Positions 1 to 64,000 of a DNA stretch of 64,000 nucleotides are shown piece by piece. The stretch spans positions 921 to 64,920 of the forward strand of contig RFSE01000011.1 in the NCBI GenBank assembly GCA_009924135.1, in the 5' to 3' direction. How positions within the stretch are numbered: the stretch's first letter is position 1; the number at the start of each line of letters is the position of its first letter. The notes beneath the pieces are model-generated. The model saw only the letters and a program-made list of their open reading frames with translations, searched no databases and was not told the DNA's origin. Position numbers and translations under genes: made by a program. Source of the DNA: Pseudomonadota bacterium (GTDB lineage Bacteria; Verrucomicrobiota; Verrucomicrobiia; Limisphaerales; SXTU01).

Positions 1-153
1 GTCGAGGTTGCCCTTCTTCGTGTCCTTGTCGTGGCACTCGTAGCAGTGCTGCGAAAAGAACTTGGCCGGGATGGGCTCAGCGGCCAGGGAGGCGGCGACA
101 CCGGCCATCGCCCAGACCACTACGAAAAGGACATTTTGCTTCATGAACCGCAT
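1..153 (-). CDS. PVC-type cytochrome c domain (PSCyt1-like) protein, N-terminal fragment; the rest lies left of the window
   Basis: Own minus-strand translation from ATG 153..151 (alternative ATGs at 156 and 144): MRFMKQNVLFVVVWAMAGVAASLAAEPIPAKFFSQHCYECHDKDTKKGNLD. This is a signal peptide followed by a CxxCH heme motif. It is absent from the ORF track because it has no stop inside the window. Confidence 0.6.
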   Translation of the reverse strand, partial: MRFMKQNVLFVVVWAMAGVAASLAAEPIPAKFFSQHCYECHDKDTKKGNLD

Positions 154-278
154 CATAATTTTCCGCACCGACTGCAGGACCGGCATTGGACGCCAGTGAA
201 ATCCGGCCATGCCAAATAATCTCCCACTATGACACGGAGAACGAAGCCGTTTTGCCGGAGCTGAGACCGCAACTGCAT

Positions 279-1484
279 TCACTTCCCGGACTTGGGATCG
301 ACCTTGGCCGGCCGCTTACCCTTTTCCGGCGCGGAAAGACTGGCCCGGAGTGCCTGTTGGAATTCCTTGAAATCCACATTCACCTTGGTGAAACCGTCCT
401 TGCGCGGCGATTTGGCCAACAGTTGCTCCAGCCGCGCCATGCGCTCGGCTGTGGCGGGATGCGTGCTTAGGAAACTTAAAGCTTCCAGTTCTTCGCCACC
501 GGGGAGCTGTTCCTTCATCTTTTCCTCTTCGCGGCGCATCTTTTCGAAGAAGCTGATCATGCCGCGCGGGTTCAATTTCGCAGCCTCCAGGTAGCGAAAG
601 CCCTGGTCATCCGCCTCGCGCTCGAAATCGCGGGAGAATTTCTGCGTGAGCAGGAAGGGCGCGTTGTTCGCCAGCACCGCGAGCAGTCCCGTGGCATCCC
701 CCAGAAAAGCCTGCACGATGGCGAAGAGGCCCACGCCCTGGATCATCGACCGCATGCCGTGCTGGTAGGTGACGTGGGAAAGCTCGTGCCCGAGCACGCC
801 AAGCACTTCCTCGGGCGTGTCCGCCGCGAGCAGCAGGCCGCTGTGAATGGCCACGTTGCCGCCGGGCAGCGCGAAGGCGTTCAGCGAGGCGTCCTCGATG
901 ATGTGGAGCGTGAACGGGTAACGGTCTTGCGGCACGACGGCGAGGAGCGGCTTGGCGAGCAGGTCCAACTGGCGCTGCACCGCCGGGTCGGTGATGAGTT
1001 TGTGCCGGGCGGAAATCTGCTGGAAGGCAGTGTCCCCGAGTTGCTGCTCCCATTCGACCGGCACCTGGCGGGCGATGGCCCGGACCATCGGGTCCTTGGC
1101 AAACCACACGCCGGCCACTGCTCCGATCAGGAGTGCGAGCAGGCCGAACGTGATGCAGCGCGCGACGAGCTTGCGCCGGCGGATGCGGTCACGGGCGCGC
1201 GTCAGCGTGCGATCCTGGGCAAACGACGGATGGTCGAGGATCGCGTGATCGCTGGTGAAGATGGAGACCTTGGGAAAGTTCGGGTGTTCGAGAAAAACGA
1301 GGCGGTCGCTCGCACCGCCCAGCTTGATCTGCAGGCCGGTCAACGGGAAGGCAAACAATCCCGCATCGCTCGTAAACGTGGCCATGCCGCCGTCGATGTT
1401 CAGGCTGCCGGCGACGCGGCGCGTGCCGTAGTCGGGGTGGAAGGCCCCGGCTTCGAAGGTGTCCTGTGATGCTGGCGTGGGCAT
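279..1484 (-). CDS. M48 family zinc metalloprotease, membrane-anchored
   Basis: ORF 279..1817 trimmed to ATG 1484 (MPTPASQ...). The upstream 111 codons are Arg/Gly/Pro-rich and overlap the next gene. Contains the HExxH motif HELSHVTYQH, a downstream EREADDQG, and one TM helix (LVARCITFGLLALLIGAVAGVWF). Confidence 0.85.
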   Translation of the reverse strand: MPTPASQDTFEAGAFHPDYGTRRVAGSLNIDGGMATFTSDAGLFAFPLTGLQIKLGGASDRLVFLEHPNFPKVSIFTSDHAILDHPSFAQDRTLTRARDRIRRRKLVARCITFGLLALLIGAVAGVWFAKDPMVRAIARQVPVEWEQQLGDTAFQQISARHKLITDPAVQRQLDLLAKPLLAVVPQDRYPFTLHIIEDASLNAFALPGGNVAIHSGLLLAADTPEEVLGVLGHELSHVTYQHGMRSMIQGVGLFAIVQAFLGDATGLLAVLANNAPFLLTQKFSRDFEREADDQGFRYLEAAKLNPRGMISFFEKMRREEEKMKEQLPGGEELEALSFLSTHPATAERMARLEQLLAKSPRKDGFTKVNVDFKEFQQALRASLSAPEKGKRPAKVDPKSGK

Positions 1485-1498
1485 GGTGCAAGAATGGT

Positions 1499-1945
1499 TC
1501 AGTCCGAGAATGCAAGATAGCAAGCCAGACCAAGCCGGCCAAAGGGGAGCAGGTAGAGGATGCCCAGCACCGCAGGTTTGCCCCGCGCCTCGCACAATTT
1601 CACCCAGTTGACGATGGCGATGCCGAGGCTGACCACCGGGACCAGGTAAAGCAGGAAGAACCAGCCCGAGAGTTTGGCCGCGCCGAGCTGCGGAAAGAGG
1701 TTGAGCACCGGAAACCAGACCAGCGGGCCGGGCGCATAGCCCGCCTTGGTGCAGATGCGCTTGAGGCAGTAGCAATAGAACAGGTGAACCGCGAGCAGCA
1801 CCCCCAGCAGCGCACAAATCAGCCCCACGATCAGCGCCACCAGAATCAATGAACCGGCCAGCGCCGCCACGTCCGGTCCGCCAAACGAGTCCCGCAAACG
1901 GCCCGCGAACCCGACGGCCAACGGGAAGATCAGTGTGTGGAACAT
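1499..1945 (-). CDS. small multi-pass membrane protein, DUF5684-like
   Basis: 148-aa ORF with about 4 hydrophobic segments. The C-terminal half (CTKAGYAPGPLVWFPVLNLFPQLGAAKLSGWFFLLYLVPVV...LLPFGRLGLACYLAFSD) resembles DUF5684-type proteins. Recognised from memory, not searched. Confidence 0.6.
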   Translation of the reverse strand: MFHTLIFPLAVGFAGRLRDSFGGPDVAALAGSLILVALIVGLICALLGVLLAVHLFYCYCLKRICTKAGYAPGPLVWFPVLNLFPQLGAAKLSGWFFLLYLVPVVSLGIAIVNWVKLCEARGKPAVLGILYLLPFGRLGLACYLAFSD

Positions 1946-1982
1946 GGGTGAAGGCAGGTTGTGACGCGGTTAAGTGTGACTG

Positions 1983-2582
1983 TCAAAAATTGAGCTGTTG
2001 CCGCCTCGAATCACCAGAAATGACAGTACCAATGGCGGTTGGTACCGGCGACTGGTCAGATGCAGCGCTCTGATTAAGCCGCACCTGCTCCGGCGCTTTG
2101 CGAATGAATGTCTGAACAGGGCCATGCGCTGCAATCTCGCGTCCAAACTCGGTGCTCATGTATCCGGCTTCTGGCGGCGTCCCAACCCGTCCGAGGTCAA
2201 GACGGTCAGCATCCCAGCAAGTGCCGATAGTCGGCTCGTCGCTCAACCGGCCATGCGTGTGCCATGTGCAAGCATAATGGAGAAGCTCGAAATACTCGTC
2301 ACTGATATCGAACAACACACCCCGAAGACTCGCGGCATGGGCCGCACCTCGTGCGCCGTGCGTGTCATCCCAACCGTCATGCATTCGGCGAGCATCGTGG
2401 AACACTGCGAACAAGCGGACCACCTCTTCAACGGCTCCGCTGCGCGTGGCTACAAGCAAACCGTTGCGCTCAACTCGACGCCAGTGTGACGGCCCGTGGA
2501 CCGAGTCACGGTCGCACTTAAATTCGCGCGTGACGTGCTCCCAGATACGTTGCCAGTTGGTGCTCATTGCAAGTGGTGTCAT
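1983..2582 (-). CDS. HD-superfamily metal-dependent phosphohydrolase
   Basis: H...HD...D signature: SHWRRVE, AVFHDARR, WHTHGR, WDADRLDLGR. ATG at 2582 or 2567. Somewhat lower GC than its neighbours. Confidence 0.7.
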   Translation of the reverse strand: MTPLAMSTNWQRIWEHVTREFKCDRDSVHGPSHWRRVERNGLLVATRSGAVEEVVRLFAVFHDARRMHDGWDDTHGARGAAHAASLRGVLFDISDEYFELLHYACTWHTHGRLSDEPTIGTCWDADRLDLGRVGTPPEAGYMSTEFGREIAAHGPVQTFIRKAPEQVRLNQSAASDQSPVPTAIGTVISGDSRRQQLNF

Positions 2583-2697
2583 CTAGTGGCCCACGGCCCA
2601 AGCTCAGCGACCCGGCCCACGGGACGCCACGATTGCAACAGTGACACGATGGCCGGGTTCGCTGAAGCGCCTGGTTAGGCGGCAATCGGATTCTCAT

Positions 2698-3621
2698 TCA
2701 GTCGTAGTTCGTATTCGGATTCACTTCGGACGGCGACCGCCATTCCACTCCCCGAACCCTCAGCTTTTCTTTCTTGAGATGCCAGAAAGTGTGAACGGAA
2801 CCGAATCGTCCGAAGCTACCATCGCGCTTCATCTCTCCACGAACTTCATCTTCCACATCCTTAATCATCTTCTGGTATTTTGGATCGTATTCCTTCGCGT
2901 CGTATTTGCTATCATGAATGTAGTCCAGCGCGCCATCGGCCTTGAACTGCACGAAATACCGCCAGGCAATCTCCCCATCGACGAGCGTGTATGAAACCCA
3001 CCGGCATACTTCCTCCACTTGCGGGATGTGTGTGGTCTCGTTGGTCACGGTCCTGCCATTCACGAAGGTCGTAGAAACCTTGTGGCTCACGACCTGACCG
3101 GCTTTGTTGGTGCGCGTGCCTGACTCCGCTTTCTTCAGCCACGATACTGGCAACAGTGCTCGGTTGGTGGCAATTGCCCGCAGATCACCGTCCACAATTG
3201 TCGAAGGCGCCGCGCGATTCGTGAGAGCAGCCAGAAGAAATGCTCTCGTGTGGCCTTCTTCTCTTGCTCGCGCGTAGTTCCTGAGTTGGTCGCTCAAAAC
3301 CTTGAATGCTCTTTCGGAATTCCCAAGCTGGTAAACCTGCACCCAACTGTAACCCGGCTCCTGGGCAACTCGAACTGTCGCAAGGTCCTCATCAGTAAGT
3401 CCGCTGGACTTTGCGATGAAGTGAATTGTGTTCGTGTCCATAATCTCTTGCCGAACTGCCTCCGGGCTGTTGTGTGAAAGCTTCAAACGAGAGAACCCCA
3501 AACCGAGATCGATGGGAGCAGCGCTCTTCCAATTTCGCGGAGGCGTCGGCGATACTTGTGCTGCACAGATGCATCGCAGGAGAGCGTAGACGCAAATGAT
3601 TGTGTGGAGACGCGCGTTCAT
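2698..3621 (-). CDS. hypothetical secreted protein (no family recognised)
   Basis: 307-aa ORF with an ATG start and a hydrophobic N-terminus (IICVYALLRCICAAQV). Sampled lines are about 42-58% GC, lower than flanking genes. Confidence 0.5.
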   Translation of the reverse strand: MNARLHTIICVYALLRCICAAQVSPTPPRNWKSAAPIDLGLGFSRLKLSHNSPEAVRQEIMDTNTIHFIAKSSGLTDEDLATVRVAQEPGYSWVQVYQLGNSERAFKVLSDQLRNYARAREEGHTRAFLLAALTNRAAPSTIVDGDLRAIATNRALLPVSWLKKAESGTRTNKAGQVVSHKVSTTFVNGRTVTNETTHIPQVEEVCRWVSYTLVDGEIAWRYFVQFKADGALDYIHDSKYDAKEYDPKYQKMIKDVEDEVRGEMKRDGSFGRFGSVHTFWHLKKEKLRVRGVEWRSPSEVNPNTNYD

Positions 3622-3785
3622 GTGCCGCCAATAACAGTGTATTGGGCTGAAGATTTACGGCTTATCTGGGTTGCAGTTTCGAGACAATTTAGCGTTGGAA
3701 TTGGGGGTTGTCGAGCTTGCATCCCCGCCCATGAATTCCTCGGGCTCAGCTCACTTTCTTGCCAGCATCCAAACGGGCTTCGGCT

Positions 3786-3913
3786 GTCCCGGAGGGACTT
3801 GCGACCTAAGCCCGGCGTTACAACGCCGGGTTGGGCCGGAACCGGCGGCCCGTCCCAAAGGGACGGCTGAACGATTACCCCCGATGCGCGCCCGTTCAGT
3901 CGTCCCTCCGGGA
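3786..3913. repeat. nested inverted-repeat cluster (13-bp outer stem enclosing four local hairpins)
   Basis: gtcccggagggac (3786-3798) is the exact reverse complement of gtccctccgggac (3901-3913). Inside are the hairpins cccggcg-ttacaa-cgccggg, gccgg-aa-ccggc, ccgtccc-aaa-gggacgg and ctgaacg-N18-cgttcag. Confidence 0.8.
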
Positions 3914-4098
3914 CTGGGCTTGGCTCCCCTTCGATCCCGGCGTTGAAACGCCGGCTATTTTCCAGCGTCCCTTCGGGAGGAATTACCACCAAGCACCCAT
4001 ACCTCCGCCGCTTGAATGGCGGGGCGGTGGCGAATCCCAACGGATTTCACCCCGCTCCGGAAGGCGTTGCAATAACCCAACGCGTTCGTCGGCCTCGG

Positions 4099-4247
4099 GT
4101 GGCACCCGCGTCTCGCGGGTAGTTTTCGGCGTCCCGCCGAAAACTTGGTCGTACGAACGACCAGTAGCAACCGCACTCACCAGGACTCCGCGCGTCAGCG
4201 GTTCGGGCGGGACGCCCGAACCGACCCGCGAGACGCGGGTGCCACCC
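4099..4247. repeat. REP-like hairpin cluster with a 23-bp inverted repeat
   Basis: ggtggcacccgcgtctcgcgggt (4099-4121) and acccgcgagacgcgggtgccacc (4225-4247) are exact reverse complements. Internal hairpins are gttttcggcg-tcc-cgccgaaaac, ggtcgt-acga-acgacc and gttcgggcg-gga-cgcccgaac. The direct repeat gttgcaataac lies outside the span at about 4066 and 4268. Confidence 0.85.
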
Positions 4248-4313
4248 CAAGCCCGGCAAGTCCGCCAGTTGCAATAACTGAGTTGCGCCCTCCCATCTGG
4301 CTCCGGACAACCC

Positions 4314-5489
4314 TTACTTCTTCAACCCGCGCACGAAGTGATCCATCCGCTCCAGCCCCTTTTCGATGTTGGCGAGGCTGGTGGCGTAGCTGAGACGGAT
4401 GTAGTCATCGGCCCCAAACGCGATGCCGGGCACGGCGGCGACCTTTTCCTGTTCAAGGAGGCGGGCGCAGAAGTCGGCGGACTTAAGGCCGGTGCCGCTG
4501 ATGTTCGGGAAGAGGTAGAACGCACCCTTGGCATTGGCGCAGGTGACGCCGGGCATGGCGTTGAGCTTGGCGTGGGCGAAGGACCGGCGCTTGGCGAACT
4601 CGGCCAGCCACTTGGGCAGGTGTTCCTGCGAACCGTTCAGGGCGGCGACGGCACCTTTCTGGGCAAAACTCGTCGGGTTGCTCGTGCTATGGCCCTGGAT
4701 GGCGTCGATGGCCTTGGCAATCGGCTCGGGGGCCGCCGTCCAGCCCAGCCGCCAGCCGGTCATGGACCACGCCTTGGCAAAACCGTGGACGATGATGGTG
4801 TGCTCGAAGTGCGCCTGGCTGAAGCTGGCGACGCTCTTCACCACCGCGCCGTCGTACGTGAGGTGTTCGTAAATCTCATCGCTCATGATGAGCACGCCCT
4901 TTTCCACGCAGACATCGCCGAGCGCCTTGATTTCATCCGGCGTGTAAACGGTGCCGGTGGGGTTGCTCGGGGAGTTGAGGATGAACAGCCGGGTGTTCGG
5001 CGTGATGGCGGCGCGGAGCTGGGCCGGGGTGACCTTGAAATCGGTTTTGTCGCTCGTCTCGATGATGACAGGCGTGGCGTTGGCGAGTTTGACCATCTCC
5101 GGGTAGCTCAGCCAGTACGGTGCCGGGATGATGACTTCGTCGCCTTCCTGGCAGGTGGCAAGGATAACGTTGTAGCAGGAGTGTTTGCCGCCGCAGGAGA
5201 CGATGATCTGCGAGGGCTTGTAGGTCAGGCCGTTCTCGCGCTTGTGCTTGTCCGCGATGGCCTGGCGCAGTTCGGGGATGCCGGCGGCGGGGGTGTATTT
5301 CGTAAAGCCGGCGGCCAGCGCGTTAGCGCAGGCGTCTTTGATGTGCTGCGGCGTGTCGAAATCCGGCTCGCCCGCGCCGAAGCCCACTACATCGATGCCT
5401 TCGGCCTTCATGGCCTTGGCCTTGGAATCAATGGCCAAGGTGAGCGAGGGCGAGAGGACTTTGGCACGGTCGGCAATGCGATAATTCAT
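4314..5489 (-). CDS. class I PLP-dependent aminotransferase (aspartate aminotransferase-like)
   Basis: Trimmed to ATG 5489 (MNYRIADRAKVLSPSLTLAIDSKAKAMKAEGIDVVGFGAGEPDFDTP). Contains SNPSNPTG and the FAKAWSMTGWRLG PLP-lysine region. Confidence 0.9.
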   Translation of the reverse strand: MNYRIADRAKVLSPSLTLAIDSKAKAMKAEGIDVVGFGAGEPDFDTPQHIKDACANALAAGFTKYTPAAGIPELRQAIADKHKRENGLTYKPSQIIVSCGGKHSCYNVILATCQEGDEVIIPAPYWLSYPEMVKLANATPVIIETSDKTDFKVTPAQLRAAITPNTRLFILNSPSNPTGTVYTPDEIKALGDVCVEKGVLIMSDEIYEHLTYDGAVVKSVASFSQAHFEHTIIVHGFAKAWSMTGWRLGWTAAPEPIAKAIDAIQGHSTSNPTSFAQKGAVAALNGSQEHLPKWLAEFAKRRSFAHAKLNAMPGVTCANAKGAFYLFPNISGTGLKSADFCARLLEQEKVAAVPGIAFGADDYIRLSYATSLANIEKGLERMDHFVRGLKK

Positions 5490-5723
5490 AAAGCGGGGCG
5501 GAGATTTAGACAGTGACCGGCGCAGCGCAAGGGGAAATTCCGATCCAGCCCGGCCCGCAGGCGGCTGGGCAGACGGGATGGAACGTTCGCCGTGCTTAAC
5601 CAAGTATCTGACTTGATTTAGCCGGACTTATCAGGCACGGGCCGGGGGTGTTTTCCTTGACCGATAATCATTTGACACACCCCCGACCGGTGCTAGCCTG
5701 CCGGGCAAATTGAAGCGAGCAAC

Positions 5724-5751
5724 CACCCGCGCACAGCGGGTGATTTTGTCT
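5724..5751 (+). promoter_or_regulatory. terminator-like hairpin plus T-run in the korA leader (possible attenuator)
   Basis: Stem cacccgc / gcgggtg with loop gcaca (5724-5742), followed by attttgtct. It sits about 35 nt upstream of the korA ATG, with no upstream plus-strand gene to terminate. Confidence 0.3.
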
Positions 5752-5785
5752 CCCGGTACGACAATCTGACTAACGATTTCTGAAA

Positions 5786-7630
5786 ATGAGCGACACCTCT
5801 ATGGCCGCTCCTGCGCAAGCAGGCGGCACGCCCCTCGTCACCCACATCTCCGAGGCGGTCATCCGCATCGCGGGCAATTCGCAGGACGGCATCCAGGCCA
5901 TCGGCGGGTTCCTCGCGCGCCTCGCCGGCCGCAGCGAGCAGGAGGTCATGACGTTCATGACCATTCCCTCCACGATCTCCGGCGGCCCGTCCATCTTCCA
6001 GGTGCGCATCGGCACTGGTGAAGTGCTCAGCGCGGGTGACGAGGCGGACATGCTCTTGTGCTTTTACCAGCACAGCTACGAGGACCATATCAAGTCCATC
6101 AAGCTGGGTGGCATCGTGTTGTACGATTCCGATCACGTGACGCCGAACCCGGAGTGGCAGGAGAATTACCGGCATGTGGGCGTCGCCATCTCGGGCTTGA
6201 CGGTCGAGGCGATCGGCGGCACCGGGCGGGACAAGGGCAAGAACATTTACGCGATGGGCTTGCTGGCGAAGATTTATGATCTCGATGTGCCCAAGATCAC
6301 GAAGCTCATCCAGGAGCGGTTCAGCGGCAAGGATACGAGCATTGTGACCAACGCCCTCACCTGCTTCAACGCAGGCTATAGCCACTCGCTGGAAAACCTG
6401 CTCAAGACCTACCAGTTCAAGGCTTCCGAAGGCAAGAAACCGACCCCGGGCAGCCGTCCCCAGGTGGTGATGAACGGCAACGAAGCCCTCACCTACGGCC
6501 TGATCGCGGCGGGCGTCCGGTTTGGGGCCGGCTACCCCATCACTCCGTGGTCGGACATCATGGAGTTGCTGCGCAAGGAACTCCCCAAATACGGCGGGTC
6601 CTTCATCCAGTGCGAAGATGAAATCGCCTCCGTTTCGATGGCCATCGGGGCCAGTTGGGGCGGGCGGGTGGCGGTCACCGGCTCCTCCGGACCGGGCATC
6701 TCGCTCAAGACCGAAGCCATCGGCTGGGCCGTCATGGCGGAAATCCCGTTGGTCGTGGTGGACGTGCAACGCGGCGGTCCCTCGACCGGCATGCCGACGA
6801 ACGTCGAGCAGTCCGACCTCAACATCGCCTGTTTTGGCGGCCACGGCGATTCACCCCGCGTGGTCATTGCCCCGGCCAGCGTGGAAGACTGTTTTTACAC
6901 GGCGATCGAAGCGGTGAACATCGCGCGTAAATTCAGCACGCCGGTCATCATCCTCACCGACCAGGGCATCGCGAGCCGCATTGAGGCCTTTGAAATGCCT
7001 GACTTGGAAAAGATTTGCCAGGACATCACGCCGGACTTCACGCCCGTGGCGGATCACAAGCCCTACGACCTCTCGGCCGCCGATGGCATCACGCGCCATC
7101 TCGCCCCCGGCACCCGGGTCGCCAGCGGCAAGTATCCCGTGGTCACCGGTCTCGAACACGATGAACTCGGCCATCCGACCGGCTCGCCGAAGCTTCACGT
7201 GCAGATGACGGCCAAGCGCCGCAACAAGCTCAAGAAGCTCGGCGCGGACCTGCCCACGCCCAAGACCATCGGCCCGAATGAAGGCCAGATACTGCTGGTC
7301 GGCTGGGGTTCCTCCCTCGGTCCGATCACCGAAGCCGTTGGTCGTGGCCGCAGTGTTGGTGACGCCATTTCCGGCCTGCACATCAAGAATCTCAACCCCC
7401 TGCCCAATGGCTTGGAGGAGATCTTCCAGGGCTTCCGGCACGTCTTCGTGGTGGAACTCAACGACGAGGGCTTCTACGGCTATGGCCAGCTCGGCCAGCT
7501 GCTGCGGGCGCGGTATTGCGATCCCAAGATTCGCGGCATCAACAAGTCCGACGGCCTCACCTGGAAGGTGAAGGAAATCCTCGATCGCGCCCGGGCGCTG
7601 GCGGACGCCGTACAAAACGGCAAGGCGTGA
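5786..7630 (+). CDS. korA: 2-oxoglutarate/2-oxoacid:ferredoxin oxidoreductase alpha subunit
   Basis: 614 aa. Contains GYPITPWSDIMELL, CEDEIASVSMAIGASWGG and VTGSSGPGISLKTEAIGWAVMAEIPLVVVDVQRGGPSTGMPT, typical of KorA-type alpha subunits. Confidence 0.9.
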   Translation: MSDTSMAAPAQAGGTPLVTHISEAVIRIAGNSQDGIQAIGGFLARLAGRSEQEVMTFMTIPSTISGGPSIFQVRIGTGEVLSAGDEADMLLCFYQHSYEDHIKSIKLGGIVLYDSDHVTPNPEWQENYRHVGVAISGLTVEAIGGTGRDKGKNIYAMGLLAKIYDLDVPKITKLIQERFSGKDTSIVTNALTCFNAGYSHSLENLLKTYQFKASEGKKPTPGSRPQVVMNGNEALTYGLIAAGVRFGAGYPITPWSDIMELLRKELPKYGGSFIQCEDEIASVSMAIGASWGGRVAVTGSSGPGISLKTEAIGWAVMAEIPLVVVDVQRGGPSTGMPTNVEQSDLNIACFGGHGDSPRVVIAPASVEDCFYTAIEAVNIARKFSTPVIILTDQGIASRIEAFEMPDLEKICQDITPDFTPVADHKPYDLSAADGITRHLAPGTRVASGKYPVVTGLEHDELGHPTGSPKLHVQMTAKRRNKLKKLGADLPTPKTIGPNEGQILLVGWGSSLGPITEAVGRGRSVGDAISGLHIKNLNPLPNGLEEIFQGFRHVFVVELNDEGFYGYGQLGQLLRARYCDPKIRGINKSDGLTWKVKEILDRARALADAVQNGKA

Positions 7631-7659
7631 ACCCCTAAATCCTTCCCAGACTTAAGACC

Positions 7660-8409
7660 ATGACCTCACTCGCTCTTCCCTTCGAATCGCTCACCCGTAC
7701 CGGGAACCTCAACCTCGTGCCTGTCCCGCCGCTCCCAGAGGGCGAGCGCAAGGGCCTGACCAAGAAAGAAGTCGCCGCCGACCACCCCACTTGGTGCCCC
7801 GGCTGCGGTGACTTCTCCGTGCTCGCGCTCTACTTCAAGCTCATCGAGAAGCGCAAGATGCACCACGAGAAGATCACGACCGTCGCGGGCGTCATGGACA
7901 ACAACGTCTATGGCCTGACCAAGAACCAGACCTCGCCCACTTCGCCGCTGGGCTACAAGTCCAAGACCGACGCCTGGGGCAGCGGTGACCGGCCCATCAA
8001 CCCGATGAAGCAGGCCATCGCCGCCGGCGCGACCTTTGTCGCCCGCACCACGCACACGAATCCGAACCACGTCCTCCAGATGATGGAAGCGGCGATGGAT
8101 CACGATGGCTTCAGCTTCATCGAGTGCCTCAGCGAATGCGTGGAGTTCTATCCCGGAGCCTTCGACGGTGCGAACCCCCGCAAAGGCGGCCAGTTCCCCG
8201 AAGTCCCCAAGGACCACGACGTGACCGACGAATACGCCGCCTACAAGCTCGCCGAGGAGCTCATGCCCGGCAAGTTCGGCATCTTCTACAAGGTCAACCG
8301 CCCGACCAAGAACGCCAACGAAGCGAAGATCGTCAGCACCAACCGCGAGAAGTTCGCGAGCCTGCCCGACTGGCAGATCCTCCAGAAGAACTTCGACCGG
8401 ATGAAATAA
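7660..8409 (+). CDS. korB: 2-oxoacid:ferredoxin oxidoreductase beta subunit homolog, abnormally short (TPP-binding segment missing)
   Basis: WCPGCGDFSVLA and NNVYGLTKNQTSPTSP are KorB hallmarks. However, ...EKITTVAG is joined directly to VMDNNVYGL (junction 7890/7891). The expected segment of about 70 aa with IGCS...HGR...GDGD is absent, giving 249 aa. Confidence 0.8.
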   Translation: MTSLALPFESLTRTGNLNLVPVPPLPEGERKGLTKKEVAADHPTWCPGCGDFSVLALYFKLIEKRKMHHEKITTVAGVMDNNVYGLTKNQTSPTSPLGYKSKTDAWGSGDRPINPMKQAIAAGATFVARTTHTNPNHVLQMMEAAMDHDGFSFIECLSECVEFYPGAFDGANPRKGGQFPEVPKDHDVTDEYAAYKLAEELMPGKFGIFYKVNRPTKNANEAKIVSTNREKFASLPDWQILQKNFDRMK

Positions 8410-8432
8410 ACCGATAGCAAATCGATTCCCGA

Positions 8433-8466
8433 AGCCCCAGCCGCCAGGCTGGGGCTTTTTGCTTTT
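8433..8466 (+). terminator. Rho-independent terminator after korB
   Basis: Stem agccccagcc / ggctggggct with loop gcca, followed by tttttgctttt, starting 24 nt after the korB stop. Confidence 0.8.
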
Positions 8467-8513
8467 GAAGCCAGGTAGTTTGTCGCCAATAAAACACGAA
8501 ACTGATCGTCCGG

Positions 8514-8551
8514 CGGATGTTTCTGTGTTTCATCTGTGTCCCATCTGTGGC
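8514..8551 (+). promoter_or_regulatory. solo tri-iteron arm (ATCTGTG-type repeats at 11-bp spacing) upstream of the zinc-ribbon gene
   Basis: cggatgtttctgtgtttcatctgtgtcccatctgtggc. It has the same architecture as the arms of the MITE-like elements at 31370 and 45887, and ends 15 nt before ATG 8567. Confidence 0.55.
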
Positions 8552-8566
8552 TAGAAAGAATACGTT

Positions 8567-9079
8567 ATGCCGATTTACGAGTTCGCCTGCCCGAAGTGCC
8601 GGGTGATTTTCAACTTCTTCTCCCAGCGCATCAATCCCGACCGCACCCCGGCCTGCCCCAAGTGCGGTAACAAGAAGATGCGCAAGCAGATGAGCCGCTT
8701 TGCCATGACCAAAGGGCTCAAGGAACCCGCTGCTGCTGCGCCCAGCGATGACGCCGAGGGTGGCCCGCCCATGCCCGACATGGATGATCCCCGCGTGATG
8801 CGGGCCATGAACGAGATGGAACGGGATATGGAACATCTCGACGAAAACAACCCGAAGCACATGGCGCACATGATGCGCAAGATGAAGGATATGATGCCCG
8901 CCGGCACGATGCCCAAGGAGCTCGACATCGCCATCAAGCGTCTCGAAGCCGGCGAAGACCCGGAGAAGATTGAGGCCGACATGGGCGACGTGCTCGGCGA
9001 TCTGATGGGCGGCGAAGGCGGCCCCGGCGGAGCCGGCGGCGGCGGTTACACCCAGGACAGCGGGCTTTACGATTACTGA
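8567..9079 (+). CDS. FmdB-family zinc-ribbon protein with a Met/Asp/Glu-rich tail
   Basis: MPIYEFACPKCRVIF...TPACPKCG (CxxC...CxxC), followed by an acidic Met-rich C-terminal region and a Gly-rich end. Confidence 0.8.
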   Translation: MPIYEFACPKCRVIFNFFSQRINPDRTPACPKCGNKKMRKQMSRFAMTKGLKEPAAAAPSDDAEGGPPMPDMDDPRVMRAMNEMERDMEHLDENNPKHMAHMMRKMKDMMPAGTMPKELDIAIKRLEAGEDPEKIEADMGDVLGDLMGGEGGPGGAGGGGYTQDSGLYDY

Positions 9080-9141
9080 AGCCACCGCCAGTGCGGCGGG
9101 GCGTTTCCAGAACAAGTTGGCAGGGACGGATTCCCCTGAAC

Positions 9142-10857
9142 CTACTTCACCACCATGGCGCTGAACGGCAGGACGTAGGCCTGTAAATAGACGAAGATTC
9201 CCACGAGGGTCGCCAGCGCAAGGCTGTGGAAGAAGACGTAGCGCAGGATGCTGCCTTCGTGGCCGTACCAGTTCGTCGCGGTGCTCGCCACGACGATGCT
9301 TTGCGCGTCCACCATCTTCCCCATCACGCCGCCGGAGCTGTTCGCGGCGGCCATGAGCACAGGGCTGATGCCCGTCTGCTCCGCCGTGATCCGCTGGAGG
9401 CTCCCGAAGAGCACGTTGCTCGCGGTGTCACTGCCCGTCAGCGCCACGCCCAGCCAGCCCAGCAGCGTGCCAAAGAACGGATAGAGCGAACCGGTTTTGG
9501 CCAGCGCCAGGCCAAGCGTGGCATCCGTGCCGGAGTATTTGGTGACGTAACCGAGGGCGAGCATCGCGGCGATCGTGATGAGCGAAAAGCGCACGTTCCA
9601 CAAAGTACGGCGATAGACCCGTACCAGTTCCATCAGCGAGAATCCCATGTAAAACCCGGCGAGGATCGCGGCCACGAGGATTCCGGTGCCGGTAGCCGAG
9701 AGCCAGTTGAACTTAAACTCGGCCGCCTCGGGTTTGGTGGGCTTTTCCGGAGTGGGCTGCGGCACCACGGGGAACGTCCGAACCGTGGCGTTGTGCAAAC
9801 GGGGAATTTCCCATTTCGGGGACGACAAGGCATCCAGCCGCTGTTTCATCATCGGCACGCCCCAGAGGAAAACCAGCACGCTGAGCAGCAGCCACGGCAC
9901 CCAGGCACGGCGAACCAGTGATGCGTTTGGGGGTTCGAGTTTCGAGTTTCGAGTTGGCGCGTTGCTGTTCGATTGCGCGGCGGCGTCCGAACCCGAAACT
10001 CCCAACTCCAAACTTGGAACATTTCCCGACACCCACCCATCCTTCGGCTGCCAGACCTTGAGCAGGGCCACCACGGCTCCGAGCGAGCACAGCGCCGCAA
10101 CGATGTCCACCAGCCATGGACCATGGTAATTCGAAACCAGAAACTGCGGCACCGCGAAACTCACGCCCGCCGTCAGGCAGGCCGGCCACACGCCGAGCAT
10201 CCCGCGCCAGCCAGCATAAGCCCACACGACCCAGAAAGGGACGATAAGCGAGAAGACCGGCAGTTGCCGGCCGATCATCGCCGACACGGCATGCAGGTCG
10301 AGGCCGGTAACGCCAGCGAGCGCAATGACCGGCGTGCCCAACGCGCCGTAGGCCACCGGCGCAGTGTTGGCGATGAGGGAAAGACCGGCGGCCTGAAGGG
10401 GCTTGAAACCCAGCTGCATCAGGATCGCCGCCGTGACGGCCACGGGCGTGCCGAAACCCGCCGCCCCCTCGAAGAACGCGCCGAAGCTGAACGCGATGAG
10501 CACCAATTGCACCCGTGGGTCAGGTGCCAAGTCCGCGAGGCTCCCACGCAGGACCGCAAACAAGCCTTTGTCCACCGTGAGCTGGTAAAGGAAAATCAGG
10601 TTCAGAATGATCCATCCGATGGGAAATAAACCATATGCCGCGCCCAGACCGGCCGTCGCAAGCGCGGCATCCGCAGGCATCCGAAACGCCAGCAACGCCA
10701 CCGCCAGGGCCACGCCCAAACCGAGCAACGCAGCGAGGTGGATTTTGATTTCCAACCAGGCGATGGCCCCCAGCAGCACCACCACCGGGAGGGCGGCAAC
10801 GAGCGTTGAAAGCCAGGGGTTTCCGAGCGGGTGGTAGTTTTGCGGCCAGGGTGCCAT
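9142..10857 (-). CDS. lctP: L-lactate permease (LctP family)
   Basis: 571-aa polytopic membrane protein. The N-terminus WPQNYHPLGNPWLSTLVAALPVVVLLG and the overall pattern fit the LctP/LldP family. Carries a low-complexity insert encoded by the heptamer element at 9934-10014. Confidence 0.85.
   Translation of the reverse strand: MAPWPQNYHPLGNPWLSTLVAALPVVVLLGAIAWLEIKIHLAALLGLGVALAVALLAFRMPADAALATAGLGAAYGLFPIGWIILNLIFLYQLTVDKGLFAVLRGSLADLAPDPRVQLVLIAFSFGAFFEGAAGFGTPVAVTAAILMQLGFKPLQAAGLSLIANTAPVAYGALGTPVIALAGVTGLDLHAVSAMIGRQLPVFSLIVPFWVVWAYAGWRGMLGVWPACLTAGVSFAVPQFLVSNYHGPWLVDIVAALCSLGAVVALLKVWQPKDGWVSGNVPSLELGVSGSDAAAQSNSNAPTRNSKLEPPNASLVRRAWVPWLLLSVLVFLWGVPMMKQRLDALSSPKWEIPRLHNATVRTFPVVPQPTPEKPTKPEAAEFKFNWLSATGTGILVAAILAGFYMGFSLMELVRVYRRTLWNVRFSLITIAAMLALGYVTKYSGTDATLGLALAKTGSLYPFFGTLLGWLGVALTGSDTASNVLFGSLQRITAEQTGISPVLMAAANSSGGVMGKMVDAQSIVVASTATNWYGHEGSILRYVFFHSLALATLVGIFVYLQAYVLPFSAMVVK
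9934..10014. repeat. inverted heptamer arrays flanking a 39-bp core, inside the lctP CDS
   Basis: ttcgagt x3 perfect (9934-9954), a core at 9955-9993, then cgaaact cccaact ccaaact (9994-10014). The right array is the inverted counterpart of the left (agtttcg family). Total 81 bp = 27 codons, in frame. Confidence 0.85.
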
Positions 10858-10972
10858 GTGCGTCGCGAGAGAAAACGAGGAACCGGCCCCAATGTCCAGC
10901 CTCGGGACGACGAACTAATTCGTGCTACCCACCGGCAGGTTCTTTTGTTACCAATAACCTGTCGCCCGAGTT

Positions 10973-11899
10973 ATGCAGCGGGGTCGTGCCGCGCACCGGG
11001 TGCAACTGACCGCCAACTTCATGCGTGCCGTCCTACGAGCAATGCTTTACGCGGGCTTGCTGGCCCTGGGCTACTGGTCCGGGTTCAGCGCGCACCGGGA
11101 CTACTCGCTCCTGATGATGGACGACGGCGCCGAGCTGGCCCGCCGTAGTCGCGCCAAGCCTGCCAAATCCACCGAAGAACCGGCCGACCCGGCCGCCGAT
11201 CCCGCCGTCGCCAAACCGGACCCCACACCCGCCACCACCAACGCCCCGCCGGCCAAAGCGAAGGCGGCCAAGAAGGCGGCGAGCGCAAAACCGGAGACGG
11301 CCAGCGAGGAAACCGAAGAGACTGCCTCCATCCATCTCAGCCGGCGCGTCAGCAGCCTTTACGTTCATCTGGTGGGTTATACCTTCGGGCTGGCCGTATC
11401 ATTTCTGGGTTTGGGCTTGGTGGCGGCGCAGGACTTTGGCCACCTGCTCAAACACGGCTTCGGCAAGGAAGTTTCGTACGTGAACGACAAGGCGGCCCGC
11501 GCGGCGGCGTATGAGCAGGCCGAGCAAGTCGCCATGCGGGGCCAGCATCACGAAGCCATCAAGCTGCTCCAGGCCATCCTGGTCAAACACCCGGACCACA
11601 CCCACTCCCTCCTGCGCATTGCGGAACTCTATGACAAGGACCTGCAGGACTTCCCCCGGGCCGCACAGCAATACGAGAAACTGCTGGAAAAGCCCCTGCC
11701 GGCCGAGCAGTGGGGCTGGATCGCCATCCGCCTGGCCAACATTTACTCCGGCAAGCTTGCCCAGCCGCAGACCGCGCTGAAAATCCTTCAACGCCTCGCC
11801 GTGGACTACCCGGAAACCCAGGCCGGCGGCAAGGCCCTCAAGCGGCTGGCCATGATCGACAGCGCCGGCCTGAACGAGGACACGAAGAGGGAAGTGTGA
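10973..11899 (+). CDS. membrane-anchored protein with an Ala/Pro/Lys-rich linker and a TPR-like C-terminal domain
   Basis: ATG at 10973 (alternative ATG 11021, MRAVLRAMLYAGLLALGYW). Has TM segments and a C-terminal helical repeat region (AIKLLQAILVKHPDHTHSLLRIAELY..., AQQYEKLLEK). No specific family recognised. Confidence 0.6.
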   Translation: MQRGRAAHRVQLTANFMRAVLRAMLYAGLLALGYWSGFSAHRDYSLLMMDDGAELARRSRAKPAKSTEEPADPAADPAVAKPDPTPATTNAPPAKAKAAKKAASAKPETASEETEETASIHLSRRVSSLYVHLVGYTFGLAVSFLGLGLVAAQDFGHLLKHGFGKEVSYVNDKAARAAAYEQAEQVAMRGQHHEAIKLLQAILVKHPDHTHSLLRIAELYDKDLQDFPRAAQQYEKLLEKPLPAEQWGWIAIRLANIYSGKLAQPQTALKILQRLAVDYPETQAGGKALKRLAMIDSAGLNEDTKREV

Positions 11900-12065
11900 G
11901 GGCTAGCTAGCCGCATTAACCTTCAAACCTTACGTTGTTGCTGAAGGGCTGCTTGACACCGTTAGCGGGCTTAAAAAGCGGTATAGCGACAACACGGAGC
12001 GTCTCAAGTCTCCTCTTTCCGGCGGCGAGGGCGACCGGCACTAACAAAATGACGGCCATGATCGT

Positions 12066-12428
12066 TCAAGATACCCACCACCTATCCCAAACCTTCGCCA
12101 TGAAGCCGAACAGCCAAAGATACGTTGTTCTGGATCCCTCTGCGTTCAAGCCACCTCTGACAACTCCAGAATCGGAAATCACCAGGAAAGGGGCGTAGGC
12201 GCGCGTCACGCACCAATGGTATGGGACCGGCGCTTTGCTCCCTTGCCGGCCACCTCCTGCCCCGGAGACATCCATGCTAGACTCAGGGATGTGCATCGAG
12301 CTTAAGACGATTTTCTGCACCTGTGGCCCGCCGAGATACGCAGTGACCAACCATAAGCAAATGTAAGTGCATCCAACTACCATCAACAGCCGGCATCGCC
12401 GAAAGGTAAACCATCGTATCAGCCACAT
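12066..12428 (-). CDS. hypothetical small membrane-anchored protein
   Basis: ATG 12428 (MWLIRWFTFRRCRLLMVVGCTYICLWLVTAYLGG...) in a stretch of about 50% GC. No family recognised, so the gene call is weak. Confidence 0.35.
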   Translation of the reverse strand: MWLIRWFTFRRCRLLMVVGCTYICLWLVTAYLGGPQVQKIVLSSMHIPESSMDVSGAGGGRQGSKAPVPYHWCVTRAYAPFLVISDSGVVRGGLNAEGSRTTYLWLFGFMAKVWDRWWVS

Positions 12429-12848
12429 AAATTCAATCTCAGGACCGCCAGCCACTCAACTCACCAAGACCGGTCCCTCAGACGCGTACGCGCATACATG
12501 CACCCGGGTGTTGACGCGGAGTGTGCCCCGGAAATTTCAAACCCCCGCAGGGCCTTCAAGATACCACACGTCCTGCTCGCAATCATTGCCGCTGTCATCC
12601 TCCGTGAAGAACGCCATGGGCAGAGGGCCGAACCTCATTCAGGTTGATGAGCTTCATCGCCGCCGGTGTTAGCCTTTCGGAACGTCGCGAGCAGGCCAAC
12701 CATGACTTCGCCGCGAAAGGACACAACGATCACACAGGCAAGATAGCTGCCTGTTCTTCCACCCTGTACCCTTGGCATTCAATTGCACCTTCCCGGAATC
12801 TTTCACTTGCGCCGCCAGCGGCGGGACGGGAACCTCTGCGGCACCCGC

Positions 12849-14270
12849 ATGAATGCACGTTGTCTCTTGTTCGCCGTGATGCTGGCCGCCGGCTCCCTCC
12901 GCGCCGCCGAAGTCCTCGAAGACTGGCCGCAGTTCCTCGGCCTGCGGGGCAACAACACTTCGCAGGAGACCGGCCTGCTCGACAAATTCCCCAAAGACGG
13001 CCCGCCCGTGGTGTGGCAGCACGAAATCGGGGCCGGCTACAGCGCGCCTTCCGTGCGCGGCGACCTGCTCGTGTTGCATCATCGCGTGAAGGAGGAGGAA
13101 GTCGTCGAGGCGATGAATCCGGCGACGGGCAAATCTGTGTGGCGCTACGCCTACCCGAGCCGTTACCAGGACCCCTACGGTTACAACAACGGCCCGCGTT
13201 GCACACCTTTGCTCACCGCCGACCGTTGCTACACCTTCGGAGCCGAGGGCAAGCTGCTGTGCCTCGAACTCAAGTCCGGCAAGCTCGTCTGGGAGCGGAA
13301 CACGGCCAAGGATTTCAATGTCCCCGAGGCCTTCTTCGGCGTCGGCTCCACACCGCTCCTCGAGGACGGCAAGCTGATCGTCATGGTCGGCGGCCAGCCG
13401 AACGCCGGCATGGCTGCCTTGGACGCCACGACCGGCAAGACCCTCTGGCAGAACGTCGGCAAGACGAACTGGTCCGGCGTCATCACGTTGGGCTGGCGCA
13501 ATGAAGTCCCCTACGAATGGACCGGCTTCGAGAAGGTCGCCAGCTACGCCTCGCCGGTCGCCGCCACCATCCACGGGCAACGCCACATTTTTTGCCTCAT
13601 GCGCCAGGGCCTGGTGTCCGTGAATCCGACCAACGGCGCGATCAACTTCAGCCGCTGGTTCCAGTCCCTGGCCAACGACTCCGTTAACGCCATGAACCCC
13701 GTCGTGCAGGACGACCTCGTGCTGATTTCCGCCGCCTACTACCGCATGGGCGCGGTGCTGCTGCGCGTGAAGCCGGACGGCAAATCCTATGACGAAGTCT
13801 GGCGTGACCCGGCGCGGCATCCCTTCGACCCCGCCGACCGCGACCCCGCGACGAGCCGCTGGAAGGTGCCCGCGCTCGAATTGCATTGGAACACGCCCAT
13901 TCTGCTGGACGGACACCTCTACGCGTTCAGCGGCCGGGACGAGCCGGATGCCTCGTTCCGTTGCGTGGAATTCAAGACGGGCAAAGTCGCCTGGAGCCGC
14001 GACGAGCGCTGGCAGAAGCATCCGCCCCATGGCACGCAATTCCCGGTCTTCGGACGGGGCTCGGCCATTCTCGCCGATGGGAAGCTGTTCGTGCTCGGCG
14101 AGGCCGGCCTGCTCGGCATCTTCAAGCCGAATGCCAAGCAACCCGAAGAATTGTCCCGCTGGCAGGTACCGATGCTCGGCTACCCGACTTGGTGCGCACC
14201 GGTGCTTTCGCACAAACGGCTTTACCTCCGCAGCGAAGACAAGCTGGTGTGTTTCAATCTGGCAAAATAG
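12849..14270 (+). CDS. PQQ-like (BamB-type) beta-propeller repeat protein, secreted
   Basis: Trimmed to ATG 12849. Signal peptide MNARCLLFAVMLAAGSLRAAE followed by DWPQFLG. Repeated blade motifs. Paralog of 23585..24916. Confidence 0.8.
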   Translation: MNARCLLFAVMLAAGSLRAAEVLEDWPQFLGLRGNNTSQETGLLDKFPKDGPPVVWQHEIGAGYSAPSVRGDLLVLHHRVKEEEVVEAMNPATGKSVWRYAYPSRYQDPYGYNNGPRCTPLLTADRCYTFGAEGKLLCLELKSGKLVWERNTAKDFNVPEAFFGVGSTPLLEDGKLIVMVGGQPNAGMAALDATTGKTLWQNVGKTNWSGVITLGWRNEVPYEWTGFEKVASYASPVAATIHGQRHIFCLMRQGLVSVNPTNGAINFSRWFQSLANDSVNAMNPVVQDDLVLISAAYYRMGAVLLRVKPDGKSYDEVWRDPARHPFDPADRDPATSRWKVPALELHWNTPILLDGHLYAFSGRDEPDASFRCVEFKTGKVAWSRDERWQKHPPHGTQFPVFGRGSAILADGKLFVLGEAGLLGIFKPNAKQPEELSRWQVPMLGYPTWCAPVLSHKRLYLRSEDKLVCFNLAK

Positions 14271-14342
14271 CGCTGACTCCCTGCGGATGACGATTTCCAG
14301 GTTGCAGTCACCGTAACGGTTTTCCAAAATGGCCACGCAGGC

Positions 14343-15842
14343 ATGAACAATCTCTTCTACATAATGCTCGTCGGGCTGCCCGTGTACGTGGTCATGGTCG
14401 TGCTCGGGCGGCAGTTACGCCGCCGGTGGAACCTGCGGATGGGAGCGCCATACCACTTCATCTGCATCGCAAATGCCGTCTTGGCGGCTTCCTACTTCAT
14501 CCTCGACGTGAGCGTGGCGGCGGAACGGGACAAGCACCGGGTGATCATGGCGGCCGCGTTCATGCTGGACTCCATCCTCCTGCTGACGCTCTTCAACCGG
14601 TTCTACTGGGAGGGGTATTTCGCCAAGAAGCGGAACATGGTTCCGCCCCGCTTCTTCACCCATGCCACGCGCCTCATCGGCATGACGGCGACGGCGGTGC
14701 TGATTCTTCAGTTTGTGTTCGATGTCCGTGTCCCCGGCTTGATCGCGAGCATCGGCGGCCTGGGTCTCGCCGTCGGTCTTGCGTTGCGGCCCGTCATCTC
14801 GAATCTCACCGCCGGCCTGACCATCCAGATGGGCAAGCCGCTCAAGCAAGGCGACTGGCTTTACATCGACAGCCGCCTGGCCGAGGTGATGGAACTCAAC
14901 TGGCGCACCACGCGGCTGCGCACGATTGACCACACCTACATCGAGATTCCGAACGTGGACCTCGTCAACGTCCACCTTCAGAACTACAGCTACCCGACGC
15001 CGCATCATGCCATGCGCGTCACGGTGCCGGTGGAATATGAGGCCCCGCCCAACAAGGTTCGTGCGATACTGCTCCGCTCGACCGAAGACGTCTCCGGGGT
15101 GTTGAAGGATCCGGCGCCCGAGGTTTACCTGAAGGAATTTGCGGACAGCACCATCATCTACGAAATCCGCGTCTGGATTGAAAAAGACTCCGAACACGAC
15201 CGTATCGCCGACGGCATCCGCACCGATGCCTGGTACGAGCTGCGCCGCGCAGGCCTCACGATGCCGTTCCCGCAGCGGGTAGTTCAATACCTGCGGCCCA
15301 AGGATGACTCCGACGCCCAGGCCCGGCATATCGCCGACATGCTCGGCCGCAACATGATATTCAGCGTCCTGAGTGACTCCCAGCGCCAGAAGCTGGTAGT
15401 CGGCGCACACAAGCAGCTTTTCGGCAAGGGCGAACGCATCTTCCGGCAAGGTGAGGAAGGCAACGCCCTCTACGTCGTCGCAGATGGCGAGGCGGATGTG
15501 TTTGTCGAGTCGGACGGCCACTCGACCCGCGTGAACGTGGTCCGCAGCGGCGAATGTCTCGGCGAGTTCTCCCTGCTGACCGGTGAAAAACTGAGCGCCT
15601 CCGTCCAGGCCACGAAGGATTGCGAAGTGGTGCTCATCCCCCGCGAACGCATGGCCGAGATCCTCCGCGAATCACCCGAACTCGTGGAACGGCTTAGTGA
15701 AATCCTCGCCCTCCGCCGCCTGGAAACCGAGGTCATTCTCGCGGAGTCCGAGACTCAGCGCAGCAAGAAAGTGGTGCCCAAGAGCCAGGAGGAATACGCC
15801 AACGACTTCCTCAAGAAGATGCAGGACTTCTTCTCTGTCTGA
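14343..15842 (+). CDS. MscS-family mechanosensitive channel fused to a C-terminal cyclic-nucleotide-binding domain
   Basis: MscS core (GGLGLAVGLALRPVISNLTAGLTIQMGKPLKQGDWLYID...) and a cNMP-binding domain (FGKGERIFRQGEEGNALYVVADGEADVF...GECLGEFSLLTGEKLSASV). Confidence 0.85.
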   Translation: MNNLFYIMLVGLPVYVVMVVLGRQLRRRWNLRMGAPYHFICIANAVLAASYFILDVSVAAERDKHRVIMAAAFMLDSILLLTLFNRFYWEGYFAKKRNMVPPRFFTHATRLIGMTATAVLILQFVFDVRVPGLIASIGGLGLAVGLALRPVISNLTAGLTIQMGKPLKQGDWLYIDSRLAEVMELNWRTTRLRTIDHTYIEIPNVDLVNVHLQNYSYPTPHHAMRVTVPVEYEAPPNKVRAILLRSTEDVSGVLKDPAPEVYLKEFADSTIIYEIRVWIEKDSEHDRIADGIRTDAWYELRRAGLTMPFPQRVVQYLRPKDDSDAQARHIADMLGRNMIFSVLSDSQRQKLVVGAHKQLFGKGERIFRQGEEGNALYVVADGEADVFVESDGHSTRVNVVRSGECLGEFSLLTGEKLSASVQATKDCEVVLIPRERMAEILRESPELVERLSEILALRRLETEVILAESETQRSKKVVPKSQEEYANDFLKKMQDFFSV

Positions 15843-15910
15843 GTTGACTCAACACGGCGACTGCAAGCCGCCGGTACGGTGCACAGTCCAATTTGCCCGA
15901 AGTCCGACGG

Positions 15911-16039
15911 GAAACCGCGGATGACGCGGATGGCGCGGATGAAAAATTAGTTAAGCAAGCTGGCTGCCGCTGAATGAGTAACCCAATCCAGCGCTGAAAA
16001 GCCCTTCCCATCCGTGTCATCCGCGAAATCTGCGGTTTC
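15911..16039. mobile_element. diverged MITE-like element of the CGGATG-iteron family
   Basis: The left arm gaaaccgcggatgacgcggatggcgcggatg and right arm ccatccgtgtcatccgcgaaatctgcggtttc are imperfect inverted repeats. Iterons are spaced 9 bp apart here. The AT-richer interior is unrelated to the 31370/45887 copies. Confidence 0.55.
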
Positions 16040-16092
16040 AATTTCGGAGTTCGGGATTTGCGGGCCTTGGGCATGAACTTGCAGCCTCGGAG

Positions 16093-16160
16093 CTCGGACG
16101 CCCACGGCCGCAGCAAATTGCTGTTACCCCACCACTACTGCGGACTTGGGCGTCCGCGCT
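16093..16160. repeat. pair of inverted REP-like hairpin motifs (gcggacNtgggcgtccgc type)
   Basis: tcggacgcccacggccgcag (16093-16113) and ctgcggacttgggcgtccgcg (16138-16160). The same motif recurs at 19331-19355. Confidence 0.7.
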
Positions 16161-16288
16161 CCTTCGAAGCGTCATGCCCCTCGTTCCTTGAACCCGGGGT
16201 AAATTTCGGAACCGGGAGACCTCTCCCATTCACGGAAAGCTGAGGGAAAACCATCATCCAGGCCAGCCGATGCTGCCCGGCAGCGGTT

Positions 16289-17683
16289 TCACTTCGCCGG
16301 TGGCGCATCCTCCGGCATCGGACGTCCCTTGGTCTCGGGCATGAACGCCATGGCGACCAACCCCAGAAGGAACACCGCGCTGACCCAGCAGCACGCCGCC
16401 CGGAAAGCGGCCAGCTTCGCCTCCGGCGTGGTCGCGCCAGCCGCGAGCGACTTGGCCAGCAACCCCATCGTAAACGGTCCGCTGGCGGCAATGAACCGCC
16501 CCACGTTGTAGCAGAAGCTCACTCCGGTGCTCCGCAGGCGGGTGGGAAACAGCTCCGGCAGATAAATCGCGAACCCGGCAAACAGCGCGAGCTGGCAGAA
16601 GCCCATCACGAAGCTCATCCAGATGTCGCCCGTGCCGTTGAACAATTGAAAGTAACCGACCGTGGCGGCAAACGCGCTGAGGAACGCAACCGTGAACGCC
16701 GGTTTGCGGCCGAACTTCTGGGCAAAATGCGTGAAGGCCATCATGCCAAAGAACGCCCCGAGGTTCTGGATGATGCTGTTTACACCCACCCAGTAGGTTT
16801 TCTCGCTGGCGATCTGTGCATCCGGCAGACCCTTCGCCTTCAGCGAGTTCCCGATCACGTCGCCGACCAGCTCCGGACTGAAAAAGCCCACGCCCCACAA
16901 GCCGACCACACCTGATACGCACAACATCATGCCGAGCAACGCCGGCGTACGCCAGCGCTCCTCGCCAAAGAGCGACGCGTAGGAGCCAAACTTCGCTCCA
17001 GTGAGCCGGCCTTCCTCGCGGGCCTTCACCCATTTCTCCGGTTCCTTGAGGCGGACTTGCAGGAACACGCACAGGAACGCCGGCAGCGCGCCGATGAGGA
17101 ACATGTACTTCCACGCGTTGGCAGGATTGATATGCCCGGCAGACCCGAGTTTGCCCATGCCCATGCTGATGAGGCCGGCGCTGATGTTGCCCACGGCCGA
17201 AAGTGCCTGCAGCGTGCCCAGCGCACCCGTACGGGAACGTTCCGGCAGGCCATCCGCCACCAGCGCCACCGCCAGACCGAAAACCCCGCCCACGCCGAGC
17301 CCTGTAAGAAAGCGATAGCACGCGAAATCGATCCAGCCGGTCGAAAACGCGGACAATCCCGTGCATACCGAGTAGATTAAAACCGTCAACGTCAGCGTCT
17401 TTGCACGACCAATGCGGTCGCCCACTGCCCCGAAGATCAACCCCCCCGTCGCCCAGCCCGCCACGAAGATCGCCGTCGCGTAGCCGGAGTACTCCTTCAC
17501 GTCATAGCCGGCCGGCAGCAGTGCCTTCATCGCCCCCTGCCGCGCGAGCAGGAAGAGCTGCTGATCCAGACAGTCGAACAGCCAGGCCAGGCAGGCCATG
17601 GTGAACACGAACCAGTGATACGGGGTAAGGTCTTTCCACCACGGGCTGGTGGAAGTCGCGGCAGCGGTATTGGTTGAGCTCAT
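16289..17683 (-). CDS. MFS transporter
   Basis: Trimmed to ATG 17683 (MSSTNTAAATSTSPWWKDLTPYHWFVFTMACLAWLFDCLDQQLF). About 12 TM segments and the GDRIGRAKTL loop motif. Confidence 0.85.
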   Translation of the reverse strand: MSSTNTAAATSTSPWWKDLTPYHWFVFTMACLAWLFDCLDQQLFLLARQGAMKALLPAGYDVKEYSGYATAIFVAGWATGGLIFGAVGDRIGRAKTLTLTVLIYSVCTGLSAFSTGWIDFACYRFLTGLGVGGVFGLAVALVADGLPERSRTGALGTLQALSAVGNISAGLISMGMGKLGSAGHINPANAWKYMFLIGALPAFLCVFLQVRLKEPEKWVKAREEGRLTGAKFGSYASLFGEERWRTPALLGMMLCVSGVVGLWGVGFFSPELVGDVIGNSLKAKGLPDAQIASEKTYWVGVNSIIQNLGAFFGMMAFTHFAQKFGRKPAFTVAFLSAFAATVGYFQLFNGTGDIWMSFVMGFCQLALFAGFAIYLPELFPTRLRSTGVSFCYNVGRFIAASGPFTMGLLAKSLAAGATTPEAKLAAFRAACCWVSAVFLLGLVAMAFMPETKGRPMPEDAPPAK

Positions 17684-17781
17684 GAGCGGCGCAGTGTTGC
17701 AGTCGGAAAACGGGTTGTTACCTACACGTAATGATTGACCGCGCCAAGGCTTAATTCCCCCGGTCCCGGACTTAACCCTTT

Positions 17782-17813
17782 CCATCTGTGTTCAATCTGA
17801 GTCCATCTGCGGC
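17782..17813 (+). promoter_or_regulatory. solo tri-iteron arm upstream of the M20 peptidase gene
   Basis: ccatctgtgttcaatctgagtccatctgcggc, with atctgtg / atctgag / atctgcg at 11-bp spacing. It ends 54 nt before ATG 17868, in the divergent MFS/M20 spacer. Confidence 0.5.
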
Positions 17814-17867
17814 AAAAATAGCGGACCGCGATTGCCTTCTTCGCCCGGCTCCGCTTTCCTCTCCGCC

Positions 17868-19238
17868 ATGCAACCGGTCCTCGATTACCTCACCGCCAAC
17901 GAAGCACGCTTCCTGAGCGAACTCTGCGACTACCTCCGCTTCCCCAGCGTGTCCGCCCAGCCGCAGCACAAGCCCGATCTGGAACGCTGCGCCGCCTGGA
18001 TCGCAGACCACTGCCGCGCCATCGGCCTCGCAGTCGAGGTGTGTCCCACGCCTGGCAACCCGATCGTCCTGGCCCGCACGCCGCGCCGCGCCGGCACGCG
18101 CAAGCCGCACTATGTCGTCTATGGTCACTACGACGTCCAGCCGCCCGAGCCGCTCGAACTCTGGAAGTCGCCACCGTTCGAGCCGCGCATCGACGGCTGC
18201 AACCTCTTCGCCCGCGGTTCCTGCGATAACAAGGGCCAGCACTTCGCCCACTTGAAGGCGGTCGAAGCCTATTTGAAGACCGGCACCGAGCTGCCGTGCG
18301 ACCTCACATTCCTTATCGAGGGCGAAGAGGAAATCGGCTGCGAAAACCTCGCGCCCTTCCTGCGGGCCAGAAAGAAAGACCTGCGTTGTGAAGCCTTCGT
18401 CATTTCCGATAACGGCCTGCCCAGCAAGAAGCACCCCGCGCTCACCTACGCGCTGCGCGGCATTCTCGCCGTGGAAATCCGCCTCGACGGGCCGAACCGC
18501 GACCTGCACTCCGGCCTCTTTGGCGGCGCGGTGGACAATCCGGCCATGGCTCTCGCACAGATGCTCGCCAAACTCCGCGACAAAAACGGTCGCGTGACCG
18601 TCCCGGGCTTCTACGACGACGTCGCGCCGCTCTCCAAATACGAGCGGGCGATGCTGGCCAAACTGCCGGGCAACGAAACGACTTTCCGCAAACTGGTCGG
18701 GGTGCCGGAGCTGTTCGGCGAGCAGGGTTTCACCAGCACTGAACGCCGCACCGCGCGTCCGACCTGCGAGATCAACGGCCTCACCAGCGGTTATCAGGGC
18801 GAGGGCAGCAAGACCATTGTGCCCGCCTGGGCCCGGGCCAAGCTGACCTTCCGCCTCGTACCGGACATGGACCCGAAAAAACTTCAGAAGGCCATCGTAG
18901 CGCACCTCAAGTCGCTGTGTCCGCCCAGTTGCAAGCTGACGGTGGATGCCGGTCACGCGGGCGAACCCTATCTCGTCCAACCGGACAGTCCGCGTGCGCA
19001 GGCCGCGTTGCGGGCTCTCCGGGACGCCTTCGGCTGCGAACCGGTGCTCATGCGCGAGGGCGGCTCCATCCCCATCGTGAACGATTTCAAGCGCATCCTC
19101 GGTGTCGAGACGCTGCTCCTGGGCCTCTCGCTCCCCGATGACAACGCGCATTCGCCGAACGAGAAGTTCGACCTCGACTGCTTCCACGCCGGCATGCGCA
19201 TGAGCGCGCGGCTCTGGCCGGAACTGGCGAAAGTGTAA
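17868..19238 (+). CDS. M20 family metallopeptidase (dipeptidase / ArgE-DapE-CPG2 type)
   Basis: Trimmed to ATG 17868 (MQPVLDYLTANEARFLSEL). Motifs YGHYDVQP, ARGSCDNKGQ, FLIEGEEEIG, DDNAHSPNEKF. Confidence 0.85.
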   Translation: MQPVLDYLTANEARFLSELCDYLRFPSVSAQPQHKPDLERCAAWIADHCRAIGLAVEVCPTPGNPIVLARTPRRAGTRKPHYVVYGHYDVQPPEPLELWKSPPFEPRIDGCNLFARGSCDNKGQHFAHLKAVEAYLKTGTELPCDLTFLIEGEEEIGCENLAPFLRARKKDLRCEAFVISDNGLPSKKHPALTYALRGILAVEIRLDGPNRDLHSGLFGGAVDNPAMALAQMLAKLRDKNGRVTVPGFYDDVAPLSKYERAMLAKLPGNETTFRKLVGVPELFGEQGFTSTERRTARPTCEINGLTSGYQGEGSKTIVPAWARAKLTFRLVPDMDPKKLQKAIVAHLKSLCPPSCKLTVDAGHAGEPYLVQPDSPRAQAALRALRDAFGCEPVLMREGGSIPIVNDFKRILGVETLLLGLSLPDDNAHSPNEKFDLDCFHAGMRMSARLWPELAKV

Positions 19239-19241
19239 CTT

Positions 19242-19355
19242 CCGTAGTCGCAGGTTTCAGCCTGTGCGTCGGTCAAAGTCGCAGGTTACGCACCGGGGTA
19301 ATCAGTGACACATACTGCTCATTCCCGCCGCTGCGGACGTGGGCGTCCGCGTTCC
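19242..19355. repeat. REP-like hairpin motifs in the M20/esterase convergent spacer
   Basis: ccgtagtcgcaggtttcagcctg (19242-19264; inverted near-copy at 23547-23566), gtgcgt...acgcac, and ctgcggacgtgggcgtccgcgttcc (19331-19355). Confidence 0.7.
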
Positions 19356-19374
19356 AACTGCGTGCCTTCCCAGA

Positions 19375-20889
19375 CTACTTGTCCGTTCGAAACGGTGACG
19401 CTGGCAGACCCGCGCCGTTGTAGAGATTGCACGTCGGCCAGTTCTCCCACGCGTAACGCGCCGCCACGGGCGCTTTCACGTCCGGGTGCGAGACGATGAC
19501 CGTGTCGCCTACGATCCGGGCCTGGGCGGGCTTCCACTGGTTGTCTGCCCCGGCGACGACAAAGCCTTTCAACTCACCGCCCTTGGCGACCAATCCGCCG
19601 TCGGTGTGCGTGAAGCGCAGCACCACTTCGCTGCCCTTCACTTCATGGCCGGCCGGCAGGGGTCCGCTGGTGGCGACCTTTTGACCGTACACGCTGCCCA
19701 GCGCCCAGACGGCGAGGCGGCGTCCCACCTCTTGTTTGTTCTTCGGGTGGATGTCCTTTTCCTCACCGACGTCGATGGTGATGGCCATGCCGGTGTCCTT
19801 CAATTTGAGCGTCTGCAACATGGCTTCACGCACGCCGGGCCAGTCACGACCGACAGCTCCAAAGTTCGGGAGCTGCACCCAGGCGAAGGGGAAATCGTAG
19901 CCCCAGCGTTTACGCCAGTCAGTGACCAGCAGGGAAAGCTGGTGGTGGTAGAAGCCGGCTCTCTCCGGAGTGGAGTTGGCCTCGCCCTGATACCACAACG
20001 CGCCCCGGATGGCGTAGGGAATAAGCGGAGCAATCTTGCCGTTGAAGAGGCCGCCGAGATTGCCTTTACGCTCGGCCACGCTGGCGGGGTCGATGGGACG
20101 CCGCGGCGCGGGCCTGCCTTCGGCCTTGGCCTTGGCGCCGGCTTCCTTCCATTTGGCAACGTCAGTTTCATACTTCGCCTTGGCCTGCTCGGGGTCCACA
20201 GGCTTGGCCGGCTTTTTGGCCGTGTCTAGGAAAGCCTTGAGTTCCGGGGCGGCCTGCTGCGTTTCGGGCGCAATCCACGATTCAATTGGCGTGCCACCCA
20301 CCGAAGAGTTGATGAGGCCGACCGGGACATTCAGCGATTTGTGAATCTCCCGGCCGAAGAAGTACGCCGTGGCGGAGAAGCGCCCGACGCTCTCCGGCGA
20401 GCAGATGACCCACTCGCCCTTGCCCACGGTCTGCGCAGTGTTCGCGGCGGGGGAACCTTCGGTGAACATGCGGATGAACGGATACTTCGCCGCAGCCTGC
20501 TCCTGCTCGTAATCCTTCGCCCGGCTGACCTGCATGGCCATGTTCGATTGCCCGGAACCCAGCCACACTTCCCCGATGAGCACGTCGGAATAAGTGAGCG
20601 TGTTCGCGCCCTTCACGGTGAGCGTCTGCGGACCGGCGGCGGAGAGCTTGGTGAGTTTCACGGACCACTTGCCATCGGGCCCAGCCTTCGTGGAAGCACT
20701 TTGGCCGGCGATGGTGACGGTGACTTCCTCACCCGGTGCGGCGGTACCCCAGACCGGCACGGCGGAGTCGCGCTGAAGAACCATGTGATCGCCAAAAATG
20801 GCCGGGAGCTTCACGTCGGCACGCGCGGTGACGACGAGCAGCAGGGCCAGGACTGCGGGCGTGACAAGGATGGCGGAGCGGCGTTTCAT
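19375..20889 (-). CDS. sialate O-acetylesterase-like SGNH/DUF303 carbohydrate esterase, secreted
   Basis: ORF 19375..21690 trimmed to ATG 20889 (MKRRSAILVTPAVLALLLVVTARA; alternative ATG 20910). Contains LPAIFGDHMVLQR...VWGTA...GEVWLGSGQSNMA and WYQGEAN. Confidence 0.8.
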   Translation of the reverse strand: MKRRSAILVTPAVLALLLVVTARADVKLPAIFGDHMVLQRDSAVPVWGTAAPGEEVTVTIAGQSASTKAGPDGKWSVKLTKLSAAGPQTLTVKGANTLTYSDVLIGEVWLGSGQSNMAMQVSRAKDYEQEQAAAKYPFIRMFTEGSPAANTAQTVGKGEWVICSPESVGRFSATAYFFGREIHKSLNVPVGLINSSVGGTPIESWIAPETQQAAPELKAFLDTAKKPAKPVDPEQAKAKYETDVAKWKEAGAKAKAEGRPAPRRPIDPASVAERKGNLGGLFNGKIAPLIPYAIRGALWYQGEANSTPERAGFYHHQLSLLVTDWRKRWGYDFPFAWVQLPNFGAVGRDWPGVREAMLQTLKLKDTGMAITIDVGEEKDIHPKNKQEVGRRLAVWALGSVYGQKVATSGPLPAGHEVKGSEVVLRFTHTDGGLVAKGGELKGFVVAGADNQWKPAQARIVGDTVIVSHPDVKAPVAARYAWENWPTCNLYNGAGLPASPFRTDK

Positions 20890-20919
20890 GGGGACGTAAG
20901 CACTGAACATATTGTTGCC

Positions 20920-21783
20920 ATGAATGGACCCTTCCTCGCCTGGTTTGGTTACAGCTATCGGTGGCTGGGCCTTGCATTCCTCCTGACCGTGACGACCGCC
21001 ACGGCGGCGGAGCCCAAACGCTTGCTGATCCTCGGGCAGGGTCCGGACGGCCATCCGCCGGGCACGCATGAGTTCATGCCCGGCGCGCGGATCGTGGAGC
21101 GCCTGCTCAAACCCTTCCCTGCCGTCCACGCAACCATCGTGCGCGCGGACGAGCCTTGGACCGATGGCCCGGCGTTGCTGGACCATGCCGATGGCGTCGT
21201 GCTGCTGGTGACGCAGGGCGCACAGTTCATGCAGATGACCCCGGAACGATATGGGGCGTTCAAGCGGCTCGCCGCGCGGCAAGGCGGCATCGTGGCCTTG
21301 CACTGGGCCGTGGGGGCAAAGGACGCCCAGTTCATCCAAGGCCAGCTCGACTTGCTCGGCGGGACCCGCGGCGGCACCCAACGCAAATACAAGGTGCTCG
21401 AAACCGATGTGACCGTCGTCACGAAGGACCATCCGGTGGTGGCGGGCATTGGGAACTTCCGGGTGCACGACGAGTTTTACTACCGGCTCGACCTCAAGAC
21501 CGGCGCGCCAGGCTTCACGCCGCTGCTCACCGCGCGCGTGGACGACGGGGACGAAGTCGCAAGCTGGGCCTGGCAACGGCCTGACGGCGGGCGGTCCTTT
21601 GGTTATGTGGGCATTCACTTTCACGTCCACTGGGGGCGTGCGGACTACCAGCGGCTCGTCACCCAGGGCGTGCTGTGGACACTGGGCCAACCCATCCCGA
21701 AGGACGGCGTGCCCGTGGGCGTCGAACCTGCCGTTCTGGAACTCAAACAGTCTGAAAATCCGGTGAAGCCCGCCAAAAAATGA
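20920..21783 (+). CDS. ThuA-domain protein (trehalose-utilisation-like, class I GATase fold)
   Basis: Trimmed to ATG 20920 (MNGPFLAWFGYSYRWLGLAFLLTVTTATAAEPKRLLILGQGPDGHPPGTHEF...). The ending WTLGQP is typical of ThuA-like PVC proteins. Confidence 0.75.
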   Translation: MNGPFLAWFGYSYRWLGLAFLLTVTTATAAEPKRLLILGQGPDGHPPGTHEFMPGARIVERLLKPFPAVHATIVRADEPWTDGPALLDHADGVVLLVTQGAQFMQMTPERYGAFKRLAARQGGIVALHWAVGAKDAQFIQGQLDLLGGTRGGTQRKYKVLETDVTVVTKDHPVVAGIGNFRVHDEFYYRLDLKTGAPGFTPLLTARVDDGDEVASWAWQRPDGGRSFGYVGIHFHVHWGRADYQRLVTQGVLWTLGQPIPKDGVPVGVEPAVLELKQSENPVKPAKK

Positions 21784-23240
21784 ACGCCCAGTTTCTCCGT
21801 CTCTTCGCGTATCTCGTCGTTGGCTTGGTAACGCTCACCCAGGCCCGCGCACAAACGTCCCCTGCCCCGGCGGCGAAGACCAAGGTGTTCCGTGCCGGGG
21901 CCGCCACGAGCAACATCACGCCCCCGATCGGCGGTGCGATAATTGGCGGCTTTCATCCGTTCCCCTCCACGCACATTCACGACGAGCTGAATGTGCGCTG
22001 TCTCGTCCTCGACAACGGCGAGACGCGCCTTGCGCTCGTCGTGTGCGACCTGCTCGGCGCCTCGCGCGAGGTCTTCGACGAGGCGCGGCGGCTGGTAACC
22101 GAGGAGACCGGTCTGCCCGGCGCGCACCTGTTCATGTCCGCCACGCACACGCACTCGGCCACCAGCGCCCTGGGCACCAACCGGTTCAAGATCAACAACC
22201 CGCTCGACGACTACCAGGCCTTCGTTGCGCGCCGCATCGCCGACGGCGTGCGCCGCGCGATCAACCACCTCGCCCCGGCCCGCATCGGCTGGGCCACGGG
22301 CAGTGAACCGAGGCACGTGTTCAACCGCCGATGGTATCTCAAGCCCGGCACGATGCCGATGAACCCCTTTGGCAGCACCAATGATCTCGTGAAAATGAAT
22401 CCCGGCCGCGCGAGCAAGGACCTCGATCATCCCGCCGGTCCGACGGACCCCGAAGTCTGTCTCCTCAGCGTCCAAACCCCGGAAGGCCGGCCGATCGCGG
22501 TGCTCGCGAACTACTCGTTGCACTACGTTGGCGGCGTCGGCACCGGCCACATCTCGGCGGATTACTATGCGATGTTTTGCGACCGCCTGCAGCAGTTGCT
22601 CGGGGCTGACCGGCAGACACCCGCCTTTGTCGGCCTGCTCGCCAATGGCACCAGTGGCAACATCAACAACATCGATTTCACCAAGCCCGGCGTGAAGCAG
22701 GAGAACTACGCGCAGATGCGGCTCGTGGCCAACGACCTCGCGCAAACCGCCTTCAAATCGCTCGAAGACATCACCTACAGCGACTGGGTGCCGCTCGGCG
22801 GGCAGTTGCGCGAACTCGAAGTAGGCACCCGCCGCCCGACTCCCGAGCAGGTCAGCCACGCAAAAGACGTCCTCGCCCGCCCCAAGACTCTCCCGCGCGC
22901 GGCGACCCTCGAAGAGATTTACGCCGAACGCACTCTCGGCATGGCCGCCTATCCCGCGCGCCTCAACATCCCCATTCAGGCCCTGCGCGTGGGCGACGTC
23001 GGCATCACGGGCATCCCGTGCGAAACGTTCGTCGAGACCGGTCTGGAGCTGAAGGCCCGCAACCCGTTCAAGCCAAGTTTCACGCACTCCATCGCGAACG
23101 GCTACTACGGCTACCTGCCCACGCCCGAGCAACATCGGCTCGGCGGCTACGAAACCTGGCTGGGGACCAACCGCCTGGAAGAGCAGGCCTCCGTACAAAT
23201 CGTGACCGCGCTCCTGGAAATGCTCGCGAAGCTCAAGTAG
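21780..23240 (+). CDS. neutral/alkaline ceramidase N-terminal-domain-like hydrolase, secreted
   Basis: Signal peptide, then RAGAATSNITPPIGGAIIGGF...HDELNVRCLVLDNGETRLALVVCDL...MSATHTHSA. Its ATG overlaps the ThuA stop (ATGA at 21780-21783). Confidence 0.6.
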   Translation: MNAQFLRLFAYLVVGLVTLTQARAQTSPAPAAKTKVFRAGAATSNITPPIGGAIIGGFHPFPSTHIHDELNVRCLVLDNGETRLALVVCDLLGASREVFDEARRLVTEETGLPGAHLFMSATHTHSATSALGTNRFKINNPLDDYQAFVARRIADGVRRAINHLAPARIGWATGSEPRHVFNRRWYLKPGTMPMNPFGSTNDLVKMNPGRASKDLDHPAGPTDPEVCLLSVQTPEGRPIAVLANYSLHYVGGVGTGHISADYYAMFCDRLQQLLGADRQTPAFVGLLANGTSGNINNIDFTKPGVKQENYAQMRLVANDLAQTAFKSLEDITYSDWVPLGGQLRELEVGTRRPTPEQVSHAKDVLARPKTLPRAATLEEIYAERTLGMAAYPARLNIPIQALRVGDVGITGIPCETFVETGLELKARNPFKPSFTHSIANGYYGYLPTPEQHRLGGYETWLGTNRLEEQASVQIVTALLEMLAKLK

Positions 23241-23380
23241 CCGGAGCGCCGCTCTCCGACCCGGCGCGTTTCGCCGGCCCTAACTCCCTCCGTAGCCGAA
23301 GCCTTCAGGTTGCGGCGGTCAGACGCTGCTCGCGCGCGGGTTGAACCCAAAATCCGAAGCAGCGCGGTAAACCGATGCAG

Positions 23381-23515
23381 GTAGCGCAGGCTTGCAGCCT
23401 GCTGTTTCGCGGGTTTTCAACCCGCTGACGGCACCCACTTTTACGGGCCGCTCGGTGCGCAAGACGCCCTGCCGGCTACAAGCCGGCGAAACAGCAGACT
23501 GCAAGTCTGCGCTAC
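23381..23515. repeat. 33-bp imperfect inverted repeat (gtagcgcaggcttgcagcctgctgtttcgc type) with internal hairpins
   Basis: 23381-23413 versus the reverse complement of 23483-23515 matches at 30 of 33 positions by hand. Each arm contains its own palindrome. Internal hairpins are gcgggtt-ttc-aacccgc and gccggct-aca-agccggc. Confidence 0.8.
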
Positions 23516-23584
23516 AATGGATGGCCCTCCCGACTTCGGCGTTAGGGCTGAAGCCTGCGACTACGGCAGCGGGATTGCACCCGC

Positions 23585-24916
23585 TCAGTCCTTCTTCCCC
23601 GCCGCCGGCGTCACCGCGGGCGTATTGCTCCAACGCCACTGCGTCAAACCCTTGAGATCACGCACAAACACCTCCTCACCACTTACGACGACATGCGCCC
23701 ACGCTTCCGCTTCCGCAACCTTGCGCGAGTCGATCACGTTGAACTTCTCCGGCGTGGCCTGTAGCAGGAACAACGTTCCCCGCTCGTCCAGCGCGAGCAA
23801 CCGGTCCGCGTTGGCCACGAGGCTCCAGTATTTGCCAAAACTTTTGTCACTCACCCAGCACTCCTTGCCCGTCTTCAGCTCGAAGCACGTGATGCGCTGG
23901 CTCTTGAGATGCTCGTAAATGTGCCCGTTCACGAGCACGGGAGTGGACATGTAGCCTTGTGCCTTATGCGTCCACGCGGGTTCGAGCCGGAACCGCCCCG
24001 CCGCCTCGATCACCCGGAACGCGACGGTTTTCCCGCCGTAGGTGCTGGTGAAGACCAAGTCGTCCTGCACGATGGGCGTCAGGATGTTCATCCCGCGAAA
24101 CGCCTCGACCGGCTGCGTCCACAGCGCCTTGCCGGTCTCCAGCTCCAACCCGGCCAGCAACTGCCGCGTCTGCACCACGAGCTGGCGCTTGCCACCCAGG
24201 GTGGCGATGACCGGCGATGAAAACACGCTGCCCCACATCCCGCCCTCATCGGCGAGACTCCGCCAACGCTGCTTGCCCGCGCGCTTGTCGAGGCACACGA
24301 CCGCCGCCCCGGCCTGCGTGTAAACAAACTCGCCGTCCACGAGCGGGGAAGACACATAACCAAACGCCGGCACGGGAGCCTTGGCCTCCGCCGGGAAATC
24401 CACGCGCCAACGCACCTTGCCCGTGGCCGCTTCCAGGCACACGAGGACATCGCGTATCCCCGCAACGTACAAACTCTCGCCATCACAAGCCGGGGTGGCG
24501 CGAATCCAGTCGCCGTTGGACTTCGCGAAGAACGGGACGGACAACGCCCCTTCCCATTGCGCCCGCCACAGCTCCTTGCCCGTCGCCCGGTTCAGCGCCC
24601 GCACTACCTCGTGCTTCCGGTCCACCGTCTCGGTGACGAACACCCGGTCACCCACGACCAGCGGCGTGGAGTAACCCGGCCCCAGTTCGACCCGCCAGCG
24701 CATGGCCAGATGCTCGGGCTTCAGATCCGCCGGCCAAGCGGGACCGCTCGTGTACCCGTCGCGCGCCGGCCCGCGCCACTGCGGCCAGTCCGGCACTGCG
24801 GCCAGACTCCCCGCCCCGCTCAAGCTCAGCACCAAACCCGCGAGCCAGACACGCCACTGCCATCGAACAAGAAATGATTTCACGCCGGGCGCAAAGCTAG
24901 GCGGAGAAGGGGCCAA
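23585..24916 (-). CDS. PQQ-like beta-propeller repeat protein, secreted (paralog of 12849..14270)
   Basis: Contains DWPQWRGPARDG and repeated propeller blades. The start is uncertain (TTG 24916 or GTG 24883). Confidence 0.8.
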   Translation of the reverse strand: MAPSPPSFAPGVKSFLVRWQWRVWLAGLVLSLSGAGSLAAVPDWPQWRGPARDGYTSGPAWPADLKPEHLAMRWRVELGPGYSTPLVVGDRVFVTETVDRKHEVVRALNRATGKELWRAQWEGALSVPFFAKSNGDWIRATPACDGESLYVAGIRDVLVCLEAATGKVRWRVDFPAEAKAPVPAFGYVSSPLVDGEFVYTQAGAAVVCLDKRAGKQRWRSLADEGGMWGSVFSSPVIATLGGKRQLVVQTRQLLAGLELETGKALWTQPVEAFRGMNILTPIVQDDLVFTSTYGGKTVAFRVIEAAGRFRLEPAWTHKAQGYMSTPVLVNGHIYEHLKSQRITCFELKTGKECWVSDKSFGKYWSLVANADRLLALDERGTLFLLQATPEKFNVIDSRKVAEAEAWAHVVVSGEEVFVRDLKGLTQWRWSNTPAVTPAAGKKD

Positions 24917-25108
24917 GTCAAATTAACGGGCAAGCTGACCCGCACAGCGGAGTCCACCTGCCACAAGCAGCAAAAACCCGGCGATCCATACGACCATCGA
25001 TTGAAACGATGGCACCCCCAACTCTTATCGATTACCTCCAAGACAGGGCGATCACACAATCTCTGCGCGTGAAGTCCACGTTCCGAATGCACACCGTGGG
25101 CCGCTCAC

Positions 25109-25146
25109 GCGGAAGCGTTTCCAGAGCACCCTGGAAACGCTTCCGC
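25109..25146. repeat. perfect 16-bp stem / 6-nt loop hairpin in a divergent spacer
   Basis: gcggaagcgtttccag agcacc ctggaaacgcttccgc. No flanking T-run on either strand. Confidence 0.85.
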
Positions 25147-25424
25147 TCCACCCCTGGAGGAGCTCAACGAACCTCGAATTCCGGCGACTTCAACCCGTCG
25201 ATTTTTGAATTGCCCGGGGCTGTTTGGACTAAAAGCTTCCTCCAATATTCCTGCCCAAAATCTTCCTGCCATAAGTTCGGCTCCTGAAATTGCGATGCAG
25301 ACGATTGGTGCCGAGGAAAACCAGCGCGAGACCGTCCCTTTTACCTTTTTACTTTTTCCTTTTGCCTTCGCCCCGCGCCCAATTTCCGCTGGCCCACCCC
25401 GGCCCCGGTCTTTAAAACAGCCGC

Positions 25425-26645
25425 ATGAAATTCGCCCTGCGTCAATTTGCCCTGGCCGCCGTACTCACCGGCCTGCTGGTTTCCTCCACCTTCGCCGCAT
25501 CCAAATCCGATCCCGCCGCCGAAAAGCTCAAGGCCATCCCGCAGCGGATGCAGGAGTTCGTGGACCGTCAGTATGTCTCCGGCGCGGTGACGCTCGTGGC
25601 GCAAAACGGCAAGGTCGTGGCGCTGGACGCGGTGGGTTATTCCGACCTCAAAGCCAAAAAGCCGATGCGCACGGATGATTTGTTCTGGATCGCCTCCATG
25701 ACCAAGCCCATCACGGGCACCGCCATCCTGATGTTGCAGGATCAGGGCAAGCTCTCGGTGGACGACGAGGTGGAGAAGTTCCTGCCGGAGTTCAAGGGGC
25801 AGATGATGCTCGTGACCAAGAATGCCGAGGCCACCGTGCTCAAGAAGCCCGGCCGACGCATCACCATCCGCGACCTGCTCACGCACACCGCCGGCCTGAA
25901 CAGCGACGTGCCGGAAACGGGCCGCGACCTGATGCTCGGCGAGCGCACGCTGGCCTATGCGCTCCAGCCGTTGTCCTTCGAGCCGGGCAGCAAGTGGAGT
26001 TACAGCAACCCCGGCATCAACACGCTGGGCCGCATCGTGGAGGTGGTGTCGGGCCAGAACTTCGCGGACTTCCTCGACGCCCGCCTTTTCAAACCCCTCG
26101 GCATGAAGGACACGACCTTCTGGCCCTCCGAAGCGCAGGCGCGGCGCGTGGCGAAGGCCTACCAGCCCGGCCCGGACAACAAGGGACTGGTGGAAGTGGA
26201 CAATTACTTTCTCAAGGGCCTGCCGCTGACCGCGCGCTGGCGCACGCCGATTCCAGCGGGCGGCCTTTACTCCACGGCCCCGGACCTGGCGAAGTTCTAC
26301 CTGATGATGCTGAACGGCGGCGAGGCCAACGGCCGGCGCTACCTCTCGAAGGCCGCACACCAGCAGCTCACGACCACCCAGTCGGGCAACATCAAGACAG
26401 GTTTCACGGAGGGGATGAGCTGGGGCTTTGGTTTCCAAGTGGTGAAGGAGCCGCAGGGCGTCACGGCGATGCTCGCTCCGGGCACCTATGGCCACGGCGG
26501 CGCCTACGCGACGCAGAGCTGGGCGGACCCGAAGAGCGGGACGGTTTACATCCTCATGATCCAGCGCGCGAAACTGCCCAACGGCGACGGCTCCGAAATC
26601 CGCAAGGTATTTCAGGAGACGGCAGCGGGGGTGCTGGGGAAATAA
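25425..26645 (+). CDS. serine hydrolase, beta-lactamase/penicillin-binding family (class C-like), secreted
   Basis: Signal peptide MKFALRQFALAAVLTGLLVSSTFA, an SxxK motif (IASMTKP), and downstream YSN. Confidence 0.85.
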   Translation: MKFALRQFALAAVLTGLLVSSTFAASKSDPAAEKLKAIPQRMQEFVDRQYVSGAVTLVAQNGKVVALDAVGYSDLKAKKPMRTDDLFWIASMTKPITGTAILMLQDQGKLSVDDEVEKFLPEFKGQMMLVTKNAEATVLKKPGRRITIRDLLTHTAGLNSDVPETGRDLMLGERTLAYALQPLSFEPGSKWSYSNPGINTLGRIVEVVSGQNFADFLDARLFKPLGMKDTTFWPSEAQARRVAKAYQPGPDNKGLVEVDNYFLKGLPLTARWRTPIPAGGLYSTAPDLAKFYLMMLNGGEANGRRYLSKAAHQQLTTTQSGNIKTGFTEGMSWGFGFQVVKEPQGVTAMLAPGTYGHGGAYATQSWADPKSGTVYILMIQRAKLPNGDGSEIRKVFQETAAGVLGK

Positions 26646-26687
26646 TCCAAAAGCCGTCCATCAACCGCTCAGCGCATCGCATGAACG

Positions 26688-27089
26688 ATGAAGAGAAACC
26701 ATATCATCATCTTCCGCGTGCTCGCTGCATTGATCATCGCCTACGCCGTCTCGATCATTCCCAATTTCCACCGCCGTTCAGAATGGGATCGTGCGATTAG
26801 CGCTCTGCAAAGCCTGCCACGGGAACATGTTGTTTCAGCCATTGAAGGGTTCGTAAAGACACAGAATGCTCAAAACCGGACGATTGCGAACATGGTTTCC
26901 CTTCGTGAACTTGTTTCCACCGGATTTATACGGGCCGAAGCAACTGCACCATTCAGCGACATGGATGTTACGTTTGCCACCAAGGTGGACGTGACACGTC
27001 CAGACCTGATTTTGATTCGCGTGCGGCTGCCCAGCGGAGATGTGGTTGTCGAACTGACCGATGGCAGCATTCAAAAGTTAGCCCAATGA
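26688..27089 (+). CDS. hypothetical membrane-anchored protein
   Basis: 133 aa with an N-terminal TM (IIIFRVLAALIIAYAVSIIP), in a stretch of about 50% GC. No family recognised. Confidence 0.45.
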   Translation: MKRNHIIIFRVLAALIIAYAVSIIPNFHRRSEWDRAISALQSLPREHVVSAIEGFVKTQNAQNRTIANMVSLRELVSTGFIRAEATAPFSDMDVTFATKVDVTRPDLILIRVRLPSGDVVVELTDGSIQKLAQ

Positions 27090-27183
27090 ATGCGCGCACC
27101 CACCTTCAAACTGGTAAACCCGGTGTGGTTGGAAACCGGTAATCTTCAAACCACCACTTACCGGGTGCATCTTGGCACCGCCC

Positions 27184-27318
27184 CGGAGCGCGGCTGTGTC
27201 CCGCTCGGCGCGGGATCAGCCGCAGCAACGTCAGAAGGCCGAGCGGGAGCGGAACGCTGCACCAACTCCGGTCAGGCGCAGCCGCTGCGGCTGGTCTCCG
27301 CGACACAGCCGCGCTCCG
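27184..27318. repeat. 135-bp long imperfect hairpin (REP/MITE-like) between convergent genes
   Basis: cggagcgcggctgtgtc (27184-27200) is the exact reverse complement of gacacagccgcgctccg (27302-27318). A second stem pairs cagccgcagc (27217-27226) with gctgcggctg (27284-27293). Confidence 0.85.
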
Positions 27319-27361
27319 GAAGTTTTCGTTCCTCGGGGGCAGTGTCGAGATGCGCCACCAC

Positions 27362-28861
27362 TCACCCCACCGGCACAGCCACCCCGGCCATCATCCGCAG
27401 CAGCACGGTCTGCGAGAAGTTGTCGCGGTCCAGTTCGCCCACCTGCTCACCCTCGCGCAGCACGATGATGCGGCGGCAGAGATTGATCAGTTCCGGCAGT
27501 TCCGAGGAGATGACCAGCAGGCCCATCTTCGCACAGGCCAGCTCGTCGAGGATCTTGTGGATCTCCGCTTTCGCGCCCACGTCCACTCCGCGGGTCGGCT
27601 CGTCCACGATGAGCGCGGCGGAGTCGCGCGCGAGCCACTTGGCCAGCGCGACTTTCTGCTGGTTGCCACCGCTGAGCGTGGCGACCGGCGACTCGATGCT
27701 CCCCATGCGCGTCTTGAGCCGGGAGAGGAAGTTGTGCGTGACGGCCCGTTCGTCGCCGCGCTTGATGATGCCCAGCGGCCAGGTCATGCGCTCCAGTGCG
27801 GCCAGCGAGGCGTTCTCGCGGCAGTTCATCGAGAGCACGAGACCCTGACGCTTCCGGTCCTCGGGCACCATGCCCACGCCCGCCGCCAGCATCTTTGAGA
27901 CGGAACGGAGCTTCACCGGCTGACCGTTGACGAAGACCTTGCCCGTCGCCGCCGGGTCCAGCCCAAAGATGGCCTGCGCAATCTCCGTGCGGCCCGCACC
28001 GACCAGGCCCGCGATGCCAACCACCTCGCCACTGCGGATGGTGAAATTGATGTCCTTGAACTTGCCGCGTGACGACAGCTTCTCCACGCGCAACACCTCC
28101 TCGCCCAGCGCCAGCGCCACATGGTCCGGCGTCTTGAACTCAACCTCGCGTCCGACCATCTGGTGCACGAGCCGGTCGTGATTCGTGTAGGCGATGCGTT
28201 CCGTGGCGACATGCCGGCCATCACGCAGCACGGTGATGGTGTCGCAGAGGCGGAAGATTTCCTCCATCCGGTGCGAAACGTAAATGACGGTGATGCCGCG
28301 CTGCTTGAGCTGGCCCAGCAGCTTGAAGAGGTGCTCGCTCTCGGCGACGGACAGCGAGCTGGTCGGCTCGTCCATCACGATGATGCGGGCGCCCGTGCCC
28401 ACCGCACCGGCAATCTGCACGAGCTGCTCCTGCGCCGTGCTGAGGCGGCTGATGGGGAGGTTGACGTCCAGGTCGCACTCGATTTCCGCAAGCATCACCC
28501 GGGCCTTGCGGCGCATCTCCTCGCGGTTGACCACGCCAAACTTCTTCGGCAAGTCGCCGAGGCAGAGATTCTCCGCGATGGTGAGGTTGGGACAAAACGC
28601 AAGTTCCTGGTGCACCATTGCGATGCCCAGCTCCCGCGCCCGGAGCGGGTCCGTGGGCTGGATGGGGTCGCCTTCGAGGCGGATTTCCCCGCTGTCAGCG
28701 TTGTGGACCCCGGCGAGGATTTTGCCCAGCGTGCTCTTGCCGGCACCGTTCTCGCCCATGAGCGCGTGACACTCACCACGCTCGACGGTGAAGCTCACAT
28801 CGTCCAAGGCCAGCACACCGGGAAAGCGCTTCGTAATGTGGCTGAAGGTGAGATAGGGCAT
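27362..28861 (-). CDS. sugar-type ABC transporter ATP-binding protein (tandem ABC cassettes), no adjacent permease or binding protein
   Basis: Trimmed to ATG 28861 (MPYLTFSHITKRF). Cassette 1 has GENGAGKST and IIVMDEPTSSL. Cassette 2 has GLVGAGRTE, LSGGNQQKV and LIVDEPTRGVD. Confidence 0.9.
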   Translation of the reverse strand: MPYLTFSHITKRFPGVLALDDVSFTVERGECHALMGENGAGKSTLGKILAGVHNADSGEIRLEGDPIQPTDPLRARELGIAMVHQELAFCPNLTIAENLCLGDLPKKFGVVNREEMRRKARVMLAEIECDLDVNLPISRLSTAQEQLVQIAGAVGTGARIIVMDEPTSSLSVAESEHLFKLLGQLKQRGITVIYVSHRMEEIFRLCDTITVLRDGRHVATERIAYTNHDRLVHQMVGREVEFKTPDHVALALGEEVLRVEKLSSRGKFKDINFTIRSGEVVGIAGLVGAGRTEIAQAIFGLDPAATGKVFVNGQPVKLRSVSKMLAAGVGMVPEDRKRQGLVLSMNCRENASLAALERMTWPLGIIKRGDERAVTHNFLSRLKTRMGSIESPVATLSGGNQQKVALAKWLARDSAALIVDEPTRGVDVGAKAEIHKILDELACAKMGLLVISSELPELINLCRRIIVLREGEQVGELDRDNFSQTVLLRMMAGVAVPVG

Positions 28862-28931
28862 GGTTTGTCTTTGCCGGATTGAAGCCCCCGCCCGGCTGTG
28901 AAGCAAGCCAAGCGTGCAGGCCGGTCCGGTG

Positions 28932-29660
28932 CTACTTTTTCACCTCAGGCGCGGTCTGCTCCGGCGTGGCGAGGCCGGGCGGGAGTTCCAGGATGCGGAT
29001 GTTGCGGAAGTGAATCTCCGCGCCTTCGGACTCCAGGCAGAGGTAGCCCTTCCGCACCGAAGCCTGGCTGATCCCGTTGACGAACTTCCCGTTGATCGAG
29101 AGCTTCACCACGCCATCCACACAGACCGCGTCGTACACGTTCCATTCGCCCTTGCCCTTGCAGCGCATTTCGGCTCCCTGACTGCGGGTGCCCCGGGGAT
29201 TGTCCGGCGTGGTCTTGAGGCCGTTCGCCCCGAACAACTCACCCGAGACGTAACCCAGGGACCGTGGCTTGCCGTCCTTGTCCGGGTTCAGAAACGGCCA
29301 TTGGAGTTCCAGCATCTGCACCTCCATGCCCTTGGGCAGGTTCCGGCCCGGCGGCACCGTGCCCTCGCTCCAGATGAACACGCCGGAGTTTCCACCGGCC
29401 TCCATGTGCCGCCATTCGATATGGAGGATGAAGTTCTCGTACTGCTTTTCCGACCGCATCACACCGATGGGCAGGCCGGTGCACACGAGCAACCCATCCC
29501 GCACCTTCCAGGTCTCCTTGCTGGTGTTCACGTCCACCCAACCGGTGAGGTCCTTGCCGTTGAAGAGATCTCGAAAGGCGGCGGGCGGCTCGTTCGTCTG
29601 GGCCAGGGCCGCCAACGGCAGGAGGGTGAGCAGGAACGCGAGACAGGTGGTGGTTTTCAT
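28932..29660 (-). CDS. DUF1080 (3-keto-disaccharide hydrolase-like) domain protein, secreted
   Basis: Trimmed to ATG 29660 ([21 protein letters not shown]). Contains [10 protein letters not shown]...[39 protein letters not shown]. Confidence 0.8.
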
Positions 29661-29664
29661 AGGG

Positions 29665-30057
29665 TTAGTGGTTTGGCGCCGTAGTAGCGCGGGCGGGCAT
29701 GGCGTTGATCCATTTCCGCAGGAGGGCAAGTTCCTCCTTGGTGACGCGGGGTGTTTCCTTTTTTGGGGGCATCTCGTTGTAGTGCAGCAACTCGATCAAC
29801 AAACTCTTCTGGGCGTTCCCCGGCTTGATGGCGGGACTGGTCACGCCGCCCGCCAGCAGCGCTTCCAACGTCCGCATGTCCAGTTTGGCATCGCGCTTCT
29901 TCGCCCCATGGCAACGAAGACACTTCGCCTCGAAAATGGGCAGCACGTCCCGTTGGAAATCCACGGGTCCGTCCGGCTGGTCATCCGCTCCGGCGGCGAG
30001 CCCCGGCAGGCCGCAAATCATCAGCCCGCCAAGAATGGCTAGAAGGAGAGAACGCAT
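29665..30057 (-). CDS. small secreted c-type cytochrome domain protein (PSCyt-like)
   Basis: Trimmed to ATG 30057 ([23 protein letters not shown]). Contains [18 protein letters not shown] (CxxCH). Confidence 0.75.
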
Positions 30058-30076
30058 CGCCGGCCCGCCGGGAAGA

Positions 30077-31168
30077 CTACGCCTGGCCGACGACATTCAC
30101 GAAGCAATGCACGTGCGGCAGAACGCGGTAGTTCCAGATGAAGCCGGGACCTTCGAGCCGCCAGTAATCCCAGCGGTCGTTGCCCTTCTCCGCGTTCTCC
30201 TTGTAGAAGGCGAGGCGCACTTTCTCCATGCCGCCGTTGCTCTTGATAAGCTGCATCACCTCGTCGCCATCCTCCTGCCGGAAGGGGCTGATCAACGTGC
30301 GCATGACGCCCGTGACCAAGGCTTGCTGCGATGCGTCCAGCTCGGCGTAACCGATGCCGGCCGGAGGTTGCTGCACAAGCTTGGGCCGGAGCGCCGCCGC
30401 GCCGTCACCGGGATCGCCAACGATCACGGCCTGCTTCTGCTGCTGCGCGTTGAGCATGTCAAACGCGCTCATCACCTGCCGGGTCTGGTAGTTGTAAACG
30501 TTGGCCTCGCTGTGACCATTGGCGGAGTGGCCGTAATACATCGGCCCGCCGAACGCAGCGTTGGGCTGGGAGTTGCCGTCGCAACGCAAGGTCAGGTGAT
30601 GCCCGGCGAAGACCCAGGAGAAGCGTTCCTTGCCCGAGGGATCGCCGAAGATGGCGACGCCGTTGCCTTCGAACGAACCGGAGGTATCCCATTTTCCGTT
30701 GCGGCTGATCCGCTCGAAAGCCTCCTCGCCCGAGAGGATCGCCTTGAAAGTCATGCGGATCAGGTCCTGCTGCGGCTTGGTAAACTGCTCGCCCAGCTTC
30801 TTGCCGAGCGGAGCGGCGTTGTGGGTCTTGAGCCGCGTCGGCGTGCCACCCTTTTCCGCACCGTCATCCCACGGACGGACCATCGCCCTTTTCTGCTCGT
30901 CCGTGAGAGTGGCGAAAAACTCGCGCACCAAGGCTTCCGCTGGTTTCGCCGGACGCGGCGCATCCGCCGTGGCAACCTTGGGAAGCAACGTCGCGCCCGC
31001 CGCCACGCTCGCGGCCCCGCCGGCCACGGCCCGGATGAAGTCGCGTCGGGCGAGCCCGTTCGTCGGCGTGACGGTTTCAGAACATTCCGGGCAGGTCTGA
31101 AGTCTGCGGTTTGAGTTCATGGGCTGGGGTTGAACTATGGGTTGCACGGCGAAGGGTTTCGGGTTCAT
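30077..31168 (-). CDS. DUF3500 domain protein with a twin-arginine signal
   Basis: Tat-like ARRDFIRAVAGGAASVAAG, plus FAGHHLTLRC and WRLEGPGFIWNYRVLPHVHCFVNV. Start at ATG 31168 or 31120. Confidence 0.75.
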   Translation of the reverse strand: MNPKPFAVQPIVQPQPMNSNRRLQTCPECSETVTPTNGLARRDFIRAVAGGAASVAAGATLLPKVATADAPRPAKPAEALVREFFATLTDEQKRAMVRPWDDGAEKGGTPTRLKTHNAAPLGKKLGEQFTKPQQDLIRMTFKAILSGEEAFERISRNGKWDTSGSFEGNGVAIFGDPSGKERFSWVFAGHHLTLRCDGNSQPNAAFGGPMYYGHSANGHSEANVYNYQTRQVMSAFDMLNAQQQKQAVIVGDPGDGAAALRPKLVQQPPAGIGYAELDASQQALVTGVMRTLISPFRQEDGDEVMQLIKSNGGMEKVRLAFYKENAEKGNDRWDYWRLEGPGFIWNYRVLPHVHCFVNVVGQA

Positions 31169-31369
31169 GGGGGTGACACTACGCCTCCAAAGTTCGGGGT
31201 CAATGGGTTATTCCCCTTTGCGGGCGACCTGACGCAGAAGCGAGTCAACAGGGCGATGCCAGGAGCCATCGGCAAACAGGTTGCGCCACAAAACTGATCG
31301 GCTAATTTGCCGCCAGTTCCCGAACGAACCGCCGCACCACGCCATGCACCTAGCCGGCCCGATCATTAG

Positions 31370-31523
31370 CCACAGATGAAACACGGACGGAACACGGATG
31401 GGGACGAGCGGAGCACGCGTATTGTCGCAGTTGCCTGCCTGGACCAAACGGTGCGGGTCAAACAGCGGGGCAACGCGGCCCCGGCACCGTTGGCTCCGTG
31501 TTTAATCCGTGTTCCATCCGTGG
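31370..31523. mobile_element. MITE-like element, copy 1 (terminal inverted repeats made of triple iterons)
   Basis: The left arm ccacagatgaaacacggacggaacacggatgg and right arm ccgtgtttaatccgtgttccatccgtgg match at about 23 of 28 positions as inverted repeats. About 90% identical by hand alignment, without indels, to 45887-46040. Similarity extends about 14 nt further right. Confidence 0.75.
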
Positions 31524-31586
31524 CTCAACTGCATCGTCCCAACTTAGGCGAAGCTCACCTGACGACGAACGGCACCAGCCTCCCAT

Positions 31587-31614
31587 TCTCAACTTTCAAC
31601 CTTTAACTCTCAAC
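31587..31614 (+). repeat. imperfect heptamer array directly upstream of the glpK ATG
   Basis: tctcaac tttcaac ctttaac tctcaac, then cttccc, then ATG at 31621. Confidence 0.7.
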
Positions 31615-31620
31615 CTTCCC

Positions 31621-33105
<1,485 letters not shown>

Positions 33106-33145
33106 CTGAGAACCATGCCAAGCTAATCCGCAGTACCGATCTCCC

Positions 33146-34510
33146 TCATGGCCCCGCCTTTGCCGACGCCGATGTATTGGTACGCAACTCACTCTTCACG
33201 CTCGCAGGCAGCTCCCAAACGAAGTGAGGCTTTCTGTCATGTACAAAGACGGGCGTGCAATCGAAACCGCCTGCTCGACCAGTAAGGGACCGAAGATACC
33301 ACCAATAGCGCAGTCGATCGACGAGCGAAAGACTCTCCGGCTCACCGGCCCTGATCCCCCAAGACCAAACCGTGCCGTCTCGCCCAAGCATCACAGTAGT
33401 ATTTCTCCCAGCAGCAAGAAATGCCCACGGTTCAAACTGTTGGGGAAGACGCCTGGGCGGCTGCACCGCCTCGGTGCTCACGAATCCCAGCCCGAGCTGT
33501 CCTTGATCATTCCCGCCGCCGCCCCACCAGGTGCCGTCGGCTTTGCGGGCGAGGAAGCAGGCCATCCCGGCGTAAATTTCGCGCCAGTCGGTATCTTTCT
33601 CGATTTGCACCAAACCAGGATAAGCGCTGGCGCGACCGCCCCCGAATATGCCAGCTAATCGACCAGAGACCCACAACGTGCCATCAGTTTTCAAGGCAAG
33701 AACCCCGCTGCTGAGGCCGGCTAAAACGACCCAGTTCGTACCGGAATCAAGCTGCGCTGGCTCGGGGTCCATGTCTTTCCCCCAACCCCAGAGAGTTCCG
33801 TCGGTTTGGATGCCATAACTACTAAAGCCACCACCCACCACCGATTTCCAAGTGCGACCCGGTGTTACCTGCGTGACTACGGCGACGTTCGTGCGGGACC
33901 CATTTCCCACCTGGCCATCTTTATTGAAACCCCAAGCCCACAGTGAGCCATTCCGCTTCAAGGCCAGCACATGATGGTAGCTGAAACACACGTCCGCCCA
34001 GTCAGTATCAGTCGAAAGTTGTGCAGGCGTAACGATTCTAAATTCTAGTCCCGAAAGCAATTCGCCAGCATGCGAATACCCCCAGCCCCACAGGGTGCCG
34101 TTTGTCTTCAGAGCCAGTACGCGCTGGTCTGCAACTGCGACTCGTAGCCAGTCTGATTCAGAGCCGATCCGTACGGGCACAGTTGATCGCGTGCTGTGAC
34201 CAGGAAAGATGCCTTCCAAATTGTAAACAGTCCCACCCCATGCCCACAGCGAACCGTCCGGGGCGAGCAACGCCATGGTATCGCCAGTTCCGCCGGCAGA
34301 AAGTTGTGGCTGCACGCGTCCTGCCGGCAGCGGCGGTCCAAACTCAAACCGCCGCGCAGCGCGGTGTTTGGCACCCCAAGTGGAAAGGAGAACGATCCCC
34401 CCGGCAGCCAGGAGCAAAGCAAAACACCACTTCCACAGACGCAACCCCACAGCGGAATCTCCCAAGTTGAAAGTTCGATGCGAACCCGTAGCCAAGTTGT
34501 TTGTGTCCAT
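33146..34510 (-). CDS. RCC1-repeat (beta-propeller) protein with an N-terminal membrane anchor
   Basis: Trimmed to ATG 34510 (MDTNNLATG...WKWCFALLLAAGGIVLL). Seven repeats of the type DG(S/T)LW(A/G)WG..., e.g. NGSLWAWGFNKDGQVGNGS and GGGNDQGQLGLG. Confidence 0.8.
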   Translation of the reverse strand: MDTNNLATGSHRTFNLGDSAVGLRLWKWCFALLLAAGGIVLLSTWGAKHRAARRFEFGPPLPAGRVQPQLSAGGTGDTMALLAPDGSLWAWGGTVYNLEGIFPGHSTRSTVPVRIGSESDWLRVAVADQRVLALKTNGTLWGWGYSHAGELLSGLEFRIVTPAQLSTDTDWADVCFSYHHVLALKRNGSLWAWGFNKDGQVGNGSRTNVAVVTQVTPGRTWKSVVGGGFSSYGIQTDGTLWGWGKDMDPEPAQLDSGTNWVVLAGLSSGVLALKTDGTLWVSGRLAGIFGGGRASAYPGLVQIEKDTDWREIYAGMACFLARKADGTWWGGGGNDQGQLGLGFVSTEAVQPPRRLPQQFEPWAFLAAGRNTTVMLGRDGTVWSWGIRAGEPESLSLVDRLRYWWYLRSLTGRAGGFDCTPVFVHDRKPHFVWELPASVKSELRTNTSASAKAGP

Positions 34511-35157
34511 CACGGCTTCTTCACCTTTACCGCGTTCTTCGCGGCGGCTTCCTCGTCCTCGGCAGCCTTGGTGAGCGCGGCCCATTGGTCCTTGGACAGC
34601 AACCCTTCGAGGCGGCCTTTAAAATCCTTCGTGTTCTTCTCGCTCGCTTCCTTGTAAACTTCCGCGGCGCTGGCCTTGTCGCCCTTCAACTGGGCGAACC
34701 GATCGCGATAGGCCTCGCCGGTGGCGACGGACACCTCTTCGAAGAGGGCGCTGATGCTGGCGATCAGCTTGCGTTGATCCGCAGTTAGGATGGTGTCCAC
34801 GCGATCTTTGAACTGGCCGCGCGCCTCTTCAAACGCCTTGGTCGCAGCCGCCCGATCCGCCTCGGAGGCGTTCGGGTTTTGCTTGAGGGAGGCCCCGAGC
34901 TTTTGCAGTTCCGGGTTGCCCAGCGTTTCTTCGCGCGCAGCATGGAGCTTCGCCTTCTGCTCGTCGGTGAGGAGCAAGGCGGCGTTCAGACCGGGGACGA
35001 AGGGCCCGGCGACCGGGTTCTTCTTCGCCGTCCACAACGGGAAACCGGCGAGGCTGCCGGCCTTCTTCTGGGCCAGCGCGGGCATGGCCAAGGCGGTGCA
35101 CAAGACGGACAGCAGCACGAGCAAGCTGGAGCGGAAGGGAGAAGCGGCGGATTTCAT
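34510..35157 (-). CDS. periplasmic LTXXQ-motif (Spy/CpxP-like) protein
   Basis: Signal peptide MKSAASPFRSSLLVLLSVLCTALAMPALA. Contains LTDEQKAKL, LTADQRKLI and LSKDQWAAL. Its stop overlaps the RCC1 gene's ATG by 1 nt. Confidence 0.65.
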   Translation of the reverse strand: MKSAASPFRSSLLVLLSVLCTALAMPALAQKKAGSLAGFPLWTAKKNPVAGPFVPGLNAALLLTDEQKAKLHAAREETLGNPELQKLGASLKQNPNASEADRAAATKAFEEARGQFKDRVDTILTADQRKLIASISALFEEVSVATGEAYRDRFAQLKGDKASAAEVYKEASEKNTKDFKGRLEGLLSKDQWAALTKAAEDEEAAAKNAVKVKKP

Positions 35158-35217
35158 GACCGCAAGCTACGCTCGCATCGGGGGCCTTCAACTGGAAAAT
35201 TGACCACGGCCGGCGGG

Positions 35218-36006
35218 CTACTCCTCCGCGTGCACTCCAGCAGAATGGCTGCACACGCCCCGCTTGGTGGTGGCCACAAAATCGAGCAGTTGCCGGGCTG
35301 CGGCACCGGTGACGGTCGCCTCCGCTTCGGCCAGCGCGTCCCGGCGCAGTTTGCCACTGAGGAAGAGCAGATGGTAAAGGCGCTTGAGCTCCGTGCGCTG
35401 CTCCGCAGCGAAACCGCTCCGCCGCAGGCCGATGGTGTTCAAGCCACAGATCATGTTGATCCCCGTGGCGATGCAGAAAGGCGGCACGTCCTTGCTCACC
35501 GCCGCGCCGCCTTGCAGCAACGCCAGCGGACCAACGCGGCAGAACTGATGCACCAGTGAGTTCGCCGAGAGGAACGCACGCTCGCCGATCACCGCGAAGC
35601 CGGCGATGGCAATGCCGTTGCAGAGAATCGCGTAATCCTTCACCTGCACGTCGTGGCCGATGTGCGCATTGCCCATGATAAAGCAGTGCGAGCCGATGGT
35701 CGTGGCGGTGTCTTCCTTCGTGGAGCAATGGATGGTGGCGTGCTCGCGGATGATGTTGTCATCGCCGATGACCAGGCGCGTCGGTTCGCCCTTGTACTTC
35801 ACATCCTGCGGCGTGTCGCCCACCACGGCTCCGGCGTGGATGCGGTTCCGCGCCCCGAGAGTCGTATGGCCGGTGAGATGCACAAACGGGCCGACGACAC
35901 AGCCGGGGCCCAGCGTGACGTGCCCCTCAATCACGGCGTAGGGACCGACCTGCACGTCGGAGGCGAGCTGGGCGGTGGGGGCGATGAGGGCGGTAGGGTG
36001 GATCAC
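35218..36006 (-). CDS. lpxA: acyl-ACP:UDP-N-acetylglucosamine O-acyltransferase
   Basis: GTG start. IHPTALIAPTAQLASDVQVGPYAVIEGHVTLG hexapeptide repeats, plus GDTPQDVKYKGEPTRLVIGDDNIIREHATIH. Confidence 0.9.
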   Translation of the reverse strand: MIHPTALIAPTAQLASDVQVGPYAVIEGHVTLGPGCVVGPFVHLTGHTTLGARNRIHAGAVVGDTPQDVKYKGEPTRLVIGDDNIIREHATIHCSTKEDTATTIGSHCFIMGNAHIGHDVQVKDYAILCNGIAIAGFAVIGERAFLSANSLVHQFCRVGPLALLQGGAAVSKDVPPFCIATGINMICGLNTIGLRRSGFAAEQRTELKRLYHLLFLSGKLRRDALAEAEATVTGAAARQLLDFVATTKRGVCSHSAGVHAEE

Positions 36007-36015
36007 GGGGGGAAA

Positions 36016-36120
36016 GTGTTCAGTAATCAGTGTTCAGTTTTCAGTCATCGCAGACGCCGACAGCCGTCGGAGTGGACTCAAAACTGAAAACTGAAAACTG
36101 AAAACTGAAAACTGAAAACT
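36016..36120. repeat. inverted heptamer arrays flanking a 34-bp core (radC-lpxA spacer)
   Basis: Left array gtgttca gtaatca gtgttca gttttca (36016-36043). Core catcgcagacgccgacagccgtcggagtggactc, with ccgac-agcc-gtcgg. Right array aaaactg x5 plus a partial copy (36080-36120), the inverted counterpart of the left array and abutting the radC stop codon. Confidence 0.9.
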
Positions 36121-36827
36121 CACACATAGAAAAGTCCCAGCTCCCGCAATGACACAAAATCCCTCGGCCGCTCGGTCGTCCGATGGCCGATGATCACATG
36201 GTCGGCAACCTCGATCTTGAGCAACCGCCCGGCGCGGATCAGGTCGCGGGTGATCCGGATGTCTTCTTCGCTGGGCGTGGGATCACCGCTGGGGTGGTTG
36301 TGGACCAGCACGATCGAGGAGGCATTCGCGAGGATGGCGTGCTTGAACACGTCGCGCGCGTGGACATGGACGGAATCGAGCGTCCCGTGCGAAAGGTGCT
36401 CCATGCGAATGAGCCGGAGGCGGGTGTTAAGGAGCAACACAATCAAATGCTCCACCTCGTAACCACGGGCCTCTTCGCGCACGAGGCTGGCGATAAGTTC
36501 GGGCGAATTCAGCAACGGGGATTCGGCGCGGATCTCGGCAGCCATGCGCCGTGCCAGCGTGAATGCGGCCTGCAACGTCACGGCCTTGTCGCGCCCGATG
36601 CCTTTCACTTCGCAAAGCTCCTTCACGGAGGCCTGCGAAAGCCGGTCCAGCGTCTGAAACTTCGCGAGTAATTCCTGCCCGATCACCAAGGCGGATTTAC
36701 CCTGCAAGCCGGTGCGCAGGAGAATCGCGATGAGTTCCGAATTGCCGAGCGCATCCGCGCCGCCGGCGGCGAGCCGCTCGCGCGGCCGCTCGTTCGCGGG
36801 GATGTCCTTGATGCGGACGCTGCTCAT
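36120..36827 (-). CDS. radC: RadC-family JAB/MPN domain protein
   Basis: Trimmed to ATG 36827 (MSSVRIKDIPANERPRERL). Contains a helix-hairpin-helix (LCEVKGIGRDKA) and HNHPSGDPTPSEED. Confidence 0.9.
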   Translation of the reverse strand: MSSVRIKDIPANERPRERLAAGGADALGNSELIAILLRTGLQGKSALVIGQELLAKFQTLDRLSQASVKELCEVKGIGRDKAVTLQAAFTLARRMAAEIRAESPLLNSPELIASLVREEARGYEVEHLIVLLLNTRLRLIRMEHLSHGTLDSVHVHARDVFKHAILANASSIVLVHNHPSGDPTPSEEDIRITRDLIRAGRLLKIEVADHVIIGHRTTERPRDFVSLRELGLFYV

Positions 36828-36863
36828 GGCTGGCTTGCACCGAAAAGCGACCGTCGGTGAATT

Positions 36864-36888
36864 CCCTCTCCCCCATTGGGGGAGAGGG
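36864..36888. repeat. perfect 11-bp stem hairpin (ccctctccccc att gggggagaggg) between hflX and radC
   Basis: Exact palindrome read directly from the sequence. No U-run follows on the minus-strand transcript, so it is not called a terminator. Confidence 0.8.
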
Positions 36889-36948
36889 AGAGGAAATCCC
36901 CAAAGTTCGAAGCGGCACACAGGCCGACGAAGACTGGCCGCTGAGGAC

Positions 36949-38232
36949 TCATAGTTCCTTCACGACAAACGCGGCAAACTCCGCGTGCAGGTGCGGCGGG
37001 ATGCGGGCCTTGAACAGCGCGTTCTCCCCGCTGTAATCGCGTTCGACGATTTGCGCCACCTCATGCAGCTTGGCCATGACTCCGGCTTCCGTGTGCGGAA
37101 TGGCCAGTTCGACAAAATTGCGCACGGGCCGCAGCGCGGTGCCCAGCTCGCTCATCAAACCCGTGAAACCTTCGCCGGTGCGGGCCGACACCGCAACGGC
37201 GCGCGGATGTGCCATCAGCCAACGGGCCACCAAGTCCGGCGGCGCGTGATCAATCTTGTTCAACACCAGCATCGTCGGCTTGTCCCCGGCGTGGATTTCC
37301 TCGAGTACATCGTTGACGGCGCGGATGTGGTCCTCGGCCTGCGGGTGCGTGCAGTCCACCACATGCAGGAGCAGGTCCGCTTCGACCACTTCTTCCAACG
37401 TGGCCTTGAAAGCCTCGACGAGGCGGTGCGGCAACTTGCGGATGAAACCCACGGTGTCGGACAACAGCACGTTCTGGTTCGTCGGCAGGCGCAGGCGGCG
37501 CGTCGTGGGGTCCAGCGTGGCGAAGAGCTTGTCTTCGGCGAGCACGGCGGCTCCGGTGAGCTTGTTGAAGAGCGTGGACTTGCCGGCGTTCGTGTAACCG
37601 ACAATCGAGGCGAGCGGCCATTGGTTCCGCTGACGGCCCGCGCGTTGCGTGGCGCGCTGGCGGCGGACGATGTCGAGTTCCTCATCCAGCTTCTCGATGC
37701 GCTCGGAGATTTTGCGGCGATCGGCTTCGAGCTGGGATTCGCCTTCGCCGCCGATGGCGCCCATGCCGCCGCGCTGACGGGAAAGGTGCGTCCAGTAGCG
37801 CGTGAGCCGCGGGAGCAGGTACTGAAGCTGCGCCAACTCGACCTGCAGCTTGCCTTCGCGGGTGCGGGCGCGCTGCGCGAAGATGTCGAGAATCAGCGCG
37901 GTGCGGTCCATCACCGTGCCCTCGAAGACCTTCTCCAGGTTGCGCGTCTGCGCGGGCGACAGCTCGTCGTCGAAGATGATGGTGTCCACCTTCTGTTCGC
38001 GGCAGTGCGCGGCGAACTCCTGGGCCTTGCCGGTGCCGATGAACGTGGCGGGATGGATGTTCTCCAGCTTCTGGATGCCTTCGCCCACGATGTTCGAGCC
38101 GGCGGTGCGCGCCAGCTCGGTCAACTCGGCCATCGAGTCGGCCGTGGTCCACGGGGTGCCGGATTTTAATTCCACGCCGACGAGGAAGACGCGTTCGGCC
38201 TTGTGGTGGGGGTCTGCGATGAGTGCTTTCAA
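36949..38232 (-). CDS. hflX: GTPase HflX
   Basis: HflX N-domain (FDDELSPAQTRNLE, DRTALILDIFAQRARTREGKLQVELAQL). G motifs GYTNAGKSTLFN, DTVGFI, NKID. Confidence 0.95.
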   Translation of the reverse strand: MKALIADPHHKAERVFLVGVELKSGTPWTTADSMAELTELARTAGSNIVGEGIQKLENIHPATFIGTGKAQEFAAHCREQKVDTIIFDDELSPAQTRNLEKVFEGTVMDRTALILDIFAQRARTREGKLQVELAQLQYLLPRLTRYWTHLSRQRGGMGAIGGEGESQLEADRRKISERIEKLDEELDIVRRQRATQRAGRQRNQWPLASIVGYTNAGKSTLFNKLTGAAVLAEDKLFATLDPTTRRLRLPTNQNVLLSDTVGFIRKLPHRLVEAFKATLEEVVEADLLLHVVDCTHPQAEDHIRAVNDVLEEIHAGDKPTMLVLNKIDHAPPDLVARWLMAHPRAVAVSARTGEGFTGLMSELGTALRPVRNFVELAIPHTEAGVMAKLHEVAQIVERDYSGENALFKARIPPHLHAEFAAFVVKEL

Positions 38233-38283
38233 CTTATGGTGCCGCGCAGCGTAGCACGCCCGGCGGCGGGGCGGAAGAGGACT

Positions 38284-39513
38284 TCACGGGGTTAACACCG
38301 TCCCGGCCAGGCTTACGATCAACTGCCGGCCAAACGCCAGCCGGTCCTCCGTCGTCGGCAGGCGCTTGAGCTTGGGGCCGGGACTGATGCGCTGCTCCAT
38401 GAGCAGGATGGGCACCCGGCGCTCCTTCCACAGGACGTTCGCCGTGTTCGACGGAGTGAGGACGATGCCCAGCTTGCGCAAGGGGTCGAAGCTCGTGTCA
38501 GCGACCAGCCTGGCAAACAGCCGCTGAAACTTCGCCTGCTCAGCCTCGTCGTCCACCATCGTGTCCACGTATTCGGCGGTCTCGGTGTTGTGAAGGTTGA
38601 GCATGACGTCGATGGGACGGCTGGCGTGAGCGGCCAGGATGGCCTTCTTGGCGTACCAGATCTCGGGCATGAGCCGCAGCCAGCGCGGGTCACGCAGATC
38701 GACCTCGTCCCAGTGGCGGTTCACGTCCCAGCCATGCGCATTGAAACGCACCTTGCCCAGCGCGCAGCCATCGGGATCGAGCATCGGCGTAAATTTGAAA
38801 ATCACCTGGTCGCGCAACGCCCGGGCCTGCGGACCGTCCGAGGTGATGAAGCGGAGCGCCCCTTCCATGACAAACGAGGTGCCGGCCTCCCACGCATGTT
38901 GACGGGCCTGGAGCCAGACGGTTTTCTTCGCCTCATCGGGCCGCTCGAAATTCGTTACCGTAACCAGGTGAAGGTCCCGGCCCAGAACGGTCTTGCCGAT
39001 GACTTCGACCCGCGTGTGTGGCGGACGGTCCAGTTCGGCGAGCAGCTTGAGCAACTTCGCATGTGGGTATGGCGGCACATGCGCAAGCCAGACGGTGTTT
39101 TGCGCCGGCTTGAGTTTGAGCGTGGACTCCTTCCTGACGTCATCCCAAACGACGTCTTCGCAGTGATGCCAGGTCTCGCCATCGTCGCTGAAGACCGGCC
39201 GGAGCGTCGGACCCATCGGGCACGCGCCGGGCTTGTCGTTGTATTCGCCCACCCAGTCCGTGAACGTCAGGGTCAGTTCGCGTGCGGCGACGTTGTCCAT
39301 GCGGAAGGAAAACCACGTCGTCTGCCGGTTGCGTCCGCGTTCGTCGTATTGCCCCTCGACGTGCAGGCGGAACGTGGTGTCGTCAAGCTTCTCGATCTTG
39401 CCGATCGAAGCGCCCTCGAAGGACTTGTCAAACGTAACGGCCGGCTGGCCCTGCGCCCGAACGGTGACCACGCCGAGCAACCACGCGCACGCAATGAATC
39501 GCAGGAAGTCCAC
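38284..39513 (-). CDS. M14-like zinc carboxypeptidase domain protein, secreted
   Basis: Signal peptide MDFLRFIACAWLLGVVTVRAQG. HxxE in QARQHAWEAGTS and a later NLHNTE. The N-terminal beta-sandwich-like region resembles cytosolic-carboxypeptidase-type M14 proteins. Confidence 0.65.
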   Translation of the reverse strand: MDFLRFIACAWLLGVVTVRAQGQPAVTFDKSFEGASIGKIEKLDDTTFRLHVEGQYDERGRNRQTTWFSFRMDNVAARELTLTFTDWVGEYNDKPGACPMGPTLRPVFSDDGETWHHCEDVVWDDVRKESTLKLKPAQNTVWLAHVPPYPHAKLLKLLAELDRPPHTRVEVIGKTVLGRDLHLVTVTNFERPDEAKKTVWLQARQHAWEAGTSFVMEGALRFITSDGPQARALRDQVIFKFTPMLDPDGCALGKVRFNAHGWDVNRHWDEVDLRDPRWLRLMPEIWYAKKAILAAHASRPIDVMLNLHNTETAEYVDTMVDDEAEQAKFQRLFARLVADTSFDPLRKLGIVLTPSNTANVLWKERRVPILLMEQRISPGPKLKRLPTTEDRLAFGRQLIVSLAGTVLTP

Positions 39514-39522
39514 AGCCAGAGA

Positions 39523-42039
39523 CTATGGGTTGGTAGTCTTCGGCACCTCGAAAATGTCGGGTGATTTTAGTTGTGTGTCCGGCACGGGCACAGGCACGGG
39601 AGCGGGTGTCGCTGGGGTGCTCTGGGGAAGCTTGGATTTGCGTAGCTCCTCCAGCAGGTATTTTCGGGTCGCTTCGATCTCTTCGGCCTCGATGCGTTTC
39701 TTTTCCTTGGCCGCCTCGTCCTCCAGGCGCTTCTTCTCCCTGGCCGCATCGTCCGCGGCACGCTTCTTGTTATCAGCCTCTTCCTTGCGAACCTTTAATG
39801 CCTCCTTACGATCAGATTCAGCCACCGAGTTCTCCACGGCCCGGATGGTAGGCGAGTGCTCCCGCTCAGCCTGGGCACTGAGCGAAGCGGCTTGGGGAGT
39901 TTTCAACACCGTAGGACGGATCAGTACGATGAGTTCCTTGCGGGTCGGATTCTCGCTCGTGGAGCGAAATAGTGCGCCCAGGCCCGGAATGTCCTTGAGC
40001 ACCGGCACGCCGGTAACGCTCTTCGTGTTGGCCGTGCGAATGAGGCCGCCAAGGACGATCGTCTCGCCGTCCTTCACCGCCACCTTGGACTGGGCCGTAT
40101 GCCGGACGGTCTTGGGCACCTTCAGGTTGGCATCGATGGCCACCGTGCCGTTCTCACCTTCAATGGTCTGGTTGATATCCAACACCACGAGACCGTCCGC
40201 CGTGATCAGCGGCATGACCGACATGTTGATACCGATCTGGAGCTGCTGGATCTGGTTCTGCGAGCCGACACCGACACCGAAGGTCGTTCCCGTCACGTAA
40301 GGCGTGGTGCCGCCGGAGAAGATGGTGGCCGCCTCGGCGTGCGAAGTCTGAATGCGCGGTCGGGAAAGCACTTCCGTCTTGTTGTCACTCTCGAGCAATT
40401 GAATGGCCGCCGCCCAGTTCGCACCGATTGACGCCAGATAGCCAAACCCGCCGGTGGCGGCACCCACGCCCAGCACCGTGGTGTTGGTGGAGAAGTTGAT
40501 GACGGAGTTGATGCCGCCCTTGCCCGCAAATTGGTTTCCGGCTTTGGCCGTTTGCTGTCCGACCCCGAAGTTGACATCCAACTGGTGGGAAATGTCCGTT
40601 TCAAAGATCAAAGCCTCGATCAGCACCTGCTGCTGCGGAACATCGATTTCCTTGAGCAGCTTCGTGAGCATGGCGAGTTCGTTGGTGGTGGCGAGCACGA
40701 GCAGCGAGTTGCTGCGGTCATAGGGGATGATGCGGGCCTCGCCCAGCAGTGGCGCGGAACCGGAACGACCGCCGGTGATGTTGCTGACGATCGCGTTCAA
40801 ACGGTTTTGAAATGCAGAGCTGGCCGTGCCCGGGGTCGCCACGCCCGGCACGCCTGGAGTCGCGCCGCCCGGCTGTGTCCCAAAAGGCTGCGCCCCGCCA
40901 AAGCCAGCCGATCCCGGTATTCCGCTCGTGCCACCAAACGGAGTGGTTCCGGTACCGGTGCCCGTCGTTCGCCGGGTCGATCCCGTGGTTCCGCCACGCG
41001 CGCCCGTGCCGCCGCCGGCCGCCCCGCCGGAGGTCAGACTGCCGAGCACCTGGGCGACGTCCGCCGCGAGAGCGTAGTTGATGGGGATGACCTTGAACTG
41101 CTCGTCCGTGGGGACCGATTTGTCAATCTTCTCGAGGACCTCCATCATACGTTTGATGTTGATGGCGTTGTCGCGCATGACGAGCACCCCGGTCGCATCA
41201 ATGGGCAGCAAGCCGCCGGGCAATTTTGCAAACGGCTGCAAGGCCGACACTACCTCGCTGGGCTTGGCGTATTTCACCTCGACGATTTTGGTGATGTACT
41301 GGCCCGCCTCCGGCAGATCTTTCGAACTGTTGGTATTGAACATCGCACCTTCCTGGCCGGCCGTGGCGGTGGGCACCACGGTGAGGAACTTCTCACCGGT
41401 GTAAATCACCGCAATGCCATTGAGGGAAAGCACGCTGTCGATCGCCTGCAAGGTTTCCTTCACCGTAAGTTTGGTCTGGGCCTTCAACGTGATCTGGGCC
41501 GCCGGCAGTGAAGCCGGTTTCAACACCGTTCGCCGGGTCAGTTTGGAATAAACCTCCAGTACTTGGTCGAGCGGGGCCGCCTGAAATTGCGTTACCGCCT
41601 CATCCAGAATTTGATCCGGCAGGAAGACTTCATCCTCATCGTCCTTGCCGGCGGTGACTGGCCTGGCGAGGCCATTTGTCCCGGGAGCATTCGTGGTGGC
41701 CGCCCGAGCCGTGCTCACTGCCGGCTCGGCTGCGGGCAGGGTCGGAAAAGCCGGAAAGGCTGGGAAGGGTTTGGCGGTCGGATTGCTACCGGCTGCGGGC
41801 GGTGGCGGGGTGAATTGCGCCGGAGCCGCGGTGTTCGGTTTCGTCGTGGACACCCCCGTGGCGGTGTTCGTCACCGCGCTGACGGCGGAAGGCGCGTTGG
41901 GAAAAATCGGCCGCACGGGCTCCGAAATGCGGGTCTTGCTCGGCGTGGGGCCCGGCGGCCCTGGTGGCGCTGGTGGCACTTGCGCGCAGAGCACAATCGC
42001 GACGGCGAGGAGGATAAGGCACGCCAGCTTGGTTTTCAT
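39523..42039 (-). CDS. secretin (GspD/PilQ family) with a Pro/Ala/Thr-rich N-region and a Lys/Glu-rich coiled-coil C-terminal extension
   Basis: Has a signal peptide, N0/N1-like domains (ITKIVEVKYAKPSEVVSAL..., FKVIPINYALAADVAQVL) and a secretin core (TEVLSRPRIQTSHAEAA..., VTGVPVLKDIPGLGALFRS). The C-terminal tail of about 110 aa reads KEALKVRKEEADNKKRAADDAAREKKRLEDEAAKEKKRIEAEE...PAPVPVPVP. Confidence 0.9.
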   Translation of the reverse strand: MKTKLACLILLAVAIVLCAQVPPAPPGPPGPTPSKTRISEPVRPIFPNAPSAVSAVTNTATGVSTTKPNTAAPAQFTPPPPAAGSNPTAKPFPAFPAFPTLPAAEPAVSTARAATTNAPGTNGLARPVTAGKDDEDEVFLPDQILDEAVTQFQAAPLDQVLEVYSKLTRRTVLKPASLPAAQITLKAQTKLTVKETLQAIDSVLSLNGIAVIYTGEKFLTVVPTATAGQEGAMFNTNSSKDLPEAGQYITKIVEVKYAKPSEVVSALQPFAKLPGGLLPIDATGVLVMRDNAINIKRMMEVLEKIDKSVPTDEQFKVIPINYALAADVAQVLGSLTSGGAAGGGTGARGGTTGSTRRTTGTGTGTTPFGGTSGIPGSAGFGGAQPFGTQPGGATPGVPGVATPGTASSAFQNRLNAIVSNITGGRSGSAPLLGEARIIPYDRSNSLLVLATTNELAMLTKLLKEIDVPQQQVLIEALIFETDISHQLDVNFGVGQQTAKAGNQFAGKGGINSVINFSTNTTVLGVGAATGGFGYLASIGANWAAAIQLLESDNKTEVLSRPRIQTSHAEAATIFSGGTTPYVTGTTFGVGVGSQNQIQQLQIGINMSVMPLITADGLVVLDINQTIEGENGTVAIDANLKVPKTVRHTAQSKVAVKDGETIVLGGLIRTANTKSVTGVPVLKDIPGLGALFRSTSENPTRKELIVLIRPTVLKTPQAASLSAQAEREHSPTIRAVENSVAESDRKEALKVRKEEADNKKRAADDAAREKKRLEDEAAKEKKRIEAEEIEATRKYLLEELRKSKLPQSTPATPAPVPVPVPDTQLKSPDIFEVPKTTNP

Positions 42040-42635
42040 GGACGTTTGGGGGTTGCAGGAGACGATTGCTTGGCGACGGGCGCGGGCTTCTGATAGCTCG
42101 CGACCATGGTCAACTCACCCATCAACTTCATCTGGGAAGGATCGGGCTTCACGGTCAGGTCACGGATGCGGATGGTGGAATTGTTCTCGCCCAGCGACAC
42201 CATGAACTTGACCAGTTCGGCGTCACCGGTGTTTTGAAAGCTGATGCGCAACGTCTGTTCGTCGAAGTAGGAGTTGGCGTTCTGGCCACCGGACTGGCCG
42301 GGGATGCGGTTGACCACGACGATGCCCGAGGCGCTCGCCTTGGCATCCACCGTGCGCATGAGCGCGAGCGCCATCTCGCTCGAGGCGAGTTGCGCGCCGC
42401 CCACGCCCTTCAGTTCGGTTTCTTTCTTCTCCAGCTTGGGAAGCTGGTCCACTTCCTTCTGATAATCGGCGAGCAGCTTCTGCGCCTTGGCGATCTCCAG
42501 TTGCACCTTGTTCCAGTCCTGAAAGTGCGGCCAGACGAACATGGCATTGACCACCACGAAAAGCACAAGCATCGCACCCACAACGATGCGGCGCTCCAGC
42601 GCGCCGAGGTTCAGCTTGTCGAAGATCGATTTCAT
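42036..42635 (-). CDS. PilO/GspM-like inner-membrane assembly protein
   Basis: N-terminal TM (IVVGAMLVLFVVVNAMFVW), then a coiled coil, then a small alpha/beta domain. ATGA overlaps occur at both ends (42632-42635 and 42036-42039). Confidence 0.6.
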   Translation of the reverse strand: MKSIFDKLNLGALERRIVVGAMLVLFVVVNAMFVWPHFQDWNKVQLEIAKAQKLLADYQKEVDQLPKLEKKETELKGVGGAQLASSEMALALMRTVDAKASASGIVVVNRIPGQSGGQNANSYFDEQTLRISFQNTGDAELVKFMVSLGENNSTIRIRDLTVKPDPSQMKLMGELTMVASYQKPAPVAKQSSPATPKRP

Positions 42636-44026
42636 TCGAGTTCGGGCCCCCTCAGTTCGCAGGCCAGGGTCCAGCTGAACTGGCTCGCCGCCGCACCGCT
42701 GCTCTGTGACGTGGGCGCACTGACGCTCTTGAACAACGGGAGCCCATTAAGCGTGGCCGATTGGAGCGCGCTGCTGTAGTCGGTGAGCTTGCCGATCTCC
42801 GCCGCCGCCACCGTGCCGCGCAACGCGACTTTCTGGCCGCGCTGAAACGAGAAGTCCGTGAGCTGCATTCCCTCGGGCAGCTTGGCGGAGACGGCCTTGA
42901 GACTCTCGATGGCCGCGTATTTCAAGGCGATCTGCTCCTGCAACACCTGGATGCGCGCCTTGGTGACCAGGGCGTTGGTGTAGGACCCGGAGAGGTTGCC
43001 GGCCTGTTTCTGCAAATCCGCCTGCTGCTGCTGCGCCTGCTGAAGCACCACGAAGTAACCGGCCACCCCGAGCATGTAAAGGGCGACCAGGGCTCCCAGG
43101 CCACGCATCCACACGCTGTCCACAAACTGCTGGCGGTAGCGGGTGGCAAACTCCGGCGGGAGCAGATTCGCCTGGCTCTCGCCGCGCGCTGCACGTTGGG
43201 CGGCCAGCGTCGCCAAGGCGGCGGCATCGCAGGGCTTGGTGACATCCACGAGGCCATCGGCGAGTTCCCGCAGCACGCGCAGCCAGACCTCCTGATCCTC
43301 GGGCACGGACACCAGCCGGTAACGCGGCGGGCCGGTGAGCCAGCCTTCCAGTTCGCCCGCCCACGCGGATTTGGTCAGCACTTCGCCCAGTTCCCGCTGC
43401 CAGTGTTCCGGGCCGGTGAGCTTCACCAGGGTGATGCTGCGCAACTCACCGCCGTACCACCACGCAATGAGGCAGGAATTCAAATCGGCTCCCGAGCCGG
43501 GATAAACCCACGTACCATCGCCGTCCACCTTGGTGGCGAGCACCTGATGCAACTGCGGAACCTCCAGCCGGTCCGCCAGAAAACCGCGCCCCTGCAGCGT
43601 GCCGAGAAATTTCTCCACCTCGTGCCGCATCGCGACGAGCACGATGACCGTCTGCATCTCGCTGGGCAGGGAACTACGCGACGGCACGGTCTCAACGGTC
43701 CAGACAATCTGGGCGACCGGCAGGGGAGACACTTTCTCCAATGACAGCTCGACCATGGACAACAGTTCGGCGCGATCACATTTGGGAAATTGCGCCACCC
43801 GCAGAAACACGCTGCCGGCGGGCAGCCAGGCGATGTTGAGCCGGCTGCTGAAGAGCGCCCGCCAGTCCTTGGCCACCTGCTTGGCCGGGAGGGCGTCGCC
43901 GGGCAACCCCCCGAACTCCTCGTCCAGTTCAGCCGCCCCATTACTGGAGACATCGAAACACCAGAGCTGCCGCCGGTCGGCGGTGAGCTCCAGGATGTTG
44001 CAGGCGTTGGGAGGCGAGGGCTTCAC
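42632..44026 (-). CDS. GspL-like fusion: PilM-like cytoplasmic domain, TM segment and PilN-like periplasmic domain
   Basis: ORF 42632..44200 trimmed to GTG 44026, which overlaps the ATPase stop as GTGA. Contains the NLLPPEF...R motif, the TM LGALVALYMLGVAGYFVVL and a coiled coil, all typical of PilN. The roughly 300-aa N-terminal domain has a PilM-like segment (LRVAQFPKCDRAELLSMVELSLEKVSPLP). Confidence 0.65.
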   Translation of the reverse strand: MKPSPPNACNILELTADRRQLWCFDVSSNGAAELDEEFGGLPGDALPAKQVAKDWRALFSSRLNIAWLPAGSVFLRVAQFPKCDRAELLSMVELSLEKVSPLPVAQIVWTVETVPSRSSLPSEMQTVIVLVAMRHEVEKFLGTLQGRGFLADRLEVPQLHQVLATKVDGDGTWVYPGSGADLNSCLIAWWYGGELRSITLVKLTGPEHWQRELGEVLTKSAWAGELEGWLTGPPRYRLVSVPEDQEVWLRVLRELADGLVDVTKPCDAAALATLAAQRAARGESQANLLPPEFATRYRQQFVDSVWMRGLGALVALYMLGVAGYFVVLQQAQQQQADLQKQAGNLSGSYTNALVTKARIQVLQEQIALKYAAIESLKAVSAKLPEGMQLTDFSFQRGQKVALRGTVAAAEIGKLTDYSSALQSATLNGLPLFKSVSAPTSQSSGAAASQFSWTLACELRGPELE

Positions 44027-45789
44027 GGGGTCCTTCTTGAAGTCTTCGAAATAAACGTCGTCCCGGAGTCCTCGACGAGGGATTTCAGGTGTTCTTCGGT
44101 CTGGGTGACGCGCAGGACTTCCTCGATGGTGGTGACGCCGGCCTTCACCTTCTCCCAGCCGTCCTGACGGAGGGTGCGCATCCCGTCCTCGATGGCCCAA
44201 GAGGCGATGGTGGTGGCTGGTGAACGGTTCATGATCAGGGGACGCAAGGCCTCGGTGACCAGGAGAAGTTCATGGATGCCCTGCCGGCCCTGATAGCCGA
44301 GCAGCCGGCAGTCCTCGCAGCCGGCGCCCTTCCAGAACCGGCTGGTGGCGATCTCATCTGCCGGAAAGCCCACCCGGTTGAGGTAGGCGGTGTCCACGAC
44401 CTGCTCGATCTTGCACTTCGAACAGATGGTGCGAACCAGACGTTGCGCCATGATCGCTTCGACTGAGGAAGCGACGAGGAAGGGCTCGATGCCCATGTCA
44501 ATCAAGCGCGTGAAGGCGCTGGGCGCATCGTTGGTGTGCAGCGTGCTGAAGACCAAGTGGCCGGTAAGGGCGGCACGAATGGCGATTTCCGCCGTCTCCT
44601 GGTCGCGGATTTCGCCGACCATCACGACGTTCGGGTCCTGGCGCAAAATGTGGCGCAAGCCCATCGCGAAGGTCAGGCCGATGTCCGCGCGCACGGCAAT
44701 CTGGTTGATGCCCTTGAGTTCATATTCCACCGGCTCCTCGATCGTAATGATGCGCTTGTGCACCGAGTTGATGGAGCTGAGGAACGCGTAGAGCGTGGTG
44801 GACTTGCCCGAGCCGGTCGGCCCGGTGACAAGCATGATGCCGTGCGGCTTGTAAATGATGTCGCGGATGGCCGTTTCCTCCTTCGGCGTAAAACCCAGCT
44901 TGTCCAGGCTGAGGAAAATCTTCCCGCGCAGCAGCAGCCGCAGCGAGACGCTTTCGCCATAAACGGTCGGCACGGTCGAGACGCGGATGTCGATTTCCTC
45001 GCCCTTGATCCGCACGTTGATACGACCGTCCTGCGGCAGGCGTTTCTCAGAGATGTTCATCCCGGACATCACCTTGATGCGCGAGATGATCGCGGCCTGG
45101 AAGCGCTTGAGCTGCGGGGGCAGCGGAATCTGGTGCAGGATGCCGTCGATACGGTTGCGGATGCGCAACTCATCCTCCGCCGGCTCGAAGTGAATGTCCG
45201 TGGCGCGGGCCTTGAACGCTTCCCAGACGATCTGGTTGACGAACTTGATGACGCTGGCCTCCTGATCGCCCTCGGTGATTTCCTTGTCACTGGCGAGTTC
45301 GAGTTCCATCGGCTCGTTCTCGGACATCTCGTCCAGAGTCTCGGCTCCGACGCCGAAATACTTCTTCAACGCCTTTTCCACCTCGGTGCGCGGTGCCAGC
45401 GCGAACCGTACGGGACAATGCGCGTCGAACTGCACGGCATTAAGCAGCGCGGTATCGAAGGGGTTGCTCACGGCGACGGTCAGCACGCCCTCGGTGAAGC
45501 TCGTGGGAATGACGCCGTGCTGGAACGCGACCTTGGTGGAAATGCGGCCCCGCGCCTCGACCGGAATTTCCAGCAGCTTGAGATTGACGAACGGCCACGC
45601 CAGAGCGACCGCCAGTTTCTCCAGAAACGCCTCCTCGGTCAGCCCGGCCTCCCGGGCCATGAAGTCCAGCAGCGTCTCGGTCGAGCCGCCTTCGGAGGCC
45701 GCGCGCCAGAGCTTGGACCATGCGTCAAACTGCTCCGGTGTCGCCAGGGCGGCACGGGCAAATACGTTCTTGATGGAAACAAAGGCCAT
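44023..45789 (-). CDS. GspE/PilB-family type II/IV secretion ATPase
   Basis: Has a T2SSE_N-like N-domain, Walker A GPTGSGKSTT, Asp/His boxes, and the tetracysteine CSKC...CEDC. Confidence 0.95.
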   Translation of the reverse strand: MAFVSIKNVFARAALATPEQFDAWSKLWRAASEGGSTETLLDFMAREAGLTEEAFLEKLAVALAWPFVNLKLLEIPVEARGRISTKVAFQHGVIPTSFTEGVLTVAVSNPFDTALLNAVQFDAHCPVRFALAPRTEVEKALKKYFGVGAETLDEMSENEPMELELASDKEITEGDQEASVIKFVNQIVWEAFKARATDIHFEPAEDELRIRNRIDGILHQIPLPPQLKRFQAAIISRIKVMSGMNISEKRLPQDGRINVRIKGEEIDIRVSTVPTVYGESVSLRLLLRGKIFLSLDKLGFTPKEETAIRDIIYKPHGIMLVTGPTGSGKSTTLYAFLSSINSVHKRIITIEEPVEYELKGINQIAVRADIGLTFAMGLRHILRQDPNVVMVGEIRDQETAEIAIRAALTGHLVFSTLHTNDAPSAFTRLIDMGIEPFLVASSVEAIMAQRLVRTICSKCKIEQVVDTAYLNRVGFPADEIATSRFWKGAGCEDCRLLGYQGRQGIHELLLVTEALRPLIMNRSPATTIASWAIEDGMRTLRQDGWEKVKAGVTTIEEVLRVTQTEEHLKSLVEDSGTTFISKTSRRTP

Positions 45790-45886
45790 TCAGCTTCGAA
45801 GGCTTGAACGGCGAGAATAGGGAAAAGTTGCGTCCGGGGCAAAGGAATTGCCTCAGGGAAAGGCCTTAGCCGGACCGATTCATTCG

Positions 45887-46040
45887 CCACGGATGAAACA
45901 CGGACGGAACACGGATGGGGACGAGCTGAGCACGCATTCTGTCGCAGTTGCCTGCCGGCACCAAGCGGTGCGGGTCATGCAGCGGTGCGGAGCGGTCCCG
46001 GCACCGTTGGCTCCGTGTTTAATCCGTGTTCCATCCGTGG
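45887..46040. mobile_element. MITE-like element, copy 2
   Basis: ccacggatgaaacacggacggaacacggatgg ... ccgtgtttaatccgtgttccatccgtgg. About 90% identical to 31370-31523, with most differences in the interior. It lies between the ATPase start (45789) and the prc stop (46093). Confidence 0.75.
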
Positions 46041-46092
46041 CGCAACTGCATCGTAGGCTAAGCCAGACCGAAATCCACCTGTCCGATTGAGC

Positions 46093-48258
46093 TTACTTGG
46101 CGCGTGGGACGGCGACGATCTCCCCGTGACCGAGCTTGGCTTGCTGAACGGTGTAATCGGAGAGGACGTTCAACGTTTCGCGCAGGTACACATCGATGAT
46201 GGCCTTGCTCGCGTCGGTGTCGGGCGGTTCTTCGTCTTCTTCACCGGAAGGTTTGGCGGCCGGCTTCTTCTCGGCGGACTTGTCCTTCGGCTTGGGGGCC
46301 TGCACAGCGATGACCGGCAGGTTCTTGTCCACCGTCTCGGTCTTTACGAGAAACACCTTGTCACCCGCGGGCGGACGCGCGTCCTGCTCCTTCTTGCGGG
46401 CTTCGGTCCGCGCCTCGGCCTCCTTCTTCTCGCGAATCCGCTGGGCCTCGTTCAGGGAAATGGTTTTGTCAGCCTTCTGCTTCTTTACCAGTTCGATGTC
46501 CTCGCGGATGTAGGCGAAGTCCTTGTCCTTGGCGAGCCGGGCGGAGGAATTCTTGCGGAGTTCCTCCAGGCCGCCGTTGATGCGGTCGGCGCGCTGGTAT
46601 TTCGCCGCCGGGATGTTGTCGGCCTCCAGCACATTCGGCAGGAAGGCTTCACCGGTTTCCAAATAATCCAGCACGTTGGGCAGGATGACATCCGGCGTAA
46701 CCCCCTGCTTCTGGGTGGTGCCGCCGGCGATGCGGTAGAACTTGGAGATGGTGAACTTGAGCTGGCCGGGGTCCGACACCTGCCGCGTGCCCATGAACTG
46801 CGCCAGCGGATAAAGGGTCTGCACGGTGCCCTTGCCATGCGTGGACTGGTCACCAACGATCAAGGCACGCCCGTAGTCCTGCAACGCCGCCGCAACGATT
46901 TCCGAGGCGGACGCACTGTGGTGCCCCACCAGCACGATCAGCGGGCCGTCGTAGGCCACCCGCCCGTCCTCATCCTCGAGCACCTCGATCTGGCGCGGGT
47001 TCCGCACCTGGACGACCGGGCCTTTCTTGATGAACAGGCCTGTCAACTCGACGGCTTCGTTGAGCAGCCCGCCGCCATTGCGGCGCAGGTCCAGAATCAC
47101 CCCGTTCACCTTTTCCTTTTGGAGCCGGACGAGCAGCTTTCCGCAATCAGCGGCGCATTTCTGATAAAATTGAGGCAGGTCAATCACGCCCAGCCGCAGT
47201 TTCTTTCCGTCGGCGGTGACGTGATCGATGATGCGCGCAAAGGCATATTGTTCCGTCAACTTGATCTCATCGCGGATAATGCGGATTTCCTTGCGCTGGG
47301 AGGAGCTGACCGAGTCCGCCGGAATGATCGTCAGCCGTACTTCGGTGCCCTTCTGGCCGCGAATTTTGTCCACCACCTCGCTCAATTTCATCCCGACACA
47401 GTCCACCGGCTCGGCCGTGCCCTGCGCCACGGCGATGATCTTGTCGCCGGGCTTGAGTTGCTTGCCCAGTTCCGCCGGTCCGCCTGGGGTGAGGCTTACG
47501 ATCTTGGTGTAGTCGTCATCCTCGGGGTCCTGCCGGAGCAGCGCGCCGATGCCGTTGAGCTTGAGCTTCACGTTATGGATGTCGAAATTCTTGGCGTCCT
47601 CAGGAGCCATGTAATCCGAGTGCGGATCGAAGGCATGGCCCAAGGCCGAGAGGTAAGTCTGCAACACTTCGCTGGTATCGAACTGCTTCATGTTCTTCTG
47701 CAAACGGGCATACCGGCGGGTGATCTTTTCGACGGTCTTCTCCGGTTTTTCGTCCACCAGCTTGCCGTTCAACAGCTCGAATTTTACCCGCTGCCGCCAA
47801 AGCTCCTGCGATTCCTGTTCGTCCTTCGGCCAGGGCAGCTTGTTGCGTTGCGCGATAAACTTCTCCTCCTTGGTGAAATCGTGCTGGTCCTTCACCAGGG
47901 TTCCCACCCGTGCCACGCAGCCATCCAACCGCTTCAGATACCGTTCGAAAATCTCGTAAGCCGGCGCGGCGCTGCGGGCCTTGGTCTGATTTTCCAGGGT
48001 CTTGCCGTACTTCGCCGTGAACTCATCCACATCGGTCTGGAGGAACACCATGTGATTGAAATCCAGCGCGTCGAAATAATTCTTCAGATGCACCTCGGCG
48101 ACCTTCTCATCAAGGCGCGCGCGCTTGTAATGCCCCTGGTCGAGCAGATCACCTACCGCCTGCGCAATCCGGCCTGCCTGTTCCCGCGTAAACTCGACCC
48201 CAAGCGTTGCGCTCGTGATCAATGCCATTGCCAGGCTTGCAGAGAGGATTCGTTTCAT
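46093..48258 (-). CDS. prc: tail-specific (C-terminal processing) protease, S41 family
   Basis: 721 aa, collinear with Prc: RRYARLQKNM...DPHSDYMAP, a PDZ region, GHHSASASEIVAAALQDYGRALIVGDQSTHGKGTVQ, and FTISKFYRIAGGTTQKQGVTPDVILP. Confidence 0.95.
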   Translation of the reverse strand: MKRILSASLAMALITSATLGVEFTREQAGRIAQAVGDLLDQGHYKRARLDEKVAEVHLKNYFDALDFNHMVFLQTDVDEFTAKYGKTLENQTKARSAAPAYEIFERYLKRLDGCVARVGTLVKDQHDFTKEEKFIAQRNKLPWPKDEQESQELWRQRVKFELLNGKLVDEKPEKTVEKITRRYARLQKNMKQFDTSEVLQTYLSALGHAFDPHSDYMAPEDAKNFDIHNVKLKLNGIGALLRQDPEDDDYTKIVSLTPGGPAELGKQLKPGDKIIAVAQGTAEPVDCVGMKLSEVVDKIRGQKGTEVRLTIIPADSVSSSQRKEIRIIRDEIKLTEQYAFARIIDHVTADGKKLRLGVIDLPQFYQKCAADCGKLLVRLQKEKVNGVILDLRRNGGGLLNEAVELTGLFIKKGPVVQVRNPRQIEVLEDEDGRVAYDGPLIVLVGHHSASASEIVAAALQDYGRALIVGDQSTHGKGTVQTLYPLAQFMGTRQVSDPGQLKFTISKFYRIAGGTTQKQGVTPDVILPNVLDYLETGEAFLPNVLEADNIPAAKYQRADRINGGLEELRKNSSARLAKDKDFAYIREDIELVKKQKADKTISLNEAQRIREKKEAEARTEARKKEQDARPPAGDKVFLVKTETVDKNLPVIAVQAPKPKDKSAEKKPAAKPSGEEDEEPPDTDASKAIIDVYLRETLNVLSDYTVQQAKLGHGEIVAVPRAK

Positions 48259-48380
48259 ATGTGTTGCCGGAAACTTGCCCGAGAGCGGGGCGGAATCAAC
48301 CGGAAATCCGGCGGCTCCGACAGGCAGACGGTCTCGGGTATGGACTGGCCGGAAGAAGGATTGTTCAAAATGGCGTGTCG

Positions 48381-49502
48381 TCAGGGCGAAAAACCCGCCA
48401 CCTCGCGGTAAATCCGGGCGTAGTTTCGCACCATGGCCTCCATCGAGAAGTCGCGCATCACCCGCGCGCGGGCCCGCTGCCCCACAGCGGCCAGTTCCGC
48501 TGGATCAGCCAGCACGCGGTGTAGTTCTGCGGCCAGCAGCTCCACGGAATCCAGCGCAGCGAGAAACCCATCGCTCCCGCTCGTGATGACCTCCGCGTTG
48601 CCACAGGCGGTGTGGGCCAGGCACGGCACGCCACAGGCCATGGCTTCGAGCACGGCGTTCGACAAACCCTCGAAGATGGACGGCGCGGCGAGCAGGTCCA
48701 GCGCCTGATACCATGGGGTCGGGTTCGCCTGAAATCCGGCCAGATGGATGCGGTCGCGCACTGGACTGGCCAACGCGGCGGCGTGAATCTTTTCCTTCTC
48801 CGCCCCCTTGTCACCGACGATCACGAGCCGCGCACCGGGCAGTTGAGCCGCAACGCGGTTGAAGGCCTCAATGAGCAGCAGATGCTTCTTGTTCGGATCG
48901 AAGCGCCCGACGATGCCGATGTACTGGCCCTGCGCCGGCAAGCCAAGGTGCGTGCGAACTGCCGCCTTGTCCACCGGCTGAAACCGCCCCGTGTCCACGC
49001 CATTCAAAATGGCGGTGATCTTTTCCGCCGGGAACCCGTGCTCGATCAAGTAACGCCGCAAGGACTCGGAAACCGTATGGACCTTCCGGCAGGCGCGATA
49101 AAGCCGCTGCCGCTGGCGAAGCCGCGCCGGACCAGCCTGGTCGCCCTGAAAAACTCCGTGCTCGCCTTGCAAAACCGGCTTCCACATCCCCCAGCCGGAG
49201 CCGAGCGCGGCGTAGGTGAGCGGACCGAGGTTGTGCGGGTGCAGCAGGTGCGCTCCAATGCGCTGGGCGTGACGTGCGACGCCCAAGGCGGCCGGCACGG
49301 AAAAGCCGGGCGGTTTGTTGAGAACGACGACGTTCTCCGGGTGCGGCAGCCGTTCGACAAAGGCCCCGCCGCGTTCGAGACAGCAGACGTGGACCTCAAA
49401 TTCGTCCGGGGGCAGTCCGCGCGCCACGTTCACCACGCCATTTTCCATTCCGCCCGGTTCGAGCGAGAAGACGACGTGGAGGATTTTGAGCCGGCGCGAC
49501 AC
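48381..49502 (-). CDS. glycosyltransferase family 4
   Basis: GTG start. KILHVVFSLEPGGMENGV N-domain and a C-terminal GT1/GT4 fold with EGLSNAVLEAMACGVP. Confidence 0.85.
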   Translation of the reverse strand: MSRRLKILHVVFSLEPGGMENGVVNVARGLPPDEFEVHVCCLERGGAFVERLPHPENVVVLNKPPGFSVPAALGVARHAQRIGAHLLHPHNLGPLTYAALGSGWGMWKPVLQGEHGVFQGDQAGPARLRQRQRLYRACRKVHTVSESLRRYLIEHGFPAEKITAILNGVDTGRFQPVDKAAVRTHLGLPAQGQYIGIVGRFDPNKKHLLLIEAFNRVAAQLPGARLVIVGDKGAEKEKIHAAALASPVRDRIHLAGFQANPTPWYQALDLLAAPSIFEGLSNAVLEAMACGVPCLAHTACGNAEVITSGSDGFLAALDSVELLAAELHRVLADPAELAAVGQRARARVMRDFSMEAMVRNYARIYREVAGFSP

Positions 49503-49511
49503 GATGCCCCG

Positions 49512-50477
49512 TCAGGTCTTCACTTCGCCCCGGATGGCGTTAAGGGTGTAGCGAAGGAAGGATCGCAGGCGGAAGAGCGGTTTGTTGCCGTTCGCCGCCG
49601 GGTTCAGGAAAAACGGCCAGAGCAGCACGGAGATAAACAGATCACGGAACGCCCGCGCCGGCTGTTTGATGCCGTTGTAGATGAGCGAGGTCTGATAGCG
49701 CCAATAGCTGAAGACCTGGAGCCAGAAGCAAACGTCCGCCTTGGGCCAAACTTGGGCGGCGTACGATTTCTTGAGCACGGCCGCCATGTTGTTCTTCATG
49801 CGGTCGGCGTTGTTGCTCATGTTGTTGCCGTGCTTGCGGATTTGCACGAGCACCTTGCCCTGATGCCAGATGCGACGACGCGCGGCGATGCGGATCCACA
49901 TGTCGCGGTCCTCGGTGCTGCGCAGCGTCGTGTCAAAGCCGCCGCACTGGGTGAAGACTTCCTTGCGGGCGACGGCCCCCGTGGGCGAGAAGCGCGTACG
50001 CATGAGGATGTCCTTCACGGTGATTTCACGGGGCAGCACGGGTACGTGCACGGTGAAGGGCAGCGGTTTTTCGTCCACATCCACCAGCATGTCGTCGCAA
50101 GCCACCAGCGCATACTCCGTAGGCAACTTCGCAAAAGCGGCCATGCTGTCGCTCAGGTGGGTGGGCAGCAGCAAGTCATCGGCGTCAAGAAAGGCGACGA
50201 ACTCAAATTTTGCCTCGCGGATGCCGGTGTTGCGGGCGGCGGACAGGCCGGCGTTGGTTTGGTGAACGTAGCGGACGGGCGGACCGTAGTTCGCCATCAC
50301 CTCGCGGGTGTTGTCCTTGGAACCGTCATCAATCACCACGACTTCGAAGTTCGGATAGTCCTGTTTGAGACACGACTCGACAGCCGAAGGGAGGAAACGG
50401 GCGTAGTTGTAGGCGGGGATGACTACCGATACGCCGGGAGGCGTGGAAGCGGTGGCCGGATGCGGCGACTCACTCAT
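49512..50477 (-). CDS. glycosyltransferase family 2
   Basis: VSVVIPAYNYARFL, VIDDGSKDNT, FLDADD. Confidence 0.85.
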   Translation of the reverse strand: MSESPHPATASTPPGVSVVIPAYNYARFLPSAVESCLKQDYPNFEVVVIDDGSKDNTREVMANYGPPVRYVHQTNAGLSAARNTGIREAKFEFVAFLDADDLLLPTHLSDSMAAFAKLPTEYALVACDDMLVDVDEKPLPFTVHVPVLPREITVKDILMRTRFSPTGAVARKEVFTQCGGFDTTLRSTEDRDMWIRIAARRRIWHQGKVLVQIRKHGNNMSNNADRMKNNMAAVLKKSYAAQVWPKADVCFWLQVFSYWRYQTSLIYNGIKQPARAFRDLFISVLLWPFFLNPAANGNKPLFRLRSFLRYTLNAIRGEVKT

Positions 50478-50489
50478 GCGGGACAGGCT

Positions 50490-52874
50490 TCAACGGGGCT
50501 GGTTCTGATCCTTCGCTCGGGTGAGGGTCTGATACCGGTTGTAGTAATGGTTCGTGTAGTAGTAGTAGTGGAACCGGTTCATTGTCGCCATCAGGTCGAG
50601 GCGGTTGAGCACGAAGCCGTAGAAATTGGCGTGATTGTCGTTGAGGATGTCAATCGCCGTACGCACGGCACGGGTGGGCGTCTGGCCGGTCCAGATGACG
50701 AGGATGACACCGTCCATCGCCGGCTGCATGACGCTGGTCTCCGCCAGGCCCAGCACTGGCGTGGCATCCACGATGATGCGCTGGTAACGCTTGCGCAGCT
50801 TGTCGATGATGGCGATGAAATGCGGAGAACCCAGCTGTTCGATGTCGCCTTCCAACTGGTCGCCGCACGGCAGGATGTGCAGATTCTCCATCGTGGTCGG
50901 ACGGCAGGCATCTTCCACGTCGTATTTCTCGACGAGCACGTTGCTCAAACCCGGCGAGGAACGGCTGCCAAAGAGATGGTGCAGGATGCCGCGCCGGAGG
51001 TTGCCATCGATGATCAGGGTCTTCTCCCCCATGTGGGCAAAGGACATGGCGAGGTTTGAAGCCACCACCGTCTTGCCCTCTTTGGGTGAGGTGCTCGTGA
51101 CCATCACGACCTGCGGGAACTTCGAGGAAGCCGCACTGGACAGCAGATTGGTACGGATCACCCGGAAGTTTTCGATGAAATCGGGGTTGGCCACGCCATC
51201 GCTGAAGATGAGCGGATAGGCCTCGGCGATCTCGTCCTCGAAATCCGGCACCAGTCCGAGGCCACGCATGTTCGTGGTCTCTTCCATCTTCTCCATGTTC
51301 GTAACCGTCTGATCCATGAACTCGAGGAGGAAAGGTATGCCCAAGGAGAGGGCCAGGCCAATGCCGAGGGACATGAGGACGATTTTAAGCCGGTTGGGGG
51401 AAACGGGAATTTCGTCGCGGACGGTCGAAAAACCGATGAATTGCAGATCAACCCGCTGATGGTTGAGCGCCACCTCGAGCTTTTCCATCTCCGTTTTCAA
51501 CTCGGCAATTCGAGCCTGGTAGTCAATGCGGCTCTTGTCGGCCAGCATCCGTTCGCGGGTGTATTTCTCGTACTCCTTCTGCCGCTTTTCAATCGTGGGC
51601 AACTCCTCCTGCAAACGGCGGATTTCCTGCTGCAACCAACGGCCTTCAATTAAAAATTTCCCTCGCGAATCCATCGTCGCATCCTTCAGCTTGCGATCCA
51701 CGGCGGCAATCTGCGCGGCCAGCTCCTTCATCTTCTGGTGTCCCGGCCGGTAGGTGGCACTCAACTCCGTCCATTTGTTCTCCAGGGTGAACTTGGTCCG
51801 TTCCAGTTCACGCCAGTCGTCCATGCTGGCCCGCCCCCCTTGTTTAGGGAGCACCACCGTACCGTTGGAGGGCCGTTGAGCTTGCGGCAGGTTTTGTTTG
51901 GATTCCCGGTCAAATTCAACAAAGCCACCACCATCCCGGTAATCAATCGAGAAGTAGAAGTTCAGCCGTTCGAGTTCGGTGTATTCCGGGTGCTCGTTGA
52001 TCTTCCGATTGACATACTCCCAGCGTTCCAGCCGTTTCTTGTAATTTTCCAGCAACTTGGGAACGTCCCGTAATTGCTCCAGCTCATTTTTCAATTGTTC
52101 AGGGTTGACGCGCGCATTGTCCCGGTTCTCCTCCTCGATCTGCTTTTTCCAACGAGTCTCCCACTCCTCAATTTGTGGGATGTACTTGTTGGTCGTCGCC
52201 TCGTAGGCATACTCGGCTTTTTCGATGCGGTCCTTGAGGAACTCCTCCACCATGGCGGGAGGGAAGGTGCGCACCCACTCCGGTGAGTAGGCAAAGACCA
52301 TCGACTCAATGTTATGCTCTGAATCCCAGGTCGCCCGTGCTTGCTTCAGGGTGTCCTTCTTGGGCAGATCCACGGTCGTCATCGACCCAACCGGGCGGGT
52401 TTCGTCGTCAGGGGCAACCGGAGCCGGCTGACCGTTCTTGGCCCGTCTTTTCGCATCCTTGGCATCCTTGGCCTTGATTTTACGTTCCTTGTCGATCCGT
52501 TCCCGCAGCTCCCTCAGGGTCAACTTATCGGTGTCAAAATCAGCCACCAAGTTCGTCAATCCGCTCAACCGGACCACCGTCCGGGCCACGATATGCTCGG
52601 CCTCGAACTCCTTTAGAAACTTGTCGTCGGAAAAGCGGCGGGCATCGTCTCCCTTGAACGTGGTGTCCATGTCGGGCGTGGCGGACCCGATGGCCGTGTA
52701 GCGGATGCGGCTCTTGGAGGAATAAACCGGCCGGCTGAAGATGTAGAAGACCAGCCCTGCCGCCAGCGAGAGCGTCATGAGCAGGATGATCAGGCGCGCA
52801 TGTTTCGTGGCGATGGCGACATACATCACCACGTCCGTGAAATCTGCTTTGCGTTTTTGTGCGCCCGGAATCAT
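50490..52874 (-). CDS. polysaccharide co-polymerase / tyrosine autokinase (Wzc/GumC-like chain-length determinant)
   Basis: Has an N-terminal TM, a long coiled-coil periplasmic domain and a second TM. The kinase domain contains SPKEGKT (Walker A-like) and IIVDATPVLG. A C-terminal Tyr cluster reads HYYYYTNHYYNRY. Confidence 0.85.
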   Translation of the reverse strand: MIPGAQKRKADFTDVVMYVAIATKHARLIILLMTLSLAAGLVFYIFSRPVYSSKSRIRYTAIGSATPDMDTTFKGDDARRFSDDKFLKEFEAEHIVARTVVRLSGLTNLVADFDTDKLTLRELRERIDKERKIKAKDAKDAKRRAKNGQPAPVAPDDETRPVGSMTTVDLPKKDTLKQARATWDSEHNIESMVFAYSPEWVRTFPPAMVEEFLKDRIEKAEYAYEATTNKYIPQIEEWETRWKKQIEEENRDNARVNPEQLKNELEQLRDVPKLLENYKKRLERWEYVNRKINEHPEYTELERLNFYFSIDYRDGGGFVEFDRESKQNLPQAQRPSNGTVVLPKQGGRASMDDWRELERTKFTLENKWTELSATYRPGHQKMKELAAQIAAVDRKLKDATMDSRGKFLIEGRWLQQEIRRLQEELPTIEKRQKEYEKYTRERMLADKSRIDYQARIAELKTEMEKLEVALNHQRVDLQFIGFSTVRDEIPVSPNRLKIVLMSLGIGLALSLGIPFLLEFMDQTVTNMEKMEETTNMRGLGLVPDFEDEIAEAYPLIFSDGVANPDFIENFRVIRTNLLSSAASSKFPQVVMVTSTSPKEGKTVVASNLAMSFAHMGEKTLIIDGNLRRGILHHLFGSRSSPGLSNVLVEKYDVEDACRPTTMENLHILPCGDQLEGDIEQLGSPHFIAIIDKLRKRYQRIIVDATPVLGLAETSVMQPAMDGVILVIWTGQTPTRAVRTAIDILNDNHANFYGFVLNRLDLMATMNRFHYYYYTNHYYNRYQTLTRAKDQNQPR

Positions 52875-52903
52875 CGGTCAGTCATTCATGTCACCGGCAC
52901 AGC

Positions 52904-55162
52904 TCAGAAACTGAAGAAACTCTCAGGTACCACCACGATGTCCTTGCCCTGCAGGACAATGTCCGGAGCCAGGCCGCGCTGGATTTCCTTCACGTTGAGC
53001 GGCATCTGCATTTTCTCGCCGTTGCCCAGATCGCGGACCACGTAGCATTTCTTGAGGTTCGCGAAGCGGGAAAAACCACCGGCACGCAAGATGGCCGCAT
53101 AGGCAGTCAACGTCTCATCCTGGAACAAACGCAGGGTGCCGGGCTTCGTCACGTTGCCCGTGACGTAAACGACCGGTGCGAAGGCCGGGATCATGATGAT
53201 GTCCCCGGGGTTCAGCGCGATGTCCATCGGAGGGATGCTGCCGGACAGGATGGCGGCCACGTTGATTTCCTCGACCGCGCCCATGCCGTTGTCGATGCGC
53301 AGGAGTTTCGTACGCGTTAGATCGCCGGACGGGGTGATGCCGCCGGAACGAATGATCGTGGTGATTAGCGTGGGCGTGACGCCATCGGGGATCTTCAGCG
53401 GCCCCGGCGTAATAAACTCACCGGCGAGATAGATGATGGTGGCTTCCGTGGGCAACCGACCATCGTCGCGAGGATCCTGCCGCCGGTTCGGAGTGTCAGG
53501 TCCGAACTCCAACGTAACCGTGGCCTTCGTCAACTGGGTCTCTTCCAATTTCGCCTTGATGACCGCTTCAGCATCACCGATTTTCTTGCCGCCAACTACC
53601 ACGCGGCCCAAATTCTTGACGGTAATGGTGCCGTCCCGTTGCACCCGATAGATGGCATTATAGGAATCGTCTTCGGCGACGATGAGACGGACGGAGTCAC
53701 CAGGATTCACCGCGTCGGGATCGCCACCGGATACCGCGCCTTTCATCGCCGCAATCTTGCTCTCGGTCTCGGCCCCAATGCGATTAAGTTCCTCCGTGGC
53801 AACCTTGTAACGCGTGTCCAAGGCGGCGATTTCCTTCGTCCAGCGCTCCATGTCCTGCGGGTTCCCAACGCGACCAGCCGCATCCAGTTCACGACGGGCC
53901 AGGTTGGATTTTAGCTGCACCTCATCAATTTCACGGAGGATGATCTCGCGTTTTTCGGTAAGCTTGTCCAAATCCTTCTGGATGGCGGCGCTGTCCCCTC
54001 CGGAACGTCCCGTACGGAGGATGCCACCCTCGCCCACCATTGGTGCCGGCCGGGAACTGCCCACGGACAAAAACCGGGGCGGGCTTTTGCGATCCGTCGC
54101 CGCCGGTGCCGCCGGGTTCTGGTTGCCAGTGGACGCCATTGTCGCAGGCCGGTCCGGCATTGCGGGGGTCAAGCTGGCCACAACTCTGGTTTGGGTGAGC
54201 ATCTCTCGCGCGCGCCGCTCCTGCTCCGCACGATTCGCCTCGATTTCCTGCATCAGACGGGTGGAATCAGCATCCAGTTTGGTGATTTCGGTCCGGATGG
54301 TCTGCAGCCGGTCCCGGCTCTTGTTTTCCGCTTCCAGCCGCGCCAGTTCGGCTTTCGCGGCGTTGTAGCGAGCCTCCCAGTCGGCCGAGTCCTTGGAGAG
54401 GCGCTCGGCTTCGAGCTGCAATTCCGACTTGCGCCGCGTCATGTCATCCAGCGTGCGCCGCAGTTCCTCCGGGGCTCCAGCGAGGTTGACCGTCGGAGTA
54501 GTCGTGGAAATCCCGGTGGGCGGAATGGAGGCCGGAGCCATGACCGCCGCCGGCGGAGGCACGCTGCTCGCCCGCGAAGGCTCGAAAGCCGTTGTCGCGC
54601 TGCGCCGGGTGCTGAGGCTTTCCGTCATGCGGAACTCCTCGAGCTTGTTAAGCTCCGCCTGGGCGGCCCGCAGTTCAATCACGGCCGGCGGAAGATCGGC
54701 CGGCCGCGGTTCCTCGGCGGTCAGGGCCGGGACGGCCGGAATGGCAACCGGCGGGGGAGAAGCAACTACCGGAGCAGAAGGCGTGAAGGTGAGGCTTGCG
54801 GTCCCGGACGGGTTGAGGCCCGCAGCACTGTTGCTGGTCGCAAGTGTCATTGACCGGCTGCCGGCTTTGGGAGCGGTGAACGATTTGGCCGCAGCGGAAG
54901 GCGCTGGTTTCGGCGTGGGCGTGAACGGGGCGGCTGAAGGGGTTGAAACCGTCGTCGAATTTGCTCCGGACGGCGGCGTGAAAACTGAAGACGCGCTGGC
55001 CGGCGGCGACTCCGCACCGCCGGGCGGGGCGGAGAAAAAGGTCGAAACCGGCTCGCTGCCAGGCGATGGCGGCGCCGCCGGCTCGGCAGCGGCAGCCTGA
55101 CGGGTACCCGCCAGGAGCAGCAGCAGCAGGGCACACCCCACACGCACAAAGTGACTGGTCAT
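52904..55162 (-). CDS. polysaccharide export protein (Poly_export + SLBB, Wza-like) with a roughly 480-aa low-complexity/coiled-coil N-terminal extension
   Basis: Trimmed to ATG 55162 (MTSHFVRVGCALLLLLLAG). The C-terminal part has PGDSVRLIVAEDDSYNAIYRVQRDGTITVKNLGRVVVGG and SLBB-like repeats. The N-terminal half is Ala/Pro/Ser/Thr-rich followed by heptad-rich helices. Confidence 0.8.
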   Translation of the reverse strand: MTSHFVRVGCALLLLLLAGTRQAAAAEPAAPPSPGSEPVSTFFSAPPGGAESPPASASSVFTPPSGANSTTVSTPSAAPFTPTPKPAPSAAAKSFTAPKAGSRSMTLATSNSAAGLNPSGTASLTFTPSAPVVASPPPVAIPAVPALTAEEPRPADLPPAVIELRAAQAELNKLEEFRMTESLSTRRSATTAFEPSRASSVPPPAAVMAPASIPPTGISTTTPTVNLAGAPEELRRTLDDMTRRKSELQLEAERLSKDSADWEARYNAAKAELARLEAENKSRDRLQTIRTEITKLDADSTRLMQEIEANRAEQERRAREMLTQTRVVASLTPAMPDRPATMASTGNQNPAAPAATDRKSPPRFLSVGSSRPAPMVGEGGILRTGRSGGDSAAIQKDLDKLTEKREIILREIDEVQLKSNLARRELDAAGRVGNPQDMERWTKEIAALDTRYKVATEELNRIGAETESKIAAMKGAVSGGDPDAVNPGDSVRLIVAEDDSYNAIYRVQRDGTITVKNLGRVVVGGKKIGDAEAVIKAKLEETQLTKATVTLEFGPDTPNRRQDPRDDGRLPTEATIIYLAGEFITPGPLKIPDGVTPTLITTIIRSGGITPSGDLTRTKLLRIDNGMGAVEEINVAAILSGSIPPMDIALNPGDIIMIPAFAPVVYVTGNVTKPGTLRLFQDETLTAYAAILRAGGFSRFANLKKCYVVRDLGNGEKMQMPLNVKEIQRGLAPDIVLQGKDIVVVPESFFSF

Positions 55163-55277
55163 CGGTTTAGGCAGACTACGTTCTGCCGACATCAAATAGC
55201 TCAACCTCGTCTCAACTAGCGCCCTTTGATGCCACAGCACAAGTCCGGTATGCAAAAACATTCTTTGCGGTTGCAGG

Positions 55278-56943
55278 TTAAAATTTCTTGGTCAACGTGA
55301 TTGAAGCGACGTTTTCCACATAGCTATCCAGGAAGAAATTCGATTCGCGCCGCTCGTTTTGCAGCAGGATCGAGGTCTCAAACGTCGGCGTATGAGCAAA
55401 CACCAGTTCACACCGGATCGTATGCAGATCGAAGCGGATCGGGGGGGGTCCCCTCGCGGCCAACGCTGTGCGTCCACGCGTACCCGAACCGGGTGATAAA
55501 GCGGTCGAGTGCCCGATAGTTGAACCGGCCTTCCGTCCGGAATTGCTTGCCCCCGAAGGAGTTGTTCGGGTTATCAATCGGCTCCACGTTCTGTTCCTGC
55601 ACGGCCGCCTCGAGAATGATGTCCGGGCTGGCCTGGAGCTGGGCGTGATAGCCAACCAGCGTCACGATGGACCGATCCGGGTACGTGATGGTGCGCAGGT
55701 AATCCAGCTCGTGTTCGAAGCGTTCCCGGGGCCGGTTGATCAGCCGCACCGACCATACATAGCCCTCGCTGGATGAATCCCCCGCCAGGAAGTATCCCAT
55801 GTCGGCGCTGAGATCGAGATAGGGCGTGATCGGGCCGATGAAGCCTCCCCGGGTCGCCGCATCATAACCAGACCGGCCTTCCTGATGCCGTGCCGTGTAG
55901 CTGAAAAACGGTTTGAACCGCAGGTTTTCACGTTCCGAACGCAACTCGGCGACGAACGAATCCGCGCTGCTTGGCTGCCCGAGACTGTCGCGGGCCTGCT
56001 AGATGTTCTCGTGCGTGTAGCCAGCGGTGAAGCGCGTGACGGTCGGCAGGACCGTGCTCGCATTGGCACCAATGACGTTCCGAAAGGATGGAGCCGAACG
56101 GAAGCGTCGGTCCGTCGCCCCCTGCGCCTGCGTATCCCGGTACGAATACCGACCGGCCGTGTCCTGCAGGTCGTTGGCCTGACGATCCAACAAGTCAAAC
56201 GCCCGCCCGGTTCCGAACCCTCCACTCTGCACGGTGAAATCCTCCAACACCTGGAAATCCAGGTGATTCATGGGGATATCGTAGGTAAACTGGGTCTGAA
56301 ACAAGGGCGCGAGGCTGAAGGAATAGTCCGCCAGCGGATCGCGGAAGCCGACTTCTCCCTTCAACGGCAGCCAGATTGCCGTGCCGGCCGCCGAGAGCCG
56401 CATCGCCTCATTGACCTGGTAAATGACGCCAGTCTGCAACCGCACAATGGCAATCTCATCGGTCTTCCGACCAACCTGGACGAGGTTGATGTTATCGCTG
56501 ACCAAGGCGGAGGTGCTGAGGGAGAACACCTGCAGATAGAAATTTCCCAGCTTGAACTGGGCCTCCTCCGGACGGCTGGCAAAACCGAAAAGCGGCAGCC
56601 CGGCCGTGGGCCCGAGCGGGGCGGCGACGCGAAACTGCCCCTCGCCGTAACCGATCTTGGGCACCCGGATGATGCCATCCTGAAAGGTGCGGAAAAAGCC
56701 CTGCTGTGCCGCATCCGCATCCCGCACCAGGCTCGGCTCCGTCGTACCCGCCCCGCCCACTTCGGCGTCCGCCTTTTCGCTGAGTGTCGTGGTAGTGAGG
56801 CCCTCGCGGAGGCCGCCGGGCCGGAGGGTGGCGCTGGCCGCACCGGTGGCCTGACTGGATACCTGCGCTGAGGCCGAGGCCACGCAGGCCAGCGAGAGCG
56901 CGCCGCCCAAGAGGAACTTCGAGCGACAGCTCAGGGAACGCAT
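55278..56943 (-). pseudogene. outer-membrane beta-barrel protein of the EPS locus, disrupted by an in-frame TAG and a homopolymer frameshift
   Basis: Three ORF-track pieces form one gene. 55999..56946 carries a signal peptide (MRSLSCRSKFLLGGALSLACVASASAQ). 55408..55944 is in the same frame, separated only by TAG at 56001..55999. 55278..55655 supplies the C-terminus, which ends in ...ITLTKKF (terminal Phe). Removing one C from the C8 run (G8 on plus, 55441-55448) joins the frames: ...GREGTPPIRFDLHTIRCELVF... Confidence 0.75.
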
Positions 56944-56961
56944 CACCGGGACGGAAGGGGG

Positions 56962-57234
56962 TTATCGTTGCGCCCGCTTGGGCTTGCGCCAGAAGGAAAG
57001 TGAACCGGTGGCGGCATTTTTCCAGGCGATCGCCAGATATGGAAAGATGGCGAACGGCCCGAACATGATGACCAGCATCGTCCACAGCGAACGCCGCTTC
57101 TTGTCGAAAGGCTGCTGGTTGATGCTCCAAATGACACAGCCCAGCGTAATCAGATAGAGCAGCACAGCGATGCTGATCGTCTGGCTGTTAATCTTCACGC
57201 TTTCCAAGCTGAAGCGTTGCAGAATGTCTTTCAT
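56962..57234 (-). CDS. small two-TM membrane protein, PLDc_N-like
   Basis: Trimmed to ATG 57234 (MKDILQRFSL...). SIAVLLYLITLGCVIWSI and LWTMLVIMFGPFAIFPYLAIAWK resemble PLD-nuclease N-terminal-domain proteins. Recognised from memory. Confidence 0.5.
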   Translation of the reverse strand: MKDILQRFSLESVKINSQTISIAVLLYLITLGCVIWSINQQPFDKKRRSLWTMLVIMFGPFAIFPYLAIAWKNAATGSLSFWRKPKRAQR

Positions 57235-57336
57235 GGTCCGTTTCGCTTGCGTCCCGACAACCCGGCACTGAGAACAACGGTCATTGTTACTGCGGCCAGC
57301 TCGCCGCCTCAATCAAAAACCCACGGGCTAGGGCCA

Positions 57337-58413
57337 TTAGGCCAGATCCACCCACTGCCGGGTCTCGGCTGACTTTAACGCCGCGTCCGTCACATCCTGC
57401 ATCCGCGCGCCATCGTGGAACGTCACGCTGCACGGACGCTGTTCGCGGATGGCGTTGATAAATTCGACCGCCTGGTCATAGCGGAAGCTCACCAGCGGAT
57501 CGCCCACGCCGGGATCGCGCGGCGAACCGGGCCAGGTGTAAAACTCACGCGGAATGGGCAGGGCCTTGAGACCGGGGCCGCCGACCTTGCCGAACTGCAA
57601 CTCATTCCAGGTGCCCGTGGTGAAGCTAAAGCTGGCCTCGCTGCCGTTCAACTCCACGCGATCCGGGCTGCGCCAGCTTTCGTTGGTACCGCTGGCGAGT
57701 TTCGAGCTTTCCAGCACGCCGCTGGCACCGTTTTGGAATTCCGCGAGAATGGCCACCCAATCATCCGTGTCATTGGGAGCTCCACCGCGCACAGGGGTGA
57801 GGTTTTTTAGGTTCGCCACCAGCCGGGCCATTGGCCCGATCAGATGATGCGCAAAATCAATGCGGTGCGAGAGCATGTCGCCAATCTCGCCCGTGCCCGC
57901 GAGCTTCTTCTGCTGCCGCCAGCCGACATTGCGGGTGCCCCAGTCCTGGAGACGGCAGGAACGGTAGTGATACGGGCGACCCAGCTCGCCCTGATCTACG
58001 AGATGTTTCAGGTAACGCATGGCCGGCACGAAGCGGTAGGTGAATGCCGTCATGTGGCGCACGTTGGCCTGCTCGGCGGCATCAGCCATCGCGTGGGCAT
58101 CCGTAGCATTCAGCGCGAGCGGCTTCTCGGAGAGGACGTGTTTGCCGGACCGCGCAGCGGCGATGGCCACGGGCGGGTGAAACGCGTTCGGCGTGGCGAT
58201 GATGAGCGCGTGCACATCGTCGCGTTTGACGATGTCTTCCCAGTTGGTGGTGACGACGGGCGCACCGGTTTGCTGACGGGCAGTTTCCAAGGTGGCGGGA
58301 TTGGCGTCGCACAACGCGTGGACCTTCACGTCCTTGCACAGGGCGAGGCCGGGAAGATGGTTCTGCAACGTAATGCCGCCGGTGCCGATGATGGCGATGT
58401 TCAATGTGCTCAT
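57337..58413 (-). CDS. Gfo/Idh/MocA family NAD(P)-dependent oxidoreductase
   Basis: Trimmed to ATG 58413 (MSTLNIAIIGTGGITLQNHLPGL). Rossmann GxGxxG motif and EKPLALN. Confidence 0.85.
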   Translation of the reverse strand: MSTLNIAIIGTGGITLQNHLPGLALCKDVKVHALCDANPATLETARQQTGAPVVTTNWEDIVKRDDVHALIIATPNAFHPPVAIAAARSGKHVLSEKPLALNATDAHAMADAAEQANVRHMTAFTYRFVPAMRYLKHLVDQGELGRPYHYRSCRLQDWGTRNVGWRQQKKLAGTGEIGDMLSHRIDFAHHLIGPMARLVANLKNLTPVRGGAPNDTDDWVAILAEFQNGASGVLESSKLASGTNESWRSPDRVELNGSEASFSFTTGTWNELQFGKVGGPGLKALPIPREFYTWPGSPRDPGVGDPLVSFRYDQAVEFINAIREQRPCSVTFHDGARMQDVTDAALKSAETRQWVDLA

Positions 58414-58486
58414 GTGAAAAGCGGGTGCGAGTATGGCGAGCGTGTTTGCAAAGGCAAGCAACGGGAAGCTCGATCCCGGCACTGAA

Positions 58487-59755
58487 TCACTTAGCCAGGA
58501 TCGGCGGCTCGCATGACTCACCGGCGGTTTCAACGAGCCCGGTGGCGTCGCGGAGGCGCGTCGCGAGCCACAGCAGCTCGTCGATGGACAGGTTGCTGCA
58601 AAACCCATGCTGCTGCTGGTACAGGGTGTGGACTTGGATTTCCTGCACCGGCACGTGGTTGATTTCCACCCCGCTGTCGCCGACCCGGATGGCAGCGAGC
58701 TCACTCCGGGTGCGTTTGAAGGTCTTCGTGCCCAAGAAGGATTGCTGCACGATGATGAGTTCGTCGCGTGAGGCGCGGATCGACGCCTTGCGAAAGGCCA
58801 GGTTCACGGCGTTCGCCAACATGCCCAGCCCGATGAGGACGAACACCCCGACAAATAAGAACGCAAACCACGGCGGCCGGCTGCTGCGCCCGTCCAGCGC
58901 CGCCCCGATGAATCCGGCGGCCACGACGATGGAAATAATCAACCAGCACGCGGCGAAACCGAGCATAAGGCGCGACGCGCCCTTGAAGCCGGATCGCGGG
59001 ATCACCACCACGAGGCCGCCCGCCTGCTCCATGATGCGGACCTTGGTGCCGGCCGGCGGGTCGTAAACGTCGGCGGCTACGGCCTTGGTCCCGGTGACCA
59101 GGTTTCGCTGCATGACGGTCGTGGGCAGCGGAGCAACTCCGGTCAGGGAAGCAAGGTCCGCAGTCAGACGCGCAGCGAGGGCTTCCGTCCAGACGCGCGG
59201 ATAACCGAGCAGGACAACGCGGGGTTTCGCCGCGCCGACTTCGGCTCCGAGGAACCCAACATCCGACAGCGGGCCAGCCGTAACCGGCTGGCCGTTGACG
59301 CGCAACGCATCCGACGCCAGCGTGAAGCAGCGGATGTCCTTGAGGGAAATCCGGCGGGTCCACCAGAACGGTCCGCCCCGCTCGCACGCGATAAGTTCGC
59401 CCGGGTGCACCTCGATTTCGCAACGGCCGCACAACGCAAACACGCCAAGGCCGATGACACTCAACCCGGCTGCAAGGAAAGGCAGACCAAACAGCGCCAA
59501 GAGCGCACCGCCAATTTGAAATCCGCCGCCCTGGGTCATGCCCAGCACACCGAGCATCCAAAACCCCGCGAACCCGGCAAAGACACAGCCGAAACCGATG
59601 AGGAAGACGGCCATGACCTTGAGCGGCCCGGTCTCACGCGGTGGCAGGAGGTAACGGGTCGAGTGCGCGCCCGGCTCGACGCGGATTTCCGGCGGCAGCG
59701 TTGGATTCACGGCTGGCCCATGTTTAGCCCCGGCCAGAGCGTGGGTAAAGAGCAT
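58487..59755 (-). CDS. membrane protein with a duplicated (2 TM + soluble beta-rich domain) module, bPH/YdbT-like
   Basis: ATG 59755 (alternatives GTG 59791, TTG 59797). The two halves each have two TM helices followed by ...GELIA...ISLKDIRCFTL and ...DELIIV...RSELAAIRVG. No family confirmed. Confidence 0.55.
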   Translation of the reverse strand: MLFTHALAGAKHGPAVNPTLPPEIRVEPGAHSTRYLLPPRETGPLKVMAVFLIGFGCVFAGFAGFWMLGVLGMTQGGGFQIGGALLALFGLPFLAAGLSVIGLGVFALCGRCEIEVHPGELIACERGGPFWWTRRISLKDIRCFTLASDALRVNGQPVTAGPLSDVGFLGAEVGAAKPRVVLLGYPRVWTEALAARLTADLASLTGVAPLPTTVMQRNLVTGTKAVAADVYDPPAGTKVRIMEQAGGLVVVIPRSGFKGASRLMLGFAACWLIISIVVAAGFIGAALDGRSSRPPWFAFLFVGVFVLIGLGMLANAVNLAFRKASIRASRDELIIVQQSFLGTKTFKRTRSELAAIRVGDSGVEINHVPVQEIQVHTLYQQQHGFCSNLSIDELLWLATRLRDATGLVETAGESCEPPILAK

Positions 59756-59814
59756 TGCAGGAATTGAGCGAAGCCCTAGAGTCCCGCCCACGTCCAAAGC
59801 GCCGACTATAACAA

Positions 59815-60870
59815 ATGAAACTGATCACCCGTTTCTTCGCCAGCCTGCTCCTCGGAGCCGCCGTCACCACCTCCCGCTCCGCCGAACCCACCTGGGTCAC
59901 GTACGAACCCAAGGCCGGTCCCGGAGCCGGCAAGCACATCGTCCTCATGTCGGGTGACGAGGAGTATCGCAGCGAAGAAGGCCTGCCCCAGCTCGGCAAG
60001 ATTCTGTCCCAGCGGCACGGCTTCAAATGCACCGTGCTCTTCGCCGTGGACCCCGCCACCGGCGAAATCGCCCCCAACAAGGGCAACAACATCCCCGGCA
60101 CCGAGGCCCTCAACAGCGCCGACCTGCTCATCATCCTCACCCGCTTCCGGAACCTGCCCGACGAGCAGATGAAGCCCGTTGACGCCTTCCTCAAGGCGGG
60201 CAAGCCCGTCATCGGCCTGCGCACCGCCACCCACGCCTTCAACGGCATGAAGGGCGAATTCGCCCGTTACAACAACGGCTACAAGGGCGAGCCGAAGGAA
60301 TGGGCGGATGGCTTCGGCCGGCTCGTGCTCGGCGAGCAGTGGATCAGCCACCACGGCTCCCACAAGGGCGAATCCACGCGCGGCCTCTTCGCGCCGGACG
60401 CCCAGGGCAACCCGCTGCTTAACGGCATCAAGGACGGTGAAATCTGGGGCGCGACCGATGTCTATGGCGTGCGCCTGCCGCTGCCCGGCGATTCCAAGCC
60501 CCTCGTGCTCGGCCAGGTGGTGAAGCGCAAGGGCCCGGCGGAGAAGGACGACAAAAACTTCGGTCTGCGGCCCACCGACAATGAGCCGGTCGAGGGCAAG
60601 AAAAACGATCCCATGATGCCCATCGTCTGGACCAAGAGCTACCAGTTGCCCGAGGGCAAGCCCGGCAAGGCCTTCACCACCACGATGGGTTCCTCGACCG
60701 ACCTCGAGAACGAGGCCTTGCGCCGCCTGCTCGTCAACGCCACCTACCAATTGCTTGGGATGCCCGTGCCCGCCAAGGCGGAAGTGGACATTGTTGGGGA
60801 ATACAAGCCGACGGCGTACGGCTTCGGCGGTTTCAAGAAGGGCGTGAAGCCCGCCGACCACAAGCTGTAA
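59815..60870 (+). CDS. ThuA-domain protein, secreted (second copy in the window)
   Basis: Signal peptide MKLITRFFASLLLGAAV. Contains HIVLMSGDEEYRSEEGLPQLGKIL, LIILTRFRNLPDEQM, GLRTATHAF, MPIVWTKSY. Confidence 0.75.
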   Translation: MKLITRFFASLLLGAAVTTSRSAEPTWVTYEPKAGPGAGKHIVLMSGDEEYRSEEGLPQLGKILSQRHGFKCTVLFAVDPATGEIAPNKGNNIPGTEALNSADLLIILTRFRNLPDEQMKPVDAFLKAGKPVIGLRTATHAFNGMKGEFARYNNGYKGEPKEWADGFGRLVLGEQWISHHGSHKGESTRGLFAPDAQGNPLLNGIKDGEIWGATDVYGVRLPLPGDSKPLVLGQVVKRKGPAEKDDKNFGLRPTDNEPVEGKKNDPMMPIVWTKSYQLPEGKPGKAFTTTMGSSTDLENEALRRLLVNATYQLLGMPVPAKAEVDIVGEYKPTAYGFGGFKKGVKPADHKL

Positions 60871-60923
60871 TCCAGCGGAACCGGGCTTGCCTTTGCGCGG
60901 CCCATCGTCACCATCCCTTACGC

Positions 60924-61178
60924 ATGGCCTTGCCGCAGACCCCTGTCACGTTGACGCCGGAGCAGGTGGCCGAGTTGAACGAAAAACTCGCCACCCTGCG
61001 GCACGACATCAACAACAACCTCTCGCTCATCGTGGCGGCGGTCGAGCTGCTGCGCCGCAAGCCCGAGCTGGCCCCGCGCATGATTGAGAGCATCTCCCAG
61101 CAGCCGGACAAGATCATCACGCAGATGCGCTCCTTTTCGGCGGACTTCGAGAAGTCGCTCGGCATCACGCGGGATTGA
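60924..61178 (+). CDS. small stand-alone protein resembling a histidine-kinase DHp (HisKA-like) helix pair
   Basis: 84 aa. LATLRHDINNNLSLIVAAVELL resembles the H-box (hAHDhNNhL..I) of sensor kinases. No ATPase domain follows. Confidence 0.5.
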   Translation: MALPQTPVTLTPEQVAELNEKLATLRHDINNNLSLIVAAVELLRRKPELAPRMIESISQQPDKIITQMRSFSADFEKSLGITRD

Positions 61179-61315
61179 GCAGCTGCCCGCTGTAATTAGC
61201 GGACATGCGGGATGAGACTGCCGGGAGGCTTGGCTGTCATCCGCTGTCTCAACGAAGCTATGTCCGCGAAAGCAAGGCCCGCCTTCCCTGCAACTGCCCA
61301 AGTAAGGCGGCAGAT

Positions 61316-61692
61316 TCAATAGGCAAGTCGCCGCACACCCGGTGCCCGATCAAAGGCCACATCCCGGCTGATGACCGGCTCACGATAGTAGCGCGCAAAA
61401 CCGGCAATCCAGTTGTCGTTCTCCCCGACCGCCGACCGCTTGCTATCATAGCACGGTCAATCTCGCCAGCGGCCTCCACCACTCCCATGTGCAACGGGTA
61501 AATCTCCCAGCGCGCCAGCCAATACCGCGCCGCCGCAGACGTTTGGAATAACACCCACACTTCTCCCGCCGTGATAATCGTGAGCCGGATGCGTTGAGCC
61601 CGCTGTGCGTGGAAAAATTGCGTGGCCGGTCCCGCTTGGTCCCGTCGCCGCTCTTGAATGAGATCGGAGACGAAGGTGGTGTCCGCAATCAC
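61316..61692 (-). pseudogene. vapC: PIN-domain toxin VapC, frameshifted
   Basis: The N-terminal frame is MIADTTFVSDLI...ITAGEV...AAGEIDRAMIAS. The conserved C-terminal part (GENDNWIAGFARYYREPVISRDVAFDRAPGVRRLAY*) is in another frame ending at TGA 61318..61316. The frames switch around 61425-61460, consistent with loss of one nucleotide. Confidence 0.75.
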
Positions 61693-61916
61693 TTCCGCTG
61701 GCTCCTCCGGCCCCGGCCCGCGCGCAACGCCTTCAGAGCCGCTTCATCCAGCTCGGGAGCCGGGCTGGCCCAAATCTCATCAATCAACTCCCCGGCATTC
61801 GCACACGGCTTGCGCACATGGTGGCGAATGACCTTGCTGAAGGAGTCGCCCGGCTGCTTCAGGTCCGCGAGCAACCCATACGCCGTCTCGTCGATGGTGA
61901 TGATCTTGAATGCCAT
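61689..61916 (-). CDS. vapB: VapB-type antitoxin (PF02697/DUF217-like)
   Basis: Trimmed to ATG 61916 (MAFKIITIDETAYGLLADLKQPGDSFSKVIRHHV). Has a 4-nt ATGA overlap with vapC. Confidence 0.75.
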   Translation of the reverse strand: MAFKIITIDETAYGLLADLKQPGDSFSKVIRHHVRKPCANAGELIDEIWASPAPELDEAALKALRAGRGRRSQRK

Positions 61917-62031
61917 GCACGAAGGATACACGAAACTTCACCCCGGTCAACGGAAGCAGGCATGGTCGCAGGGGTGCAAGAATAGGACCAATTCAACGTT
62001 TACCCGGCGTGCGCGTTGGCCCGTCGCGAGC

Positions 62032-62979
62032 TTACTTCCGCCGCCATTCGATCTTCGGTGGTTCGGGCAGTCCCTGGGCCCGGAGGGCGGTGCGGAAGTG
62101 CATCTTTCCCACGCGGGCCAGCCCGGCCACGCCGTGTTGCTCGAAGATCTGCTTGGCCACCTTGTCCACCGCAGCGGACGCGCCTTTGGGCAGTTCGATG
62201 CCCAGGTCCCGGCCCATGGCCGCGAGCCGGGTCACAAACTCGTGCCGGGCGAGGATCGAGGCGGCGGCCACGGCGAGGTCTTCTTCGGCCTTGTGCCGCT
62301 GCACGAGCTTCAGCTTCAGTCCGCGCGCCTTGGCTTCCCGGGCGACGGTGCTCTCGGTGGCGGCGAACTGGTCGATGATCGCGTGGGCGGGCGGCGGGTT
62401 CAGATGATGCGCCGGGGCCAGCAGGGCCAGGATGGAACTGACGTGGCCCTTGGCAAGCAGGGGGTTGAGGCTGCGTTCCTCGCGGTACCGCTGGTTGTAA
62501 TTCACGCCGCCGAGGGCGAGGACTTCGCTATGACAGCCGGGCGTTTCGCGGATAAGCTTGGCGAGGTCGGCAATGCGCCGGTCACTGCCGATGTTCTTTG
62601 AATCCTGGATGCCGGCATCCTTCCACGCGCGCACCACCTCTTCGTTCACGTAAACCGCTGCCACACACAGGGGGCCGAAGAAATCGCCCTTGCCCGATTC
62701 GTCCACGCCGATGCGGGCGGTGAACATCTCCGGGTGCAACACCTCTTCGTAGCCCAGTTCAGCCTGCTTCAATATCTCCGGCTCCAGCACGAACTCGACG
62801 AATTCCTGCGTGCCCTTGCCCTGCACGACGAGCTTGCCACTGTCGTAGAAGACGACGTTGAGTTTGTCCTTCTCACCGGCGAACCGCGCGTAGGGGACGG
62901 TGCGGGGCTTGAAGCCGTGCTCGCGCAGGTGGGCGTCCAACTGGGTCGCCTGCGCGTCCGTCAGCTTGCAGGTGTGCAT
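62032..62979 (-). CDS. rnhC: ribonuclease HIII
   Basis: Trimmed to ATG 62979 (MHTCKLTDAQ...). Has an N-terminal TBP-like domain (VVFYDSGKLVVQGKG) and an RNase HII/HIII core (IGVDESGKGDFFGPLCVAAVYV, DSKNI, AASILAR). Confidence 0.9.
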   Translation of the reverse strand: MHTCKLTDAQATQLDAHLREHGFKPRTVPYARFAGEKDKLNVVFYDSGKLVVQGKGTQEFVEFVLEPEILKQAELGYEEVLHPEMFTARIGVDESGKGDFFGPLCVAAVYVNEEVVRAWKDAGIQDSKNIGSDRRIADLAKLIRETPGCHSEVLALGGVNYNQRYREERSLNPLLAKGHVSSILALLAPAHHLNPPPAHAIIDQFAATESTVAREAKARGLKLKLVQRHKAEEDLAVAAASILARHEFVTRLAAMGRDLGIELPKGASAAVDKVAKQIFEQHGVAGLARVGKMHFRTALRAQGLPEPPKIEWRRK

Positions 62980-63002
62980 GGTCAGCGGTTTCACGGCGCG
63001 GA

Positions 63003-63030
63003 GTTTCGGGTTTGGTGTTTCCGGTTTCGA
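63003..63030. repeat. heptamer array GTTTNNN x4
   Basis: gtttcgg gtttggt gtttccg gtttcga, 24 nt upstream of the rnhC ATG. Confidence 0.8.
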
Positions 63031-63047
63031 GTGCAAACTTCACCCGC

Positions 63048-64000
63048 TTGAGATTTAGTCCAAAGTCCAAAGTCCAAAGTCCAAAATCGCAGCCTGCCGG
63101 GCGCGCACTGGCCACACGCAGCGCAGCTTCCGCCATTCCGCATTCCGCATTCCGCATTCCACCTTCCCTCGTCCCTGCCCTGCTCGGTTGGTTCGCCGCC
63201 GCCGCACGCGACCTGCCCTGGCGACGCACGCTGGACCCCTACGCCATCTGGATCAGCGAGATCATGCTGCAACAGACGCAGGTGAAGACCGTCATCCCGT
63301 ACTGGGAACGCTGGCTGCGTGAATTGCCGGACGCCGCCGCCCTCGCCGCCGCGCCGGAGCAACGCGTGCTCAAGCTCTGGGAAGGCCTGGGCTATTACAC
63401 GCGCGCCCGCAATTTGCAGAAGGCCGCGCAGCAGGTCGTGAGCACTCACGGAGGCCGCTTCCCGCACGCGTTTGACGCCATTTTGGAATTGCCCGGCGTG
63501 GGCCGCTACACGGCCGGCGCGATTGCCAGCATCGCCTTGAACCAGCCCGCACCCATCGTGGACGGGAACGTCATCCGCGTGCTCACCCGCCTCTTTGCCA
63601 TCGGGGAAAATCCGCGCGACAAGGCGACGAACGAACAGCTCTGGCACCTCGCCACGCAACTGGTGCAGGCCGCCGCTCGAATTACGAATTACGAATTACG
63701 CATCGCGGGGCTGGTCGTTTCCGGAGCGTGTTCGGCGCTGAACCAGTCGCTCATGGAGTTGGGCGCGACGGTCTGCACGCCGCAAAGCCCGCAGTGCCTG
63801 CTGTGCCCGGTACGCCCCCATTGCGCCGCGCACCGGGAGGGCCGCGTCGGCGAACTGCCAAACCTCGGGCCGCGCACCGCGACCACGAGCCGGGAGTTTC
63901 ATGCCTTCGTTGTGAACTGTGACGGAAAGTTGCCTGTGACACAAAGGCCCAGCGGCGGAGTGAATGCGGGCTTGTGGGAGTTTCCGAACGTGGAAGTCAC
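63048..64000 (+). CDS. mutY: A/G-specific adenine DNA glycosylase MutY (3' end outside the window; start unresolved)
   Basis: Own translation; not in the ORF track because there is no stop in the window. From 63180: LLGWFAAAARDLPWRRTLDPYAIWISEIMLQQTQVKTVIPYWERW...GLGYYTRARNL...LPGVGRYTAGAIASIA...VDGNVIRVL...NQSLMELGATVCTPQSPQCLLCPVRPHC (HhH-GPD plus 4Fe-4S Cys cluster). There is no in-frame ATG upstream. Candidate starts are TTG 63048, GTG 63015 and TTG 63012. Confidence 0.85.
   Translation, partial: MRFSPKSKVQSPKSQPAGRALATRSAASAIPHSAFRIPPSLVPALLGWFAAAARDLPWRRTLDPYAIWISEIMLQQTQVKTVIPYWERWLRELPDAAALAAAPEQRVLKLWEGLGYYTRARNLQKAAQQVVSTHGGRFPHAFDAILELPGVGRYTAGAIASIALNQPAPIVDGNVIRVLTRLFAIGENPRDKATNEQLWHLATQLVQAAARITNYELRIAGLVVSGACSALNQSLMELGATVCTPQSPQCLLCPVRPHCAAHREGRVGELPNLGPRTATTSREFHAFVVNCDGKLPVTQRPSGGVNAGLWEFPNVEV
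63057..63084. repeat. perfect heptamer array AGTCCAA x4
   Basis: agtccaa agtccaa agtccaa agtccaa, read directly. Confidence 0.95.
63134..63161. repeat. heptamer array CATTCCG x3 + CATTCCA
   Basis: cattccg cattccg cattccg cattcca, read directly. Ends 18 nt before the first conserved MutY codon. Confidence 0.95.
63678..63698. repeat. perfect heptamer array CGAATTA x3 inside the mutY CDS
   Basis: cgaatta cgaatta cgaatta (21 bp, in frame) encodes RITNYEL. It lies within a segment that is about 18 aa longer than the corresponding E. coli MutY loop before the NQ..M.LGA motif (comparison from memory). Confidence 0.9.

Follow-up and report, generated by a model that had tools for sequence, protein, structure and literature searches.

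Introduction

Knowledge of heptanucleotide tandem arrays in bacteria dates back to 1990. Heptamers were reportedly identified by Mrazek in 2007 as the over-represented long simple-sequence repeat, and Elhai is said to have described, in 2008, small dispersed repeats that lie inside heptamer arrays. To our knowledge, nobody knows the reason for a period of seven or any role of the arrays. Dispersed imperfect palindromes of about 100 bp that lie between cistrons and form mRNA hairpins are also familiar as the REP/BIME, Correia and ERIC families, and REP has an associated RAYT transposase.

In cyanobacteria, hairpins of 7-bp STRR repeats are located between hupS and hupL, and a contribution to transcript stability or translational coupling has been suggested (PMC2670836). 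The GGGAATC heptamers of Xanthomonas are frequently arranged in inverted pairs that converge (Rehm et al. 2015, PMC4692102); they consist of one dominant, G-rich and G-quadruplex-capable unit, are mostly intergenic and vary in length between species. Direct TAACTGA heptamers are found in Beggiatoaceae, Cyanobacteria and Bacteroidetes, in 2-6 copies just upstream of start codons (MacGregor 2015, PMC4679880). Finally, the Rickettsia palindromic element (RPE), a palindrome of ~100-150 bp, resides in frame in unrelated Rickettsia housekeeping genes at fold-compatible positions (PMC10969869).

Here we describe an inverted pair of heptamer arrays within lctP, the L-lactate permease gene, in a 64,000-nucleotide stretch of DNA (the window) from a member of the Verrucomicrobiota, order Limisphaerales. 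Its resemblance to STRR lies in the short tandem arrays of 7 bp, in the several unit types per genome and in hairpins between co-transcribed genes, such as element A between radC and lpxA. One unit of the clade, CCCCAGA, is a single base away from the STRR1 unit CCCCAGT. It differs from STRR in phylum, in being in frame within a conserved permease and in its fixed geometry of 5+30+5 (five units, 30-nt core and five units); we know of no report of synonymous-site constraint for STRR. With the Xanthomonas repeats it shares close inverted pairs, possible stem-loops, orthologous positions that are kept while the sequence varies, and a single or paired type that is usually preserved. However, the units here are many, none of them is G4-prone, they lie in frame in genes, and their length is frozen over seven lineages. 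Likenesses to the TAACTGA repeats include occasional copies within ORFs at the protein periphery, a translatable orientation set by stop-codon content, and the AAACTGA unit of element A, one base off TAACTGA. Those repeats, by contrast, are direct and of a single unit, with inverted pairs nearly absent, whereas ours are inverted around a core, of many units and in an interior loop. RPE families possess a conserved full-length consensus and peptide, whereas the elements described here have unique cores and nothing in common beyond their periodic architecture and the skeleton of the arms. The REP/BIME, Correia and ERIC families, in turn, are defined by a consensus and lack internal 7-nt periodicity, and no Rfam match was obtained here. 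The lctP element falls in the known class of bacterial heptamer repeats, its closest counterparts being the STRR hairpins and the inverted pairs of Xanthomonas, and its skeleton is conserved even at silent codon positions.

Results

Anatomy of the lctP element

An earlier note on this DNA had described the lctP block as an 81-bp unit of exactly 27 codons, in which arrays of exactly three copies (TTCGAGT x3 at 9934-9954 and CGAAACT CCCAACT CCAAACT at 9994-10014) flank a 39-bp GC-rich core. The letters are exact, and TRF detects both arrays. It gives a period of 7 with 3.1 copies at 100% identity. When the register of the orthologues is used, however, the boundaries move to 9921-10020, giving an element of 100 bp, which is not divisible by 3, with five units (35 nt) in each arm in register with six orthologues. 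The three-copy, 81-bp reading arose because only perfect units had been counted. On the lctP sense strand, five GTTYSGR units are followed by the core and five AACYCRA units (Table 1); read on the plus strand, the downstream arm includes TTCGAGT x3. The core is indeed GC-rich (69% as first drawn and 73% for the true 30 nt, compared with 62% for the window), but the 39 bp as first drawn include decayed units. Matches to TTCGAGTTTCGAGT with <=2 mismatches are beyond chance: three were found against a shuffle mean of 0.39, and 0 of 100 shuffles reached three.

Neither a direct repeat nor a target-site duplication flanks 9921-10020 or the orthologous elements. A promoter scan found none at the lctP element, and no terminator-like site was seen on either strand in 9600-10400. 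Searching Rfam 15 gave no match at gathering score in the whole window and none at E <= 1 in 9800-10150.

Table 1. Coordinates of lctP, its element and the other heptamer arrays of the window
Feature	Position	Strand	Description
lctP host gene	9142..10857	-	L-lactate permease, PF02652; 571-aa ORF; homologues named lactate permease
lctP downstream arm (sense)	9921..9955	-	AACTCGA x3, ACCCCCA, AACGCAT; skeleton AAC.C..
lctP core	9956..9985	-	30 nt, 73% GC; length conserved, sequence not
lctP upstream arm (sense)	9986..10020	-	GTTCCAA GTTTGGA GTTGGGA GTTTCGG GTTCGGA; skeleton GTT..G.
Lone degenerate array	25337..25368		CCTTTTT-like x4.6; divergent intergenic region
Element A (sister element)	36015..36120		TTTCAGT-like x4.4, 30-nt core, ACTGAAA x6.4
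Array of the unit family of the lctP upstream arm	62996..63030		GTTTCGG GTTTGGT GTTTCCG GTTTCGA
Element B	63057..63167	+	AGTCCAA x4.1, core, ATTCCGC x4.6-4.9; arms non-complementary
mutY array	63678..63700	+	CGAATTA x3.3; encodes ARITNYELRI

The element resides in an inter-helix loop of LctP

The block lies within the lactate permease frame and is translated there, as the earlier note had claimed. LctP aligns over 99-100% of its length with hundreds of PF02652 proteins, and its reading frame is intact and full-length; the best homologues are 99% identical. Residues 280-313, including the peptide VPSLELGVSGS...PTRNSKLEPP, are encoded by the element. Because a sequence search turned up no PDB relative of LctP, the position of the loop was taken from an AF2 model (mean pLDDT 72.8). 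In this model, residues 279-306 form a hydrophilic loop with pLDDT <50 between helices 247-268 and 312-333. The element comes after a transmembrane helix.

The suspicion that the block is inserted into a loop agrees with the alignment, in which the low-pLDDT loop exceeds that of most distant LctP proteins by 17-19 residues. For the opposite expectation, a repeat-free loop of the same length in distant taxa, the outcome is mixed: most distant loops are shorter, and loops of similar length that lack heptamer repeats are present in a few Proteobacteria and Acidobacteria LctP. The loop sequence is hypervariable over the clade, and other lineages have wholly different peptides there. A metagenome scan with the conserved downstream pattern yielded 16 loci only. 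We consider the loop peptide to be probably a tolerated by-product of the element in a disordered inter-helix loop; the probability given in the Discussion for the explanation as a whole covers this part too.

An old resident with fixed geometry

Seven lctP orthologues (~87% amino-acid identity) carry elements of identical, indel-free geometry (18+35+30+35 nt), and synonymous sites are close to saturation among these lineages. The same geometry in seven near-saturated lineages shows that this inverted pair of heptanucleotide arrays has long been resident in lctP and was not inserted recently. Other relatives depart from this geometry: the core of L104 is 27 nt, exactly three right-arm units (21 nt) are missing from L102, and the array-free L003 type resembles a 51-nt deletion derivative. 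No clean empty site was found.

Variation in copy number among relatives, the signature of slippage, was not seen, since all seven orthologues have 5+5 units and the three-unit loss in L102 is the only change. This loss of exactly 21 nt fits the idea of frame preservation put forward in the earlier note, although the element itself is not a 27-codon unit. The further contrast drawn there, three copies in genes and 4-6 outside, does not hold, as the in-gene arrays of orthologues have 4-5 units.

The heptamer skeleton is conserved at silent sites

Pairwise identity among the orthologues is 0.78 for the arms, 0.48 for the core, 0.66 for four-fold synonymous sites and 0.875 for amino acids. Across the upstream arms, G1 and T2 of the skeleton are invariant and T3 and G6 almost invariant. 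Skeleton positions are held at synonymous sites despite a strong GC codon bias. The Val codon in the arrays is GTT in 14 of 14 cases, compared with 5% of 370 Val codons elsewhere in these genes; an NCA codon is kept in 7 of 7 (CCA elsewhere, 4%), and AAA in 7 of 7 (elsewhere, 29%). The rare codon that is kept is specific, as GTT is never GTA and NCA never NCT, and conservation tracks the 7-nt period rather than the codon period. That the skeleton is held at silent sites while the core drifts argues that what selection sees in the arrays is nucleic acid. In these seven related, non-independent sequences, on which the selection test rests, the pattern argues for purifying selection on the 7-nt skeleton that would see nucleic acid and not amino acids.

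Selection at the level of protein or translation would act instead on a low-complexity peptide, or on clustered rare codons ending in A or T, which would slow the ribosome once it has passed a transmembrane helix. Genome-rare codons (GTT, CCA, AGT, TTG and AAA) do abound in the element, which follows such a helix, and close relatives repeatedly show peptide motifs such as V-[SP]-[SG]-x-E-x-G-V-S. However, the periodicity is one of 7 nt and not of codons, one particular rare codon is specified, the loop peptides of other lineages are entirely different, and elements of the same kind occupy untranslated spacers, all of which makes this alternative extremely improbable.

Could the arrays be a neutral microsatellite, produced by heptamer-biased slippage in a permissive loop and devoid of nucleic-acid function or selection? 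The upstream arm keeps positional orthology, with an identity of 0.57 between genomes compared with 0.37 within a genome; for this arm we therefore reject the idea that slippage or gene conversion produced the conservation by homogenisation. The downstream arm, by contrast, is partly homogenised within genomes (three perfect units here and four near-identical ones in L091 and L103), as a microsatellite would be, and the hypervariable loop is in keeping with a permissive site. According to a passage in PMC4692102, which cites Mrazek 2007, many bacteria have an excess of heptamer simple-sequence repeats, which is ascribed to polymerase slippage. Against neutrality stand a skeleton that is invariant at synonymous sites in opposition to GC codon bias, a copy number unchanged in seven lineages, the retained orthology of the upstream arm, and arms far better conserved (0.78) than the neighbouring unconstrained core (0.48). 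We therefore regard a purely neutral microsatellite as very unlikely.

Pairing and folding of the arms

The two lctP arrays are close together and opposite in orientation, as stated in the earlier note, and their complementarity is imperfect: 81% of 217 stem cells pair when G:U is counted, compared with 7-56% at shifted registers. The arms pair at a register offset of 4 nt, and in each heptad the skeletons GUU..G. and AAC.C.. supply the pairs G-C, U-A, U-A and G-C. The covariation signal is weak: double changes were seen in five pairs (shuffle mean 3.5; 90 of 500 shuffles do as well), and 27 of 500 shuffles reach the covariation score of the arms. It may thus be sequence recognition, rather than pairing, that keeps the skeleton conserved.

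The lctP copy in the window is a marginal hairpin only, with fold z values of -1.9 and -2.3. More stable folds are predicted for L001 (z -5.2), for L014 (z -7.7) and for an element in the uvrA of a relative (z -8.3). In all seven window-type elements and in the uvrA element, folding favours the antisense over the mRNA strand, a preference that fits poorly with a simple mRNA-hairpin role; in the L014 lctP element, which is built of a different unit, the antisense strand is not the better folder. The arms of element B and of L005, L101 and L083 are non-complementary, and their arrays are still conserved (0.91-0.94, compared with 0.70-0.74 at four-fold sites).

These observations bear on whether an oligomeric nucleic-acid-binding protein uses the arrays as periodic binding sites, in which case recognition of sequence, and not a hairpin, would be selected. 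Analogues for such a protein exist. The RNA target of HutP has two sites with 7-nt spacing, each a set of three NAG-N4 repeats, ~20 nt apart, and ToxR binds heptad promoter repeats. A sequence-specific skeleton in which compensatory change is almost absent would suit this alternative, as would the conservation of arrays with non-complementary partners and a two-array geometry fixed at ~5+30+5. The units are also non-random, 64% of them containing GAA or TTC (22% expected) and 51% of their bases being AT in a genome of 62% GC. Yet the skeletons differ from locus to locus beyond what one binding specificity would allow, no candidate protein was identified, and many pairs are clearly complementary hairpins. 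There is, in our estimate, only a slim chance that such sites explain the arrays.

Heptamer elements elsewhere in the window and in relatives

The lctP element is one member of a set of period-7 arrays and hairpins that spans the clade and is found both between cistrons and inside genes. Among strong arrays, period 7 accounts for five of six in the window; in 486 kb of related DNA it accounts for 28 of 37, and shuffled sequences gave none at any period. The arrangement of ~5 units, ~30 nt and ~5 units recurs in the same LctP loop of other lineages with unrelated heptamers, as well as in intergenic spacers and in the uvrA of a relative, where a heptamer hairpin forms an in-frame insertion of ~31 aa. 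Skeletons differ by locus (GTT..G., GGAAYGC, CCCCAGA and others) and many units coexist in a genome, while identical heptamers recur across loci and genomes. When cores and whole elements were compared by blastn in 1.7 Mb of DNA, including 64 kb of this genome, only arrays matched and no similarity of cores between loci was detected; the core motifs ATCGCAG and AACAG, noticed by eye as shared, were dropped for this reason.

Element A occupies the whole spacer from the radC stop to the lpxA start. Its RNA is predicted to fold at -45.4 and -47.1 kcal/mol (z -6.3 and -6.6), and model R1 matches it at 34.7 bits. Element B lies within an open frame running into mutY, with in-frame start codons only upstream of the element; folding gave no hairpin for it (z +1.3 and -0.1), and pairing it with the array at 62996-63030 gave folding no better than that of shuffles. 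The array of roughly three copies that the earlier note had placed in mutY is present, inside a region ~17 aa longer than the MutY structure 6q0c, and no partner array was found for it.

The earlier note had further proposed an element that can land in genes. The in-frame insertion in uvrA and the longer segment in mutY are in line with this, but there is no recent landing in lctP and mobility is unproven. A mobile element of this kind would resemble a MITE or an RPE, with the heptamer arrays as terminal inverted repeats; only in-frame copies would have survived, and the arms would be recognised by a transposase or host factor while the cores drifted. Several observations agree with it. Sister lineages have the same architecture with unrelated units and at differing offsets in the loop, the L101-type lctP element beginning 14 nt earlier. 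Compared with homologues, the elements of lctP and uvrA look like insertions, and in mutY the array marks an inserted segment; all three reside in frame in loops or at the surface of the protein (LctP, UvrA with 31 aa and MutY with ~17 aa). The L091 contig has, upstream of a peptidase gene, a second copy of the unit family of the lctP element. Over 31 nt, 90% identity links the left arm and flank of element A with an L098 site that is not orthologous, and the recurrence of heptamers across loci and genomes points the same way. RPE in Rickettsia genes offers an in-frame precedent (PMC10969869). By contrast, cores are never common to two loci and conserved full-length copies were not detected by blastn in the 1.7 Mb, boundaries lack a target-site duplication, and the many units per genome are unlikely to answer to a single transposase specificity. 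Moreover, no clean empty site was found, the array-free L003 type having the look of a 51-nt deletion derivative, and the ancient lctP copy has not moved in seven lineages. On balance, a mobile element of this kind seems unlikely.

Discussion

We favour, with a probability of roughly 55%, the explanation that the lctP block is an old inverted pair of heptamer arrays, similar to those of STRR and Xanthomonas, that can form a long imperfect stem-loop in single-stranded nucleic acid and is tolerated in the loop. Such arrays may have originated by heptamer-biased slippage combined with inverted duplication or template switching, or by ancient copy-and-paste. Selection would then see the stem-loop, which would act in the manner of REP or STRR intercistronic hairpins, either at the DNA level or on the processing or stability of RNA. 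Within genes, the reading frame would limit changes in copy number to steps of three units, and this could have frozen the lctP copy.

A bolder proposal is that heptamer-array pairs are actively maintained cis-elements. A trans-factor reading the 7-nt register, such as a ring-shaped or filament-forming binder, a structure-specific nuclease or a transposase, would recognise the periodic skeleton in two ~35-nt arms ~30 nt apart, with the strand antisense to the host gene as the preferred fold. We judge this to be distinctly unlikely, though if it were true, selection would be strong enough to override codon bias in housekeeping genes. If general, it would explain the over-representation of heptamers across bacterial phyla and the near-identical units in unrelated phyla (AAACTGA/TAACTGA, CCCCAGA/CCCCAGT and GGAATxC).

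Other types of site were also considered and rejected. The GTT/AAC ends recall the GTTRRRY and RYYYAAC of integron attC sites, but order and consensus do not match, and GTT/AAC is missing from other units. Because units vary by locus and the hosts are housekeeping genes, Chi-like sites and phase-variation switches were discarded.

A copy locked within a gene amounts to a natural experiment, in which the frame blocks slippage and the flanking codons serve as a neutral clock, while the three codon phases separate nucleotide from amino-acid constraint. If upheld in more genomes, the finding would make the question of why heptamers are used testable, as a search for whatever structure or factor reads the arrays. 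The repeat-encoded loop segments in verrucomicrobial LctP, UvrA and MutY bear on annotation and on the low-complexity 'hypothetical' peptides of the phylum.

Borders and copy number of the lctP element

The lactate permease gene (lctP) has its best relatives in Verrucomicrobiota of the order Limisphaerales and in Pedosphaera-like MAGs. An earlier note described the heptamer arrays within it as an 81-bp, 27-codon insertion with exactly three copies per array. The array sequences and positions stand, but the borders and copy count do not. Nucleotide sequences of the orthologous lctP loop were collected from genomes and metagenomes, and six orthologues (loci L091, L099, L103, L001, L097 and L098) aligned to the window with zero indels across the element. 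In the register set by this alignment, the conserved GGNTGG codons are followed on the sense strand by 18 nt of ordinary sequence, five GTTYSGR heptamers, a 30-nt core, five AACYCRA heptamers and conserved downstream sequence. The element thus occupies 9921-10020, 100 bp in total. Both the 81-bp length and the three copies were artefacts of leaving decayed units out of the count: the count took in only those downstream units that were perfect, three in number, and three of the upstream units, all five of which are decayed. A rule of three copies within genes likewise fails, since arrays inside the orthologous genes hold 4-5 units.

The lctP repeat is no chance match. A double heptamer unit with at most 2 mismatches gave 3 matches against 0.39 expected from shuffles. 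With a single fixed score threshold applied across all periods, the window yielded 6 arrays, 5 of them of period 7, and 486 kb of DNA from related Verrucomicrobiota yielded 37, of which 28 had period 7; shuffled DNA gave none at any period.

Table. Repeat features of the window and of related loci (L numbers)
Feature	Position	Strand	Description
lctP ORF	9142-10857	minus	571 aa, LctP family, PF02652
Upstream arm, lctP element	10020-9986	minus (sense)	five GTTYSGR
Core, lctP element	9985-9956	minus (sense)	30 nt
Downstream arm, lctP element	9955-9921	minus (sense)	five AACYCRA
Array	9934-9954		TTCGAGT x3; called by TRF
Array	9994-10014		CGAAACT CCCAACT CCAAACT; called by TRF
Lone array	25337-25368		degenerate heptamer
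Element A	36015-36120		TTTCAGT-like x4.4, 30-nt core, ACTGAAA x6.4; strong fold, z -6.3
Array	62996-63030		unit family shared with lctP arm
Element B	63057-63167		AGTCCAA and ATTCCGC arms, non-complementary; open frame running into mutY
mutY array	within 63640-63760		CGAATTA x3.3, inside mutY
uvrA hairpin	L101 20112-20204		GGTCGAA x4 and TTCGACC x4; -60.9 kcal/mol, z -8.3
Loop type	lctP loop of L002, L005, L083, L101		GGAAYGC...CCCCAGA or CGAACTC
Loop type	lctP loop of L100		GCGAATG...ATTCCGC
Loop type	lctP loop of L014		AGAATGA...CATTCTT
Loop type	lctP loop of L086		GAATTCA
Loop type	lctP loop of L008		TCCAGAA
11-bp-period copy 1	8515-8550
11-bp-period copy 2	31481-31537
11-bp-period copy 3	45885-45920
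11-bp-period copy 4	45998-46055

Position in the LctP protein

Residence in frame within a loop, as had been proposed, holds. The element encodes residues 280-313 of the 571-aa protein. In an AF2 model for which 38 orthologues were used (mean pLDDT 72.8), helices 247-268 and 312-333 flank the loop, and residues 279-306 have pLDDT below 50. The loop slice comprises 63 residues in the window and usually 44-46 in about 60 more distant LctP proteins, an excess of 17-19 residues. Comparison with orthologues therefore gives a divided answer: the loop is longer than in most distant proteins, but array-free loops of 60-65 residues occur in a few Proteobacteria and one Acidobacteria MAG, so that loop length by itself is not diagnostic. 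In our reading, the loop is disordered and tolerates the encoded peptide, which is a by-product of the element.

Conservation at silent sites

In the parts of lctP that lie outside the loop, protein identity among the seven genes (window and six indel-free orthologues) is 87.5% and identity at four-fold sites 66%; between the window and each of the other six, the four-fold value is 51-58%. As genes this diverged all carry the element, it is an old resident and not a recent landing. Within the element, identity is 78% in the arms and 48% in the core. Conservation has a period of 7 nt that crosses codon phases: G1 and T2 of the upstream units hardly vary and T3 and G6 are almost always kept, A1, A2, C3 and C5 of the downstream units hardly vary, and the remaining heptamer positions are about 50% identical. 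Silent codon positions follow this skeleton. The upstream-arm Val codons are GTT in 14 of 14 cases (two codons, seven genomes) versus 5% of 370 Val codons elsewhere in the genes; the codon whose third base opens the downstream arm (its first A) reads NCA in all seven, CCA being 4% of Pro codons elsewhere; and the Lys codon is AAA in all seven versus 29% elsewhere. These synonymous-site data contradict a purely neutral microsatellite; the 7-nt period and the choice of specific codons contradict a reading in which the peptide or rare codons are what is selected.

Homogenisation was ruled out as the cause of upstream-arm conservation, because identity at its variable positions is 0.57 between genomes versus 0.37 within a genome, indicating positional orthology. 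Some homogenisation is seen in the downstream arm. We conclude that purifying selection acts on the element as nucleic acid, not on the peptide.

Length is frozen, with only three changes seen in the loop. L104 has lost one codon from the core and L102 exactly three downstream units, in agreement with the proposal that changes preserve the frame; the L003 type is a 51-nt deletion derivative.

Folding and strand asymmetry

We read the arrays as the arms of a hairpin; periodic protein-binding sites are a rival reading. At one register, 81% of 217 stem cells pair, versus 7-56% at shifted registers. Covariation is weak: double changes occur in 5 pairs, a result reached by 90 of 500 shuffles. With z near -2, the hairpin of the window copy is marginal; several relatives carry strong ones. 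Among the non-Watson-Crick stem cells of lctP-loop elements, A:C predominates on the sense strand (24, versus 6 G:U), and on the opposite strand each such cell is G:U. Folding is better on the antisense strand for all seven window-type (GTTYSGR/AACYCRA) elements, by 7-23 kcal/mol each (summed, -383 versus -299 kcal/mol), and for the uvrA element, by 9 kcal/mol, but not for the L014 lctP element, whose unit differs. Scans at the site of the lctP element gave no promoter, terminator or Rfam family.

The same loop in relatives

Other relatives carry an equal architecture built from unrelated heptamers, with start offsets that vary by type; the spacer is 28-35 nt in most array pairs. Loop types are scattered as a mosaic on the tree of the flanking LctP protein, and chimeric loops in two relatives' proteins (P0018 and P0017) pair an upstream arm and a downstream arm from different heptamer types. 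Both patterns suggest that alleles have recombined, with crossing over within the core or close to it, which may also be the source of non-complementary arm pairs.

Other small palindromic repeats occur in this loop in some lineages: a ~190-nt insertion encoding LLPLLHRMEERAGERR in L008 (10811-11125), and a GGCCGGTCTCCGACCCGGC-type palindromic element encoding ERRSPTRRD in L009 (10793-10966) and L081. The loop thus tolerates several kinds of insertion.

Heptamer arrays at other loci

A covariance model of the lctP element matched hairpins of equal build at other loci, and retrieved a second GTTYSGR/AAACNNN copy (5 units, ~28 nt, 5 units) at L091 10719-10816. Its core differs and its contig also carries an lctP copy; a few bases separate its end from the start codon of an M16-like peptidase gene downstream. 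A rival reading takes the lctP block for a MITE-like or RPE-like mobile element, and RPEs (Rickettsia palindromic elements) reside in frame in Rickettsia genes (PMC10969869). The MITE tests run came out against it: blastn of cores and whole elements against 1.7 Mb of DNA found no core shared between any two loci, and there was no target duplication.

Element A takes up the entire spacer from the radC stop to the lpxA start (both on the minus strand), and its AAACTGA unit is one base off the TAACTGA repeat of Beggiatoaceae and cyanobacteria. Its left arm with G-rich flank (36008-36038; GGGGGAAAGTGTTCAGTAATCAGTGTTCAGT) shares 90% identity across 31 nt with L098 15973-16003, a hairpin at a non-orthologous intergenic site that shares its odd second unit. 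This resemblance hints that arms at different loci may share descent.

Between the element B arrays and the conserved MutY N-terminus (LLGWF...) there is no in-frame ATG, GTG or TTG. All three in-frame start candidates (TTG 63012, GTG 63015 and TTG 63048) lie upstream, so element B is probably translated, and its arrays probably form a MutY N-terminal extension, 44 aa or longer, that overlaps the divergent RNase H-like ORF. Further in, about 17 residues (QAAARITNYELRIAGLVVSGACS) that are extra relative to the solved Geobacillus MutY (6q0c) hold the CGAATTA array, for which no partner array was found; CGAATTA also occurs at L004 17246, adjoining an ATTCCCC x4.9 array. The uvrA hairpin lies in frame as a 31-residue insertion after the UvrB-binding domain, compared with all solved UvrA structures.

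Heptamer unit types are non-random: their AT content is 51%, in a genome of 62% GC, and 64% of them hold GAA or TTC versus 22% expected.

A heptamer-like CAACYTT x4 array (31591-31617; period 14 in TRF) stands directly upstream of ATG 31623, neighbouring a separate, dispersed repeat of 11-bp period, (TCYGTGTNNNA)2-3 followed by TCYGTGGC. Unlike the heptamer elements, this family is conserved in sequence. Copies 2 and 4 are near-identical over ~57 bp, copy 3 is the inverted partner of copy 4 (95 bp apart), and a copy closely precedes each of the start codons at 8567 and 31623.

Discussion

Heptamers are over-represented among long simple-sequence repeats in many bacteria, and Xanthomonas GGGAATC arrays often form inverted pairs whose type is kept between species (PMC4692102). 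Cyanobacterial 7-bp tandem repeats (STRR) form hairpins between hupS and hupL (PMC2670836), and Beggiatoaceae TAACTGA arrays lie upstream of start codons and now and then within ORFs (PMC4679880). The lctP element resembles these systems in its 7-nt arrays and inverted pairing. It differs in the following: 1) phylum; 2) many coexisting units; 3) a fixed 5+30+5 build; 4) an interior, in-frame site in housekeeping genes; and 5) constraint at silent sites.

In our reading, the lctP block is a hairpin of inverted heptanucleotide arrays, present here as an old resident copy. It would have originated by heptamer-biased slippage with inverted duplication or by an ancient copy-and-paste event, after which the reading frame may have frozen its copy number while selection would keep the stem skeleton at the nucleic-acid level. 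The main value of the lctP element is as a natural test of selection on heptamer arrays as nucleic acid.

Follow-up and report, generated by a model that had tools for sequence, protein, structure and literature searches.

Short palindromic intergenic elements of Planctomycetota and Verrucomicrobiota share their termini with GxxExxY nuclease genes

We analysed a 64-kb stretch of DNA (hereafter, the window) that contains two look-alike intergenic sequences, copy 1 and copy 2. Both are gene-less members of a palindromic intergenic family spread across Planctomycetota and Verrucomicrobiota. We lean towards reading them as non-autonomous elements of the REPIN/MITE kind, whose partner would be a PD-(D/E)XK nuclease. 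The termini of the family also bracket GxxExxY genes, copy 2 is missing from the orthologous spacer of relatives, and gene-less elements are duplicated within genomes.

Results

Two copies in the window

A repeat search of the window revealed an ungapped pair, 31363-31537 and 45880-46054, of 175 nt with 90% identity, which bears out the claim of a sequence-only reading that two sequences of about 90% identity stand at these places. That reading had put the unit at about 155 bp. Homology is indeed present there, but with one 1-nt gap allowed it runs from 31351/45867 to 31537-31538/46054-46055, giving a longer unit of about 187 nt (Table 1). The differences are concentrated in the core, as had been claimed: a single mismatch (31374, A/G) falls in the 60 arm positions and 14 fall in the 96 core positions (Fisher p=0.0097), the latter all within 31410-31479 of copy 1. 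The arms had also been described correctly as mutual inverted repeats; those of copy 2 (45885-45915 and 46012-46042) are 31 nt long and 87% complementary. Folded on either strand, the whole of each copy forms a single long hairpin, with energies of -88.6 to -97.9 kcal/mol and z-scores of -3.9 to -5.4; none of 200 shuffles gave as good a fold. No core resembling the window cores was found in about 1 Mb of related loci. The only reading frame that spans copy 2 is one of 80 aa, in a GC-rich spacer, and no protein similarity was found for the window elements.

The gene context of both copies was as the sequence-only reading had stated. Copy 1 sits between the divergent DUF3500 operon (minus strand) and glpK (plus strand), while copy 2 begins 31 nt past the stop codon of a tail-specific protease (Tsp) gene and precedes the start of a gene for a GspE-type ATPase, both on the minus strand. 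A conserved promoter-like block stands between each copy and its downstream gene, so both copies are located upstream of, and outside, these blocks. The block next to copy 1 is a putative promoter of the DUF3500 gene, as judged from conservation and consensus only, and that next to copy 2 is a putative GspE promoter. No transposase was found among the sizeable ORFs of the window, a few of which lack a Pfam match, in agreement with the earlier statement.

Table 1. Positions of the elements, their cores and arms, the lone arms and two promoter-like blocks in the window
Feature	Position	Strand	Details and evidence
Copy 1, full homology with copy 2, gene-less palindromic element	31351..31538	none	pairwise alignments and hairpin fold
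Copy 2, full homology with copy 1	45867..46054	none	pairwise alignments and hairpin fold
Copy 1 left arm	31369..31398	-	GCCAC, CACAGA 31371-31376, CACGGA 31382-31387 and 31393-31398; pattern search; arm-profile nhmmer 31365-31400, E=8e-12
Copy 1 core, 96 nt, non-coding	31399..31494	none	common only to copy 2, 85% identity
Copy 1 right arm	31495..31524	+	TCCGTG at 31495, 31506 and 31517, then GC; pattern search; nhmmer 31495-31528, E=3e-12
Copy 2 left arm	45886..45915	-	GCCAC and CACGGA x3; pattern search; nhmmer 45883-45917, E=3e-11
Copy 2 core, 96 nt	45916..46011	none	core comparison with copy 1
Copy 2 right arm	46012..46041	+	TCCGTG x3 and GC; pattern search; nhmmer 46012-46044, E=3e-11
Lone arm, TCTGTG variant, TCTGTGTTTCATCTGTGTCCCATCTGTGGCTA	8522..8553	+	repeat and pattern searches; nhmmer E=1e-9
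Decayed lone arm, ATCTGTGTTCA-ATCTGAGTCCA-TCTGCGGCAAAAA	17783..17812	+	one-mismatch pattern match; nhmmer E=0.005
Context outside element: sigma-70-like TTGACC-N16-TAGTGT, 7 nt before DUF3500 ATG (31168)	31176..31203	-	kept in relatives L220-L223
Context outside element: TTGCCC-N17-TATTCT	45814..45842	-	in ~95-nt block kept upstream of GspE in all relatives

Architecture of the arms

Each arm carries the hexamer TCCGTG three times, once every 11 bp, and closes in GGC(TAA). Since this spacing is about one helical turn, the three hexamers are on the same face of the DNA. The consensus of 185 arms is A-TCCGTGTTyCA-TCCGTGTTyCA-TCCGTGGCTAAA; at position +29, 99% of them have C, and conservation is lost past GGCTAAA. 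The terminal inverted repeats are 30-33 bp long, the termini of the element read TTTAGCCAC...GTGGCTAAA, and the GGCTAA ends of paired arms point outward. The extended termini of the window copies read ACGATGCAGTTG-GCCAC..., and the copy 1 left arm reads, on the minus strand, TCCGTG twice, then TCTGTG and GC.

We defined the family by outward-facing arms that contain at least two TCYGTG hexamers, 10-11 bp apart, and close in GGC. All four arms of both copies match an nhmmer profile built from 172 arms of other genomes, and the copies thus belong to the family. There are 12 occurrences of the motif TCYGTG-N5-TCYGTG in the window where 1.2 would be expected, and none of 100 shuffles reaches 12. 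The 64 kb hold two full elements and two lone arms; these lone arms and the three-hexamer, 11-bp build had been overlooked in the sequence-only reading. A zinc-ribbon gene, with its ATG at 8567, begins 13 nt downstream of the lone arm at 8522-8553; there is tentative evidence of a decayed left partner at about 8484-8502, whose alignment score is reached by 7 of 500 shuffles. The decayed arm at 17783-17812 precedes the start codon (ATG) of a peptidase M20 gene by about 55 nt.

A dispersed family

The exact arm pattern was found in more than 117 genome stretches, 114 of the 117 matches listed being Planctomycetota or Verrucomicrobiota MAGs, and several MAGs have at least 3-6 arm loci each among the matches listed. 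The pattern also occurs in 14 stretches of a viral collection. Arms are either lone or in outward-facing pairs (42 outward, only 3 inward), and the cores between paired arms, 6-377 nt long, are unrelated from element to element. By crude gene calls (longest ORFs weighted by GC3), the GGCTAA end of lone arms faces gene starts in 48 cases and gene ends in 36, and that of paired arms faces starts in 38 and ends in 38. Many arms lie 10-30 nt from start codons, a distance that may partly be an artefact of choosing the first in-frame start codon.

Among the genes neighboring the arms, no functional class was enriched. When 278 ORFs lying no more than 400 nt from an arm were all compared with one another by BLAST, no recurrent transposase family emerged; the only clusters obtained were DUF1501, SDR, ABC and radical-SAM, which we take to be common paralogue families of these phyla, and a small PDDEXK_3 cluster. 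The arm sequence was not found in the literature searched, and searches for MITEs or REPINs in Planctomycetota and Verrucomicrobiota returned only GTAG/CGTC REP surveys.

Presence, absence and duplication

Empty sites, which the sequence-only reading had proposed to look for, were found for copy 2. Five relatives (L213, L215, L217, L218 and L219; GspE 88-91% identical) keep the Tsp-GspE gene order and the ~95-nt block upstream of GspE and lack copy 2; the spacer measures 303 nt in the window but 117 nt in L217. At the site of copy 1, L221-L223 no longer share the upstream gene order, and the one informative comparison is a conspecific strain from another sample (L220), in which copy 1 is 100% identical. 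The MAGs behind L213 and L223 have family members at other loci. The circumstance that had been named as speaking against a mobile element, namely that only these copies exist and that orthologous spacers share their sequence, does not hold on either count, given the dispersed family and the five spacers without copy 2.

Same-genome pairs with private cores were also found in other genomes (L024/L120, L112/L132, L065/L106 and L081/L114), and L090 contains a 121-bp unit repeated 3.2 times with 99% identity. Ends defined by terminal repeats are present across copies, with a sharp outer boundary at GGC(TAA) in 185 arms, although the homology of same-genome copies extends 13-40 nt past these family-wide termini (13-20 nt in the window pair). 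The extra stretch of copy 2 includes CCGGCTA(A)GG, which resembles the ancestral flank. The shared sequence past the arms and this flank-like motif indicate that the copied unit is not cleanly set by the family-wide arms. Target-site duplications, also proposed earlier, were not detected: in 134 two-ended elements, direct repeats at the junctions (lengths 1-6 nt, offsets 0-4) were at chance level, in a test in which a palindromic TA duplication is indistinguishable from an extension of the terminal repeat.

Association with GxxExxY nuclease genes

The same termini bracket GxxExxY genes (124-aa protein, PF13366/TIGR04256) in a gene-bearing cassette of about 450 bp. At locus L030, the 124-aa ORF exactly fills the space between the arms. 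Among 77 distinct GxxExxY genes, taken from 80 loci picked by protein similarity alone, 64 lie between a CACGGA-type arm on the upstream side and a TCCGTG-type arm on the downstream side, within 150 nt, where the background is 0.066 arm sites per 160 nt. A looser search adds five genes, giving about 69 of 77; about 83-90% of the sampled genes are thus flanked by arms. In 27 of the 64 cassettes, the downstream arm begins 3-4 nt after the last codon. Conversely, of 81 elements selected by their arms, one contains the gene, two contain remnants and 78 contain nothing related; the remnants are the mid-sized cores of L081 and L114, which are truncated PDDEXK_3 genes (E about 1e-10). The sequence-only reading had proposed a search for a cognate transposase with matching ends: a gene-bearing version with the same termini does exist, but it carries the GxxExxY nuclease and not a known transposase. 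No GxxExxY gene is present within the 64-kb window, and no PDDEXK_3 relatives were found in the viral collection. Decayed PDDEXK_3 genes were considered as the origin of the window cores and ruled out (tblastn E>5). Another possible cargo is a 99-aa frame between the arms of L008 (89 aa from the first ATG), for which there was no significant Pfam match.

The GxxExxY protein retains the D...E-x-K motif and models as a PD-(D/E)XK fold (pLDDT 74.7). A finer fold assignment was rejected, since Foldseek returned only generic PD-(D/E)XK proteins (Cas4 4ic1, Hjc 2wiz and 3ijm) with TM 0.4-0.5 and E>=1e-3, and no sequence relatives were found in PDB or PADLOC. A 124-aa PD-(D/E)XK hydrolase has no known strand-transfer chemistry and therefore cannot be a transposase in the usual sense. 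At 90% identity, the close relatives alone account for more than 7,800 clusters of this protein family, whose function is listed as unknown (PMC3424549). The few papers that mention GxxExxY or PF13366 do not mention flanking repeats, and we found no earlier description of the association between arms and nuclease in the literature searched.

At one site, sufB-sufC, the cassette is intact in organisms between which protein divergence, judged by eye on a short N-terminal stretch, is roughly a quarter to a third. This persistence is stable inheritance, not frequent movement. At some loci (L137, L136 and L141), arm-gene-arm-core-arm layouts were observed.

DNA level versus RNA level

In 64 oriented cassettes, the sense duplex was better in 32 and the antisense duplex in 31 (p=0.96). 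The hexamers are invariant, whereas at the spacer positions between them 26-64% of cells are unpaired and left-right agreement is near chance. Covariation across copies, which had been suggested earlier as a test for a conserved RNA fold, gave little sign of one, since left-right complementarity is only weakly maintained. Arms pair slightly better with their own partner than when swapped (paired cells, 92.0% vs 91.0%; covariation, 0.086 vs 0.067; energy, -43.2 vs -38.5 kcal/mol), which may reflect some hairpin constraint or some homogenisation of the two arms. One compensatory change is seen at the base next to the arms, A..T in copy 1 vs C..G in copy 2, and the A.C mismatches on the plus strand of copy 1 are G.U pairs on the minus strand; a strand-specific RNA helix was nevertheless rejected, as this asymmetry does not generalise across cassettes. 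There is no U-tract after the hairpin, and a terminator scan found nothing at the elements. No known RNA family was matched: Rfam 15 gave no matches at gathering thresholds in the whole window, and with permissive thresholds only background remained, the best score being 22 bits where the cut-off is 137. CsrA-type GGA motifs on the opposite strand of the arm (ACACGGAUG) were likewise rejected, as the stem would sequester the motifs and there is no strand bias. Given the lack of target-site duplication, the lack of strand bias and the weak left-right covariation, terminal repeats acting at the DNA level fit better than an RNA.

Discussion

The sequence-only reading left two options, a non-autonomous mobile element or a structured regulatory module. 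The former is supported in its main points by the shared termini, the unrelated cores, the absence of copy 2 in relatives, the same-genome pairs and the gene-bearing version; what does not fit a conventional element of this kind is the lack of target-site duplication, the nuclease partner and the homology past the termini. The latter is not supported, given the lack of an Rfam match, the mixed orientation, the position upstream of promoter-like blocks, the weak complementarity and the lack of strand bias. A promoter or operator reading was also dropped because of the mixed orientation to flanking genes.

The GxxExxY cassette looks like the complete version of the element, and the window copies would relate to it as REPINs do to RAYT genes, or as MITEs do to their parent elements. 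The hexamer arrays may be DNA-level recognition sites for the nuclease. On the assumption that the nuclease is supplied in trans from a copy elsewhere in the genome, it would cut the elements or otherwise promote their copying. The two window copies may have arisen by one insertion and one duplication in this lineage, and at their present sites they probably have no dedicated regulatory role.

Several known systems resemble the family. In REPIN-RAYT systems, REP doublets form hairpins and REP sequences flank genes for REP-associated tyrosine transposases (Bertels and Rainey 2011, PMC3116915; PMC3337134). In both cases, the short repeats are mostly hairpin-capable inverted doublets around a short spacer, are scattered between genes together with lone decaying copies, bracket, in inverted orientation, a small gene whose protein presumably acts on them, and persist vertically for long times. 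As in REPINs, the doublet is the duplicating unit, as shown by the excess of outward over inward pairs and by whole doublets duplicated within genomes. In contrast to REPIN-RAYT, the partner here is a 124-aa PD-(D/E)XK nuclease (PF13366/TIGR04256) and not an HUH/Y1 (IS200/IS605-like) transposase, the arm is built of three direct hexamers where REP has a small GTAG- or CGTC-tagged palindrome, and the hosts are Planctomycetota and Verrucomicrobiota; RAYTs are typically single-copy, whereas the GxxExxY family is multi-copy, as its thousands of clusters show.

Bacterial MITEs such as the Correia elements of Neisseria are about 100-200 bp long, non-coding and intergenic, with conserved terminal inverted repeats and a less conserved interior, and are present or absent between strains. 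The window elements are likewise short (about 187 nt, under about 600 bp), non-coding and intergenic, with terminal inverted repeats more conserved than the interior, and they belong to a set of several dispersed copies that are present or absent between relatives, as seen for copy 2. Unlike MITEs, they have no target-site duplication, their termini have an internal 11-bp periodicity conserved across two phyla, the cores are wholly unrelated between elements, and the gene-bearing version with the same termini encodes a minimal predicted PD-(D/E)XK nuclease and no DDE transposase.

The intervening sequences of 23S rRNA contain a small ORF between inverted repeats that encodes a four-helix bundle (PF05635). 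The family resembles them in having a ~120-aa ORF inside inverted repeats, a possible long transcript stem and many paralogues elsewhere in the genome; it differs in that the protein is PD-(D/E)XK, the location is between protein-coding genes, and there is no sign of RNA-level selection. Our literature search found no paper connecting these sequences with the GxxExxY family. OmpR/PhoB-type operators consist of direct repeats at 10-11-bp phasing, which, as in the arms, are short, stand one helical turn apart and have an invariant core with spacers that vary; however, the arms have no fixed position or orientation to promoters and form dispersed, polymorphic inverted pairs around arbitrary cores. 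The family also differs from integron attC sites, since its termini are not RYYYAAC/GTTRRRY and its ORF is inside a palindrome and not between palindromes.

Other explanations account for part of these data. In a homing model, the repeats would have come first, and the GxxExxY gene would be an invader of the homing-endonuclease type that cuts between inverted arrays and is copied in via arm homology. Gene-less elements, including those in the window, would then be targets or empty sites and not derivatives, and would have been spread or conserved for another reason. PD-(D/E)XK homing endonucleases such as I-Ssp6803I exist, which counts for this model. It also accounts for an ORF that exactly fills the core with arms abutting its start and stop codons, the lack of target-site duplication, the excess of gene-less over gene-bearing elements by more than 25 to 1 with unrelated cores, and the arm-gene-arm-core-arm loci, which look as if the gene had entered beside an existing short element. 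We nevertheless regard it as unlikely. It leaves the spread of gene-less elements and the conservation of arms across two phyla unexplained, recombinational repair would have 30 bp of homology to work with on each side, which is short, and the persistence of intact genes at one orthologous site is unlike a cycle of invasion and decay; the truncated genes in the cores of L081 and L114 are compatible with either model. A local event, that is, a segmental duplication or a conserved regulatory spacer of this genome with no wider family, would explain the 96-nt core private to the two copies and the 13-20 nt that they share beyond the arms. This explanation is refuted by the wide distribution of the arms, the nuclease association and the profile matches (E between 1e-12 and 1e-11 against the profile of 172 arms of other genomes), and its probability is close to nil; the orthologous spacers without the element and the higher conservation of arms than of core also contradict it.

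Two further models assign the arrays a function for the host or in the transcript, and we give little credence to either. If the arrays were sites for a conserved host protein (nucleoid-associated, insulator or response-regulator-type) that organises or regulates neighboring genes, with GxxExxY genes merely sitting inside, the three invariant hexamers at 11-bp spacing with variable spacers would be a cooperative-binding architecture, and the conservation of arms across two phyla and between the window copies and the location of many arms close to start codons would be expected. However, the GGCTAA end faces gene starts as well as gene ends (48 vs 36 for lone arms, 38 vs 38 for paired arms), no neighboring functional class is enriched, and both window copies are outside the promoter-like blocks; moreover, the element is missing in orthologous spacers of close relatives despite the kept blocks, and the base-exact tie to one gene family is unexplained. 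Selection on a transcript hairpin (a terminator, 3' stabiliser or RNase III site), comparable to the intervening-sequence repeats of 23S rRNA, would require the arms to keep a duplex of roughly 30 bp. This agrees with the very stable predicted folds, the start of copy 2 soon after the Tsp stop codon, the cassettes inside operons such as sufB-sufC, which must be co-transcribed, the slightly better pairing of own arms, the compensatory change and the G.U pairs of copy 1. Yet a need for a duplex would not fix the hexamer sequence across two phyla, and lone arms are unable to form a helix; the lack of strand bias, the frequently unpaired spacer positions with left-right agreement near chance, the lack of a U-tract or terminator and the lack of an Rfam family also disagree with this model.

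Returning to the reading of a non-autonomous element with a nuclease partner, the association with the arms provides a testable hypothesis for the GxxExxY protein: it may bind or cut TCCGTG arrays. More tentatively, the GxxExxY gene and its triple-hexamer ends may represent an unrecognised class of minimal selfish or semi-domesticated element, a ~450-bp cassette whose sole protein is the 124-aa nuclease, which would seed large gene-less hairpin populations, the two window copies included, and persist across two phyla as REPIN-RAYT does in Proteobacteria, with unrelated chemistry. We consider this possible, but would not yet count on it. If true, it would provide the first functional context for the large TIGR04256/PF13366 family, and the partnership would be a second example of a repeat with a single gene beside REPIN-RAYT, with different chemistry.

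The arrays form a much larger gene-less hairpin population in Planctomycetota and Verrucomicrobiota. Metagenome assemblies probably break at such repeats, since contigs of 0.5-1.3 kb hold many of the family members, and the arms can be mistaken for regulatory motifs because many of them lie close to start codons.

Two copies of a hairpin element with hexamer-array arms

The two look-alike copies picked out in the sequence-only reading are confirmed. A repeat search paired 31363-31537 (copy 1) with 45880-46054 (copy 2), an ungapped 175 nt at 90% identity, and MAFFT alignment with one 1-nt gap put the left end of the homology at 31351/45867 and its right end at about 31538/46055. The reported concentration of mismatches in the core, the DNA between the two terminal arms, also held: one differing position (31374, A/G) lies in the two 30-nt arms versus 14 in the 96-nt core (Fisher p=0.0097), and all 14 fall in 31410-31479. 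Whichever strand is taken, both copies fold into a single long hairpin of -88.6 to -97.9 kcal/mol; z-scores are -3.9 to -5.4, and 0 of 200 shuffles matched this stability. Copy 1 lies between glpK and the divergent DUF3500/cytochrome c/DUF1080/ABC operon. Copy 2 follows the stop codon of a tail-specific protease gene (Tsp) and precedes the start of a gene for a GspE-type secretion ATPase. The sizeable ORFs of the 64-kb window include no transposase.

The arm is more than an inverted repeat: it contains three TCCGTG (or TCTGTG) hexamers, 11 bp start to start, followed by GC. TCYGTG-N5-TCYGTG occurs 12 times in the window versus 1.2 expected, and 10 of the 12 matches belong to the four arms of the two copies and one lone arm. 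A search of the window with a profile of 172 arms from other genomes gave the same five arms, with E of 1e-9 to 3e-12, plus a sixth that is decayed (see table). A terminator-like hairpin at about 8435-8466 just precedes the lone arm. A candidate decayed partner of that arm at about 8484-8502 is only suggestive, its score being equalled by 7 of 500 shuffles.

The arm family in other genomes

When the three-hexamer arm was searched for as an exact pattern, the viral collection gave 14 stretches and the species-representative genomes at least 117. Among the 117 matches listed, 114 are MAGs, which may be contaminated, of Planctomycetota (Pirellulales, Planctomycetaceae, Gemmataceae, others) or Verrucomicrobiota (Limisphaerales, Pedosphaera, Verrucomicrobiales), and several MAGs have at least 3-6 arm loci each among these matches. 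The consensus of 185 arms is A-TCCGTGTTyCA-TCCGTGTTyCA-TCCGTGGCTAAA. Its outer boundary is sharp: position +29 is C in 99% of the arms, and conservation fades across the next five A/T-rich positions. Arms are single or paired, with GGCTAA ends pointing outward in 42 pairs and inward in only 3; orientation relative to genes rests on crude gene calls. Cores range from 6 to 377 nt, those of different elements show no kinship, and the element matched no Rfam family.

Nested within some cores are hairpins of sister families, built on the same periodic plan from other units (CTCTGTG, ATCTGCG, CACGAAG); it looks as if such elements insert into each other's centres. One virus-classified IMG/VR contig carries three lone arms in the same orientation (L008 1506-1534 and 2737-2765, L009 268-296), and the flank printout has an apparent start codon about 10-25 nt after each.

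Arms, cassettes and other palindromes, by position in the window or in fetched loci (L-numbers)
Feature	Position	Setting or remark
Lone arm, TCTGTG variant, ends GGCTA	8522-8553	13 nt before ATG (8567) of zinc-ribbon (Zn_ribbon_8) gene
Decayed lone arm (ATCTGTGTTCA-ATCTGAGTCCA-TCTGCGGCAAAAA)	17783-17812	Spacer upstream of peptidase M20 gene
Palindrome, 48-nt arms 88% complementary, 67-nt centre (GGCCTCGGGTGGCACCCGCGTCTCGCGGG...)	4091-4253	Unrelated intergenic hairpin element
Composite palindrome, 45-nt arms, starts GTAGCGCAGGCTTGCAGCCTGC, ends ...GCAGTCTGCGCTAC	23381-23515	
Palindrome, tandem 7-nt-repeat arms, AGTGTTCAGTAATCAGTGTTCAGTTTTCAGT one side, (ACTGAAA)n other	36015-36124	Intergenic
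Cores with complete nested sister-family hairpins (units CTCTGTG, ATCTGCG, CTTCGTT)	L017 1756-1960; L123 5152-5401; L083 2602-2746; L103 832-971; L053 3002-3296	
GxxExxY cassette between sufB and sufC	L133 820-1270; L137 1497-2020	Several metagenomes

A nuclease gene bracketed by arms

Clustering of 278 arm-adjacent ORFs revealed no recurrent transposase and a small cluster of PDDEXK_3 proteins of 124-136 aa. At locus L030, such a gene exactly fills the gap between two outward-facing arms (...CACGGAT/TCA(stop)...(start)CAT/TTCCGTG...). An arm-independent sample was fetched from metagenomes by protein, as the best 80 of 520 relatives, 55-86% identical to three PVC proteins. Nearly all sampled genes have TTTAGCCACGGAT..CACGGAT right before the start codon and ATCCGTG..CCGTGGCTAA right after the stop. 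Both arms lay in canonical orientation within 150 nt of 64 of the 77 distinct genes (background 0.066 relaxed arm sites per 160 nt), and a looser search found arms at five further genes. The arms of most of these cassettes have three units, and in 27 of the 64 the downstream arm begins 3-4 nt past the last codon. In the reverse test, 81 two-ended elements from loci selected by arms comprised one with an intact gene, two with a clear N-terminal remnant (the L081 and L114 cores, E about 1e-10) and 78 with nothing related. The cores of copies 1 and 2 hold no PDDEXK_3 remnant, and the 64-kb window no PDDEXK_3 gene.

The cassette protein belongs to TIGR04256 'GxxExxY', a very large family, and retains the D...E-x-K motif. 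Its structure is predicted, at pLDDT 74.7, to be a generic PD-(D/E)XK fold, which Cas4, Hjc and restriction-enzyme-like structures match weakly; no solved structure is a relative by sequence, and the protein is absent from PADLOC. Adjoining one arm-bracketed GxxExxY gene, an element and its spacer are repeated in tandem (L090 364-753, 121 bp x 3.2 at 99% identity).

Mode of action and known systems

Across 64 gene-oriented cassettes, sense and antisense arm duplexes were equally stable (32 vs 31, Wilcoxon p=0.96). Among 53 full-armed elements, pairing was 92.0% for own arms versus 91.0% for shuffled partners, and covariation 0.086 versus 0.067; the excess is slight and can arise from relatedness alone. 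Hexamer positions are invariant, and inter-hexamer positions are unpaired in 26-64% of cells. The conserved feature is a phased hexamer array, not a helix, which points to sequence-specific DNA recognition, and we infer that the enclosed nuclease is most simply what recognizes the arms. An RNA hairpin function is improbable, and we give just as little credence to arrays serving as binding sites of a host protein. Homing into repeats that existed beforehand is an unlikely origin of the bracketed genes, if a better candidate than these two. We lean, without great assurance, towards nuclease-dependent mobilisation of non-autonomous copies at the DNA level.

In architecture the elements come closest to REPIN-RAYT systems (PMC3116915). 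There too, inverted doublets form hairpins, decaying copies stand alone, and the repeats also flank a gene presumed to act on them; however, the repeat type and the protein family differ, so the elements here are not members. MITEs are alike in size, terminal repeats and polymorphism, but the present elements lack target-site duplication and transposase. The MITE-like interpretation of the sequence-only reading was largely right, and its alternative, a regulatory module, is not supported; our analysis adds the element family, the phased-hexamer termini and the nuclease partner. A literature search of incomplete coverage, which makes 'undescribed' provisional, turned up neither the arm sequence nor any connection between GxxExxY/PF13366 and flanking repeats.

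Insertion sites, junctions and copying

The Tsp-GspE-...-secretin order is kept in five relatives with 88-91% identical GspE, as is a ~95-nt block by GspE with TTGCCC-N17-TATTCT; none of the five has TCCGTG arms in the Tsp-GspE spacer. This spacer is 117 nt in the closest relative (L217) versus 303 nt in the window. In L213 (3735-4000) it holds a different palindrome, GGTAGGGTGAGACTC...GAGTCTCACCCTGCC, and in L214 (1475-4000) an IS with DDE_Tnp_1 and DUF4372 ORFs. The spacer has the look of a place where elements land repeatedly. Family members occur at other loci in the MAGs from which L213 and L223 come.

At the copy 1 site, a conspecific strain from another sample (L220, DUF3500 99% identical) has a 100% identical copy, and nearby promoter-proximal DNA differs. 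The difference is a ~25-nt patch between the element and the DUF3500 promoter-like block, CGCTTCTGCGTCAGGTCGCCCGCAAAGGGG in the window (~31221-31250) and CG-TTCTGTTGAGAGTTGCCCACTTGCGGG in L220 (~280-310). More distant relatives have lost synteny around copy 1. In them TTGACC-N16-TAGTGT is conserved 7 nt upstream of the DUF3500 ATG, so copy 1 probably lies upstream of the likely promoter, not in the 5' UTR. On the minus strand at 31166-31203, the TAGTGT -10-like hexamer ends 7 nt before this ATG in the window and three relatives, which suggests that the DUF3500 mRNA may be leaderless or nearly so.

No target-site duplication was found; direct repeats at the junctions TTTA/GCCAC...GTGGC/TAAA are at chance level. 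In several elements (L044, L040, L058) inverted symmetry runs 10-12 nt further into lineage-specific flank. Further signs of copying are same-genome pairs that share private cores in other MAGs (L024/L120, L112/L132, L065/L106, L081/L114) and the tandem array at L090. In every same-genome pair homology reaches 13-40 nt beyond the family-wide termini; in L024/L120/L132 this added stretch is likewise inverted and is conserved from one MAG to another. The subfamily termini may be longer, the targets of insertion may be similar, or copying may be imprecise. Copies 1 and 2 have 18-20 nt in common past one arm and 13 nt past the other. Part of the longer stretch, CCGGCTA(A)GG, is similar to ancestral flank at the copy 2 site, so copy 2 may be the source of copy 1, with some flank having been carried along.

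Against frequent movement, a cassette lies between what we take, from reading of the termini, to be sufB (ending ...EGSVG*) and sufC (MSKP.IEIKNL...) in organisms with diverged proteins, by roughly a quarter to a third (by eye, over a short N-terminal stretch). In this position it must be co-transcribed with the Fe-S assembly operon. The GxxExxY gene of L137 is followed by a second short element.

Other intergenic hairpins

The palindrome with ACTGAAA units shares the tandem-repeat-armed hairpin design of the TCCGTG arms, with another unit and period. GTAG-tagged REPs have been reported for PVC bacteria (PMC3733652), and the GTAG/CTAC ends of the composite palindrome resemble them. In relatives, the spacer after GspE contains hairpins whose arms are tandem 7-8-nt repeats (L218 4753-5022, L219 4753-4926, L213 5753-5899), with a different unit per relative at the same site (CTCCAAG.., TTGCGTG.., GTGTTCC..). 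Tandem-repeat-armed hairpins seem to be a general trait of intergenic DNA in this order.

Follow-up and report, generated by a model that had tools for sequence, protein, structure and literature searches.

To our knowledge, the origins of heptanucleotide repeats and of rRNA intervening sequences (IVS) have been unexplained since about 1990. The cyanobacterial STRR that Mazel et al. reportedly described in 1990 are intergenic tandem heptamers, with several unit families per genome. [quoted passage not shown] The TAACTGA repeats found upstream of start codons in Beggiatoaceae, cyanobacteria and Bacteroidetes are single direct arrays with one exact unit, and only one case in 170 is inverted (MacGregor 2015, PMC4679880). 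The IVS of Coxiella is an S23p ORF enclosed in a 28-bp inverted-repeat stem, which is cut mid-stem by RNase III (Warrier et al. 2016, PMC4990558).

The junction between radC and lpxA of a Pseudomonadota bacterium was compared with these systems. It is located in a window of 64,000 nt (GCA_009924135.1 RFSE01000011.1:921-64920; the genome is referred to as G000) and both genes are encoded on the minus strand. The upstream gene, radC, codes for a RadC-like JAB protein and was called as an ORF at 36120..36920 (Pfam RadC, 1.8e-39; UPF0758_N, 1.3e-26). Its true start is probably near 36827, since the tblastn alignments of orthologues begin only at residues 25-33, i.e. at about residue 30. The downstream gene, lpxA, codes for UDP-N-acetylglucosamine O-acyltransferase and occupies 35218..36006 (Pfam Hexapep, 5e-27; Acetyltransf_11, 2e-20); its GTG at 36004-36006 is the most upstream start in frame. 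As the first-pass annotation had claimed, the gap between the two genes is filled by two reverse-complementary heptamer arrays, which span 36015-36120 according to both reading and TRF.

On the plus strand, the array at 36015-36045 reads AGTGTTC AGTAATC AGTGTTC AGTTTTC AGT (TRF: 4.4 imperfect copies of AGTGTTC, 79% matches) and the array at 36076-36120 reads ACTCAAA, five times ACTGAAA and ACT (TRF: 6.4 copies of ACTGAAA, 97% matches, score 83). An inverted-repeat search identified the two as inverted arms of 31 nt that are 87% complementary. In the mRNA, the radC stop is followed by the nearly perfect 5′ arm (GUUUUCA)6 (36076..36120; 6.4 copies), a unique, GC-rich loop (36046..36075), the 3′ arm ACUGAAA ACUGAAC ACUGAUU ACUGAAC ACU (36015..36045), the C-rich leader UUCCCCCC, which has no Shine-Dalgarno (SD) sequence, and the lpxA GUG (leader and start together at 36004..36014). 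The same perfect (GUUUUCA) array is also present in the related genome G001. The 5′ arm begins at the last base of the radC TGA codon (36120-36122), so the array abuts the stop, as had been noticed before, with an overlap of 1 nt, and the distance of 9 nt given for the other array and the lpxA start agrees with the 8-9 nt found here, which are spanned by TTCCCCCC. The core between the arrays had been put at 34 bp and said to contain a small palindrome; the palindrome was recovered (CCGAC-AGCC-GTCGG at 36057-36070, with arms of 5 bp) and is the inner stem of the minimum free energy fold, but the core itself measures 30 nt. No ORF was present in this loop, either in the sequence or in the ORF list. 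Folding agreed with the long periodic hairpin that had been proposed. The sense (minus) strand folded at -47.1 kcal/mol (z = -5.7) and the other strand at -45.7 kcal/mol (z = -5.2), and for both strands 0/200 shuffles were as good.

Consensus scans of 35800-37100 revealed no sigma-70-like promoter and 0 sites with the GC-rich stem and U-tract of an intrinsic terminator; the hairpin stem is followed by UUUCCCCCC, not by a U-tract. With Rfam at E <= 1 only chance-level matches to miRNAs and snoRNAs were obtained, far below the gathering scores. The scan also confirmed the earlier observation that there is neither a sigma-70-like promoter nor an SD sequence between radC and lpxA. The absence of an SD sequence is not special: it is normal, because SD-like motifs upstream of starts are at background frequency genome-wide (10-11% vs 12% in random 16-mers). 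Reliable starts in this genome have a G-poor leader with C at -1 (0.52) and -2 (0.43), and the UUUCCCCCC-GUG of lpxA fits this pattern. Because no promoter, U-tract or Rfam match was found and SD-less starts are the norm in this genome, the terminator role once suggested for the hairpin is unlikely. Transcription that starts upstream most likely continues to serve lpxA, just as it does in relatives in which the two genes abut.

To place the hairpin in its genomic context, the whole assembly (6.68 Mb, 490 contigs, 62.8% GC) was surveyed. Perfect arrays of at least 3 copies numbered 192 at period 7, 52 at period 6, 29 at period 5 and 3 at period 8. A pairing script that joined inverted TRF heptamer arrays within 150 nt of each other yielded 109 paired heptamer hairpins, which belong to dozens of unit families (GGTCGAG, AGTGTTC/AGTTTTC, AGTCCAA, AAGGCAA, GGTTCAA, CCAAGCT, GGGAATA and others). 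In almost all of them the loop is GC-rich and unique; the exception is a six-copy AAGGCAA subfamily that forms the centre of a larger nested palindromic repeat. The median arm is 31 nt, the median loop 25 nt and the median element 86 nt, and 63% of the arms have 4.0-4.9 copies. Since element lengths are broadly distributed (interquartile range 78-97, 95th percentile 129 bp), the shared length of 105 bp with the unit at 63057-63161 is a coincidence, as the first-pass annotation had itself allowed.

No family with more than one member departed from a single arm polarity (0:15, 0:11, 0:11, 10:0, 9:0 etc.). Among the motifs that recur periodically, AGT was found in 76 5′ arms vs 0 for ACT and AGG in 60 vs 0 for CCT, while GGT was periodic in 41 5′ arms and its complement in 0; the G:C ratio of 5′ arms was about 2:1. 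Such strict polarity is as expected of terminal inverted repeats that are read by polar machinery. Based on a crude codon-usage caller, which makes start distances and the in-ORF count approximate, co-directional genes flank 41 elements, convergent genes 11 and divergent genes 10, and 44 are located within called ORFs, some of them in frame. Between co-directional genes the 5′ arm typically lies 0-15 nt past the stop and the element often ends a few nt before the next start; therefore, a spacer made up entirely of such an element is the usual case and does not set radC-lpxA apart. Unpaired arrays showed the same geometry, with the 5′-arm strand after stops in a ratio of 54:13 and its complement before starts in a ratio of 54:9. 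The host junctions include nuoJ-nuoK and a livG/livF-like ABC ATPase pair, whose genes must be co-transcribed. The radC-lpxA spacer is an ORF-less copy of this widespread and fast-changing repeat class and not an lpxA-specific device or signal, a point that had escaped the earlier reading.

The paired repeats described by Rehm (2015) in Xanthomonas (GGGAATC) and Nostoc (GGGGA(C/T)T) resemble this class in their period of 7, their convergent arrays of about 4 units and the inward direction of the G-richer strand. They also occur between co-directional ORFs, at most 50 bp after the stop and in antisense just upstream of the next ORF, and, likewise, related species do not have them at the same genes. 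The radC-lpxA hairpin has the same features, with period 7, arms of 4.4 and 6.4 units at a distance of 30 nt and contact with the radC stop. Two differences were found. The units AGTGTTC and ACTGAAA are without any run of at least two G, so that the quadruplexes proposed as the reason for the existence of the Xanthomonas and Nostoc repeats are impossible here, and this genome contains dozens of unit families vs one. The TAACTGA repeats are similar in that the 3′ arm, (NNACTGA)n, ends a few nt before an SD-less start and in that the arrays have stop codons in all frames; they differ in that the units here (ACTGAAA/ACTGAAC/ACTGATT) are variable and the array has an inverted partner. STRR differ in lineage and units, and a regular inverted pair with about 4.4 units per arm is not among their defining features. 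Terminal inverted repeats are shared with MITEs, but near-identical copies that include the interior are missing, all loops being unique save those of one six-copy composite family.

REP/BIME elements (REPIN) are short extragenic palindromes that are dispersed in hundreds of copies, often at most 15 nt from stop codons and inside operons. They are regarded as selfish and occasionally contribute to mRNA stability or translation. Within one genome, REPs are alike in sequence, are tagged by GTAG or CGTC and are accompanied by a cognate RAYT gene. In contrast, the heptamer copies have nothing in common but the unit type; each has its own loop and flanks, and there is no common tagged palindrome. 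A RAYT/REPIN model was rejected, as the genome has a single PF01797 (Y1_Tnp) gene and TRF detected no tandem repeat in its 3.2-kb locus. Mobilization by a bracketed gene family was rejected as well: the genes between neighbouring hairpins are ordinary and unrelated. Neither the Y1 gene locus nor the genes between neighbouring hairpins provided a mobilising enzyme near the heptamer elements. Integron attC sites and V(D)J-type heptamers were dropped because the GTTRRRY core does not fit and the flanks are core housekeeping genes, not cassettes.

A further parallel concerned 23S IVS with S23p, as found in Coxiella burnetii and Leptospira (PMC4990558). Both have a terminal inverted-repeat stem of ~28-31 bp around a loop, both are selfish-looking inserts tolerated by the host, and in this genus the same AGTTTTC...ACTGAAA arms enclose S23p. 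The radC-lpxA copy differs in its loop, which is 30 nt long and has no S23p (PF05635) ORF, and in its position in an mRNA junction instead of helix 25 or 45 of 23S rRNA. The S23p genes themselves were analyzed together with their flanks. G000 has 16 matches to PF05635, of which 14 exceed the cut-off, and ~11-13 of these 14 genes are bracketed by inverted heptamer arrays. In the control, arrays on both sides were present at 14 of 968 genes of 100-200 aa (1.4%). Whole cassettes occupy gene junctions in the order stop, 5′ arm, ORF, 3′ arm, start; examples in G000 are metK-ahcY, a livG/livF-like pair and the junction upstream of cysD. Among 11 other genomes of the genus, arrays flanked the S23p gene on both sides at 23/27 loci and on a single side at 3.

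The association was also found at larger phylogenetic distance. A related-locus search with a 3-sequence S23p alignment provided 71 loci that had sufficient flanking sequence. They represent more than 10 phyla, among them Acidobacteriota, Planctomycetota, Bacteroidota, Chloroflexota, Nitrospirota, Armatimonadota, Spirochaetes and proteobacteria. Period-7 arrays were present on both sides at 48 of the 71 loci, and in 47 of the 48 they were inverted complements. Arms most commonly had a length of 4-5 units, and the array density beside the S23p ORF, estimated from counts at the 71 loci, was ~26-fold that of the outer flanks. Arms of the AGTTTTC...ACTGAAA type are linked to S23p genes. The metK-ahcY cassettes of G006 and of the basal G003 consist of AGTTTTC x4-5 ... 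ACTGAAA x4-5, which is the radC-lpxA unit. Since the orthologous cassette in G000 has AGGTTTC/GGGTTCA arms, the comparison shows that both arms of a cassette drift together in place. No S23p remnant was detected in the ORF-less loops, where blastx matched only the array-encoded part of one ORF.

To reconstruct the history of the insert, the junction was followed through related genomes. An lpxA orthologue was found in 41/41 of them, and radC-lpxA synteny holds across the genus and part of the order. In 17 members of the genus the spacer is 74-113 nt long, has AGTNNTC ... ACTGANN arms and contains no ORF in any of the 17. The orthologous arms have 2-6 units, with variants such as AGTATTC, AGTAATT, AGTGATT and AGTTTTC, and the loops are unrelated except among close kin. 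Copy number across relatives had been raised as a comparison worth making, and the spacer indeed varies in 7-nt steps. In one of the 17 genomes, G013, the hairpin is visibly decayed. Stem strength is not kept in G017, G018, G001 and G004 either, with z-scores of -0.1 to -1.5. In all orthologues the stem ends, on its 3′ side, 0-10 nt upstream of the lpxA start, and the last unit with the leader, ACTGAACACTT(T/C)(C/A)(C/G), is the best conserved part among the 17. The 5′ arm is located 10-25 nt past the stop in many orthologues.

The insert is absent from G003, where the radC-lpxA spacer is 1 nt, and two genomes from other families of the order have spacers of 0 and 8 nt. Among the remaining families, one has a different heptamer hairpin with AATACCC units and two have a TCCGTG-type repeat. 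In a tree of radC and lpxA, G003 forms the basal branch of the genus. Because G003 is basal and lacks the insert while the other 17 genus members have it, a single gain after the G003 split would be the simplest history. There is no convincing target-site duplication at radC-lpxA.

Other junctions turn over quickly. At nuoJ-nuoK the genes overlap by ATGA in 8 genomes of the genus, and a hairpin of 91-136 nt, built from at least five different units, is present in 7 others. ATGA is found on both sides of these inserts (ATGAAC in G000 and G016), which is suggestive of a target-site duplication but could equally be due to selection for two intact genes. At the livG/livF-like junction, three genomes carry arms of the AGTNNTC type and a fourth carries arms of the CCAAGCT type. 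When ten further junctions were compared in five genomes, 4/30 orthologous sites shared the G000 unit family and 5/30 were empty, with spacers of 4-7 nt; the rest contained other families or repeats. Similarity between left and right junctions at C335 and C102 was too weak to count as target-site duplication. Against this rapid turnover, the radC-lpxA insert is unusually persistent among the junctions compared. Its persistence could reflect an acquired function. It could also be the result of a ratchet: the 3′ arm now supplies the leader of the essential lpxA gene, and clean excision is prevented by the lack of flanking direct repeats.

The class membership of the radC-lpxA hairpin, its insertion polarity and its phylogenetic pattern are direct observations, as are the link of such arms to S23p genes and the lack of promoter and terminator signals. 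They are best accommodated by a reading that we consider reasonably probable: the spacer would be an ORF-less miniature insertion element, palindromic and heptamer-armed, that is a relative of the IVS cassettes, is co-transcribed and is perhaps cut by RNase III. Elements of this family consist of two terminal inverted arms of ~31 nt, each with ~4.4 copies of a 7-nt unit and with the G-rich AGT/AGG strand always running 5′->3′ toward the centre. Between the arms there is a loop that is short and unique or else a cargo gene, in most cases S23p, and ORF-less copies may have been derived from cargo-bearing ones. One such element would have entered the tight radC-lpxA junction after the basal species had split off, and would later have been altered by slippage in 7-nt steps and by changes that both arms underwent in concert. 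The hairpin is presumably transcribed within a radC-lpxA mRNA and is unlikely to act as a terminator. Its RNA stem may be melted by ribosomes or, by analogy with 23S IVS, cut by RNase III, the gene for which (rnc) is present in G000. Translation of lpxA would then rely on the leader that the 3′ arm provides, which is poor in G, rich in C and SD-less. The insert would be tolerated because the stem folds away or is cut and the G-poor 3′ arm serves as a leader, and it would have no dedicated regulatory role. Less in keeping with this reading, the loops of ORF-less copies contain no S23p remnant and are mostly unique, so that copy-and-paste from a living master is hypothetical.

Several other explanations were weighed against the insertion-element reading. 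The first-pass annotation had suggested a processing site or a translational coupler, and from the sequence either is possible. In its full form this explanation holds that the hairpin was co-opted as a post-transcriptional module, i.e. as a site for RNase III or other processing or as a coupler that sets the radC:lpxA ratio; as a coupler, the stem would be opened at its base by a ribosome that terminates at the end of radC, and this would free the lpxA start, 0-8 nt from the 3′ base of the stem. Retention of the hairpin in 17/17 non-basal members of the genus, while other junctions turn over, would agree with this, as would the constant proximity of the stem base to the lpxA start (0-10 nt) together with the good conservation of that junction, the contact between the radC stop and the 5′ arm in G000, and the fact that RNase III does cleave IVS stems of equal size (PMC4990558). 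However, neither stem strength (lost in four genomes and decayed in G013) nor the geometry between stop and stem has been maintained. Species with a spacer of 0-8 nt manage without the element, and retention is explicable by the ratchet, as imprecise deletion would damage the essential lpxA. Mismatches in the hairpins of the genome gave no support for selection on RNA pairing either: on the sense strand of co-directional intergenic copies G-U was not enriched (A-C 41 vs G-U 29), and inside ORFs the counts, which are confounded by coding constraints, were A-C 61 vs G-U 17. We therefore regard co-option as possible but rather unlikely. An origin in place, by 7-nt slippage and template switching across a small palindrome and with no insertion, mobility or relation to S23p, appears improbable. 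It would account well for the 7-nt steps between orthologues, for the near-perfect (GTTTTCA)6 arm of G000 and G001, which looks like a recent expansion, for the concerted unit change in both arms of an orthologous cassette and for the unique loops, and polymerase slippage has been put forward as the cause of an excess of heptanucleotides (Mrazek et al. 2007, as cited in PMC4679880). Yet the empty sites, with 0-8 nt or an ATGA overlap, offer no seed palindrome, while filled sites have a loop and both arms. Slippage alone predicts neither the strict arm polarity nor the modal 4.4 copies, and it does not explain why the same unit families recur at numerous loci and next to the S23p genes of different phyla.

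The remaining two explanations concern the DNA duplex and transcription termination. The element could be a structural or protein-binding site at the DNA level (a cruciform, a G-quadruplex or an array for a nucleoid protein), and the equally good hairpin on both strands, the lack of a wobble-pair bias that would mark the RNA strand and the strict polarity, which is a property of the duplex, are all in line with this; G4 formation has been shown for the Xanthomonas and Nostoc units (PMC4692102). The units AGTGTTC/ACTGAAA have no G-tracts and cannot form a G4, it is unlikely that dozens of different unit sequences would be recognised by a single DNA-binding protein, and the S23p paralogues are the sole candidates for such a protein. 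On balance a DNA-level site is very improbable. An intrinsic terminator or attenuator for radC, with lpxA transcribed from a promoter of its own, deserves hardly any credence. The long, stable hairpin does start at a stop codon, elements hug stop codons genome-wide and 11 of them lie between convergent genes, but UUUCCCCCC takes the place of the U-tract after the stem, the scans found no terminator- or promoter-like site and there is no room for a promoter. In addition, loops are not conserved, relatives without the insert have abutting radC and lpxA genes, and the same class occurs within operons (at nuoJ-nuoK and at a junction of ABC ATPase subunit genes) as well as in frame within ORFs.

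A broader and distinctly tentative proposal, to which we assign a low probability, is that the heptamer arms might be recognition arrays for S23p/Avd-like four-helix-bundle proteins encoded in the larger elements, with ORF-less hairpins as non-autonomous riders. Three findings point in this direction. Each arm has five conserved cores at 7-nt spacing, e.g. (AGT N4)4 AGT, and there are signs of fivefold assembly in S23p: the two solved relatives, PDB entries 2gsc and 2rld, match S23p and contain five chains each, and the S23p of X. campestris (XCC0516) is described as a homopentamer (PMC4990558). Further, each S23p paralogue of the genome lies between arms of its own unit type. If the proposal is true, it would link heptanucleotide repeats (STRR, Xanthomonas), 23S IVS and the large S23p family. 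The association of arms with S23p in the genome, in the genus and in more than 10 phyla gives in any case a testable handle on the origins of heptanucleotide repeats and rRNA IVS.

The radC-lpxA hairpin itself is one more copy of the repeat class described in Xanthomonas and cyanobacteria, and it should not be annotated as a terminator or as a regulator of lpxA. As its units are not G-rich, quadruplex formation is not the common denominator of paired heptamer repeats. The locus provides a dated case, absent in the basal species, present in 17 descendants and changing in 7-nt steps, and it illustrates how inserts enter the tight junctions of operons with essential genes and are then hard to lose. 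Cargo other than S23p was also observed: the AGTATTC-armed element at C181:893-1690 contains a different pair of small ORFs, and a Cys_rich_CPCC domain is present in one of the two.

The nuoJ-nuoK junction was polymorphic within the genus when loci L031-L047 were compared. Eight genomes carried an ATGA stop/start overlap at this junction, and seven carried a heptamer hairpin of 91-136 nt, flanked at both ends by ATGA(AC). The hairpins of these seven genomes were built from at least five different units. In G000, the genome that holds the window, the nuoJ-nuoK hairpin was located outside the window (contig C488:16585-16661).

The spacer between radC and lpxA was also occupied by different repeats in related genomes. 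A heptamer hairpin with AATACCC units was present in the spacer of genome G023 (L022), and the spacers of G037 (L023) and G027 (L028), which represent two other families of the order, contained a CACGGA/TCCGTG-motif repeat without a heptamer hairpin. From the presence of these repeats it follows that the radC-lpxA junction was colonised independently by different repeat kinds.

Some heptamer arms enclosed genes. G000 encoded 14 S23p genes (23S rRNA intervening-sequence protein, PF05635), ∼11-13 of which were enclosed by inverted heptamer arms, and the arm unit type differed from one S23p gene to the next. These cassettes were wedged into junctions of housekeeping genes such as metK-ahcY; part of the set was located at C450:3656-4095, C45:14928-15387, C460:4403-4874, C107:2646-3182 and C115:3417-4034. 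A further element, whose AGTATTC arms enclosed two small ORFs in a cargo 737 nt long, was situated between two ordinary genes (C181:893-1690). One of its ORFs had a Cys_rich_CPCC domain (PF14206) and the second had no Pfam match. Six AAGGCAA-armed hairpins (C336:9668, C447:43400, C80:2649, C53:8193, C169:41297 and C277:57) had their loops and ∼60 nt of flank on each side in common, the shared flank sequence being CTCCCTCTCCC...GGGGTGAGGGGTTGGAAG / ACCTCACCCC...GGGAGAAGG, and a larger dispersed repeat of nested palindromic structure had these hairpins as its core. The single Y1 transposase-like gene (PF01797) of the G000 assembly (C138:4113-7352, L098) was surrounded by GC-rich dispersed repeats, with a translation reading ...AAVSRSERDQPQHRQ..., and no heptamers were found around it at this locus.

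Across the whole G000 genome, translation starts showed no Shine-Dalgarno enrichment (∼10% vs. 12% background). The leaders preceding them were G-poor, with C at 0.52 at position -1 and 0.43 at -2. For hairpins inside called ORFs, sense-strand arm mismatches were 61 A-C vs. 17 G-U genome-wide, a strong asymmetry that may be due to coding or GC3 constraints, or may reflect selection against mRNA structure.

The longest radC ORF (266 aa), which starts with GTG at window position 36920 (window 36920-36949), is probably over-extended. The alignment of radC orthologues begins only at residue 25-33, and this suggests a start near 36827, which would give a hflX-radC spacer of ∼120 nt.
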